Shown piece by piece: positions 1 to 64,000 of a stretch of 64,000 nt of DNA (position 1 is its first letter; every line of letters starts with the position of its first letter). Under the pieces are notes generated by a model. The model did not search any database. It was given only the letters and a program-made list of their open reading frames with translations, and had not been told where the DNA came from. The position numbers were made by a program, and so were the translations under genes. This DNA comes from Octopus sinensis (taxonomy: Eukaryota), in NCBI RefSeq assembly GCF_006345805.1, contig NC_042998.1, forward strand, positions 123,194,001 to 123,258,000, read 5' to 3'.

Positions 1-860
1 TTGTAAATGCATATACACACATACACCCCAACACAAACATATATATGTATATATATACATTTATAAATATATATTTATATCGTTGTGTTTCTATATAGAA
101 ACACACACAAATATGTGTGTGTATGTGTGCGTGCGTGTGTGTGTGTTTATGTAAATAAATATGCTAGCAAGAAAAAAATTTGGGCTTTGCACACTAACAT
201 ATCTAGATTATACTATACGCTGGTAGGCCATATTCTATGCGTATCAATAAACGCATGTATTTACCGTTCAAATGTACGCACACAGAAGCATATACAACTC
301 CACTAACACATCATATTATATTTGCACACATATTGGTACTACATTTAATTTATATATATGCATTTACATATATATTGGTCCTACATTTAATTTATATATA
401 TGCATATATATCAAAGCAAGTGCGTTTGTGTGACAGTGTGTGACGGGGAGATAGACACTAAAACATAAGCACATACAAAAGATAAGTGCAAACATTCATA
501 CAATTATACTCATCCATTATATACAGTCTTCAAAAAGATATAGACACGTTTTTATTTACTTTCAAAATGCCTTCGTTAACTCGAATACTGGCGTTCAAAG
601 AGAGAAAACAAATAATGTTTACTTAAACCAGGCTACTTCAAAGAAGGAAGTATGTAAATACACCCTCAATCGTACGCATATTCTCACAAATAAGGACATA
701 CACACACACACACACAGACATATACACACACACACATATATATACAAAGACATTCGCTATGAACGCAAGTACTATTTCTTTGAATCTCCGTGCAATTATT
801 ATTTATCTTATAAATCTAGTCAATAGCTGAGGAAGTAGAAATAATACTAGCCAATATCAT

Positions 861-1146
861 ATGTATATACGCATATGTATGTATGTCTGTATGTATGTAT
901 GCATGTATGTATGTATGTATGTATGTATGTATGTATGTATGCATGCATGCATGCATGCACGTAAGCATGTATGTATGTATATATATGTATACACACATAC
1001 AGAGACATATATATATAAGAATACATACATATATGAATATATATATATATTCTATGTATATATGTATGTATCTATTTATATATATATAAATCTATCTATA
1101 TATATATAAGTATATATATAAGTATATATGTGTGTACGCTTGCATG

Positions 1147-1189
<43 letters not shown>

Positions 1190-1260
1190 CATAACCACAC
1201 ACGTTCATACGCACACAGATAGATACACGCATACACGCACATATACATATGTATACATAC
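861..1260. repeat. Compound (TATG)n/(TA)n/(CA)n microsatellite block
   Basis: Direct inspection; explains the MYVC/YIYI ORFs here. Confidence 0.95.
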
Positions 1261-1749
1261 ATTAGTATGTTTCTGTGTATGACTATGTCTGTGCATGTAT
1301 ATCTGTATATGTATTCTATTTGTTTAGAAATAACTTTCAACATTCACAATATTGAGAAATATGAATTTTTTATAAATTATTTCTCACTTCCTCAGTCTTA
1401 ACTAAAATACAAAACTACTTAATATAGTTTCACGAAGAAAATTAAATTATTTTCCGTAACGCATCTCTACTCTCAGAAAAGTAAATAATTTAGAAAAGAC
1501 ATAGAAACAAATTAAGAGCATAATTCTAAAGTAACAGTTTGTGATCACGGTTTGCCATATTTAGACATACACTGTTATGTTTTTATAATGCATCAATTGT
1601 TCTAAGATGCTTACATTTTTTTAGTGCTTTTTGTAAAATTTAAATTCTAAGGGAACAGTGACAACTATTGCAAATGATTTAACGCCCGTAAATCAGATTC
1701 TGGGACTTGTGAAACGGTATTAGTTTGTACTTATATTATCGGTCAGATT

Positions 1750-1816
1750 TGTTGAACCGCTAAGTTAAACACCAACACCGGTGGTCAAACAGCGGTGTGG
1801 GACAGACACAGGCACA
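1750..1816 (-). mobile_element. SINE family 1 internal fragment
   Basis: Reverse complement (tgtgtctgtccca...accggtgttggtgttt-aacttagcggttc) matches 30542-30617 of the fuller SINE copy. Confidence 0.65.
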
Positions 1817-1860
1817 ATGAATCACCCACCCAAACACACACACACATACATGCGAGTTTT

Positions 1861-2710
1861 GATAAATAAGTATCGGGACTGTTGCCATAGTAACGAAATC
1901 AAAGCACGCAGAGCGAAGCTGTTTGGCACATTTCCTATGCATGCACACTAAGTTTTAAAGTTCTAGCTCACCTCCAAGTTCTAGCTTGGAAATAATGTGC
2001 TTGATGTGAGACCGTCGAATTGACCATGACAGAAAAATTGCCATGGCGATACCTGCTCAGAGGTATAAGCAAAGCTGCAGGAATTGTATGGAGATCAGTG
2101 TATGAGCCGTAGACAAGCGTACGCGTGGTTCAGACTTTTCCAAGATGGCCGAAAAATGTCGATAGTCACGAACGTCCTGGGAAAACCGTGACCAACAGTA
2201 CTGAGTTAGACATCGCAGGTGTGCGTGCAGCTGTGAGGGGAATTCGTCGAATCACCGTCAGTGAGTTATCAGAGGATGTGCAGATTAGATATGGTTCAGT
2301 TCTGTCCATTATCACCGAAGATTTGGGTATGAGAGGCGTGTTTGACAAGCTTGTCTCCAAAATGCTTTCAGCCGACGAAAATTACACTCGGATTTCAATT
2401 GCCCAAGATCATTTTTGTGTTGAGAACGATGAAAATTTTTTGAAAACTTTGCATAGGCTTCTGAGTAGGTATCGCCAAGCGTTAGGCAAAATTTGATGCA
2501 GATTCTCTGCTCAACTTTCTACCTCATGGTCAATGCAACGATCGCACGTTATATACGTTACTTCCAAGCACCGCTGTAAACACCGGGAGTGAGGTGGAAC
2601 GTTAATACTTCGGGCGCATGCACAACAGAGTCCAAGGTCAGTCTGCCAAGCAGCTTCATTCTGCGTGTTTTAGCTTCGTTACCACGGCAGTAGTCCGGTT
2701 ACTTTTAGAC
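1861..2710 (+). mobile_element. Internally deleted Tc1/mariner element
   Basis: Diverged ~68-bp inverted repeats 1861-1928 / 2644-2710 enclosing a transposase N-terminal remnant. Confidence 0.85.
2125..2496 (+). pseudogene. Mariner transposase remnant (HTH region only, DD34D domain deleted)
   Basis: RPG...RRITVSELSEDVQIRYGSVLSIITEDLGMRGV..KLVSKML resembles the mariner HTH plus a degenerate WVPxxL motif. Confidence 0.8.
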
Positions 2711-2713
2711 TAC

Positions 2714-2830
<117 letters not shown>

Positions 2831-2840
2831 TATACTTACA

Positions 2841-4915
2841 TCTTATATATAAATGACAATTCTTGCCTGGCTCTCCGTCTGACTGTTACAATCTTGCTGT
2901 CCAAAACAGGAAACCAACCTTCACCAAATTTTGTATATATGTTGAACTAACATCTAGTTCAATTATAGGCTAATTTGATTTCAATAAAAATCGATAACGG
3001 ACTGACTACGGGGCTTAGGCTATTACGTAATAAAATGAGAGGATGCAAATGTGTTAGGCTAAGGAAAATGATGCATAATGAAGGTAGCAGATGTCAGGGA
3101 AAGGGAGGAAACAGGAAGAGATAGATACACAGGGAATGTGGAAGCAGACAGAGAGAACAACAGACAGAGATAACGACAGATCGGGACACTTCCATATATA
3201 TATAAGTGAGTCTGTATGTATGTGTGAGTGAGAGTGCGTAACTTTCTTAAGCACTCGAAATCTGAGTTGCCGATTTTGATGGGTGGGGTATCAAATGATT
3301 TAGTAATCTTACGACTACTAAATAAACTTTATTTTCGTTTACATATTTGCATTACAAAAAGTTTGCATTATAATCTTTTCTATAAGTCAAATATCGTAAA
3401 TATTTTACACCGCGACGACAACGACGATGTTACATTTTCTATATGAGTGTGTACCTTAAAACAATGCTAATCAAAGTGGTGTCCAGCGGACCGGTGCCGG
3501 TACGCGGCGAATTTTCAGAAAAGAAAGAAACATTATAAAATGCTTATAAAATACTTATAAAAAGCTTTTGTAATATTGTATTATTTGTCTACAAAATAGA
3601 TATAAGATCTAAAAAAATTGTGAACTTTTATATTCATTATATATATTGTTTCCGTTATAGATGAATATTGTTAAGACATTTTACCGGTCCCCGGCATATT
3701 GGAGAAAAAAACTGCCGATACGCCACATCAGATAGTTTGAGAAAGACGGCCTTTCTCTTTATGTTATGACGGAATACAGTCACTCACTAATTCTCTCTCA
3801 CATGCTTACGCACACGCGCACATATAGACAAAAACATTTATGCATATGTGTGTATATGAAAGATGTGTGTATGAAGGAGAGAGAGTCCGATTGAGTGTCA
3901 CTTACACATACATGACAACACACCTTCACTCACTCACTCACTCTCATTCTCATTCTCTCTCACACAAACGTACACACGCACACACTCGTCCATTTCATAT
4001 ACACGTACATATGTCTTTCACTTTCTCCTCTCTTTCACTTTCTGCTCTTACTTCAAAGCAAACGTTGCGGTTTCACTTTCTCTTCTCTTTTAATTACTGC
4101 ACGCTTCAAAGCATAATGAAATCAAAAATTTTACGGAAATTAATGAATACATTCGAAAACTGAGTTGCCGATTTTGACTATGGGGGATCAAAAGATTCAG
4201 TAATCTTTCGGCTAACAAACAAACTTTATTTTCATTTACATATTTGCATTACAAAAATTATACATTATAATCTTTGTATAATTCAACTATCCTAAACGAC
4301 ATTTTATACGACGACGATGACATCACAGATTTTTATATGAGTGTGAACCTTAAAAGACATCCCTTTCCCTATATGTTGTGAGGAAATACATTCACTCACT
4401 TTCCCTCTCACATGCACACGCCCACATACATACAAAAAAGATGTATACATGTCTATTTACGCAGTGTATATGAAAGATAATGTGTGAGAGAGAGACAGAG
4501 AGAGAGAGAGCTACTTGCACTACAGGCCAAAATTCTTACATGACAACACACACTCTCACTCACTCACTCTCTCTCTCTCTCTACCACACACACACACAAA
4601 AATTCGCGCGCGTACAAACACGCTTCCATTTCGAATTGCGGTAGGGAGGGGGGAAACTAAAATTTTGAAAACGTAGTTTCTAGGCAAACTCGTATTAACC
4701 CCCTCTTATACGATGAAACAATGCATAGTATTTTCTTAAAAACAGAAAGCACTTTCATGCAAATACATGAAGATTGTACCCCACCCATCACAATTAAATA
4801 AACAATAACTTGAATTACACCAGTAATCCAGTTCACTATACATCAGCTGCCCATAAGAAAGGAACAATATGGCTGTAGGGCATAACACCTGGGCAATGCC
4901 GGGATGCACTGCTAG
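2841..4915 (+). mobile_element. Non-autonomous Helitron
   Basis: A|TC start (2841 TCTTATATATAAA), subterminal hairpin CCTGGGCAATGCCGGG (4888-4903), CTAG|T end at 4915; AT target, no TSD. Confidence 0.75.
3462..3749. mobile_element. hAT/Charlie-like MITE nested in the Helitron
   Basis: Degenerate ends caatgctaatcaaa / tttgagaaagacgg (cf. CAGTGCTTCTCAAA-type TIRs) and ccggt-rich subterminal motifs; absent from the paralogous module at ~4353. Confidence 0.55.
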
Positions 4916-4941
4916 TGTTTGTGTGTGCATAAATATCATAT

Positions 4942-4988
<47 letters not shown>

Positions 4989-5056
4989 ATATATATGTGT
5001 ATATATATGTATGTATATATATGCATGTATGTACATATATATGTATATATATATAT

Positions 5057-5090
<34 letters not shown>

Positions 5091-5156
5091 GATATATGAT
5101 ATATATATGTGTATATATATGTATGTATATATATGCATGATATACCTATATATGTA

Positions 5157-5220
<64 letters not shown>

Positions 5221-5249
5221 ATACATACACACACATGACTGTCCTCCTT

Positions 5250-5378
5250 CGGCTTCTGTCTTGCAAATCCACTCACAAAGTTTTGGTCGGTGAGGCCTAA
5301 GTTTGACATGCAGTGGGACTGAAACCGGTGTCATGTGGTTGGTAAGCAAACTTCTTACCACACATCCACCCCTGCACC
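5250..5378 (-). mobile_element. SINE family 1, deleted 5' part
   Basis: Reverse complement has the tRNA-like head tgtgtggtaagaagtttgctt...ggtttcagtcccactgc, as at 30321. Confidence 0.7.
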
Positions 5379-7287
5379 TACATCACTTGTAACCTGAAAA
5401 ATTAATCAACGTATTGTAGACATCCGTGTTGATTTTAGCTCCTCTTTTAAGCGTACACGAAAAAACTTAGTAGTCTAAGTGATTCAGCCTTGGTCATTCA
5501 CCTCTACTTTAGAGCCTAGGTCTTTATAATAAACTAGGTTCTTCATTTTTAGCACACTAGATGCGATCCTGCTATTCTAGTAGGATAAACAGAGAGTATA
5601 TGCTCTCTCACTGGCTTGAATGAAGTTCTCTTGGTCATAATCTAACATGATGAAGACAGTCCAGAAGAAACAACAACAATACAGGTTGGTGTTGTTGGTA
5701 GCTTTCAACGCTACATCTATTATAAAACATGAAACCTACAATCTATTTACTGTCAAAGTTTTCAAATATATCGTGTATTATTGATTACAGTAGCATATTT
5801 TCCCCAGCACGACACAAATTTCAGCCTCGACAACAAAAGAGCGCATGGAAATTTCAGTTTCTTGAAGCGTTCAGATATTATTAATAATTATTCAATTTAT
5901 ATGCAGTGGTCAGTGCTATATTCCGATGTAATTTCTAACTGAGAAAATCAAAGAATATGTCCGTTAAATTGTCAATACATATCCAATCACAATACCATGT
6001 GATTACTAAGAGCTTCAGATATTTCAGTTAATTCTTTATGACTGACACCCTCCTTTCTATTTCTGTTAATCATTAATAATTCTCTTGTGCTAGTTTCTGT
6101 TTCCTACTACTAATTTCTAATTCCATATTTGTGTAAAAGATTTTATAGATAATCATATTATATATTCTACTATCTTTAAAAATATAAACTCATAAGATCT
6201 AGAGGTGATCATATTAATTTATATAAGTATGGCAACAAATGTGTTATGAATTTTACAACTTGAAAAACTGTAGTCTGACACTTTACGCAGTATGTCTGAT
6301 AGTTGTTGCTCTTATACCCTTTCCCTAATATTTTCTGGTCGCGATTGTAACCATATTTTGTAATACAAATTTCCTCATACACATTGTGTAAAACCCTTTT
6401 TTGACAGTAAAATGGAGGTTATATCATTGACCAATAAGTAAATAATCACTGTTATACATTTTTACCGCTGACTTTTTTTCATAGTTATTTTCTACGTATT
6501 TTCCAATATATATAGTAATAAAGGATGCAATACATTAACTAGAGACAGAATGATACTTTGCAAGAAGCAATGGTTGCAATTTCCATATATTAGAAGCCGG
6601 CCCAATTAAGGATCTCTTCCTTATATATCAATTGAAGGTGTTGATGTCATTGTCGATGTTATTTAGCTTCCTTGAACGAAGAGATCTATGAACACAGCAT
6701 TCTATTCGTGATCATCCCTTCTTTATTTTTTGTAATACTTGATGCATAAAAAAATTCATCGCTAAATTGGTTTTCTTCTAGTGTATGGGCTATGATTGTG
6801 TCAAACAAATGAAAATCAAATCACAGAAACAGCACACTCATTAATAATCTACACCTGATTTTAAACAATTTTTTTTACGATGGTGTCAATGATCCCAATG
6901 AATCGCTAATATATGCATTTATGTGCACATTTTGCAAGTTAAATGTGTTTCGCAGAAGTCACTAGATTATACAAGTTCGTGTCTATTTAGAGTTCGAAAT
7001 AAAACAATTCAAATTGAGACCGGCAATTGACGGGCAGAAGAGAATTCTAAAACTTAAAATTTCCCACCACTAACTCGAATATGTTATAAAAATGTTATAA
7101 AAAACAAAAGCGAAAATACTTGAAATATGTCAAAGAACTAAATTACATTCTGAAATATATTGTCCCTTAAATGGTAATGAAGTACATCCAAACGCAAGTA
7201 ATTAATTCTATGCTATTCAAGATTTTACAGAGACGCCAAACCTAAGATTTATGGCAGTAAAATGGATTTAATGAAATAAATTACATC

Positions 7288-7690
7288 AGGTACACACGTG
7301 TTTGTGTGGTAAGAAGTTGCTTCTAAACCATATTGTTCCGGATTCAGTCACACTGGGTGGTAACATAGGTTAGAGTTTCCTACTGTAGCCTCAGCTCGAC
7401 CAAAACCTTGAGAGTGAATTTGATAGACGGAAATTGAAAGAAGCTCGTTGTATGTATGCATATATATATGTGTGTGTGTGTATAAGTGTTTTTTTGTACG
7501 TGTGTGTATCTTTGTACCTATTTTTGGTTTCCGTTACTTTTTGACAACTGTTATTCGTGTGTGTTAGTACCCGTAACTTAGCGGTACGTTCATAGAAGCG
7601 GATGAATACTTGGGTTGATTCGTTAGCTTTTGGCTGGAATGAATGGATACGCCTTTTCAAATGGTTATTATTTTCCAATGGCCATACACA
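7288..7690 (+). mobile_element. SINE family 1, degraded copy
   Basis: Collinear similarity to 30321-30749 (tgtgtggtaagaagttgc, ccgtaacttagcggt). Confidence 0.75.
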
Positions 7691-8140
7691 TATTGGTGAA
7701 TCGAGTTGCTTCATATGTGGTTTAAATTAGAGAAGTACCAAATGCATAAACGTTACTAGCAATCTTATTTCTTTGAAGAATGATGGATAGGAGGAATTTG
7801 AAAAAAAGTTAAATCAAAAGCTAATTATAGATAATCATAACAAACAAATTCTTTGAATGCTATCAGAATCACTGCCGTAGTAAATCTATTAAACAAACGT
7901 ATTTATTAAAATCTTTCAGTCAGACTATTTAATAACTAATATTTTTCCTTCCACATTTAGAAACTCAACCTGTTTTAGCAATCAGGAATTCAGTAGTGAT
8001 AAATGGAAAAGGGTATTGTGAAAAGCAAAATTAAATATAATTCTCAAGGTGGCGCCCCAGCATGGCCGCAGCCAAGTCATTGAAGCAAGTGAAAAAAAAT
8101 AAAAATATAAGTTAGGTAATATTATTTGTTGTTATACATG

Positions 8141-8176
<36 letters not shown>

Positions 8177-8489
8177 AAACTGAAAGCATTCTGATGAGCA
8201 TTTATATATAAGCATATAGATAGGTATATATTTACAGAACAGACTTACACGGGGTACAAAGATGCAGAAAAATAAGGGGTAAGGGCATGCTAGGTCAGGT
8301 CCGACAGCTGTCTCTTGGCGTTTGAGGTTACGTAATAGTTGTAACGTTAGGAGGTGGAGCATAAAAAACCTCAATGATATGCGACCAATAGTGGATGCAT
8401 ACAAATATACCGTAAATCCGGCCCTTGCTCCAAGTCGCAGAGATTGGCATGTAACGTTTCAAATCATAATGCAGGGAATTCAAGCATAG

Positions 8490-8860
8490 AAGACAGAGGC
8501 CTTGCCCGGGAAGATGCTGAGAAAAATCCGCAGGAACAGCCTTTACGTCTCATGGGGCTCGCACCTGTGGATAGCCATCTCTGCCTCGATAGAAGTGAGG
8601 AGAGATGTAGTCCGAGGAGCTAAGAACGCTGGTATTCTTCAGTACCACAGGCTCGACATCATATCTGTCAAAAAAGCGGCCGCTGTTTTGACAGTTTGCC
8701 ACTCTTTGGCTTGACGAACAGAGAAACTTAAGCTGTCAGCCCAACTCACCAGATTGCCGCTGGAGATGTCGCAGCATGTAACATCGCAGATGAGGGACCT
8801 ACCGCTTCGGAATACAAAAATTGTCATGCTGTCGCTCTTCAACTGAGGGCCAGTCAAGAG
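8490..8860 (-). pseudogene. Restriction-like endonuclease C-terminus of a CRE-like non-LTR retrotransposon
   Basis: DSMTIFVFRSGRSLICDVTCCD, then frameshifted DRYDVEPV and EPHET*RLFLRIFLSIFPGKAS, resembling PDG.T..PW..G..L.WD.T..D / QR.S....RGNA. Confidence 0.6.
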
Positions 8861-9424
8861 AGATGGCGATTCATCGAGCCAATCACGACTATAAAGCAGA
8901 GATTATCAGATGGAAACATTACAGACAGTGCTGGTCAAGACTGTACAGTAGCCCTTACAAGATTATGCTGCACTGGATGGCGTCATCGTTCAATTTATGA
9001 ATTCCTTAGTGGTGTGCTTTTAAAATTGCTAATATCTATGTCAAGTGATTGAAGAAGTTAACTCATACTCGGCAGAATACATCTATGTAATCTTTTGAGA
9101 CATTTAGTAAACAAAGTGATAATACACAATCGATAAATATAAAAAGAACGATCAAACCATTAATAAACATATCTGTTTACATATGTGATATATATTTTTG
9201 TTAACAGTTGCCGAGGTTAGTGCTTCAGGGTAATAAAATAATTAAAACAATAGGGTTCACTTTATCAAGACAGCTGCTGTTACTAAGGTAAATATGAATA
9301 CGAAGCTTCTGTCCGTTCATAATTGACATTGGGTTGAAAGGATTTCTAATTGGTGAGAGTATGGTACTTTAACATTTTACAAACACACACACGCAAACAC
9401 CCACGCACACACACACATGTACGC

Positions 9425-9474
<50 letters not shown>

Positions 9475-9560
9475 AACAGGAAACATAGGCAGAATGCAAG
9501 GAGTCTACTAGTCGTTGTCTCTGTGGTATGCTACTGTTTATGAATTGTGGAAAGTTGTTA

Positions 9561-9720
9561 CCTGGCAGAATCGTTAGCATGCTGAGCAAAATGCTTAGCG
9601 GCATTCTCTTTTAGGATTATGTAATTGCAGCCGCATCTTTGGAATGCTCAGCTGCTTATCCTTTAATTCAGGGTTTAGGTAAACCAAGTGACTAAAGATA
9701 TGAATACTCATTGTTGCAGC
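9561..9720 (+). mobile_element. SINE family 2, partial
   Basis: ctggcagaatcgttagcatgctgagcaaaatgcttagcggcatt matches the heads at 58398 and 61008. Confidence 0.6.
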
Positions 9721-11706
9721 TGACAGTGATCCGTGTATATACACACGATAATATGTTCTGAAAAGTTTGTATCTACCACCTTTCATTCAGTAATGTGGTC
9801 AACCCAAAGTTGGGATCGAACCCGCAAAACACATCAATGTGAATAATAGATAAGGAATACGCTGTCGTAAACACACACGCGCGCGTATCCTAATACACAT
9901 ATGAAATCATGTTATGGCTGTAAAAAGAGAAATAAGAATAAACTTTTACTTTTGAGATGATTCTCTACTTGAAATAAAACTATTGTTTTTGCAAGTCCGT
10001 GAGGACTATAGATTCAAGATACACTTTGCAATCAAACTGAAAGAAATGCTTGATGACTAATAAATTATTTTTATGAGTGTGAGAAGAGACGCATTTCTAT
10101 GAGAGGCATTAAGTAGATATGGCTTGGAGTTGAAAATTGAACAAAATTACGTATTAATGGAAAGGCATGCAAATGACTTTAAAGAAAATTTTGAACGTTA
10201 AACAATATCTTATATAACGTACATAACGAATATAGTTTCTTAAATAATGACTGAATTAGTATTTTATATAGGCTTCAATAAAGATATAATATTCCTATTT
10301 GTAAACTAAAATTTAATTTAATATTTAACTGTTAATATCAATGAAAGTTGTACAGAAGGAATGAATAGCTACATTGAACGTAGTGTGAAAAGATGGTAGA
10401 TATTTGTCTGAGCCGTATCTGTTTTGTGTTTGCTAATTACTGCTTAAATGTTTGTATAAATGATTGGAAAAGTTTCTCTATAATTCTCAGACTATACCGG
10501 TGGCAAAAATTGGCATCGCTTGCAATTCGTCTTACTAAATATATGAAAACAAATACAAACTAAACAAAATAGGACAGACTAAATAAAAAAGTAATGCGTC
10601 AAGACAAAATAACCGATTTCGGTTTCTCAGCATATATGATTACAGATAAAGCCAGAATAAATCAACAGAATAAATTTCAATATATCAATCTGCATAAATT
10701 CTTACAGATCCACACACACAGACATACGCACACACATGCAGGTGCGCACACACATACACATTTATGTAAATATTCATTTCATGTAAATGTGTAACAATCA
10801 CATGAAAATACATAAGCAGACACATATCGAAGTATTTATAAATTATAACGAGAAACTAAAATTTAAAATTTTGTAAACAATGATGGTTATAACCTACAAC
10901 AGTTTGAACTGGACAAATGATTGTGTGGTAAAAATTACATACATTCTTACGTAAGCTAGTGTCGTCAAACATTTCACAGCTATTTACGCATATTATCTCA
11001 GAAGAAAACTCCTACGTAGAAAAGAAAAATATGCATTACATAACAAAGTATGTTTTTTTTTAAAATCACCCACTAAGATTTAAATAGATATGTAATTATA
11101 TATTATATATATAAGTATGATTCTTTTTTCATTTAGATCTTATTAAATAGCATATGATACATATAGTTCAATAATTAAATACTTCTGTATATTAATATTC
11201 GTTAGTAAGTGTGGCTCATATTTCAAATGTTTTTTACGTGTATTCATACGCGCTTGCAAATATCTCCTGTTGTTTTACAATTAACAGGTACATATACTTA
11301 GAAACTATTAAAATATTTACATTTTTATTTAGTTGCGGTACCAGATATTCAATTTGAATTTTTTTATGCTACGAAAAATAAAAATAGATATTAAATGCAA
11401 AAATATGCTAATATATTAAATCTAAACAATACCGTAATACATTAGAGATATGGAAATGCCCATTCATAAATAGGATTTATATAAATATATGTATAAATAT
11501 AAAACGTATTGTATAAAATCTGAATAAGAAGTAATTAATCTATTGTTTATATGGTGATGCAAAAGTAAAATCTATATAAGTGATATGGGACTCCGTACTA
11601 CGTAATAATACTGAGAGAACTGCAGCTGAAGGTAGACAAAATTTATATATCTGTTACAAGAAGAAAAATAAATCAGATTAGTTTCAGTATTCTCTCTTGT
11701 TTTCAG

Positions 11707-11748
11707 TAGTCAAGTACAAGCAGTGGAATGTAAACTTAAAGAACTCAA
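11707..11748 (+). CDS. Candidate 42-nt host micro-exon (SQVQAVECKLKEL)
   Basis: Acceptor tctctcttgttttcag|, donor |gtaagt, length divisible by 3, open reading, in repeat-poor DNA. Confidence 0.4.
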
Positions 11749-12712
11749 GTAAGTAGTCAATGATATAGTAAAACTGGTTTAATCAAGATATCTTAACGCA
11801 CAAACCTTTAGATTTTTACCACACGTATGGGATGTTTGCATTCAATTGTATTACATGGAAGGAAACTATATGTAGTTCTTTTTTGAAATTTCGAATATTT
11901 ATCTAGACATATTTTGGACATGCAGGCAAACCTTTCTTCTCTCCTATGCATCACACAATCCTTCTAATTTAAAATAAAACTATTGCCTTGTCAGTAAAAG
12001 TAATTGGTGATCTATTTTTCCATTACTACTCGTTGAAAACATAAAGTATACAGGGAAGAGATTGTACATACATATGGAAACTATAAGAAATATTAGATAT
12101 TAAACATATGCACAATACAACATAAGATAGATTTGAAAGAAAGAAGGAAAATAGCTTGAAAAAGAAATAAAATTGGGTTTCCCCCTTCACATGAAAGACG
12201 ATTCTAATTTTTAGATTATACAGAATATTTGTGTTGGATAAGGAATAAAATATCAGTTGTTTCTAAGTTAAAAAGTAAACGAATGTACTTATGTTTTAAC
12301 TAAAATTCATGACGCTAAAAATGATGTTTAAAGTTTTGAAAATATTAGTTGCTTCTTCGCGATTATCTCAATCCCTCTGAGTCAAGAAAAAGTTTCATAT
12401 TGGCCTCATTTGTCTGATACAATTAAACCAATGAAAGATTATCTTTCAGTTAAAACTGTGATCAAACTATAGCTTGAAAATGTTTTTGTAGATGCAATAA
12501 CATTAATTAGTCTTTGATGGAAAGAGAATTATCACAAAGTGATCGATGCACTGGATTCTCATTTGAAATCATATACAAAATATAATAACTGAAAATAATA
12601 TATGTGAAATGTATTTTCTATTGAGTCATTCGCTACACGAAACGCAAAATATTCAAACGTGTTAATATAAGTTTCATAATAACAGGAAACGCTGCTAACT
12701 AGTCAGTCTCCC

Positions 12713-12784
<72 letters not shown>

Positions 12785-12801
12785 ATATATATATAGACAC
12801 T

Positions 12802-12924
12802 GGACTGGCCTGCTCGCTTAGCCAGCGGGGTGGCGTCACTTTAAGGCTAAAACAATGCGAAGCGCATTTTGGCCAGCGATGTGTAGCAACATCTGATGGA
12901 CTGGTTGGTCACGTGGTCACGTGA
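12802..12924 (+). mobile_element. SINE-like 3' fragment ending in gtcacgtg repeats
   Basis: GC-rich island between microsatellites with tandem gtcacgtg tail; family assignment is from recollection of cephalopod repeats. Confidence 0.4.
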
Positions 12925-13308
12925 TACACACTCACACACACACACATATATAGATAAAGATGGCAACTTCTTGCTAACTCGTATATCTGTGTCGTCCTGA
13001 CAATCGTTAAGAAAAGTGGAAATAAAGACTGAACTGATTGAGTGAAATGTTGTATGTTGTAAAATTGATGTATTGTACAGGAGGAATCTTAATGATGATA
13101 TTAACCTCTCTGTCTATATATCTACCCCCTTTGTAATGTTGGCAAATGAAATAAGAATGTGCATTTTCCGTTTAATTGAAAAATCCTATATGTGGCTGAA
13201 GATTGCTCGACATTTTAAAACTGATGTAATACTTACAGTGTTTAATAAAATGAAGTAGCATGAAACAATTGTACTACTCTACGTTGGATATCCATGTTGC
13301 GTATTTTG

Positions 13309-13386
<78 letters not shown>

Positions 13387-16149
13387 CATTGTAGGTGTGT
13401 ATATTGTCTCTAAATCTAAGCACGAGAGTAGTGAATTACTTTCAGGTCTTGACTGAAGAAGTGTCTCATAGGATGTGATGTATTTTCTCTCCACGAAGTT
13501 ATCTAATAGTGATGAAGTGGAGTCATCTGAAATGAGTTCATATACACTTTTTAGATTTCACTTTAATATAATCATAATACGAGTGTAGCTATCTTCTGTG
13601 ATGTACAAAAGTTATGCGTCTCCTCCTGATTTTTCAATTAGTGTTAAAACTATTACCTTTTATTGATTTAATGAGAAAGATTTCAACCAAATTAATAAAC
13701 CATACATATTATCAATCACTTACTGTCTATTCAAACATAATTAGATTAGAATACATTAACTGTAACAAACAGAGAGGAAGAAGGGAGTGAGTAAGAGACT
13801 ATTTATGCAGTTGTATTTGTCTTCAACACAAATGTATTTACATGTATAATTCTGAATATATGTTGCATGAGAGTCTTAGATATTCTAATATCTGTACTAA
13901 CTCTGATATTAAGGACATTCAGAGAGTATGATGTAAAAGAACATGGGGTTTCGTTTGAGCTTATTACCAGTATAAATTCATATTAAAATTACCTGTTAAA
14001 GGTGTGCATGTTCATCTTTTCCTGATTCACAGTAGCACATAATGTGGTTCATGTATCTGTGGATAGCATAAAAAGTGTACTACACGTAAAGTTTTATAGA
14101 AACGTCTTGAACCCATTCCTATTATTTACATTGAGTTAGGAAGTGTAGAATTTAACATTAGTAAATGTATTTCCTCGATATATCGCAGCTCATATGAAAC
14201 AAATGCCCACGCGCTTATAAATATTAATCTCAATCACTAAGGAAACATGGCTGTAATGTGTTGGTTGTTGCAGAAATTTAACCAAAGATAAAAGAAAAAC
14301 TTTAAAATATAGGTATAGTCAGTGTCTGTATTTGTACGGTCAATGTTTGACCACCAAACAAAAGAAACTACATAAAATTGCGAATGAAAATTCTTTCGTG
14401 GCATCGTCGTATTACTTGTAAAATAGAGAAAATATCATTTAGAGAATATATAGATTCACATTATGAGTTTCTAATTTGTTGTTAATCTTTATCCGTAGGT
14501 CATACATAATTATACAAGCGCATGATTGAACGGATCTATGATAAAATATGTTCCATCCTTGAAATCATGTAGTTCATAAATATATATGAATAAACTATCA
14601 AATGTTTCCTTCCTGTATAAGGACGATAGACTGCCATTTGACAAGATAAATTTGCAGCTGATATTCCTAGTTGTCTCAGCAACAGCGTAGCGGCTTCCAT
14701 TCTCATGCGTAGGAGAAATCACATTGAGCTATGTCTGTATTCAATTGCAACGCCATAAATCAGAAAATTTGCGTTGGTCTGAGGTGCGAACATCAACGCC
14801 ATTTACTGGTAACGCACGCTCGCTATACGCTTATCAGCTCAGTGCAACATTCTTTCTTCATCCATTATCCCAGTCTAAAGTATGCTTCTCATCAAGCGTT
14901 TTGCATAGAGGTGCAATGCAAAAATGTAAAACCATATACAGATATACTGAATTATAATGCATTCCTGTTTATATCATTCTCAACAACATTTTTTCCCCAA
15001 TAATATTTGATAAGAAACAGTGACATATATATTCGTAGAGTGTAACTATTGTCATCTGAGTATTTTTTAGAACATACTCACGCTTAATGTAAAGGACTAC
15101 GAGTAAGTCGAGGCAAAATGCATCGATGGAATGTTAGAAATAAGAAACGAGAGCAATGAAGCAAGATATTGAACTAATGTATTTATGTCCGATGTTTTAT
15201 TGTCCCTACTACCTTCGATATATTGTTACAGTATCATAAGTTCAAATATTCTGGTGGTTATGGCAGCCTTTCAGCAATTTAGTGGTCGATATAATAAGTG
15301 GCATTACTGTGAAGGAAAACATGTATATGTGCTCGGCTAAGTTTGGCATATATTAGAGTTGCCTCTTATTTGATCGACGACATATGTGTTAAAGGTCAGC
15401 TGATCAGAAATAACCAAACGCAGGCAACAACATATTTATATATATACACACACACATATATATATACTCTTACACACACGCACACGTGTGTGTGTGTTTC
15501 TGCGTATGTATGAATATCTGAGTGTATGGAGTAAGCTCATTAATAGTTTATTCTCTTGACACTTTCATATGTATTTCTGTGAACAGGAAAGCAATATTTC
15601 TATGTGTGTCAGATTCTATATTAATTTGCATTTGTTTTTTGGTACCATTTATACAAATACTCTAATATATATTTTTCACCTTTATATTAATATGGTGTAG
15701 CCACTATAGATTTGTACTATTATGTGTGATATATTTCAGTAATTCAAAAGTACAGACAAGTAGGTTCATATTTCATTTGCGTCGGTTTTTACATATAATT
15801 ATGTACAATATACACTTGAAAACGAAATGCGAACACTCACTCACTGACGTAGGAAACTATCACGGAGTGGTTACTCGGAAAACTTTTAATTCCGCCTGAA
15901 GCATATTTTACTAACACATATTGAGCACTTTAACCATAACTAAGGAAATAATTCTGAGTCACAGTTTACTGCGTCTCTTATTCAATACATACCTTCAACA
16001 CTCAATTCCCGATGAAATGTTTCCCTCTAGGCCAGAAATGCATTATGCTTTTCTGATGTTACAATCAAAAAGATCTAGACATTTTTGGAAAAAGGGGAGC
16101 TTCAAATATGGCATTGGCAATATTTGAGTTGCATACTAAATTTACAAAA

Positions 16150-17930
16150 TCGAATCAGAGTATTTTCGAATCACTTGGAATAATATGAAAATAAGGCACC
16201 ATAAAACAGGAATGGTGCTGAGTATAGAGTCTGCTGGTGTTTAAAGACTACTCCATCTGACACATCCAATTGTAGACTACGTTATGGAGTGCTAGCTAGA
16301 ATGCGAACGTGCTTACAGATGCATTTAAAGACACACCAATTCAGGACCATTCGATCTCAAAATTCTCAGTATACCTTGAGCATATCTGTGATTTAATGAT
16401 TTATTAATCCTATTCTGAAGGAAAGACAATGTCTCAGTGTTGTTTGGCATGAACTGGTAAATGCACATCTTCCCAATGAAATTATGCACACTGTATTATA
16501 AGATGTGTGAGGTGAACATACTCACCCTTAACATTGCTTGCAACGTTATTAATGGGATTTACCACCCTATTATGATTAGGTGTGCCATCTTTGAGTTACT
16601 TATCTTTATACATATAAATGTGGTATTGGAAGATGCTCGGAAAGAATGAATATCACAACTCGCTGGCGGTCTATTATTGCTGCATTATCCTAGAATTACT
16701 ACCTATGTGGAAATACGAAGAGAATCAAATATTCTCCCAGCTCTGTTCGATCAATTGATATTGTAATGGTTACTGTAAAACAACAAAAAGAGTGGTAATC
16801 TATCAAAGGCGCATGGTCAGATTTCGGAAATCTCCCTTATAAGTGGAGGAAAATTGAATCCAACAGATAGAGAGGAGAACTCTAAAATCGTCGACTTTGT
16901 CCAAGTAGGACCCTTAAATTAATAGCAAATTCACACAGAGTATAGCTACCATTGAAAACTGCTGTTTACTGCAGAATTTGAAGGCTTGATTTTCTAATTA
17001 TTGGGGGTAGGGTTTAAAGCAGTGAAAGCAGCTATGGGATTCATGGAGCACACTGTGTATATGGCCACAGTTAACATTGATGACCGAAATAAAACATAGT
17101 GTGTTAAAACCCGTTAATGAAACTATAAACTGTGATAAATGAGTTACAGGGGATAAGAGTTGGATAGTGATGAATCTGGAATGAATATCGTCATATTCAA
17201 GAGGATAATCGTCCGACTAAAGCACTGTTGTTAGGAAGACAACCGAGCAAAGGAAGCTGTAGTTGAGTATGTTTTGGATAACGAAACCAGACAAGATATA
17301 ATTTGTCCTCAATGTTTTTTGCACAGAAAGCTTTCATTCCCGGCTAATATAAAAAATATGATTAGGGTAGCATTGCTGATTGCCATAAGTACAAAAGTAA
17401 AATATCTGTTCATCTCCATTCACATGTTCATGAAGTATACATTCATCCCTGGCACTGTATGCCTAGAGGCATAACCATGTCTTCAATATCCTTGATCTAA
17501 AATAACAATCCGGTAATATCAATGGAATGGAAGTCAATTCTAAGTTGTGTCGTATGATTCCAAAAAGGTGACGAATTGCGATGTAAGAACATAAGCAATA
17601 GATATAGAGACGCATATTTCTGTATGGTGGTAATGATTGAAAGAGACACTTGTGTTTCCAGACCACATTGTAGTAGCGAAATAAAAACTGACCTTATAGT
17701 GTGGTCTGAGGATATGAAGGGAGGGTTCTAGAAGGCCTTGGTGAATGAGAATTGACGACAAAAGATGTATTGCTTCCACTGGAGGTGAAATGTCTTGAGT
17801 GTGTTCCGCGAAGTCTTAGGCATTTGGAACATTGGAGTTAGGAAGGACAACAGACAAGTTATTCGGGAATCTTCTACATGATTATACCTAAGGCTTGTGA
17901 TTGAAAGGCAAGCGTCAACGACTAAGAGAC
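16150..17930 (+). pseudogene. Possible highly decayed Ty3/gypsy pol remnant
   Basis: Scattered, frame-broken echoes in RNase H-integrase order (ERQCLSVV, IWPQ, ERQASTTK); weak. Confidence 0.25.
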
Positions 17931-18186
17931 CATATCACTTGTTACATGACTGTATTGGTTACAGATTTATTTAGTTTAGTGCAATTGACGTATGGATAGC
18001 ATAAGGAAAGAAAATTATCATGCTTCCGTGTGGGGCTAAATCATCGGAAATTCATTGATGGCATTTATGCTATTTTCTATTTGTAAATCGTGTGATCTTC
18101 GTGGACACCTCATCCAAGAAAGTGTTCCGATTACAAGTTGAATGCAAGGTGTATGAATACATTGACGCACACAAACATACACACAC

Positions 18187-18232
<46 letters not shown>

Positions 18233-18857
18233 TTGTGTGTGTAGGTAATATATGTATGTATTCACTATTTATATATATGAGCGCTTGTATGTGTGTGTGC
18301 TTGTGTGTGCGTCTGTGGGGGTGTGGGCGTGTGTGTGTGAGTGTTTGTGCATACATGATAAGTCTATGTGTTAGTAAACATTTTCTATAAATTCAATATT
18401 GCTTCAGTTGAATATTTCTTTATTCAAAGAAACCTTTCAATATTTTTCATGTCGAGAAGTTTTATACCAATGTTAAACTATTAATTTATTTTTCTGTTTT
18501 CGTTTATTAAATTATAATATAATTTCGAATTCAACAAGATTTAGTGATGTAAAATTTAGAACTGTTTTGTTGTGAAGTAATATATTTCTCTCAATATGAA
18601 TACAGAAAGCATTGCAAAAGAACTATACAAAAAATACAAAACGAAGATAAATATTTTCGCAAGGAGCAGCAACATTTGACACAGAAACGAATTTTCTTCT
18701 TCCATCAAATATTTCTTTTTAATATTGCTAAAATTTAACTGGTAGAAAACCTGATTTTCAGTGATTTATTAGCTTCCTGTGTGACGTTTGATGAGAAATA
18801 TATATATATACGTGTGTTGTGTGTGCATATATAAGTATATGTATATATATTTGTATA

Positions 18858-18924
<67 letters not shown>

Positions 18925-18942
18925 TATATATATATGTATATA

Positions 18943-19011
<69 letters not shown>

Positions 19012-19194
19012 TATATATATATGAATATATGAATATATAAATGCATATATGGGTACAGGACATAAAACAAAACGTTGAAAACAATTAGAAACGAATACAC
19101 AAAGCAAGATGTATGTATATATATGCATATGTTTATATATTATATTATTATATGATCGAACGCCTCGCATCCTCTTCCAAGTCAGTTTTACCTG

Positions 19195-19260
<66 letters not shown>

Positions 19261-19280
19261 ACATAGATACATAGATAGAT

Positions 19281-20000
19281 AACTTAGATATGTTTCAATC
19301 TAAGATTAGTCCAGAGCATGTCTTATATAATAGCACCACCTGATAGGATTAGCTAAATCCTTTAAATGTCAACTTTTGTAGTACCATGCTCCTTTGGCAT
19401 AAGGAGTTCTTGTTGAGTAAGTTGTATCCAGGTATAGGTAGCTTATCGGGTATTCCTTGAAGAAGTTCGTCCAGATTCTGTTTAAAGGTGATGTGTTTGT
19501 TCCTCTTTGATCTGTTTCGGGACAACTTTAAATAGGGTAAAAAAAGAAATTGTGTTGCATCGATGTGGTGTAAGAGCCGTGTTAGACGTTCCTTGCCGCA
19601 GTGAAAGCTATCCTGAATTGAATTTAGGCGATTTGTAGCTCTCCAGGAAGCCAGCTATACTTGATCTCACCACTCTTTCAAACACGTAAATGATACGAGA
19701 GGTGAGTAAGATTGGGCAATAGTTGACATAAAGGGATCTGTTTCCATGTTTGGAAACCGGGATGACAGACTGGAATAAGAGCGGTTTCGGTGTATAATCT
19801 GAATCTAAAGAATTTCTCCGGGGGTTGGTTAGAGGGACTGCAAGTTCGTGTCTACATTTCTTCAGGAGACTAGCGGGGAATCTATCAGGGTCTACGGCTG
19901 TAGTCTCTGACCTCATTTATTTGCTGCTATGATGTCTGAAGCCGTAAAGGTTATGCCTGTGACTATATGTTGAGGATCAACTTCTTTCTCATCCCTTACG
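19281..20000 (-). mobile_element. CR1-like LINE remnant (RT N-terminal part fused by deletion to the 3' end)
   Basis: DPDRFPASLLKKCRHELAVPL, NYCPILLTS; 3' end homologous to 42566-42800. Confidence 0.85.
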
Positions 20001-20143
20001 ACAATATCAGTGGGATCACTAAAGACTTATATATGTATGCTTGTATGTATGTATGTATGTATGTATGTATGTATGTATGTATGTATCTATGTATCTATGT
20101 ATGTATGTATGTATTTATGTATGAATGTAAGCATATCTCGTCT

Positions 20144-22400
20144 GCTGTCATGGAGTCAACAGATTACCACACACAATCGTGCCAGCGCTACATAAGGTAA
20201 GACAAACTTCCATCCAAAGAGATCAAAGAATAAAGAAATATCCCAAGGGTAAAACATCGCAGATCATATCCACCAAAACGAAAATATAATGATGTAGTGC
20301 GCACCAATTACAACAGCCAGATCGATCACGATGCCGTGATACAGACTTCAATTGAACAACAATCTTTTGTATGCATGGCACAAAATCTTGTTCAGCAACC
20401 GACCTGACCACGTCAATTTCAGAGTCGGTGCCATCCCCACTTCCATTCAAGAACACCACAATGAATGGATCCAAAGTAACCATCACTGGCAGCAGCACAG
20501 ATGTCACATCGATATCCCTAATAAACAATAGAGGACAGTTACAACTCAGTAACAGAACCAAAATTATCTTCAGGAGAAACATTGTCCCAAAGAATCAATC
20601 TTTTTCTATAACAGTCACTGAAACGCAGCTAAAACGCGACTTCGTATATTTAGATATACATATATCAACGCTTGAAAACGACAGCAAAGACACGAGTCAT
20701 AGTGGAGTTGCTATATATTTCCGTGAAAAACACACGTACCAGATCCCTTTGGGATACTCAAACTCGATGTGTAGCACACAAATTGTAAATAAAAGGCAAC
20801 TAGATATAGTTATATGTACTATTTATTGTCTACATGATGCTCCAAATCACAAGGGCCTACTTGAAGAATTCTTTGCAATTTGGAATAACACATCAGTGGG
20901 AGATCTCAACCTCCCCAACATAGGATGACCTGAGGGCATATTCCTCTCTGGAATGTTGTGATGCGAAGAAAGGCAGGTCGAATACCTGTTCAACCTCGTC
21001 CACACGTTTACATGGCGCAAGTATTAGTCAAACCAACTAACCAGGGCAATTAATCTTCTTGATTTCTACTTTACAAACAATATGGTCACTTATAATGTAA
21101 AAGTAACACCGACGCCAGTCTCCTGATCACAATATAATAGGGCTAACCATGTGTGGGCCAAAGGAATTCATTGACATGCAGTCTAATGAAAAGTACCCAA
21201 AATCTACTGAATCTGAACTTCCGTAAAGCAGAATGGAAATCGATTAAGAAAGAGATCACCAGACAGCACTGGCCTCAATGTCTCTACACACCTGACACCG
21301 ACAGGAAACTCAAGGAATTTATGTTCGCATTAAAAACCATTGTCCCAAATAGAAAAGTCACTGTACATAAGAACAAAATTCCCAAGGAGACGTAAGTTCT
21401 TATGAGACGGCGTATAAAATTTGGAAACCTGTTAGACAGAGAATCCAGTGGCAATGGAAAGTCTCGCCTCAAAACAACACTGTAGGAGACTGCAAAAAAT
21501 CTGCCCGGGTGGATTCCCGGTAATCCTTCTCAAATCATGCAAATAAGCCCTTGCAAAACCACTGCAGCTTCTTTTTCGAAGCTTCATAGCAAGTGATAAA
21601 CTTCCAGGCAAATTAAAGGAGGGAATGATATGTCCTATCCGTAAAGGAGAAAGCAGAGCAGATGCTAAAAACTATAGGCCAATCTCTCTGACGTCAGCAA
21701 CGTCATGGGACAAATAGTCATGGAACAAAAGAAACTAATTGCGTTCTTTGAAGAGAATGACTTGCTGACTGACACCCAACATGGTTTTCGACCAGCTAGT
21801 TGTAGCTTGATACAGCTCTTTCAGCACTATGAGTGAGTGTTGAAGCAGGTGCTCAACAACCCAAACGTGGGTGTGATATATCTCGACTTTGCAAAATCCT
21901 TTGATAAAGTCGTCCATCTTGTGACGATACCATAAGCGAAGTAGTCGGAAAACTTGAGGGGTGGCTACACGACTTCTTAAAGGATAGAAATCAGGTAGTA
22001 GCAGCTAACAGGGCTACTCCCAACGAAGCATAAATAATGAGTGGTGCCCCACTGAGCTCTGTCTTACGATAACTGAAGTGCAGTTTAATGCTGAAAAATT
22101 CCAAACCCTGTGCTACATGCAATGAATACGATTGAAATGCAGGAAGGATACACTGGAACAGGAGCGAGTGCAATCCCTGAAGTAAACTAAGTACGGAACC
22201 AAGGCATTAATATGATTGGTGATAATTCTTTCAAAGTGTATATTTCTGAGTTGGCAATAGAATATAAGATGCTGGCACGATGGCTACTTAGAACTTTCAG
22301 AACGAGACAGCAGGAAACCATAACAGTCCTTTGGAGGGTATAAACTCTTAACCATTTAGAATATTGCTCCCAACTATAGACACCACACTATAAAATTAAC
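20144..22400 (+). mobile_element. Decayed CR1-like LINE (APE endonuclease and RT remnants)
   Basis: VTET, HSGVAIY, GDLNLP, LNFRKAEW, NYRPISLT, QHGFRP, IYLDFAKSFDKV motifs across frameshifts. Confidence 0.85.
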
Positions 22401-22771
22401 GGTGTTTTATGTGTTTCAGCCTAAAAGATGTAACCATTATCATGTGATTGGAATTTGATAAAAGCGTAAGTTTCATATTGCTGTTTAATGTTGGAATACT
22501 TGCCGTGATGTAGATTCATTTGGAATCTTGGACAGTAGAATATCAGACGAAAGTCTTGTAGTATTTTGTCTTCATACTAGACGGGATGGTTGGGACCAAT
22601 GAAACATTATAGTGGCGTTCTGCTCGGGGGCGGAAATACAAAGCTATACAAATGATAAAAAAATAATTGCCAAAATTAAATTAATCGAATTAAAAATCAT
22701 AAGTATAAAATACAAAATTAACCAACAAAGTAAATGAATGGAAATAAAAAAAATATCAAAAATATATAATA

Positions 22772-23881
22772 CTAGCAGCATAGCCCGGCGTTGCCCGGGT
22801 ATGTAAGAGCCCCTAGTAGGCAACGACTAATCCCAATCTAGTCCTTTCCTTCTAGTGAACGAAGGCGCATGTGTAGGTTGCAATGTCTTCTCTTCACTCC
22901 CAAATAACTATCAAACAGCTATCGATAATTCAACCCAACCAATTCCTACCAGGAAAAAATTACATTCGAGACTTTACCCCCAACTTCTGCAAATAGCTGC
23001 TGCAGCTGCAAGTTATTCGAATACTTTTTTGTTTAAACTTTCTTTATAACTACCACCCCAAACGTTTTACCTTCAATTTTTGACGTACCCTAAGGGTCCT
23101 CGGACGCTACTTACACACTCTTGGTTTATTATAAACCGCTTTTGTCGTGTGCACCAAAAAACCTTTTCCATTCGTTTGTTCACTTTTGACTTTTTCGTTG
23201 TTGTCACTCACATTGCTGCCCTTTTTGTACATTTTTATACATTTTGGGATACTTACCGCACGTGTTCCGAAAGTTAAAAATGTCGAGTTGCGTCCCCTAG
23301 ACAGTCTGTGGTTTGTGTTTAATACACAAATCGGTTTGCTATGTGTGCCACTTATGATTTAATTAACCGATTTTTTTCCAGTAATAAAGTCTCCTATTGG
23401 AATGAAAAGGGCCATATAGCTCCTTGGAGCAGACATGATGCTCGCTGCCAATTTGTGAAAGATGTCGAAAATATGTCATCTTGAATTTGAACGCGATTTC
23501 CCAAAATGGCATGATTTTATCGATTTTTTCTGATGGTAAGGTATTGCATGGAAAACTAACGTCAGAATTAAGTTTTTTAGGGTAACATTAAGCTTCACCA
23601 TGAGTTTGGTTAAAATCGATTGCAAGTTGCGAAAACTACAACAGAAAATGTGTTGCATATAAAAAGCTTAGATTCTCGACCCCATGTCGAATTTATCAAT
23701 TTCTTTCAGAACTGGGGGAACTTTTCAAACTTGTCGCTACGTTAGTTTTGAATTATGACATTGGGCTATGTGTGTGTCAAGTTTCCTCAGAATTGGTTGA
23801 AAGCCGTGGTCAGGGTGAGGGTACAACCTGACAGACACACAGACACACAGACACACAAACTGCCGTTTATATAGAGAGAGA
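22772..23881 (-). mobile_element. Non-autonomous Helitron with both termini
   Basis: Minus strand A|TCTCTCTCTATATAAACGG ... CCCGGGCAACGCCGGG hairpin ... CTAG|T; exact AT target. Confidence 0.9.
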
Positions 23882-24897
23882 TAAACAAAGCCTTTATTTA
23901 GTCCATTCTTAAGCAAAGGTATATCTTGACTTTTATGAAGACAAATGTATGCCCTTAGATTATAATATAGCAAATATATGAACTAGAAGAATTCCTTATC
24001 TCTTGTGTCCGTTAGCGTTCACATTCAAAGGAAAGCATTTGCGCATGGTCCCGGCGTTGCTATGGCTAGACGTAACTATAAAATAGAACTGTTTACCACA
24101 ACGTAATTATAATGATGACCCTGCAAAACCCAGTTATTGGATGAATAACGTGTATTTCCACTGTGGCATCATTATACGTATACGAACATACGATATGTAG
24201 AAATAAGTAGGTTTAAACGAACAAACCCACTAAGGTTACACCGTCGTCATTTCTTTCATTGTGTGTACACACGAAACTCTGATTAGATTGATATAAATTG
24301 AGAAATATTACGCAACAGCGTAAATTATTGTTGGAGTGGCATGTGGAAGTGCAAATTCCTTAGAGCAAAAACTGAGAAAATGTTTAGAAAGATATATGTA
24401 TGTACATTTCTTTAGTTAATTGTGAATCGTTAGATTGCTTCTAATTTTCTAGCTAACCTTTATATTAGCAGCTTCGCTTGAATAACTATAATGGATTATT
24501 ATGACATAAAAACTTTCTGGTTTTTGTGTCTGTATACCATATTTTTCTGCAACATATTTACACCATATATTTAGTGTAGCGTTTCTGTGCAATGTATTCA
24601 TTTGTAGTTTGCAATTTTAAAACTAGCGTGTTGAAGTGAATATATATATTTCTTTATATTTTAAAATCTAGCTAATTAGAGGTAATGAAACGATGCAGAC
24701 TATTTTTTGAAGATAGGAAATTTAACCTAATGTACTAGGGGAAATTTGAATATGTAATCGAAGTTCAAAGACAACGCAACTTCACAATCACTTGAAACAG
24801 AGGTATATTTGAGGTAGATGGACTTGTTCAGAAAGTCCACAATGAAAGTTCCAGAAAACGCGAATATCGACGAACTTCCCAAACCAAAGTGTACTAG

Positions 24898-25496
24898 AAA
24901 TGCAAGATTATTACCAGTTAAATATGTTTGGGGTATGTTCAAACCAGTAAGAAATCCATTCACTGTCATTTGTCATGGAGGAATTTTCTTTTTGTAGACA
25001 AATGGTGTAAATACACCAACGCCACCTACCCAGACTGTGAGATGCAAGCATTTAAGTGAGGTTATCACATTTCAGTCACAGAAACTAGACAGGGTGTGCT
25101 GCGAGATTGTTTCTCTTTATGACATCCCAGTCATCGTACAATGACTGATAGCGATAATCGGCGGCTCACCGTAAACAAATTGGGCGGAGGCAGCGTTAAG
25201 CACTGAAATGTATAAATGCGCTACCAGTCATTGTACGATGACTGGGATACAAGATAGACGATTTCCATTGCCAGCTTGCAGCGTATCCTGTTCCGTTCCA
25301 GTAACTGAAGAGGAGATAAGTTCTCCGAAATGCTTTCACCACACAGTCTGGGTTGATGGCGTTGTCAGCTGAGTTTGGTGTATTTACGCCATTTGTCTAA
25401 AGCGAGAAATTTTCTCCATAACAAAACTCATTGAATAGCTTGCTTACTAGTTCGATCATGCCCCAAGTATACAGAATTGGTAATAATATTGCATTT
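24898..25496. mobile_element. Foldback MITE with ~255-275-bp diverged arms
   Basis: 24898-25152 is the reverse complement of 25219-25496 throughout; perfect 24-bp inner match 25124-25147 / 25225-25248. Confidence 0.8.
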
Positions 25497-26125
25497 ATAC
25501 ATATAACTGCTTGGTGCTGCCACGATGTACTAGAAATATATGACCAGTGTTCAATAGCAACAAACCAATATTATAAAATAAGGCAACGAGATACACAACC
25601 ACAATAACGACATACATAAATATGCAGAGAAATGTGCATGCAAATACACTCAACGTAGCAATGCATACATATATACTATTTTCTGTATTCTGGTGTCAGT
25701 ATGTGCACACACTAAATCTCAAATATTTAGTCATATACACTAATAGCACAAACACACACATGCATATATACACACGTGTACTCATACTCGCGCGTTATTC
25801 ATTATGTTACTCATACAGGTATTAAACATTATACCTTCTCTTTCACTTTCAGTTATCTTAAAGAAATGCATGCTATCCTTTTCAAGTATCACCTAACGGG
25901 TTTGCATATATTTCTCTGTTACACCCGTTTTTGTTCTTCTCGACACTTTCACCTCTTTGCGTTTCAGAAGATGAACTTAAGTTCAAAATATTAATGACAT
26001 TTGTAATTTGTTGCCCCTCATTGATCTTAATCTTAATATTTATACGATGTCCTTGGTTTCTGACATTCGTATCGTTATTCTCGTGGTGTCTTGTGCACGG
26101 TTGTATTTACTTTTTGTCTTCCACT

Positions 26126-26162
<37 letters not shown>

Positions 26163-26481
26163 AACATACACACACTACTCTCTGTTTTTTCTTTCCCCCT
26201 CTGTCCCACATGCATGTGAATATATAAAACAACACGAAAACACTAATACAGCTTCGTATATTGATTCAATCAGATGTACGACCCAAGTGATCCAAAAGAT
26301 AGCAAAATTATGACTTGACAAAATTGTGCAGAGAAATATACATACTAATAAAAAACATGATATAATTTATCGTCTCGGTTATTTTGTTGGTTTGTTCGAA
26401 AAAGAAACACACACACACACACACACACTATATATTCATTCTTCACTAGTTTATTACTGTTCTAATTTTATATCTATTGTC

Positions 26482-26520
26482 TTGAAATTTTTCGTCATAG
26501 AACTATGACCTCGTCAGCGA
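26482..26520 (-). ncRNA. Degenerate minimal hammerhead motif
   Basis: TCG-CTGACGA-G-GTCATAG-TT-CTATGAC-GAAAAATTT-CAA: intact core and stem II, eroded stem I. Confidence 0.4.
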
Positions 26521-26579
26521 TTTTCCATCCCACGTGTCATCCCTTTAGTCCATAGAAAATGGAGGAAACAGAACAAGAG

Positions 26580-26625
<46 letters not shown>

Positions 26626-26786
26626 TAAGGGTAGAAATTGATATTTATCAATTAAGACCAGTGGTCTAGCATATTAAAGGTAAAGGCATTTGAAAGATAT
26701 ATTCAAATGTAATAGGCTGAACTCCATGCACGCGATATTTCGGTATCGTGTTTGCATCTAGTCCAGAAAATTGCATTTATAACGGA

Positions 26787-26850
26787 CCATGCTGATGATG
26801 GCTGCAGTTTTCCTTGCGGAAAATAACAGCCGAAACTAATTAGTACATGG
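26787..26850 (+). ncRNA. Type I hammerhead ribozyme
   Basis: CCATG-CTGATGA-T-GGCTG..(TTTTCC/GGAAAA)..CAGCC-GAAAC-TAATTA-GTA-CATGG; predicted cut after 26845. Confidence 0.88.
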
Positions 26851-27292
26851 GTAATTATTTTATTTCGTATATTTTTCACTTGTTTATTGCTATGGTTTTG
26901 TGCTGAGTTTGATCTGAGAACATAATCTTTTGTGGTGAATGGCGATTTGACGTCTATATCTAGCATGTTGACTGTCCACTTTTCGTGTCCAGTCCTTAAT
27001 TGGTATATATAAATATTTTAATCTTCGGATTCTTTTTTAATATGCTAGACCACTGGTCTTAATTGATAAATATCAATTTCTACCCTTAATTAATTTTATA
27101 TAAATAAATATGTTCTCTAACCGATAAATTGACTGCTGCTAATTATTAGCTGCAGGCTAGTTTTCTCGGGCCTCAACGCGCCAAGGTAAAGGCATTTGAA
27201 AGATATATTCAAATGTAATAGGCTGAACTCCATGCACGCGATATTTCGGTATCGTGTTTGCATCTAGTCCAGCAAATTGCATTTATAACGGA

Positions 27293-27356
27293 CCATGCTG
27301 ATGATGGCTGCAGTTTTCCTTGCGGAAAATAACAGCCGAAACTAATTAGTACATGG
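27293..27356 (+). ncRNA. Type I hammerhead ribozyme (identical second copy)
   Basis: Same motif 506 nt downstream; predicted cut after 27351. Confidence 0.88.
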
Positions 27357-27669
27357 GTAATTATTTTATTTCGTATATTTTTCACTTGTTTATTGCTATG
27401 GTTTTGTGCTGAGTTTGATCTGAGAACATAATCTTTTGTGGTGAATGGCGATTTGACGTCTATATCTAGCATGTTGACTGTCCACTTTTCGTGTTCAGTC
27501 CTTAATTGGTATATATATATATATATATATATACAAACGTATACGCACACACACACATATATGTATATACATATATATATATATAAATAGATGTATATAC
27601 ATATATATATATATATATGTATATATATATTTATATGTATGTATATATAAATATACATATATATATATG

Positions 27670-27754
<85 letters not shown>

Positions 27755-27916
27755 GTATATATATATATATTTATTTACATAAACATATATACGTACATAC
27801 ACATGCATAAATATTCATATATTCATGAATCTTTTGTGAGTCTGCACCTATCTATCAATCTGTCTATCTATCAATTTATATATCTATCTGTCTATCTATC
27901 TATCTATCTATCTATA

Positions 27917-28040
<124 letters not shown>

Positions 28041-29196
28041 GAATGAATTCATATAAAAAATAATAAGGAATGCATAAAAATACAATAACGAGAGTACTAC
28101 AAAATTTTCACGCACTTACATAAAAAATCCTGAAGATGTTGGTTATGTTTTTCAACATTCCTTGGACAGTACTTCACGTAGGAGCGATGTCATATATTTT
28201 CGAAAAAACATGTACCTACTATACATACATAATGGTAAAAACGCATTCTTACACACACAAACACACACACAAACACAAATACATGTATGTATACTTACAT
28301 ACAGACGCGTAGACAGTCACTCAGAAAGCTATGTAAATACATAGACTCACAAATATATGCAAATACATAGCAAGACATATTTTTTACAAATATAAGCACT
28401 AAAAAATACAAGAAAAACTATTAGATATTTCTGAATATATAATATATTGTTATTATTAGAAATCGTTGAGAGGAATTATGCAGCTAAAATTAAAATAAAA
28501 TCAAAATAAAAAGTAAAGTTATTCCTTGCAGTTAGAGTGAGGAAAAAAACAACAAATTATGTTTTTCGTAATTATTCTATTTTTACAATCAAACTTATTT
28601 CCTCATCAATAATTCAATATGATAATCATTCTAAAGAGTTAATTAATCAATAAGTTGAAATAATCGAGTTAGTGTTATTCTCTGAAACACCACATTGTAT
28701 TACTTCTTACTCATAAGATATATTTCGTGACTAGAATTGAAACTTGCGATTTTTTTCTCCGGCATTGAAGTTCTCTTCACAATCTTCATAATATAATCGA
28801 TTTCTTATGGCTGTTTTTCAATTCTTTATTAATACTGTTTGATGACCCGATTAATTATTTTTTTCTGCTGGGAGACTTGTAAAAGAATTAACAGAGTTTG
28901 TATATGAATGCTAAATTGGTAGCTTGCATTGTTGGAGGGAAGGTAACTTAGTTATATTGTTTGCAGAAATGAAGCTAGCATGCTTCCTGTATTTACAGAG
29001 TGACGCTAACCTGGTGATTTTGCTTAATGGGGAGATCTTTATGATGCATTTTATTTACGAAGAGAAACAAACTCGATAGATTGGTTTGTCAGGAGAGATT
29101 AAGCGATTGCTGAAATTAGCTGGAAAATTTCTCTGAACAGAAATTACACATTCTTTAAAATGAGGACAATATGCATTTTTTTTTTAAATTCCAAAG

Positions 29197-29244
29197 AAAC
29201 ATGCCACCAAAGCACGAAGCTGGATACTTTAAAATATCGATCTG
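29197..29244 (+). CDS. Candidate 48-nt micro-exon (NMPPKHEAGYFKISI)
   Basis: T-rich tract then aag|, donor |gtgaga, length divisible by 3, phase-compatible with 11707-11748; AAG acceptor is weak. Confidence 0.25.
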
Positions 29245-30320
29245 GTGAGAACAATTTCAACCATGTTATTCAATTTTATATTGATTGTCTTTTTATTTGA
29301 ATGTAGAGCGAAATTTGGCACGCAATCGGTATTATAACCTTCATTAGAATATCTCACATCATCGCAGTGTGAGTGTTTTTACTAGGTTATTAACAAGAAT
29401 TCCATTTTGCCATATTCCATTTGTCTTCTCATACATGTTATATTAGTGAAATAATTCACAATTATGCAGGGCAAATTAACCAGCATGTCTTGTAAGTTAG
29501 ATTAGTAACAAAAAGAGTGGTTTCGTACCCAGCTGAGTCGATCAAATTAATGTAAAAAATGCTGTGTGTATAATTGGTAATATATAGGAAAAATTAGAAT
29601 ATGCATTTGAATATTTTTCTGTATGATTCTTTAAAACAAAAGAAGACAGATTTTGAGGCAACAAACATTTAACTCACATTTTAATTAATGGGGCTCTCTT
29701 ACAACAGAATTCTAATTACTATAGGGGAACATTGTTAGAATGCAATTTGTAAAAGTTACATTAATGGAAATTAGGAATCACTATTATGTATGTCCGGATA
29801 TTTTCCCCCACGAGTCAAAATAATAATTCAAAAATCTCAGTAGATAATTTCAGAGCCACTAAGTCAACATCAATATTATAATCATTCCATTTATTAAAAA
29901 ATGGAATCTGAATTGCAAGATTACTGGCTTCTATTTATTGTTCTATCAGTTATTTATCATCTTTTCATATTAAGAGCTTTATCCTTTCCCTGCAAATATG
30001 AATCTATACGATAGAAACTTGAGTCAAAGAGTTTCAAGCCAGTATGCTTCATTTACTAAATATAGCATAAAAAACGATGATTCATATGAATGAAATGACA
30101 TAAATGACCCTATGACTAAACATAGTAAATTAATTACACAGCGCAAAAATCTCACATGTACATGTATGAATCAGCGTATATACATATATCTATACAAGTG
30201 TTCATGTCCTGTATCCACAAATATATGTGTGCGTGTGTGTGTTCTGTGTGTCTATGTGAGTGTGTATATAAACAAGCAAGCACGTATAAACGTATTTATA
30301 TATGTACATATATATGTATG

Positions 30321-30749
30321 TAGGAGTGGCTGCGTGGTAAGACACTTGCTTCCCAACCACATGGTTCTGGGTTCAATCCCACTCTGTGGGACATTGGGCA
30401 AGTGTCTTTCTACTTATAGCCTCGTGTTGATCAAAGCCTTATGACTGGATTTGTTAGATGGAATCTTAAAGAAGCCCGTCGTATATATATATGCATACGC
30501 ACAAATACATATATACATACACACACGCATATATGTAATTGTGTGTCTGTGTTTGTTCCACAGCCATCGCATAACAACCGATGTTGGCGTGTTTACGCCG
30601 CCGTAACTTAGCAGTTCGGTAAAAGGCACCGATAGAACTAGTACTAGGCTTACAAAGAATAAGTCCTGGGGTCGATTTGTTCGACTAAAGGAGGTGCTCC
30701 AGCATAGCTGCAGTGGAAGAACTGGAACAAGTAAAAGGATAAAAGGATA
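30321..30749 (+). mobile_element. tRNA-derived SINE family 1, near full length
   Basis: A-box-like tggctgcgtgg, B-box ggttcaatccc, internal microsatellite, tail ggtgctccagcatagctgcag followed by an A-rich end. Confidence 0.85.
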
Positions 30750-30829
30750 TATATATAAATATATATACACACTAGATTATATATATTATTTATATCTTAA
30801 AAATATTGATTATATTTTAGATTTTGAAA

Positions 30830-30892
30830 CCACCTGATGAATGACTGCGACTCAAAAATTTGATGACAGCAGGCAGGAAACGATCGTAGTGG
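30830..30892 (+). ncRNA. Type I hammerhead ribozyme in a PLE pseudo-LTR-like fragment (~30775-30983)
   Basis: CCAC-CTGATGA-..CTGC..GCAG..-GAAAC-GATC-GTA-GTGG. Confidence 0.8.
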
Positions 30893-30981
30893 ATATTATT
30901 ATATTTTTTAATAATTGTTACATATTTAAATAATATAAATTAATCATATGTATTGGCTTAAGTCTTTCATTGTTTGATTTG

Positions 30982-31042
<61 letters not shown>

Positions 31043-31727
31043 TTATGTATAGATATGTATATGCGCGCGCACACACACACACAAGCACATATGTATAGGC
31101 ACTGTAAAGGCGATTTGGTCAATAATTTTCTAATTTCTATTCAGAAGAATAAAAATATTATAAAGAAATCCTAAATCTAACGTTGGCTCGAGAGGTGACA
31201 TATTTGTGGCATTTCTTAACTCTAGCTAAGATTCCCCATTAATCAGTTGTATTTATTTATTGACTGAGAACCCCCACCATGAAGATAGTCGATCAATATT
31301 TGGATAGGAATCAGATTCTAGCGGAATCATTATGGTTGGGTAAGTCACGGACCTTCAATATTTACATTGTATTTACTACATTGGTTTTTCTTTTTGCGCC
31401 TTCACGACGCACTTAGTATATTTACGTAAAATGTATCAGGACCATCTCAAAATTGGTCTTTAATTCTATCTACCTCTCTTACAAAATAATTTTATATCAT
31501 TATGTTAATGCAGCTCTTCTTCCCAACTCAGCTATCTCTTTCTCTAATTCATACAATTTCTTTAATAATCTGACTGTTTATTTGCGTTGAACTATGTTTC
31601 AGACAATTATTACATCCTGTTCTGACTGTTCGTGTGAATAAACACACACATAGATACACACACACATGTATGTACGTATGCGTGTCTACATATATCTGTA
31701 AGTATTTACATCTATATCTATATGTAA

Positions 31728-31831
<104 letters not shown>

Positions 31832-31930
31832 GTTTGTCTGTCTATGTATGTATGTATGTATGTATGTATGTATGTATGTATCTATCTATCTATCTATCTA
31901 TCTATCTGTTTGTCTGTCTATCTATCTATG

Positions 31931-31962
<32 letters not shown>

Positions 31963-31994
31963 GATATCTCTCTTTCTATCTCTATCTATCTATC

Positions 31995-32044
<50 letters not shown>

Positions 32045-32595
32045 TGGGACAATTATTCGGTTGCCATTCGGATGCTGAGGCGGAAGTCTGCTCCGGCATC
32101 TTGTCATTATCAAGGCAATCAGAAAATGCAATGAAAATGAGCGTTAAACAAAGGGTAATTACTATGTAATTGACCGTTATTAAGACAAAACTACTATTAG
32201 AATGACCGTTAAATAAGGAGAAAAAACAGAAGGGAGGAAGTGAAAAAGTAAAAAAGAAAAATGCTCATAGAAATCGCGTATGGCCATGTTCATACACATG
32301 CGCGCAGGCATACCCACATACATGTGTCTATATGCATATGCTCACTCACACTCGCGTGAAACACATACATGCACACGCCCACATACACCTATATGTGCAT
32401 ATATATATGCAGCCATACATGTACACATATTCATATCCGTACACACGCGCACACATGAACACACGTGCACATAACCATATGCACACAATTATATTCAAAT
32501 ACACGTTTAAAATACACACATGCTATATATGCATATGCTCACTCACACTCGCGTGAAGCACATGCATGTACACCCACATATATATGCAACCATAC

Positions 32596-32628
<33 letters not shown>

Positions 32629-32659
32629 ACCGCACACACGCGCATACACCCACGATGTA

Positions 32660-33190
32660 CACATATCACTCTCAATCGAGACCGTTAACAACCTTTGGAA
32701 TCAAAGAAGCAACAACTTCACGACTATATGCGAATCCTCATACACGACCAAAGAGCTGCAGAGGAAGCCTGGGCTGTTAAAAATATCAAGAATAATCCTA
32801 AGGTCTTTTATTCCTTTGCAAAAACAAGGAGGACATATTTCCCTTTATCGGCCCCCTGATTGACGGAAACGGCATATTTCACAGTCATGTCAAAGGCATG
32901 GCTGAGGTCCTGCAAAGTCAATACTGTTCTGTTTTCAGTGATCCTGGTTCAGTTCACTCAAGCAGCTCCGCTTGTTTGAATCTTCAACATGTCCTTTCCA
33001 ACATAACCATCGACGCCACTGATATCGTAACAGCAATAAAAGAAATCAAACCTAATTCAGCAGTGGGTCTGGAGACGTTCCCTGCTAGGATGATGAAGGA
33101 ATATGATCGAACGATGCTTCAATCGGACCTATGCACAGTAACCCACTGGGCACAAAAAAAGAATATAAAGTTGAACGAAGAAAACGTAGT
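32660..33190 (+). mobile_element. CR1-like LINE fragment with RT core deleted
   Basis: NIKNNPKVFYSF, MAEVLQSQYCSVFS, FPARMMKE joined directly to LQSDLCTVTHWAQ. Confidence 0.8.
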
Positions 33191-33199
33191 TCTTGGGAA

Positions 33200-33418
33200 G
33201 ATACAGCGTGACACAGAGTGTGACAAGGCTTGTCCTTTGAAATACAGGTACAACAGAAACAGGAAGAAAGAGTGAGAGAAAGTTGTGGTGAAAGGGTACA
33301 CCAAGGTTGGCCACCACCTCCTGCCAGAGCCTCGTGGCGTTTTAGATGTTTTCGCTCAATAAACACTGAAAATACCCAGTTTAGGAATCGAAACCGCGAT
33401 CCTCCGCTGCTCTAACCA
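33200..33418 (-). mobile_element. tRNA-derived SINE family 3, 5' part
   Basis: Reverse complement starts TGGTTAGAGCAGCGG..GGTTTCGATTCC (pol III A/B boxes). Confidence 0.7.
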
Positions 33419-33475
33419 TATATATACATACACATGAACGGCAACGGAAACTCAGAGTAACATTTTGTGCTGCTT

Positions 33476-33555
<80 letters not shown>

Positions 33556-33929
33556 TATATGAGATTAGAAATTCTCTCACAATATAGAGGTTTGTACTTA
33601 GAAGTGTTTAAGGGTAACTTGAGAGGAAATATATAAATATGTAATAAACCGTTTGATTTATTATTTTGCACATTACTTAATCATCGTTATGTTTTTTATC
33701 TTATATTTAATCTTTCTATTATATGTAATTTTCTAGATGGTGTAATTTAACTTTTCATTTTGAATTGATAAAAGGTGTTTATTTTCTAATTTATTTTTTC
33801 TAAAATATACACATGTTTTGTGAAATTTGATTTAGTATTTCTAAATTGAATTTTCCCCTGTAAGTTAGGAATAATATTCCCTCATATCATTATTATATAG
33901 GTATGTATATATATATATATATATATATG

Positions 33930-33999
<70 letters not shown>

Positions 34000-34080
34000 T
34001 TAGAGACAAAACCACTATTTTGCAAATCAAACAAGGAAAGACTTAATCAATACATAAAAAAAAATTTATATAAAGTAAAT

Positions 34081-34134
34081 AAATCGCCACTACAATTGTT
34101 TCCTGTCTTCAAATGACATTCATCAGGTGGATTT
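34081..34134 (-). ncRNA. Type I hammerhead ribozyme, same element family as 30830, inverted copy (element ~33992-35100)
   Basis: AAATCCAC-CTGATGA-A-TGTC-ATTTGAA-GACA-G-GAAAC-AATT-GTA-GTGG; flanks homologous to 30800-30983. Confidence 0.82.
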
Positions 34135-35124
34135 CATATCTAAAAATATCAATATTTTAAAAAATAAATTTAAAATGGCTAAAACTATAAATAATATAAA
34201 TTTATCAATGAAAAAATATAAAAATATATAATCTATATATAATCTATATATAATCTATATATAATATAATCAAGAACTAAAATAACCTCTATAAACAATT
34301 GAATATAAAGAAACCTATTATTAAAGTTCTCATATTTAAAGATGAAGAATCTAATTTCAAAAAACAAAAAACAAAAAACAAAAAAACAAAAATAAAAATA
34401 AACTATATATACCCACATGCTCATACACATATATCTAAGTATATATAAACATATCTAAATACATACACTAACTCACACGCCCATATATATCTCTATACAT
34501 ACACATAAACATCTAGGCAACGATAAATTAATAAAATAGCCAAATACTTCAACACATTACTTATTCATACTCCCTCACACACACACATACAACCCTCATT
34601 CATAAACACACTCACTCTGCATGACAACAACACAATCAGCATTCGCATATACTCAACCACAACAATATAAACATTTCATTCTTAGCAAGAAACTACCAAA
34701 TACCAAATACCACATATATACCACAACAATACATAAATACTTAAACCAAACACACACACACACATATTCAAATACCACATGCATGCAACAAACATACACA
34801 AATACGCAAACAAACACACACACACACATATCCAAATACCACATGCATGCAACAAACATAAACACACACATATTCAAATACCACATGCATGCAACAAACA
34901 TACACAAATACGCAAACAACACACACACACACACACATTTACACATACATAAACACTCAAAAGAAAAACAACATTTCTACACATAAACAATGCACACCCA
35001 CACACATTCACACACAATCACTCTCATACAACCGCATTCCTACCGCCATTCCAACGCAGATGAGTTACAAATTTAGCAGATACATACTCTCAGCCACTTA
35101 CATACATATATATATATATATGCA

Positions 35125-35204
<80 letters not shown>

Positions 35205-35220
35205 TATATATAACTTATAA

Positions 35221-36299
35221 CTTAGAATAACTTAGAAAGGTTTTGGCCAGTATTGGCCCAGGCCATGTCTAACTTAATAGCACCACCTGGTGAAGTCTTT
35301 CAGTTCAGGATTTGGGCACCAAGGCCCATTCGAGCAGAGAGTTATTGTTTGCGGAGACATATCCGGGTGTGGGTTGTTTGTCCGGTACTGTTTGAAGGAA
35401 TTTGTCCAAAGACTTCTTTAATTTTGTGTGGTCAGTTTCTTTTTTGACGTGCCCTGGTGTAATGTTGAAGAGAGTAGGTCCAATTGAGGTGAAATAGTTG
35501 TGCCATATTGTCGTTATGTGATGCGATTTAGATTTTTGTTGTGGACGGATGGCACGTGGTCCAAGCCTTGGATGCATTTTGAAGGTGATGCCAACATCAT
35601 TCGGACAGTGCTGGTGGAATATTTTCCACATCATACAGATAATGTAGCGTTCACGGCGTCGTTGGAGTGAATACAATTTCAGCTTCTCTAGTCTACCCCA
35701 GTAGTCAAGGTCTGACATGCCATCTATCTTTTTTGTGATTGACCTTTGGGGAGCTTCAATTCTCATAATATTTTGTTTTGTGTAGGGAGACCACAGTGGA
35801 CAGCAGTATTCAAGGTGGGGTCGGGCAAAAGTGGAGAAGAGAAGGATAATAGCGTGGGAATCTCTCGACTGGAAGGTTCTGAGAGTCCAGGAACACATTC
35901 TGCGGGCCATGTCAACTTTGCTGCTTATATGTGTAGCCCAGCTTATGTTGTTGTCCACTGTTACTCCCAGGTCTCTGATGTTGTTGGATGCCATGAGAAT
36001 TTCTCCAGAAGGAAGAGAGTATGGGAGTTTCAGAGCGTCCTCCCTTCCAAAGTGGATCAGTTCAAATTTGTCTTCATTTAGCAACATGTTATTCTTTTCC
36101 GCCCATTGGACAACAGCCAGTAGGTCTGACTGAAGGTTTATTCGGTCATCCACGCCATTGATGACCTTCTGGAGCTTGGAGTCATCAGCGAAGGTTCTGA
36201 TGTTACTGTGTTTGATGGTATCAGTAATATCATTTATGTAGATTATGAAGAGAAGTGGGCCCAACACAGTGCCTTGTGGGACACCACTGCTGACTTTGG

Positions 36300-36300
<1 letters not shown>
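35221..36300 (-). mobile_element. 5'-truncated young CR1-like LINE in a (TA)n tract
   Basis: Uninterrupted RT C-terminal frame plus 3' UTR, microsatellite on both sides. Confidence 0.92.
35305..36300 (-). CDS. Reverse transcriptase C-terminal half (~330 codons, no genuine start)
   Basis: SGVPQGTVLGPLLFIIYINDI, FADDSKL, RDLGV, RPHLEYCCPLWSP, LYSLQRRRER; the N-terminal 94 aa of the track ORF is microsatellite/unrelated. Confidence 0.9.
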
Positions 36301-36375
<75 letters not shown>

Positions 36376-36899
36376 TGTGTGTGTGTGTGTGTCTGTGTGT
36401 GTCTGTGTACATGCATATATATGCATATATGGGTACGGAACGTCACAAAACGTAAACAAGATGAAATTCGAAGACAACAGGAAATGCGAGGCAAACATGG
36501 GTATTCGAACAACGAGAGAAACAAATGGAAAACAAAAGAAGTAATATAGAGAACGGCTCTTCATCTGTTGATGGCTGTTCATCTACTCTACATCTCGAGC
36601 AATTCACGACAATATGAAGATTCCTGCGAACCAAAATAAAATTTGGGATTTTGAGGAGTGTCAAAGTTGGTAGCAAAAACAGGTCAGTGGAAACATAAAA
36701 CAAACCAAACAGAAACAAACATGGAGGGCCGTTAGGCCAGACGAGGTAAGGTAGCGACCGTGGAGGAATATTGTCTTTCACGAGACAAAGGATAGGCGAG
36801 GAAATAGATAAGAATGCGTCTGGTCTATGCGACATACTGAAGGAAAAGAAAGATGGATGTTGCTCACGTGTGAGCAACGAGATAAATTGGTTGGGGATA

Positions 36900-37071
36900 T
36901 AGATTTGATTGATACTTTCGACTCATACAATCCTCTCTACTAAATTCACTCAGAAGGCACCGGTTTGTGTTTGAGTGTAATGCAGAAAAGTTTCTTAAGG
37001 TGCTGCACAATAGGATTGAACACGGAACGATGTGGTTGCGAAGCGAATTTCTGAACCACACGGCGATGCCT
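36900..37071 (-). mobile_element. SINE family 1 fragment
   Basis: Reverse-complement head aggcatcgccgtgtggttcagaaattcgctt...gttcaatcc. Confidence 0.6.
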
Positions 37072-37491
37072 ATTCGTAATGCACTATACCTGTACTTGTT
37101 AGCAAGAAAATCATCCGCACCTGTATTACTAGACGTGTTTTGTTTCTGAAGTAAATTTGAATTTAGAACTGAATTAACGTTTCGTTCTTATCAGTTTAAA
37201 TCATGATTGCATCTGTTAAGGTTTTTCATAGGCAGTATTATGAGTAATTAGTATAATCTACGTTAGTTAACTCAGCTACTTTGATATATGTATGAGAATG
37301 GAGAATATTACCCAAACAAATATCTCACCAGTGAGATAGCGTTCACACCTGATTCTCGGTGTATAACACTTCATTCATTTCACCAAGAAGCTCTAGGTGG
37401 AGCCTGATGGAGTTACTTTTCAGAACAGGAGAGCTATCGAAATTTCGAGACCAATGCCTTATAAAATACACAGATCTATACAAGTTCATTA

Positions 37492-38979
37492 CACTGGGAA
37501 GCATGGCTTTTGTTCTCTGATGTTGGAGACATGATTCCTTGGAATTTTGATGCGCTGATTTAAAAAATGAAATCTACTTTATCACGTCAAATATTTTTCA
37601 CAAACTAAAATGTCCATTTTCACAGTTATTCCGGTTTGTCGCTATTTCTAAGTATAGATTTGAGTTCATCAAATGCAGACCCATTCATGGAGTCTGACTT
37701 AACTTCGAAAACAACGGTTCCAATAACATTTAAAGTAAATGCATTAACAAAAGTGAAGACACAAGTCATGATTTAAGGATCTTCAGTAAATAAAAACATC
37801 ACACTCGAACAACTTCCATTACTTTCGATGAAACAAGTTTTAAATGTGATGATAATGATGACAGAAATGTCCTTTATGCAATTACATTTTAACGTAATAA
37901 ACAACACTTTCTGAGGTCCTTGAAGTCATACATGTCACATATTCGAGAAAACTCTCTGCATTTACGCCCATGCTGTGCTTGATTTAGTGTGGGACGAGTT
38001 TTGACGAATCTAACTATTTCTTATAAAATGTGCCATTAATGTTTTAATGAGATCAATTAAAAGCATTTTCCAGCATGTTAAAAGAACTGTAAAAGAACTT
38101 CGTGGTATGTATGCTCTTTATGGAACTTTGCAATCAGAAATCTGTATTACCTTAATTAATAACTGACAGTTTTGATTAAGACAGTGGCTGTTTCAAATAG
38201 CCAAACAGTAAATTACCAGCTTTGTCTTGTGAGAAAATTATGTTTGCAGTGATTGGTGGGCCACAAATTATGTGACTATTGAAGGGCGCGCTGTTTTTGG
38301 AGACTATGTCAGGTTTTGAAAAAGAAGCTTGGAATGTTTTTTTTCTACAGTTGTGTCTGATTTCCTGGGTGGCAGGAAGTCATCAAATTATGACGAACTT
38401 GTGCAGGCTCTGCTGACCAGTTTTCGAGCGCTGGGCTACAAGAGTGTAAATGTGCACAGCCATCCGGACTACTTCTCTGAAAAACATAGTGCAATAATGA
38501 TGAGCAAGGACAAATATTCCACCAAGACATCGACACCATGGAGACAAGGTATCACAGCAGGTAGAACACTAACATCATGGTTGACCACTGCTGGTCTCTG
38601 GAAGGAGACTGCCGTGATGCAAGTTATTCACGCAAAACAGCAAAGCGAAAGTTCCCTCCTAGAGTAGCGGAGACTCCAGTTTGACAGAAATATCTATCTT
38701 AAGATATGTAATTAAACATTTTACTCTATTAAACTAAGCATTGTGTGTAATATATGTGTTAAACAATTAAACGTACTATTTGGTTTGTGTTAATTTCTTA
38801 TTTCAGTATTGCTTTTAATGGCAAAATTGACATTAAAAAAAAATGACTCCCTGTTTAACGAATAACTTGATGTGATAGAAAATTTCCAAGGGCGTTTCTA
38901 AACCCAGTACCGTAAAATTAGGTAGAACTAGTTGTGAAGAGCAAGACAACGAAAATATTTTCGCAAATATTCCCCAGTA
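37492..38979 (+). mobile_element. Decayed Chapaev3-like (CMC) DNA transposon
   Basis: Ends CACTGGGAA / TTCCCCAGTA, possible TSD tta/ttg; remnant FLGGRKSSNYDELVQALL..HSHPDYF and, frameshifted, DEQGQIFHQDIDTMETRY..DHCW. Confidence 0.7.
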
Positions 38980-39585
38980 TTGTCAATAAAATAATAAAAG
39001 TAGGCAATATAATAGCTCTTATTCAGAGGGTAAGCTGCAGAAAGAAAAAGAAAAGTGATAGAAGAAAACTGGCGGTAATTTTGAAATCAGCTTGCTAATT
39101 TTAGTCTAAATCAAGTGAAAAAGTAAACTCAACAAAAATTATGTTCAAAACCGTTACCCTATGTTGTAGATGTCAAGAGTTCAATGCAAAACAACCTAAA
39201 AAAGAAAAGACAAACTACACATATTTGAAGTACTTCCCGTGCATTACCTTGTGTGAATACTCAAATGAAACAATGAAGATTCTTTCCGTATACAGAACTT
39301 TGACGCAAGTTACGTCACTGATATTGAATAAACCGGGATAGAATAGCAGAATTTTGAAAATTTAATCTGACACGAATAATAAAAGAAAAGAATACAGTTC
39401 TATCATGTGTCCATGTTGCGGTGTTTTCACATGTCTCAAATACATGTAAGCACCCAAAATTGAGGAGCAAGCATTAATGTCGTTACCTCAAATTCCGTCT
39501 TGCCTCCGGAGGACAGTAAAACATATTTAGTTTGAAATTCTAGGGTAGAAGATCTAGGCGTAGTATGAAGTGTGTATGTCGATGC

Positions 39586-39683
<98 letters not shown>

Positions 39684-39851
39684 TTATCTATCTGTCTGTC
39701 TGTCTGTCTGTCTGTCTGCCTGCCTGCCTCTCTGTCTGTCTGTCTGTATGTCTGTCTGTCTGTCTGTCTGTTTGAATGTATGTATATATTGCGTACACAC
39801 ACATGCACACACAGAAACGCACGCACACACACATGTACACATGGAGTGGAC

Positions 39852-39903
39852 GCCTCTGATGAGAACACAATAAGGTCAATAAGGTTTGAAAATGTATTAA
39901 GGC
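39852..39903 (+). ncRNA. Solitary hammerhead candidate with UUA cleavage triplet
   Basis: GCCT-CTGATGA-GAAC..GTTT-GAAAA-TGTA-TTA-AGGC. Confidence 0.6.
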
Positions 39904-40920
39904 TGTTTTTCAGTGTGCAGAGATAGGGTTGAAATTTGCCCTGTTTAATATTATACCATATGTTACATATGTGTGTGTGAGAGAGTATTTATGAGTGCGT
40001 GTGTGTGTGTGTGTTTGAGTGTGTGTGAGTGTGTGTGAGTGTGTGTGTGTGCTAGTGTGTGTATATATATGTGTGTGCTTGTATAATATGCTACTGAGGG
40101 GAGAGAACCGCTTCGAGGTGTGTATTATTGTTTTCCTTATATTGTGAAATATGTTTCAATGAGTGAAAAGAAGGAAAAGAGCATACAATATTTCCATATT
40201 TCCATATAATTCATTTATGAGACTTTCCAGTCATCTTGGATTGTACCATTTCACCTTTCTTCTGAGATTTTGAATTCTCTCGTCACTTAGAAATTAAAGT
40301 TAAATATGAGCGATGTTTCTGTTCTTTCTTTTTTTTTTATTTCTTTTAACAGTGGAAAAAAAGGAAAGGGAGAGCCAGGGATAGGGAAAAAGAAACTTCA
40401 AATTGATTTGAAGTTAAAATAAAATAGAATTGATTTTTCTATTTTTTCTTTTTCCCTTCTAACAGTGGAGCAAGGAAGAGGAGAGGGAGAGAGAAAGAGA
40501 GAGAGAGGGGTGGGGGTGAGAAAAAAGCCTCTCACGTGCTTTTGTTTTTGAAGTACCCTGTGTGTTATCTCTCTTTTTTTCACAGTTCCAGTAATAATTT
40601 GCCTTGTGTGGTGGTGCATCCAGCAGGTACACTTAATATGTCCTCTACACGTCACACACAAAATGTTGTGTGTTTTTCCGGGTGCAAATGTATTTCTCTG
40701 TTGTTTATTACGAACGCTTTCCGTTTTTATTTCATTTTGCCACGGAATTTTGTCAACATTTTCTGTGGATAACAGTTGAAATGTAGTCAGCCGTCCATAT
40801 GCACGTGATCGTCGAAATGCACACTGCTCCTGCTGTTTATGGCTGCTTATAGGAGGTGTGTGTGTGCAATATATATATATATATACATATGCATACATAT
40901 ATATATATATACATACATAT

Positions 40921-41320
40921 ATCCTGGAGGGTCTTGTCCCAAACTTTGGCATTCAAAGTTACTCCAACCGCAGAACGGGGCGCCGCTGCGTGGTGTCAAG
41001 GATTCCAACATCACCATCAAAATACAGGTCCAGATACCGCAACAGCTTGGGTTTCAGAGGACCACAGCTCTTTAACATCCTCCCTAAATGCCTGAGAGAC
41101 TTACATGGTGTGGATGTGGGTTTCTTTAAAACTAAACTGGATCTCTTCTTGCTGGGAGTCCCAGATGAGCCTACCTCACGACAGGAGACGCGGATGCGGG
41201 AACCAGCATCGAACTCCCTTGTTGGTCAAGTGCCACGTATCAGAGGTGGATTCACAAACTAGTGTACCTCATTCAGCGGTGGTGCCCCAGCATGGCCGCG
41301 GCCTTCGGGCTAAAAAACAT
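40921..41320 (+). mobile_element. CR1-like LINE 3' end with 3' UTR
   Basis: GPQLFNILPKCLR..FKTKLDLFL..VPDEP, stop at 41262, tail ggtgccccagcatggccgc. Confidence 0.85.
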
Positions 41321-41331
41321 TTTAAAGGATT

Positions 41332-41374
<43 letters not shown>

Positions 41375-41377
<3 letters not shown>

Positions 41378-41537
41378 AATACAGTGTACGTTCAAACACA
41401 AAAGAGATACCCGAAGAATAGGATATCTGACTCCAAGCGACAATTTGGTGGCTTGGAGTTTTAATTGCTCTTTCTCGCGAGTCAGATATCCTATTCTTCG
41501 GGTATCTCTTTTGTGTTTGAACGTACACTGTATTCTT
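41375..41537. repeat. Perfect 59-bp inverted repeat with 45-nt spacer
   Basis: 41375-41433 is the reverse complement of 41479-41537; abuts (TA)n. Confidence 0.95.
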
Positions 41538-41689
41538 CTTTGAATAATATATAGTCTATTGACTAATTTTTCCTTTCTCGCTAGACAACTGGTAACTAAG
41601 AGTTTTTCGATGAATATTCTTGCTACCCTAAGATTTTAATTAATGATAAATATATATATACACACATATGTGTATATATATGTATATGT

Positions 41690-41756
<67 letters not shown>

Positions 41757-41861
41757 GTTAATCCAAACAAGAAAACACAGAAAAAAAGAGAAAAAAACAC
41801 AGCAACGCAGGACGTGGAACAATTAAAGTATTATTGACGCTCAGGAAAGAAGGGAAGGAGG

Positions 41862-41896
41862 GTTTAACGTTTCGAGCGGAGCTCTTCGTCGGAAAC
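41862..41896 (-). ncRNA. Ultra-minimal variant hammerhead (CCGACGA core) in repeat ~41757-41940
   Basis: GTTT-CCGACGA-A-GAGC-TCC-GCTC-GAAAC-GTT-AAAC; stem III reduced to the palindrome ACGT. Confidence 0.6.
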
Positions 41897-42565
41897 AAGG
41901 AGAAGGAAAGATCCCAAGGAGGGAAGACAGAGGAGACAATATTTGAGCTGGTGGTGCTTAAGGGATCACATGTTGAAAGAACAGAATTTGAAGGTACTTG
42001 AAAAATGGTTTTATAATGCAAGAGAGTTCCAAAAAAAGGGAATGCCTGTGTGTGTGTGTGTGTGTGTGTGCAAGATGACAAGTGTGTTTGTGCGTGCGTG
42101 TGTGTGTGTGTGTGTATTTTTGGTGAATAAAGGTAATGACAAAGCCAGCTGTGGTGATGACTGCTAGCTGTTTGTGTCAAGCTAGGTCAAAGCCAGGTCA
42201 AGAAACATCATAGTGTGTGTGTTGTTTGTAGTGTGTGTGTGTGTGTGTGCATGTGTGTGTTCGTGTGTGTATGCGTAGAGTTTGGGTGTGTGGCGTAACC
42301 TAGTACGTGTGTGCTTGTACGTGCGTGTGTGTGTGTGTAGGGGGATGTATATGTGGGTTCATTTGTGTGAGAGTGTATGTATGTGCGTGTATGTGTGCGT
42401 TTGTATGTGTTTGTGTGTATGTGTGCGTGCGCGGATAGGTGTATATTGTGTATGTATATCTGTCGGTGTGTATGTGAGTTTGTGTGTGTTTGTACGCGTG
42501 TACGTGTGTGTGAGTGTATAGTATATATATATATGTAAATGTGTGTGTGCATATATATATGAAAA

Positions 42566-44905
42566 ACTTAGATAAAGCTAAGATATGTTTCGACCAAAGA
42601 TTGTTCCTGGGCATGTTTAACCTAATAGGACTACCTAACAGGATTATCTAAATCCATTTTAAGTCAAGTTTTGTGGTATTATGATCCATTCAAGTAGTGA
42701 GTTGTTGTAGAGTGACCTGTATCAAAGTATAGGTGGCTTATCTGGTATTCCTTGAAGAAATTTATCCAGACTCCGTTTAAAGGTGATGGGATCCTTTTCT
42801 TCTTTGATCAGTTTTGAGACAATGTTAAAAAGGCCAGGACCTGTTGAGGAAAAGAAATTGTGTCTTAGTGTACCTATATATTGCGATCCTGAATTGGGTA
42901 GGGGACATATGGCCCGTGTTACCAGCCTTGGATGAACCTTGAAACTAATGTTCAGGTCGTTTAGGCAATGATGGCGGTATATTCTCCACATCGTGCAAAT
43001 GATGTACCGCTCGCGGCGGCGCTGGCGAGAGTAGAGTTTCAAGGCTTTAAGGCAGTCCTAGTAATCGAGAGCAGTCATGACCTTAATTCATTTCGTGAGT
43101 GCCCTCTGGGGTGATTCCATTTTCGAGATGCTTTGTTTTGTATGGGGACACCACAGGGGGCAGCAGTATTCGAGATGTGAGCGTACAAAGGAGGAGAAAA
43201 GTGGAATGATAACACCTTGTTCTTAAGAACCAGGCGCTCATCCTACGTGCTATATCAACCTTATTGTTGACGTGGCGCTCCAACTGAGATTGTTATCAAC
43301 AATTACTCCTAGGTCTCTGTTATTATTAGATGCTGTGAGCAGTTCCCCTGACGGGAGAGATTATGGCTGCTTTAGTATAGTTTTTCTTCCAAAATGCATC
43401 AGCTCAACTTTTCCCTCGTTTAGTTGCATTTTGTCCCCTGAGGGACACTACTGGTGACTTTTGCTGGGCTTGAGTGGACTCCATCGACCACAAAATGCTG
43501 TGTTCTATTCTCCAGGACATACTCAATCCAGTGTAAAAGTTTTACACGGATTCCAACATTTGCCAATTTTGAGAGTAAGATATTATGGTCAACCCTGTTG
43601 AACGCTTTACTGAATTTAAGATATATGACATCAGAGTTCGAACCTGTTCCTAAGGATTTAAGTATATCCTTAATGTGGTGTAAGACATGTGTTAGACAGT
43701 ACTTGCCACATCGAAAGCCATGTTGATTTGCTATAGGGATTTGTGTATCTGCAGGAAGCCAGCTATCCTTGATCTTACCACTGTTTCAAACACTTTAATG
43801 ATGTAGAAGGTGAGTGAGATTGGGCGATAGTTGGCTGCGAGGGATCTGTTTCCCTGCTTGAAAACCAGGATGACAGACTGGGTTAGAACCTGAGTTTAAA
43901 GAATTTTTCCAGGCGTTGGTCAGAGGGGCTACTAGTTAGTGTCTACACTCCTTCAGGAGACTAGCTGTCATGGAATCAACAGATAACCACACAAAATCGT
44001 GCCACAGCTGCATAAGGTAAGACAAAACTTCCATCCAAAGAGACCAAAGAATAAAGAAATATCCCAAACTTAAAAAATCGCGGATCATATCCACTAAAAC
44101 GAAAATATAATGATGTAGTGCGCACCAATTGCAACAGCCAGATCGATTGTACAACAACTGGCCTGACCACATCAATTTCAGAGTCGGTGCCATCCCCACT
44201 TCCATTCAAAAACACTATCAGGGCCTACAGCAGAATAGTATTTGACCTCCTTTATTATTGCTATGACGTATGAGGCAGTGAAAGCTATGTCCGAGATTTT
44301 ATGTTGGGAATCAGCTTCATTCGCTTCTCTTACGTCAATATGAGTGGGATTACTAAATACAGAGCAGTATTGTTTCAGCAGTATTTCTGCCATTTCTTTA
44401 GCATCGTGTTGGGGAATGCCGTTATCATCGATTAACGGCCCAATGGGTGAGACAGCACTTCTATGCTCATTTGCATAAGAATAGAACACTTTTGGGTTGT
44501 GTTTGATGTTTTTGATTACTCATTGTTCCTCTGCAGCTCTTTGATTTTCAATAGACGTTTTCATGTCGGTCTGCAGATGAAGTTTTTCCGACACCAGCCT
44601 TTTCATTGTTGTTGAATGTGGATGTTGTATGTGGGACTATTTTAATTGGTTGATTTTTTATTGAGTCTTTTGATGTGCTTGATGAGTGTTGTTTTTCTTT
44701 CTAGGGTGCCGGTTTCTGTTTGTGTAAGAGGATTTCATAGGAGCGTGTTTTGACCATGTATAGGTGACAATGTTCTCAAAGTGCTGCCATGAGGTCTCAA
44801 TGTGAGTGGAACTGTGAGTAAAGGACTAGTTGATGAAGGACAGATTCTTTCTGATTGCTCCCCAGTCCGCTTTGTGGAAGTTTATTTTGTCGAATAAATA
44901 CCGGT
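42566..44905 (-). mobile_element. Decayed CR1-like LINE ORF2 with foreign insert 43966-44214
   Basis: KLYSRQRRRERY, FYSYANE..IGPL, MAEILLKQYCSVFS, AVGPD, NYRPISLT, QHGFR motifs. Confidence 0.88.
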
Positions 44906-44922
44906 GTATATATATATATATG

Positions 44923-44978
<56 letters not shown>

Positions 44979-45119
44979 TACTTATGATAGCGCGTCAAAA
45001 TTTGATGACAACGTCAATCCAAGACATTCATCTTCCTCCACCTTCAGATCAGTGTTACTCATGGGGAAGGTCACAGCGAACAGGACGGTACAAGATAAGT
45101 AGATCCTGTGACACTGAGT

Positions 45120-45440
45120 TTACTGAAAGTGACCCCGAACAAAAGCTGCTAGGGGCTGATGACAACATCTCCTCTTCTGTTTATGCAGTCTCCTGGGTTC
45201 TGTTTGAAAGTGATGTGTTCCGGCATCACACACGGACGACCATACCTTCCGATTAACAGCCAGAAGCTCCAACTGACTTGTAGGGACACTGCATAAAATG
45301 AGGAACCGCTTCACACGACCATGGAAACGAAGTTTGGACGTCCACGGGGACAATTCCAGTCTCGATATCGTTGAAGAAGACCATTATGGCAGCCAGTTAC
45401 ACAATATTCGATTCACATGGCCAACTGAGCGGAGGAGATA
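45120..45440 (-). pseudogene. RTE-clade LINE C-terminal remnant
   Basis: GHVNR, PRGRP/KLRF, LELLAVNRKVW..V..G match the RTE C-terminal pattern. Confidence 0.7.
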
Positions 45441-45789
45441 AAAAATGCCCTTTATAACATAACTGAGTAATTCTTATAGACTGAAAATTTATATACCTGC
45501 AGAGATCTGGAGTAAGGTACTGTGTTGGGAGAAACACAAACATATATTAAGAAAAAAGGAAATGAAACAGAGACAGAGAGAGAGGGGGAAGATAATGAGA
45601 AAGAGTAGGAGAGAGGGAGGGAGAGAGGGAGCAAGAGAAAGAGAGAGAGAGAGGGAGAAAAAGCAAAATAAGGAGAGATATGTGGTATTACAAAGATTCG
45701 ATTTTTTGTTTAAATCAATACCAATCAGAAGCTGGTAGCAAATTCTGCATTAAATTGCAAAATTGCTGACGGGTGTCAAAGTAACATTA

Positions 45790-45903
<114 letters not shown>

Positions 45904-45995
45904 TTCTCTTTCTCTCTCTCTCTCTCTCTTTCTCTGTAGATATATTTATATATATATATGTGTGTATCTATCTATATACCAATATATGTATATAT

Positions 45996-46050
<55 letters not shown>

Positions 46051-46083
46051 CATATATTGGTATATAGATAGATACACACTATA

Positions 46084-46118
<35 letters not shown>

Positions 46119-46697
46119 GCGTATGTATGTGTATAGGTGTATGTATGCATATGAAGTCGTAAAATACAAAATTGTATGACGTATCTGTTCCATGTTTATA
46201 GTTGAATTTTTGCCATGAAACAATGAAATAAACATAGAGCACCCACTTCCAATACAAGAACAAGGAAACAGAAATCGCCATATATTTGGTAACCCAGCAA
46301 GATACAGAATCCATAAAATGCTGTAAACAACATGATGAAATTGTAAGTAAAATTTATCTCTAAATTTCACACATGATTCAGAAATATTATTGATGTGCAT
46401 TTAATCTCAATTGCTTATCTATGGTATTATAACATATTTTTACGTTCCGTCAAAAACGAAAAAAAATTATATTTGTGCGTTTGTGTGCGTGTGTGTGTGT
46501 GTGTATGTATAATACATTTTACTTTTAATATTTTGCGTATATTGTTTACTCGTTTAACTTATTTTACTTTTGTGAATATGATATTTCTAGGTAAATTATT
46601 TTCTGTAAACATGAGGTGGGTGGCTCAAAGAAGACTGCGTGCGCAAGCACATTTATAGCAGCAAAATAGAAATATATATTTAATATAAAAGACATCC

Positions 46698-46738
46698 TAT
46701 ATATATATATATATATATGTATATACATATATATATAT

Positions 46739-46770
<32 letters not shown>

Positions 46771-46832
46771 TATATATACATATATATATTCATATATATA
46801 TATATCTATATATATATATATATATATAATAT

Positions 46833-46884
<52 letters not shown>

Positions 46885-46954
46885 GTATATATATATATAT
46901 TATATATATATATAAATATATTTATAAATATATATATATACATGTATATATATA

Positions 46955-47023
<69 letters not shown>

Positions 47024-47100
47024 CATACGCATACATACATATGTATGTAATATATATATATATATATATATAATATATATATATTATATATATATATATA
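46698..47100. repeat. Long imperfect (TA)n tract
   Basis: Direct inspection; similar tracts at 4940-5235, 18800-19040, 27510-27770, 48815-49030, 57112-57265. Confidence 0.95.
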
Positions 47101-47619
47101 TGTGTGTGTGAATATCGAGACGTATGATAATCTAAACTTGAGTTCACACATCACCAATAAAGCCGATATGGTCGCAGGTGTTCTCTAGCATCCTTAGAAA
47201 TTCTCACTCTAGAGATCCTGATGACATAATCTTTTTCTTTTTCATCACTGATCTATTTCTACGTGAATACCGATGCCTACTGTGATATCTCAATATCAAA
47301 CAACATATTATGTGATTTGAAGCACCACAGACTTCACATACTACGAGAAATAAGATGGTATGTCAGGGTTTGGTTACCAGGCGTTCCTAAAAAAAGCGAA
47401 ACAATCTCTCTCAAACTTTTTATCTGCAATATGATGGTAAGCACCACATGATTTGTACAATGTAGAAAATTTTATCCACCTTGTCCTAATCATACTGATA
47501 TCAAGTTTACAAACCAGTCACGCCTTGTATTCCGTACTATTAATTCCTCACAAAGATCGACCTTATATTACTTTATAATATTGCGGTTACTTTTGCTTTA
47601 TCCATTTAAGAAACGAGAA

Positions 47620-48100
47620 AGCTGGCAAAGTCTAGGCGTATAAAAGCAGAATGGAATGCATTTAAAACTCAAGAAAAGTTGTTCCCGAGGCAAACGTGAA
47701 CGTGCCCCTATATGCCATAATCCTCTCTAGCTCTGTCCGGCCTGCGGCCTTATACGCAAGTAATATGCGGGATACTACGAAAACAGAAGAACAGCTACAG
47801 CACGAAGAGAGAACTGCGACTACAACACAAAGGGCCATGAAATATTCCATGGAAGGAATACCATCGCGAAAGTATACAAAAAATATGGTGATTCGATAAT
47901 GTAGTGGAGGGAACAACGTCGTTGCAGTGACGAAAGTACAATTTTCATGATGTTGTACGTGTCGCCATGTTCACAGATAAAAGAGTGACAAGTGCAATTA
48001 CCGACTAAAATTCAGGGTATTAAGAAGGCTACTCGGAGGGACTCAGCCCGATGGTAGGAAAAAGGTTTGGTAAAATAATTTGGTCCAAGAAAGAAAAGAA
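47620..48100 (+). pseudogene. RTE-clade LINE remnant
   Basis: VRPAALYAS, TQRAMKYSMEGI, NMVIR resemble the RTE VLP..Y.SE / QRAMER.MLG / N..IR motifs. Confidence 0.65.
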
Positions 48101-48183
48101 TGGCGAATACAAGAAAGGATTAGAAGTGCATTTTGATCAGCAAAGTATATCAAATACTCTGGTCCATATAGATAAAATAGATG

Positions 48184-48222
<39 letters not shown>

Positions 48223-48812
48223 CGTATGTTTGTATGTATATGGGAGTGTATACGTGTATGTTTATGTGTGTTTGTGCGTGTGTGCGTGTGTGCGAGTGTG
48301 TGTGCGTGTGTATGTGTAGCGGTTGCTCCATCAAAGTTTTGACTCAACTTCAAACTTCTCACTGGTTCATGGGTAAGGCCTGCACAAGTCACTGTTCTTC
48401 CAACAGCGTGGCGCTTTCGGTAGATGGACTCTAATTAGATCACCATGAATAAACACCTGTACGTCTGTGAATTATAGTAATAAACGATTCTACAATGAGA
48501 GTAACTCTCTCTGAGTCTCTGATTAGTACCTAGTGACAGTCCGAACACAGATAACTTGTAATGTCACGAAACCACGTTTTACATTAGAATCCCTCCCCTG
48601 GAATAATGGTGTAACATCAGCTAGGGTTCCATCATTCCCGATGGTTCATTAGCCGTTCATTTTATTCTTTGCGTTTCATCCTGCAGGGTGTTCAACAAAA
48701 ACCACCCTGCTTACTAAGCATGCATTTTCGGGTCGCTGGTTTAGACGCCGATGGCCGGACCATGTGTCAGACTGGTTACATGTTAGCACCAGCGCACTAA
48801 GAGTGATGTGGC

Positions 48813-48884
<72 letters not shown>

Positions 48885-48895
48885 TATATATATAT

Positions 48896-48941
<46 letters not shown>

Positions 48942-48992
48942 ATATATATATATATGTATATATATGTATATGTATATGTATGTATATATATA

Positions 48993-49023
<31 letters not shown>

Positions 49024-49130
49024 TATATATAAGGTTAATCCAAACGAGAAAACAGAAAAAACAACAACACAAGGAGGTGGAACAATTAAAGTATTATTAT
49101 TAGGCGCTCAGGAAAAAGGGAAGAAGGAGG

Positions 49131-49165
49131 GTATGACGTTTCGAGCGGAGCTCTTCGTCGGAAAC
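49131..49165 (-). ncRNA. Ultra-minimal variant hammerhead, second copy (repeat ~49033-49235)
   Basis: GTTT-CCGACGA-AGAGCTCCGCTC-GAAAC-GTC-ATAC; GUC triplet, one stem I mismatch. Confidence 0.58.
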
Positions 49166-49494
49166 ATAAGAGAAAGAAAGATCCCGAGGCGGGCGAACGG
49201 AGGGAAAAAAACGCGACTGGTTTTTACGAAGTAAACATATATATATATATATGTATATTGTTGTTGTATTTAGGAATGGTCATTTTGCCAGTTTAGCCAA
49301 TAAAAACACACGCACTCTATATTTGGTACTACTTTGCTTCAGCGATATTTACTTTTTATGACCGTGTTTGTATAAACATCGTAGGGCTTGTTCGTTTCTT
49401 GTATTAATAAATCTGTATTTTTATGTAAATATTTGGTAATGTTCCTCTACCCAAAGGTCGCATCTATTTCCTCCTACTCGATAAGTCTTAGCAG

Positions 49495-50024
49495 TATATA
49501 AAAGTATTCCCTTCCCTCCGAGGTAACTTTGCATCTATAGATTAGGTTCTTAGTTTTACATTTTCAGTACAATGAGCATACTTTATGTCTAGTACACACT
49601 GCATAAACCTCTTTGTCTATTTCTATTATTTATAGTGTTACTGACTCCACTAGAAGTCTCACCTATTCTTTCATTTTCGGATCCGGTATTATTTCTGAAT
49701 TACCTAGTTTTAATGCCGCTCTTTATAGTAGTTCGTCCTTCTATTTCTATACTTGTGAAAGAATTTGCTACGGTTATTATTTGACAGTTCTCACTTACCC
49801 CTGTGCGTACTACTATAGTCTCATCGTCTACGTCCCTTTTGTGGTTAATTATTTCTTCCCTATTTATTTAGATTGGGATTACTAGGATCCCCATGGACGT
49901 TGTATAGTTTTCTTGCATTATGTGCCGCTATTATTTGTGCCAGGTTGCGGCTATTGGAAAAGGTGAGGCATACATTATGCTCATTAAATATTTTGTGGTA
50001 CTTGCTAGTTTCAGGAAAGTGTTT
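49495..50024 (-). pseudogene. Penelope-like element remnant: linker and Cys-knuckle/GIY-YIG endonuclease
   Basis: KHFPETSKYHKIFNEHNVCLTFSNSRNLAQIIAAHN (50024-49902) and CS/CTRHKVCSLY*KCKTKNLIYRCKV..EYFYI (49603-49495); stops and frameshifts present. Confidence 0.8.
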
Positions 50025-50497
50025 TTTTTTTATTGCTGTATAGAAGAGGCTAGGTATGTTGGAAATTGCCTACTACACTGCCGAATGTATAATACCAATA
50101 TATACCTGAGAAATGTTTTATTGTCTAGCGAAGAGTACACGGAATTACTCATCGGAAGAATTCATGGAGTGACTAACAACTAAATGTAGACATAGATGTT
50201 AGATACTGCTCGTTGTGTTTAGCTGTTAACTGGAATATAAGTGAGAGCTAATACGGTATCCACCAGGAAAATATATCCCTCCAAACTCACACATATATAT
50301 ATAAGACATGCACCCAACACCAAAGCTGCAGACACCTCCGAAAAGAGTGGCCTCGCCACGTCAAAACATTAGAGGAGTAGGGGCCGAAACCGAACGTGGT
50401 TTCTCCTGATGATGTCTTGAGGTAACTGGATCCTTCTAAACGTGCTGTTGTGGTAGCAGACCACGAAACACGGTTGTAATTCCTCCTATATATATAA

Positions 50498-50714
<217 letters not shown>

Positions 50715-50787
50715 AAATAAATTACTTTACTCTGCTATGTATTGAGTACCTTATTTACTGTGGTTAACCCCGACTCAACCCGGGACC

Positions 50788-50821
<34 letters not shown>

Positions 50822-50822
<1 letters not shown>

Positions 50823-51578
50823 TAGTAGCTAAGCCCGGTTTCACCCGGTCTGTTTGGATGATGTGGCTGTGATCGTTTTCAGTTAGGCATAATCTATAAT
50901 AGCATTTCTCAACCTTATCATTTCGGGTATCTTGTTTCGATTGGAGCCTCCAGCTGTATGAAAATTTCCTGACTCTCCCCGCTCCTGTCAGAAAACAGCT
51001 TCAGGAGTTGTGTAGAACGAATTTGTACGTAGTCTGTTTCTGTGAGCTATTCTATTGGAACTCTGTCTAATCATTAAAACATTTATTTAATTATGAACAT
51101 ACAAAGAAATTATACATTAATCCCTATTTTCGTAAGCAGTTGTATCTGTAAAAATTTTATTTGCAGAGAGCAAATGAAAGAAAATATATGAAATGGACGT
51201 GTGTGTGTGTGTGAGTGTGTGTGTGTGTGTATGTTTGTGTGTGTGTTTCTGGCTAATTTGGTGGGAGTTTTTGTTTTTTCAGTTAGCATGAGGTGGTTTG
51301 TGTTTATCTCTCGAGTCGAATGTTTGAAGAAACAATAAGAATATTTTAATAAATTTTAGCTTCAGTTTATATTCTATATATCACCAGACAGTGTGTTTAT
51401 AGTTAATTAAGCATACTACGACACGTTTCTCCCTCCTAACTACCAGAAAAATTGATATTTTTTAAATGAAATTTTTAACAAATACATCTCAGATGGTGTG
51501 GATTCCGATTATATCGGAATTTGTCGTGAAAAACATTTCCGTGGCTGCGGAGAAGTTTCGGAAATTTTACACACACAC

Positions 51579-51640
<62 letters not shown>

Positions 51641-52533
51641 CGTTTGAGGGGCTGTGTGAGACAAAAAGCGTACTGTGTATGTAATGGAGAGAGAGAGAGA
51701 GAGAGATACAGAGAGAGATAACTGAATTTTTTTTTCACTTTTTGTAGTGTGTGAATGATTGACAAAAAGGAGAGTCGTTATTTATGCGTGTATGTGTGTG
51801 AGTGGCTTCAGTGACACATACACAAAAACATATGTACGTACTTCTATCGCATACATGTTCATGTGCGTGTGAGGGAGAGAGAGAGAGAAAGAAGGTATGT
51901 TTTTTGTGTTGCTTGTTGTTATACATAGCAGACCGTTATATAAACATACGTGCAAACAACAATAAAAAACAGAAAACATACCTTCTCTCTTTCTCTCTCT
52001 CTCTCTCTCTATCAATCTATCTATCTATCTTTCTCTGTCAATCACTCACACAATCAATCACTACAAAAAGTAAATAAAAAATTTCAATTGTCTCGCTCTC
52101 TCAATCATGCACACATACACACCAGCACTACTGCTCTCTCTGTCTCTTCCCAAACACTGGCAAAACTTCACATACACACCACACATTCTGTCTCGCACAG
52201 CCCATCACAAAGACACACATCAATTCCTCCGCTTCACGCTGACATCAAAAGATTGTCCCCTCTTCTAATTTCAATGAGAAACTGTAACTAAAGATTAAGA
52301 TTATCAGCCCCACAAAGAGGTGAAAGGAGAGAGACAGCACTACGAAAGTTTTGGCTGACTGCCATCCTGTACTCCCCTTGTTGCTAGTGAAATGGTATAA
52401 GCCGGCTTTGTGAGCAACTGGTTGTTTTAATGGTGGAACAAACAGGGGAATTCCATTAGAACAGTTTTAGTCGATTTTCTCTGTAAGTATGGGAGCTACA
52501 AAGAAAGTACAAACCGCATTCCAATCTATGCAA
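50822..52533 (-). mobile_element. Helitron-like element; 3' terminus clear, 5' limit uncertain
   Basis: Minus strand CCGGGTGAAACCGGG hairpin then CTAG|T at 50822; no TC start found before the tandem array. Confidence 0.6.
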
Positions 52534-52883
52534 TTTTGGATTAACTGGTGCTAGAGTGAGCCATATAGTGACCACTCTCTTATATTTATTTTGTAAAAAT
52601 ATTATAATATGTTATAAAATATTATAATAGTCCAGGTTTCTCGGAGCACTAGGCCACTTGGTGTTGAATAGATATACTATTAAATTAGTATCTAATTCTC
52701 TCACCCTTATTAATTAATTATAATTATGCTGCATTTATTTCTAAATGCTGTATTTGTTTTCCGTGAGAGTTTGGCGCGCTGTTAGTTGGGGCATTTGAAT
52801 TATAACGTCGGATGTAATCAATTGAACCACACGCGTATTTATCGTTATGGTAAAATCTGGCGTGTGATTGAGTGGATTTCATC

Positions 52884-52980
52884 CAGATAGTTTTGGCTGA
52901 CGAGCTACAAATGGATTTTTTTTGTAAGTAAAATTACATTTAATTCATTAATAGCGAAACAATTGTCCCAAAATAATCTG
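52884..52980 (+). ncRNA. Type I hammerhead ribozyme, unit 1
   Basis: CAGATAGTTTTGG-CTGACGA-GCTA..TAGC-GAAAC-AATT-GTC-CCAAAATAATCTG; predicted cut after 52967. Confidence 0.92.
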
Positions 52981-53419
52981 TATTTTTGTTATTTTTCATT
53001 TGCCCTGTCCGTGTGAGCTAACAATCGTACTGACTTTCATGGGAAACATGTATTTTCGTGGTTGAAACCTTTTGGATTAACTGGTGCTAGAGTGAGCCAT
53101 ATAGTGACCACTCTCTTATATTTATTTTGTAAAAATATTATAATATGTTATAAAATATTATAATAATCCAGGTTTCTCGGAGGACTAGGCCACTTGGTGT
53201 TGAATAGATATACTATTAAATTAGTATCTAATTCTCTCACCCTTATTAATTAATTATAATTATGCTGCATTTATTTCTAAATGCTGTATTTGTTTTCCGT
53301 GAGAGTTTGGCGCGCTGTTAGTTGGGGCATTTGAAATATAACGTCGGATGTAATCAATTGAACCACACGCGTATTTATCGTTATGGTAAAATCTGGCGTG
53401 TGATTGAGTGGATTTCATC

Positions 53420-53515
53420 CAGATAGTTTTGGCTGACGAGCTACAAATGGATTTTTTTTGTAAGTAAAATTACATTTAATTCATTAATAGCGAAACAATT
53501 GTCCAAAATAATCTG
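53420..53515 (+). ncRNA. Type I hammerhead ribozyme, unit 2 (one C missing at GTC/stem I)
   Basis: gtccaaaa instead of gtcccaaaa at 53501; may be a homopolymer sequencing error. Confidence 0.75.
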
Positions 53516-53952
53516 TATTTTTGTTATTTTTTATTTGCCCTGTCCGTGTGAGCTAACAATCGTACTGACTTCATGGGAAACATGTATTTTCGTGGTTGAA
53601 ACCTTTTGGATTAACTGGTGCTAGAGTGAGCCATATAGTGACCACTCTCTTATATTTATTTTGTAAAAATATTATAATATGTTATAAAATATTATAATAA
53701 TCCAGGTTTCTCGGAGCACTAGGCCACTTGGTGTTGAATAGATATACTATTAAATTAGTATCTAATTCTCTCACCCTTATTAATTAATTATAATTATGCT
53801 GCATTATTTCTAAATGCTGTATTTGTTTTCCGTGAGAGTTTGGCGCGCTGTTAGTTGGGGCATTTGAATTATAACGTCGGATGTAATCAATTGAACCACA
53901 CGCGTATTTATCGTTATGGTAAAATCTGGCGTGTGATTGAGTGGATTTCATC

Positions 53953-54048
53953 CAGATAGTTTTGGCTGACGAGCTACAATGGATTTTTTTTGTAAGTAAA
54001 ATTACATTTAATTCATTAATAGCGAAACAATTGTCCCAAAATAATCTG
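53953..54048 (+). ncRNA. Type I hammerhead ribozyme, unit 3
   Basis: Intact motif; predicted cut after 54035. Confidence 0.92.
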
Positions 54049-54341
54049 TATTTTTGTTATTTTTTATTTGCCCTGTCCGTGTGAGCTAACAACCGTACTG
54101 ACTTTCATGGGAAACATGTATTTTCGTGGTTGAAACCTTTTGGATTAACTGGTGCTAGAGTGAGCCATATAGTGACCACTCTCTTATATTTATTTTGTAA
54201 AAATATTATAATATGTTATAAAATATTATAATAATCCAGGTTTCTCGGAGCACTAGGCCACTTGGTGTTGAATAGATATACTATTAAATTAGTATCTAAT
54301 TCTCTCACCCTTATTAATTAATTATTTATATATATATATAT

Positions 54342-54444
54342 AACTCCTAGCATCTACACGTAGCCATCAACATCCACACCCGCCCCAAAAAGGCTGCAGT
54401 CTAACGACTGAATCATATATATATGTATATATATATGTATATAT

Positions 54445-54494
<50 letters not shown>

Positions 54495-54578
54495 CATATA
54501 TATATGATTCAGTCGTTAGACTGCAGCCTTTTTGGGGCGGGTGTGGATGTTGATGGCTACGTGTAGATGCTAGGAGTT
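54342..54578. repeat. Perfect 73-bp inverted repeat around a (TA)n spacer
   Basis: 54342-54414 is the reverse complement of 54506-54578. Confidence 0.95.
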
Positions 54579-55329
54579 GTGTAGGAGAAAATAATTACAA
54601 CTTTGTGGAATTATTTACCATATAGTGGAGAAATAAGAATCACAGAAAATAACAGGCAGGCTCCAGAATACTTGCGCACGCACACCGATATACACTCAGC
54701 GCAGATAAACAAGTAATAATCAAACCCCACTCGAACCAATTAAAAACAATGAAGCTGTAATGTATCCGTTCTTGCAAACATACCGACTCACATATATCTC
54801 AGAATAAATGTTAGTAGATCTAACCTAGATAAAGTACAATAAGAATGGAAGGTAAATCACGCGTAATTAATGTTGGTATTCAGTGGCGACCAATGGATTG
54901 GCTAATTGATCAAACAGTTGGTTAATATATCGATCAGTCAATTTGTTCATTGTTTAACGACAAAAACAAAAACAACGACGACGACGCCGATGATCATGAT
55001 GGTGATGATAATGATAATACTTTCTACTGTAGGCACAAAGTAGGTTGATTACATGGCCTGTCTCCTTAGTCTGATATGATGCATGTGTTGTTCGATGAAA
55101 AAGGATGAACTTCAGGAAATAGATAGAAAAACTAGGCAAGTGATTATAATGAACAAAGACCAGCACACAAAAAGCGATGTCGATACACCGTATCTACCTA
55201 GAAACTAGGGAGGAAGAGATAGCATAGTCTGCGAGATCTGTGTTGCTAATGAGAAAAACAGTCTGGATGGTAAGTGAAACAGTAGATTGAACCTTTCGTT
55301 GATGCTTTTAGAAATAGCAACAAGATAAC

Positions 55330-55800
55330 TAGTAAAAATATGACACACCGAAAAAATTTATCAAATAAGAACGCGAACAAAGATTAAACAGCTGGAAAAA
55401 GAAAGCGATGCATGGGCAATACCTCAGCGAAATGGAAGGAAAAAGCAAGACTAGCACCTGGAGGTGGCTAAAAAAATTATTTGAAAGGATACACTGAGGC
55501 ATTGATATGCAGTGTCCGGGAACAATCTCTGAGAAAAAATTACACCAAGTTCGAAATAGGTAAAAATAGTGAAATGCCCCTTTGTTGAATGTGTGACAGC
55601 AAATACGAAACAATTTCACACAATGTGAGTGATTCATCAAATTGAGGCTAAAATCATACAAAAGGATGTATGATAACTTGGCTAAGAGTGTCCATTGGAG
55701 ATTGAGTGAGAAGAACATTCTTGAAATGACATTGAATTGGTATAAGCATAAATGAGAAGGCGTCAACAAGAATAATGAATATAAGATTTTGTAATCCAAT
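55330..55800 (+). pseudogene. R4/Dong-like non-LTR retrotransposon remnant (post-RT and zinc-knuckle region)
   Basis: WKKKAMHGQYL, TWRWLKK, TEALICSVREQSL, ETISH, DNLAKSVHWRL, WYKH across frameshifts. Confidence 0.75.
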
Positions 55801-56732
55801 GTGATTCATTGATTGATGCTCGGAGACCATATAGGTATGGTCGTGGGTGGATGTACGGATGCATGTTTTTATTACACATATGAGCACGCAGGTGAGTACT
55901 TGGATATGTATACATGTATATGCGAATATTTATACATGGGTGGATATAAATATAGGTTTTATTTGTACGTATGAGTGCGCAGATATATATTTAAATATAT
56001 ATATATATATATATGTGTGTGCGAAAGTTCCCTGACACAGTATAGGAAGGTGTATTAATATTTATGCGTATATGCGGATGTGCGTGTGAGTGTGTGTACT
56101 CACCTGTACTGATTTGTCTATAAGCCATGCGATGACAGACATGCACTCTACAATTTTGTGAATGTGTAGAGATGTGTCGGGGTGTATTCATGTGTGTGTG
56201 CATGTATGTGTGAGTTTCTGTGTGGATGTGTGGGTTTAGGGTTAGATGTGGATGTGTATGTTTTGCTTGTGCGGTGTGGTGGAGGTCGGGCGGCTCTCAA
56301 TTGACCAACCGTGAGGAAGATAATGATAATTTTAAATTCAAATCCAATAGTGTATTTATGTCATAAGGAAAATTACTAACTGGAACCCGGACATACATAT
56401 ATACCGCTCTGGATCCTAATGTAATGATGCTAACTTTAATGACACTTTAGAAATTAGTATGAAGTAATATAATGTATTATTGAATATGTATATTTTCATC
56501 TAGGTACTAATTTGTGTATGTTTATTATCACAATATTAAGTCGAAAAACTAAGACATTGGATGTGGAACACATATATATGTTTACTAATTTATATTATTT
56601 ATTAATATCATTATGTATATGTATATTTTTATATGTATAAGAGTGTGAGTATATGCACTCATATGTATATGTATATGTTGTATTATGGGTATGCACCCAC
56701 ACCTATGTGGGTATATATGTAGACTGATTTAT

Positions 56733-56872
56733 ATTACATATTCTCCGAAGAGGCCTTATGATATTTTTGTAAATGTCTCATTTATATCTATATATTGACC
56801 TACCATATAAGGCTAATATTGGTAAAATGAGACATACCTATCTACATGGCCGAAACAGCTGTAAGATGTAAT
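56733..56872 (+). ncRNA. Variant hammerhead (CCGAAGA core, long stem II) in pseudo-LTR-like sequence ~56290-57112
   Basis: ATTACA..TCT-CCGAAGA-GGCC..(ATGTCTCATTT/AAATGAGACAT)..GGCC-GAAAC-AGCT-GTA-AGATGTAAT. Confidence 0.7.
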
Positions 56873-57112
56873 CTATACTTATATTTATATTTACTTATAT
56901 TTATATTCTCTTTTATATATATTCTACTTATTATACAACATAACTCTTTTATGTACACTTTTTTATGTACATTCCTTTATGTACACTGATATGTTCTGCT
57001 TTTTATATTTAACCCTACAGTCTCTTATGTGGTGGTTTAATAAAGTATGTGATTGAGTATTATCTGGTAATTGATATTTGATTTAGATGTATTTCTCCAT
57101 TTTCTTATCTTG

Positions 57113-57146
<34 letters not shown>

Positions 57147-57181
57147 ATATATGTATATACATGCATACATACACACATGTA

Positions 57182-57267
<86 letters not shown>

Positions 57268-58397
57268 TTTACCAAGCGATACCATCAACTGTGACATCAC
57301 GTGACCTTCCTTCACTAATTGCAGCCCTCTCCGATAGTCATCTTAGACTTCCGGTTCCTGTCCGTTCATTCAGCTATTCCACAAACCTGAGGAAATAGGC
57401 TCCGTTAGGGGGCTTACCCAATTTGAAGTAGCGCGGAATCCGAATCAAACGTTTTGAATAATGATAATAATAATATTTTGAATAATAATAACGACCTTTG
57501 CATGCGTAGGGTTTCTATTTAGTTGGTATTGCTTTTAAGCGGACAACATAAATATATCTTTTTACCAAACAAATTAATGCTTAAAAGTGTCTATGTGCAC
57601 GTGATTGAGATGAAGAAATACATTATTGGTATCAAATTAAATTTCTCAGCTCTCTTCTATTTATAAAGAAAAAAAAAACGTGTTTTTGGCAAAATGGAAC
57701 CATACCTTCCATGCAAGTATGTCCATTGCTGCCAACCCGTTAAACATATAAATAGAATTACAAGAGCATAATGATAAAATATGTTTTATTATGTTTGATA
57801 TAACCTTTTCATCACATAACTCTATGCATTACAATTTAACAGCTTAGAGATTTGTTCAATGTTCTAAGTAGAGACACAAGTAGTTAATAAAAGCAGTCAT
57901 TACGAAATGTTTATGTGAGTTATGCCAGTTAATTAAATGGATCATAAAATATTAAGTTCTTTGAAATAGTTCAAAGAAATTTTTAGAGTGGATAAAAATC
58001 GATTGTACACATACCAGTATATTACAGGCATACCTTTATACGGCTTAAAAGGGTGAAAGATAAAGTCAATATCTGAAAATTTTTAATCTCATCAATTATG
58101 TTATATTGTAGATATAGGAAAATCTCTAACGTATCACGACATTGCACTCACGACATTATATTGAAACACAGCATTATATTCACAATGGTTGTATTGTAAT
58201 TGTATTTGGTGTAGAATCACTTTGCCATACACCTACAACACGTTCATGGAACTATTTCCACGACCTTATAGTAAATGTGCAAGAAAATACTTTATTGAAT
58301 GTATTATATTATACCATTACAATATACAACATTTCGGTATGTGCGTGATTTAAATGGATATCATCGCTCTATCAGCATGCAATAATTTCAACTTCAA

Positions 58398-58590
58398 GGC
58401 GGAGAGCTGGCAGAATGCTTAGCGGCATTTCGCCCGCCTTTATGTCCTGAGTTCGAATTCCACTGAGGTCGATTTTTGCGTTACATCTTTTCGGGGTCGA
58501 TAAAATACGTACCAGTTGAATACTGGAGTTGATGTAACCGATGTATACGCTCCACGGAAATTGTTGTTCATGTGCGAAAATTTGAAATCA
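58398..58590 (+). mobile_element. SINE family 2
   Basis: ggcggagagctggcagaa, B-box gagttcgaattcc, core gaggtcga..ggggtcgataaaa..tacc. Confidence 0.8.
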
Positions 58591-61007
58591 GTATTTTCAG
58601 TTTCACTGTGGGATTTCAAATTAAGTAACATGCCAAACATTCATAATCTCAAATATAAATAATAACCACTGTATAGATCATTTACACTCTTATTTGTAGG
58701 TACCATAATATTGGTATCCTACCACTGTCTGTATTAGTAGAACTGCTATATCATTGAACATATATTTGTAAGTGAAGTAAAGGTTTTCTTAGACAGAGAG
58801 GCGAACACAATGCACATATTTCCAGAGATTATAACCTCGCTAAAATAATATTCAAAATAGGATAAAATCAGATATCAATTATATATGAAGATTCTAGTGA
58901 AATTCACAAGTGATTAGTTTCTTAGAAGACAACATTATGATCCATCATTTTTTTTTGTATGTGTTTTATCAGAGTCATCATGCATTTTTGTTGATGTTGA
59001 TCTTTATGGTTTATTACTGACGTGATTTAAATGAAAATCTGCTTCTCATATGATTTTAATTTATTTAAGATGAACTCTGTTTACATGCCTGCTTTCGTTG
59101 AGAACAATTTCCGAGCAATTTATAATCGCGGTGTTAATTACCAAATATGCGGAGACTATCAACTACCTTAATCAGATTAGTTTCCATGATTGATCAACGT
59201 ATCTAATCAGAAGCTAATATCTTCATTTTGACTTGGCCAATTTTTATGCATTTCGAATATTCACTTAGTGTCTAGAATGTTAACAGTATTTGCATCAATT
59301 TTTATCCTTTTAGACTGTTATTTAGTTACTGTCAATTACTACCATAATTATTCATGTTTATTTCATTGCTCTCTGGAGTTATAGCGATATGACGACACAT
59401 GTAAGATTATATTTTAACACACAAATTAGCTCGAAGTCTTAGACAGTGTAGTTTCCTTTTAAAATAACATGCATATACAGTTTAGTGTCAGCATACAGAT
59501 TCATTTATTTAATTAATAGTTATATTACTATAATCTGGATTGTGAGCTGCATTCACGACCAAGTCACTTGTCAGACGACTTAGACATCAATGCAGTACAC
59601 AATAGTAAATAAGGTACGAAATACCGGGCTATTTTACCAAGTTGTTTGTTACACAGTCACTATATCACTAATGAAATTATGATAAATTGCCTAAAGGGAA
59701 TGGAAGTATATTTATTCGGTTTTAAACTTTTGAAAATTTAGAAACAGAACTTAGAACACAGATTACTATATAGGGAATAGCCTGAAAATTTGAAGATCGA
59801 TTTAAACAACACTGTTTGTTATCACCTACCGACTCATCAATCCATTCTCATTATGTAATTGCCTCCATCTATAAAACATTGGATACACACTAATAAAATA
59901 CCCAACGGAAATGAAAGTATATTTAGTCGGTTCCAAAGTTTTGTAGGTTTAGAAAATTGCACAATGAACACAAATAAGTTGTTTCATAGGCAAGGATGGT
60001 GAATGAAAAATAATCAATTTAAGGAAGTTAGGGATGTTGATTCACTCTTCTTACAGCAAGTAAAGTAGTAACATGTTAAGATTCCTTTCGTGTACATGGA
60101 CAGCACAATCCTTGTTGATTTGTTAGTGCCTACCCCTAAGTAATTCATAATCGATCAGATGTAAGATAAAATGCATTCCAGGTATAGAGATTCCATTTTC
60201 ATTTAACGATGTTCTATTTAAAATTGTATTATCCAGTTTTCGTCTTTTCCTAGTTAGGTAGGGTGTGATTTACGACAGGTGTCAGTTGTTATTTCCAGCA
60301 GGCTAATTAACCACACAAATGATGGTATGTAAATAATTCATTGTTGGAGCAAGTATAGTTTTAACACGTAGTTATATTTCCAGGTTTTGTGAGATTATTT
60401 ATGCTGGTTGTGAAATATACAAATTTCCTGTGATTCGAAAAAGGAAACTTTTGCTTTCGTTACTATAAATTGCAGAGTAGGAGACACCCCGCCCCCAGAC
60501 ACACAGTTCCTCGTTAGTTGCAGCCAATTGTTTTTAACTCTGGTTCCATAGTTCCAGGACTTTGATGAATATAATTCCACCTCTTACCCAATATTGCATC
60601 CTGATCTACTCTGACCCTGAGTAGTAGTAGTACCTGTTATGGTCCCAGATTTGGGTGAACTCGCGTGAACCAATGGGTATGAAACATACCGACTTCTCGA
60701 TAGAATTTCCATCTAGGAAAAATGAACGCCTGTAAAAACAAAACAAAACAACAACAACAACTTGAAGTGCACTCCACTTCTGATCGCCTCCGCTTCGGTT
60801 GCACCAGTGGGTTTATAGCTGAATGCTCCGAAAAGTGGCTTCGTTGCTGAGCGACACTTTTGCACCTGAAATAAATTCACACATAGTGACTTCTTGCACT
60901 CTCGGAATATTTGCATGCACTTAGTGAGTTGAAGAAAAGATCTTGCTTGGTTAATATTTGAATCTACTTGGTCAGCATTTGAATCTTGCTTGGTCAACAT
61001 TTAAATA

Positions 61008-61238
61008 GGGCAGCGAGCTCGCAGAACCGTTAACACGCCGGGCGAAACGCTTAGTGGTATTTCGTCTGCTGTTACATTCTGAGTTCAAATTCTGCCGAGG
61101 TCGACTTTACCTTTTATCTTTTGGGGTCGATGAAATAGGTATCATTTACGTACAGGAGTCGATGTAATCGATTTAATCTCTTTGTCTGTCCTTGTTTGTC
61201 CCCTCTATGTTTATTCCCTGTGGGCAATAAAGAAATAA
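61008..61238 (+). mobile_element. SINE family 2, full length
   Basis: Collinear with the 58398 copy; A-rich tail. Confidence 0.8.
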
Positions 61239-61474
61239 AAAATTGAATTTACCATGTATTTATTAACTGTATATGTATGTATTAACTGTGTGTGTGTCTG
61301 AGTGTATTTGTGTGTGTGTATCTGTGGTTAATCCTACGCATATATCTTCAATCAAGTGAATTACCTACTCAGTATCTGCTCATTGAAGAAACGCAGTAAC
61401 AATTAGGTAGAATCACTGTGACCATGGGTGTGTGTGACAGGATTGTAACTTTTGAAGTACACGAGTAATCTATC

Positions 61475-61620
61475 CGACGGGTTTCTGTGGAGTTTCTGTC
61501 TAACCAATTACATGGAACGGACCGTTTCAGAGTAATTGAAAATAATGTTTACCGAAGATAGCACGCAGTAGGATCGAACATGGGACTCGTGGTGGCAAGG
61601 CAATATCTATATTAAGCTAC
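61475..61620 (-). mobile_element. SINE family 1 degraded fragment
   Basis: Reverse complement contains B-box-like gttcgatcctactgcgtgc and agacagaaact...aacccgtcg. Confidence 0.5.
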
Positions 61621-63340
61621 ACAATAATTATGCTTTTCTGGGAAGTTCAAAATAAAGTCTACTATTGCGCACTGAGGACATAGAAACATGTGACAATTTC
61701 TATACTACTTCTTCAGCAAAACTTCTATATCTATGACAATATCCATGCGTTGAAGCTTTTTAGATTATAGAAATATGCCGATGACCATATTTGTCGTGGC
61801 CCGCTTTAACAACTTCTCTCAGAGCTTGTAAGAGATTGAACGCAGTGCAAAGACAACTTGAATAGTTACCGCGGGTAGGTCATCCGACGCGCTAACAAAT
61901 TACGCTAATCCAATGCCCAAGAATGGTACTTTATTTATCGCTCCCATAACAATGAAGAGATGCGCCCTGAGTTCAGATTTCATGATTATTTACAACGCTA
62001 TGTTACAGAAACAATTTAGCTGTTTTGTGAGAAAATGTATTTGATTAGAATTCGATATGTTATAATTACTATGTAAATGCATATTGTTGTTTGCGTTTGT
62101 TTGCATGGAAGAGATATCGTGACATGTTATTAGGCTTGCATTACTGTAATTACTATTGTTGTGCTAATTGCTTAACTTTTCTTTAGTCATGTCTAGTGAC
62201 AGGTATTATGTGATAAGTGATGCGGTATAACCACTACGTACTTGGATAAAATCTAGTCTCATAATATTGTGCAGTGTGAAAGAATTTTTGGTGGGTATGA
62301 TGTCACAAGATGTTAAGTATTGCAAATAATGTTATAATTTGGTGGGGTTTAGTTCTGGTGTAGCATCGCACGCACTATGTGACGTAGTATTGCAAGGAGT
62401 AAATGGTGTGTTAACATGTAGCAGAGATTGAAGCAAAGCAATAAAGATTTAATGTAAAAAAATAGAATACAGACCTTTATGATACATCAATGTCTTTTGT
62501 GATCGAATTCTGCATATTATGCACACTTACGGTTGCATAACAATATGGGATGAGAAGATATTTTATAGAAGTGTATATAGTACTGACTGTATCACTTAAG
62601 CAACAGCATCTCATAACTGTAACATGCATTTTCAGAAAAGACCATCTAAAATATTCGTTTACATTCTGTGTATACAGCAGGTTGTGCGTATACAAATATT
62701 CTGAATTAAACAAAGGGATAAATGAACCGTTAGTCACATTTTATTAGATCTTTTCAAGGATTATAACACTTCTTTTAAATTACGTTCTTTATGAATCTGT
62801 ATATATTTCTCGGGTTTTCTGGAAATGTATTCTGCACACCGATAGCATCTGACAGTAGCTTTGTTAAACATGTTTTCAGAACTACATCATATAGTAAGAG
62901 GCTCCCATTAAGTTAGTTTTACATGGGATTCACATTATGTAATTGTTGCATCCATTAATCGATTTTATTTCGATTCAAAATGTTATGTGCTCTGGTGTAT
63001 ATGCCTCACACTCCCACCACTCGCATAAAATCTTCCCAATACACACTCACTTGCGCACATACAAACAGACAGACAAATAGACAGATAGACACTCACACAC
63101 TCACAAACACACAGAGACAAACATAGGCATTCCTGTAGGGAGTTCTTCGAAACATTCGAAGTGTTCAATACAAGAAGATAACTTGAAATTTCTTTCATTT
63201 ATATCAATATTTTAACGCAGCTATCCGTCATTTGACTATTTTAGGATTCGACAATCGATTGTTTATTTAGTTCCAAGGACTTCTATTATACATGTATACA
63301 CATGCATCAATCCGTCTGTCTATCTGTCTGTCTGCCTGTC

Positions 63341-63433
<93 letters not shown>

Positions 63434-63481
63434 CCTATCTGTCTGTCTGTCTATCTGTCTGTCTGTCTATCTATTTGTCTA

Positions 63482-63529
<48 letters not shown>

Positions 63530-63694
63530 TCTATCTATGCATGTAGATCTATATGCATGCCTGCATACATAGCTATGTACATAGATACATATACACATAC
63601 ATACACACCCACACATACATACACACGCACACATACACACAAACACACACACATATGTAGTTCGAGTCAATCTCTGGCTACACTTACTTAAGTT

Positions 63695-63935
63695 GTGGAT
63701 GCACAGGTCCCTATGAAGGTATTGGCTGAGCACTGTACCCACTCTGACCCTCCCAGGAATAGTGGAGGAAGGAGGATAGATTTTATATATAATCTCCAAT
63801 TGTTACCTTTGAGTAGTGAGGCATTTCCCCCTCCATATTTTGAAGAGGTTTTGGGATTTGATCATAAAGCTAAACTCTTTATGGACGGGAAACATAAGGT
63901 AATCCCATAACCCGGCCTTCACCATTTTTAATATT
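63695..63935 (+). pseudogene. Possible APE endonuclease remnant of an L1/Tx1-like LINE
   Basis: RRIDFIY ... GFDHKA resembles SRIDY ... SDH. Confidence 0.4.
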
Positions 63936-64000
63936 TACTGCTCTACACCTTGGAGTATGTTCTTTTTTAGGATGTATGTTTTCTACAAACGATGTATATG

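Follow-up and report, generated by a model that had tools for sequence, protein, structure and literature searches.

The closest described systems are the non-LTR retrozymes and the insertions of EN+ PLEs, and the statements made here on the cited papers refer to those parts of them that were covered. Cervera & de la Pena (2020; PMC7229834) proposed circRNAs as retrozyme templates and PLEs as candidate mobilisers of retrozymes, and Li et al. (2026; 10.64898/2026.07.22.740005) linked non-LTR retrozymes to pLTRs in vertebrates. In these sources, the case for a mobiliser of animal retrozymes has so far been built on co-occurrence and on the similarity to pLTRs. Palindromic dimeric hammerheads are described for newt and axolotl satellites and for the pLTRs of PLEs (PMC4209133, PMC7229834). 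With regard to integration, both strands of AT-rich DNA are nicked and extended by a purified PLE, for which a dimeric state is predicted. This PLE starts at two internal RNA sites, the interval of which forms the genomic tail, and the start site is equal on both target strands and has no homology to the target (PMC11167929). The mechanism behind the inverted ends and the one-sided tail of PLEs is still termed unvalidated in the parts of the literature covered.

The window, i.e. the whole 64-kb stretch of Octopus sinensis DNA that was analysed, contains an element with (TA)n on both sides. The left run at 26583-26617 is the presumed target, and the right run at 27510-27532 continues as a TA-rich tract to 28040. 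Two type I hammerheads of identical sequence are located on the plus strand at 26787-26850 and 27293-27356. Their stems I start at 26787 and 27293 and their CTGATGA cores at 26792 and 27298; in the first copy, stem I is formed by 26787-91 and 26846-50 and the core comprises 26792-98. Cleavage is predicted after 26845 and 27351, each time behind a GUA triplet. The predicted cuts are 506 nt apart, and the cut-to-cut unit at 26846-27351 (+) has a GC content of 35%. The region 26677-27011 is directly repeated at 27183-27517 over 335 bp with two mismatches (26767 and 26989), and 26612-26678 is the exact reverse complement of 27036-27102 (67 bp; BLAST E-value of 1e-33 for the inverted match in a 76-nt extension). 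The initial annotation had reported two hammerheads with cuts 506 nt apart, a 335-bp direct overlap, a 67-bp inverted copy at the left end and a position inside (TA)n, all of which was confirmed by the sequence comparison.

The element is composed of two head-to-head arms. The short inverted arm (26612-26678, minus strand) ends at a site named B and shares its outer 6 nt with the TA run. The long direct arm of ∼1.66 units (26677-27517, plus strand) ends at a site named A; its last clearly templated base is 27509, and 27510-27517 are common to the arm and the TA run. Both arms meet at 26677-26678 with an overlap of 2 nt, corresponding to unit positions 191 and 338. In this copy, the B arm thus stops after ∼67 nt and the A arm after ∼840 nt. 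The internal sites A (∼27003-27011) and B (∼27096-27102) enclose an A-to-B 'tail' at 27004-27102 (+) between the two fixed ends of the family. The longest ORFs starting with ATG encode 19 aa in sense and 87 aa in antisense direction. An ORF for RT and GIY-YIG is missing and the element is therefore non-autonomous. The predicted fold of the 506-nt unit had a z-score of -5.82, with none of 100 shuffled sequences being as good.

Each hammerhead has a 5-bp stem I, a CUGAUGA core, an extra U, a long stem II with a CAG/UAA internal loop, GAAA and the GUA triplet. Dimeric (double) hammerheads were reportedly treated by Lunse et al. in 2017. Stem III is a self-complementary sequence of 10 nt, ACUAAUUAGU, located at 26835-26844 and 27341-27350 on the plus strand. 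The initial annotation had given a palindromic UAAUUA cap, which is too short with 6 nt. In the runs X1, X17 and X19, AT or G is inserted at the exact centre of the palindrome (26839 / 27345) with its symmetry kept.

Rfam gave 0 matches at gathering in the whole 64-kb window, and 17 weak matches but no hammerhead among them at E ≤ 5 between 26500 and 27600. The motif call is thus based on the core, the stems and covariation. Stem I is fully paired in all four families that are described below, with CCAUG/CAUGG, CUAUG/CAUAG, CUCUA/UAGAG and UUUGG/CCAAA as covarying pairs. The stem III variants of the second family are still self-complementary in 18 of 18 cases. They include a change from A-U to G-C at positions 4 and 7, a pair that is impossible in a hairpin, and this covariation supports the predicted pairing between two copies. 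Other hammerhead-like motifs with a self-complementary stem III occur in the window at 13196 (+), 30834 (+), 34126 (-) and 39856 (+); these are probably remnants of other PLEs or retrozymes.

Folding was used to compare one and two copies of the ribozyme. For a single window copy, the predicted probability of the monomeric stem III was 0.003, and the core was predicted to pair with the 3' half of the palindrome (0.97). Two window copies cofolded into a double hammerhead with free cores at -53.4 kcal/mol compared to 2 × -24.2 kcal/mol. In a two-copy transcript, the palindromes were predicted to pair with each other at 0.58 with one 3' end of the transcript and at 0.24 with another, and the MFE structure still consisted of two blocked monomers. 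A double hammerhead with free cores was obtained by cofolding for six out of seven copies tested; in the cofold of family 4, the core stays paired. For the window copy, the single hammerhead is accordingly predicted to be blocked and the double hammerhead to be competent, and the double-hammerhead pairing of the two copies that had been suggested initially is supported by the folding values. In 106 of 184 units of family 1, stem III has 11 nt with a central U-U mismatch. A probability of 0.22 was predicted for its monomeric form, yet the dimer was also favoured, so that dimer dependence may be weaker in this majority variant.

A search of the genome (2.72 Gb) for further copies resulted in 1789 candidates on many contigs. 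The best 40 of them were scored and gave 251 matches with 91-100% identity among the matches listed. Forty stretches were retrieved, one of which (L070) was without a match, and 39 loci and the window were mapped as the 40 loci of family 1. Being the best-scoring ones, they are long and young copies, and short single-armed copies are therefore under-sampled. Thirty-three of the 40 loci were two-armed and head-to-head, with one arm on the minus and the other on the plus strand, and both varied in length. Their outer ends were found at two fixed unit positions ∼93 nt apart, namely, A at ∼158-166 and B at ∼251-257, and are followed by (TA)n. Among the 33 two-armed loci, 29 had one A and one B end, one (L059) was A/A, none was B/B and three had other ends, one of these reaching the edge of the retrieved sequence. 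L054 and L055 are probably one insertion that was counted as two loci. The proportion of A/B loci (29/30) differs from that of independent ends with p=2.9e-8. Apart from some loci like L054, the A and B ends pass into (TA)n in the flanking sequences inspected, and TSDs are unreadable in (TA)n targets. The junctions between the arms are mostly blunt, share 1-9 nt or carry short inserts; two overlaps of 33-45 nt and one gap of 185 nt were outliers.

Since the outer ends are fixed at A and B, the inverted piece in the window is a B arm of very short length, and A is the end of the long arm. The initial annotation had interpreted this piece as a 5' cap and the locus as a special unit. Instead, the piece is a second arm that has its end at RNA site B, and many insertions similar to this locus exist. 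Its suggestion of a PLE-type insertion footprint was borne out, as this footprint recurs across the family. The window locus is a real, young and ordinary copy of a retrozyme family. Taken together, the element is one insertion of a dispersed, protein-free 506-nt hammerhead repeat with two arms that end at A and B in (TA)n, and it was likely inserted in trans by the RT/GIY-YIG of a PLE.

An assembly artefact of a repeat in (TA)n could in principle mimic the duplication and inversion at this locus, as simple repeats flank the region and the inverted junction at 26677 was not bridged by any contig in the four runs examined. The exact position of this junction is consequently given by the assembly alone. 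Such an artefact is nevertheless extremely improbable, because the direct copies differ at two sites and the same end rule is found at dozens of loci with different junctions. Furthermore, contigs from other studies have TA loose ends at A and B, at 27016 (runs X1, X17 and X19) and at 27111 (X17 and X19); X17 and X19 are from two other studies, and X1 may be the assembled sample.

Two related families follow the same end rule. Family 2 is ∼80% identical and older, with 2562 candidates in the genome. Eighteen of its 30 loci, which were picked with a query ending at B, were head-to-head (16 A/B, one A/A and one other). Family 3 has a unit of 524 nt and 603 candidates, and 13 of 20 loci were head-to-head (ten A/B and three other). 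In family 4 (535 nt), a B/A pair was present at L107. Overall, one A and one B end were found in 55 of the 57 fully classed loci of three families. The motifs CTAGRCCACT and ACCCTTA in the A-B interval are common to all four families.

Family 4 is also represented in the window itself by an array of 3.3 units of ∼535 nt at 52534-54325 (+). It has one arm, ends at its B site in (TA)n and contains three hammerhead positions, two of which pass the motif scan. Just past this array, an inverted repeat of ∼60 nt surrounds (TA)n (54415-54505) at ∼54352-54560 and is either the footprint of an inversion or a fold-back of the assembly. The tail motif also occurs in two short relatives at L113:5978-6110 (-) and L118:7340-7640, suggesting a larger superfamily; these two matches are not PLE ends. 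From L054:5637 to L055:1302, another sequence of ∼5.7 kb that starts with a TTGA repeat splits a family-1 array exactly at the internal site A, and a similar TTGA-headed sequence splits family 3 at its palindrome (L158).

The arms of a locus were compared with each other after masking of the unit positions 158-175 and 248-270 in the variant counts. Opposite arms differed by 0.0070 substitutions per site, which is similar to the value within the same arm (0.0081), compared to 0.0187 between different loci. At ten diagnostic sites in 31 loci, the haplotypes of the arms agreed in 232 of 235 comparisons, with an agreement of 0.58-0.86 being expected for random pairs. All three disagreements were observed in L037 and L050, and L050 is a haplotype mosaic. 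Both arms are thus from one haplotype. In 17 of 30 family-1 loci (the 33 two-armed loci without L043, L051 and L066), both arms were longer than 506 nt. As both arms mostly exceed one unit, each of them usually crosses the ribozyme site and the start of the other arm.

The shared haplotype would be explained directly if one cDNA folded back or switched template onto itself, with the second arm as its copy and a resolution at the other site by the endonuclease. A self-priming model of this kind was proposed for PLEs (PMC3846280, in the part covered). One variant in L058 lies at mirror positions about the junction and a few family-2 loci (L121, L128 and L146) have near-mirror inner ends, as this model would expect. 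On the other hand, the inner ends of family 1 were mirror images within 15 nt in only one of 32 loci (KS against uniform p=0.92; L066 was left out of the inner-end counts due to its incomplete sequence), and the informative variants in L037 and L047 misfit a mirror. The near-absence of second arms from the same site is also left unexplained, though both sites are present in every unit. A fold-back origin is therefore unlikely, and a mirror (hairpin) origin of the second arm is not supported by the inner ends of family 1. The inner ends of family 1 were not enriched at the cut site either, with four out of 64 in positions 1-20 (p=0.25). In family 2, 16 loci were A/B, and four of their A arms end in positions 1-13, which is a post hoc hint from short arms. 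In-register copying of a linear multimer was not supported either, as one common scheme could not be fitted to the informative variants in L037, L047 and L058. Copying from a circular template is plausible.

Arrays of ∼17 units were found in L034 and L066, in which variants recur at periods of 3-9 units, either by later unequal exchange or by a multimeric template. In the long arrays of L034, L037 and L066, variants that recur in units not next to each other suggest later duplication, and arm length is consequently not a clean record of cDNA length. They also fit a satellite-like repeat, in which short copies came first, with multimers, inversions and the identity of the arms arising later via unequal exchange, gene conversion and recombination at TA-like sites. 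In accordance with this, both end sites are similar to (TA)n, and Li et al. propose local amplification of PLE ends in the part of their work covered (10.64898/2026.07.22.740005). However, such a history gives no reason for the one-A/one-B rule in 55 of 57 loci from three families, nor does it account for the dispersal of the loci, for their differing junctions or for ribozymes that are conserved and covary. It is regarded as improbable, even more so than a fold-back.

For insertion by a PLE in trans, the following course is proposed. Tandem transcripts would cleave themselves as double hammerheads that are paired via the stem III palindrome and release unit-length RNA, which may circularise; this step is proposed on the basis of folding, covariation and the retrozyme literature. 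The PLE enzyme would then nick both strands of (TA)n, and one cDNA would be primed at A and the other one at B, with RNA of one haplotype as template. We infer this two-site priming from the one-A/one-B rule by analogy with the PLE biochemistry in vitro. Each cDNA would pass the ribozyme site and vary in length, with either a circle or an uncut multimer as its template. Finally, the ends of both cDNAs would be joined head-to-head by a pathway consistent with the blunt, microhomologous or insert-bearing junctions observed.

As a more specific version, a PLE RT dimer might sit on one circular RNA with its subunits at A and B, use opposite nicks and roll with both subunits by strand displacement, which we put forward as a tentative possibility only. 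If true, it would yield a head-to-head pair of arms, both of them multimeric and of the same haplotype. It would also explain the inverted repeat plus tail of PLEs in general and make circles integration templates. Since the same start site is described for both strands in the part of PMC11167929 covered, the strict A/B pairing goes beyond the prediction of that work. The start site in that work is moreover non-homologous to the target, whereas A and B both abut TA-like bases here.

Intact PLE ORFs are present in this genome. An autonomous PLE encodes an ORF of 775 aa with RT and GIY-YIG domains, of which GIY-YIG passes the Pfam cut-off and RVT_1 narrowly misses it with an E-value of 2e-6. It has two ends ∼26 nt apart in (TA)n and was A/B in two of two loci with both arms visible. 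Terminal DNA similarity to the retrozyme units was not found in the 84 PLE-containing loci analysed (L071-L120 and L171-L204), which are a small sample of 5029 GIY-YIG candidates and cover two further PLE families in part. BLASTN of the four retrozyme units against these 84 loci gave nested retrozyme copies and one match of 32 nt; the latter (81-84% identity, E-value of at least 0.004) is located inside a PLE body and was dismissed as chance. One contig departs from the unit behind the ribozyme, and a motif taken from it had 0 matches in the genome.

The four retrozyme families have an ACCC(T) motif just before the B end in common with two families of autonomous PLEs, a weak similarity that was noticed post hoc. 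The motif is present at L201:5005-5020, at the ends of the L103 family and at 27080-27090 of the window, and L201 and family 3 are identical over 13 nt at this motif. It is possibly an RT recognition site. Young PLE families (L105, L109 and L110; L201) have an ORF of 437-479 aa upstream of the RT-EN ORF; the upstream ORF of 479 aa had no match in Pfam. By eye, a hammerhead-like motif with a U3-A8 core was seen in L201 ∼60 nt before the first end, and a more degenerate one in L110.

None of the runs with the unit sequence is on record as RNA. In run X8, which is RNA by guess, ten out of ten contigs examined were wholly on the unit, with the majority haplotype and not the one of the window locus. 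The single contig of near-unit length (480 nt) from a run guessed to be RNA had a haplotype other than that of the window locus. As contigs cannot show ends, strand or circles, run X8 was not counted as evidence.

The element shares several properties with non-LTR retrozymes as presented in the parts of PMC7229834 and 10.64898/2026.07.22.740005 covered, namely, non-coding units in tandem that each carry a type I hammerhead, a low GC content, a highly self-paired predicted fold and co-occurrence with PLEs. A period of 506 nt, one type I hammerhead per unit and arrays of up to ∼17 units at other loci place it in this class, and the type I motif in tandem units argues against the layout of LTR retrozymes. 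Its unit is within the range of 51-972 bp given in 10.64898/2026.07.22.740005, but exceeds the 170-400 nt of PMC7229834. In the published circles of non-LTR retrozymes covered, the ribozyme is mostly predicted to be free, whereas a single copy is predicted to be blocked here. Compared to the double hammerheads of newt, axolotl and pLTRs in the sources covered, the palindrome is longer (10-11 nt), stem II is long with its CAG/UAA internal loop, and the monomer core is predicted to be sequestered by the 3' half of the palindrome. Head-to-head arms, fixed ends and a tail are not described for retrozymes in the covered parts of PMC7229834 and 10.64898/2026.07.22.740005, and the terms tail, head-to-head and priming are absent from those of the latter. 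A literature search, with most subscription papers and supplements outside its scope, yielded no paper with the two-site footprint of PLEs in retrozymes.

The insertions resemble those of EN+ PLEs as described in the covered parts of PMC8557442, PMC3846280 and PMC11167929 in that an inverted copy is placed head-to-head, that only one of the two alternative ends carries a tail, that the targets are AT-rich or (TA)n and that the junctions show microhomology. The partial tandem with an inverted truncated copy, the tail at one end and the (TA)n target of the window locus are of this type. They differ from EN+ PLEs in the covered reports by the missing ORF, by a tail of ∼93 nt instead of 30-40 nt and by both arms often being multimers of whole units. 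Compared to the same reports, the end pairing was counted here and is nearly strict. The element is hence a copy of a new retrozyme family, whose class and kind of footprint are known, and the additional value is the family itself with the nearly strict rule of one A and one B end and multimeric arms of the same haplotype. It ties protein-free retrozymes to the PLE machinery by the anatomy of their insertions, and a template of 506 nt with two predicted start sites makes the choice between a circle and a linear template testable in vitro.
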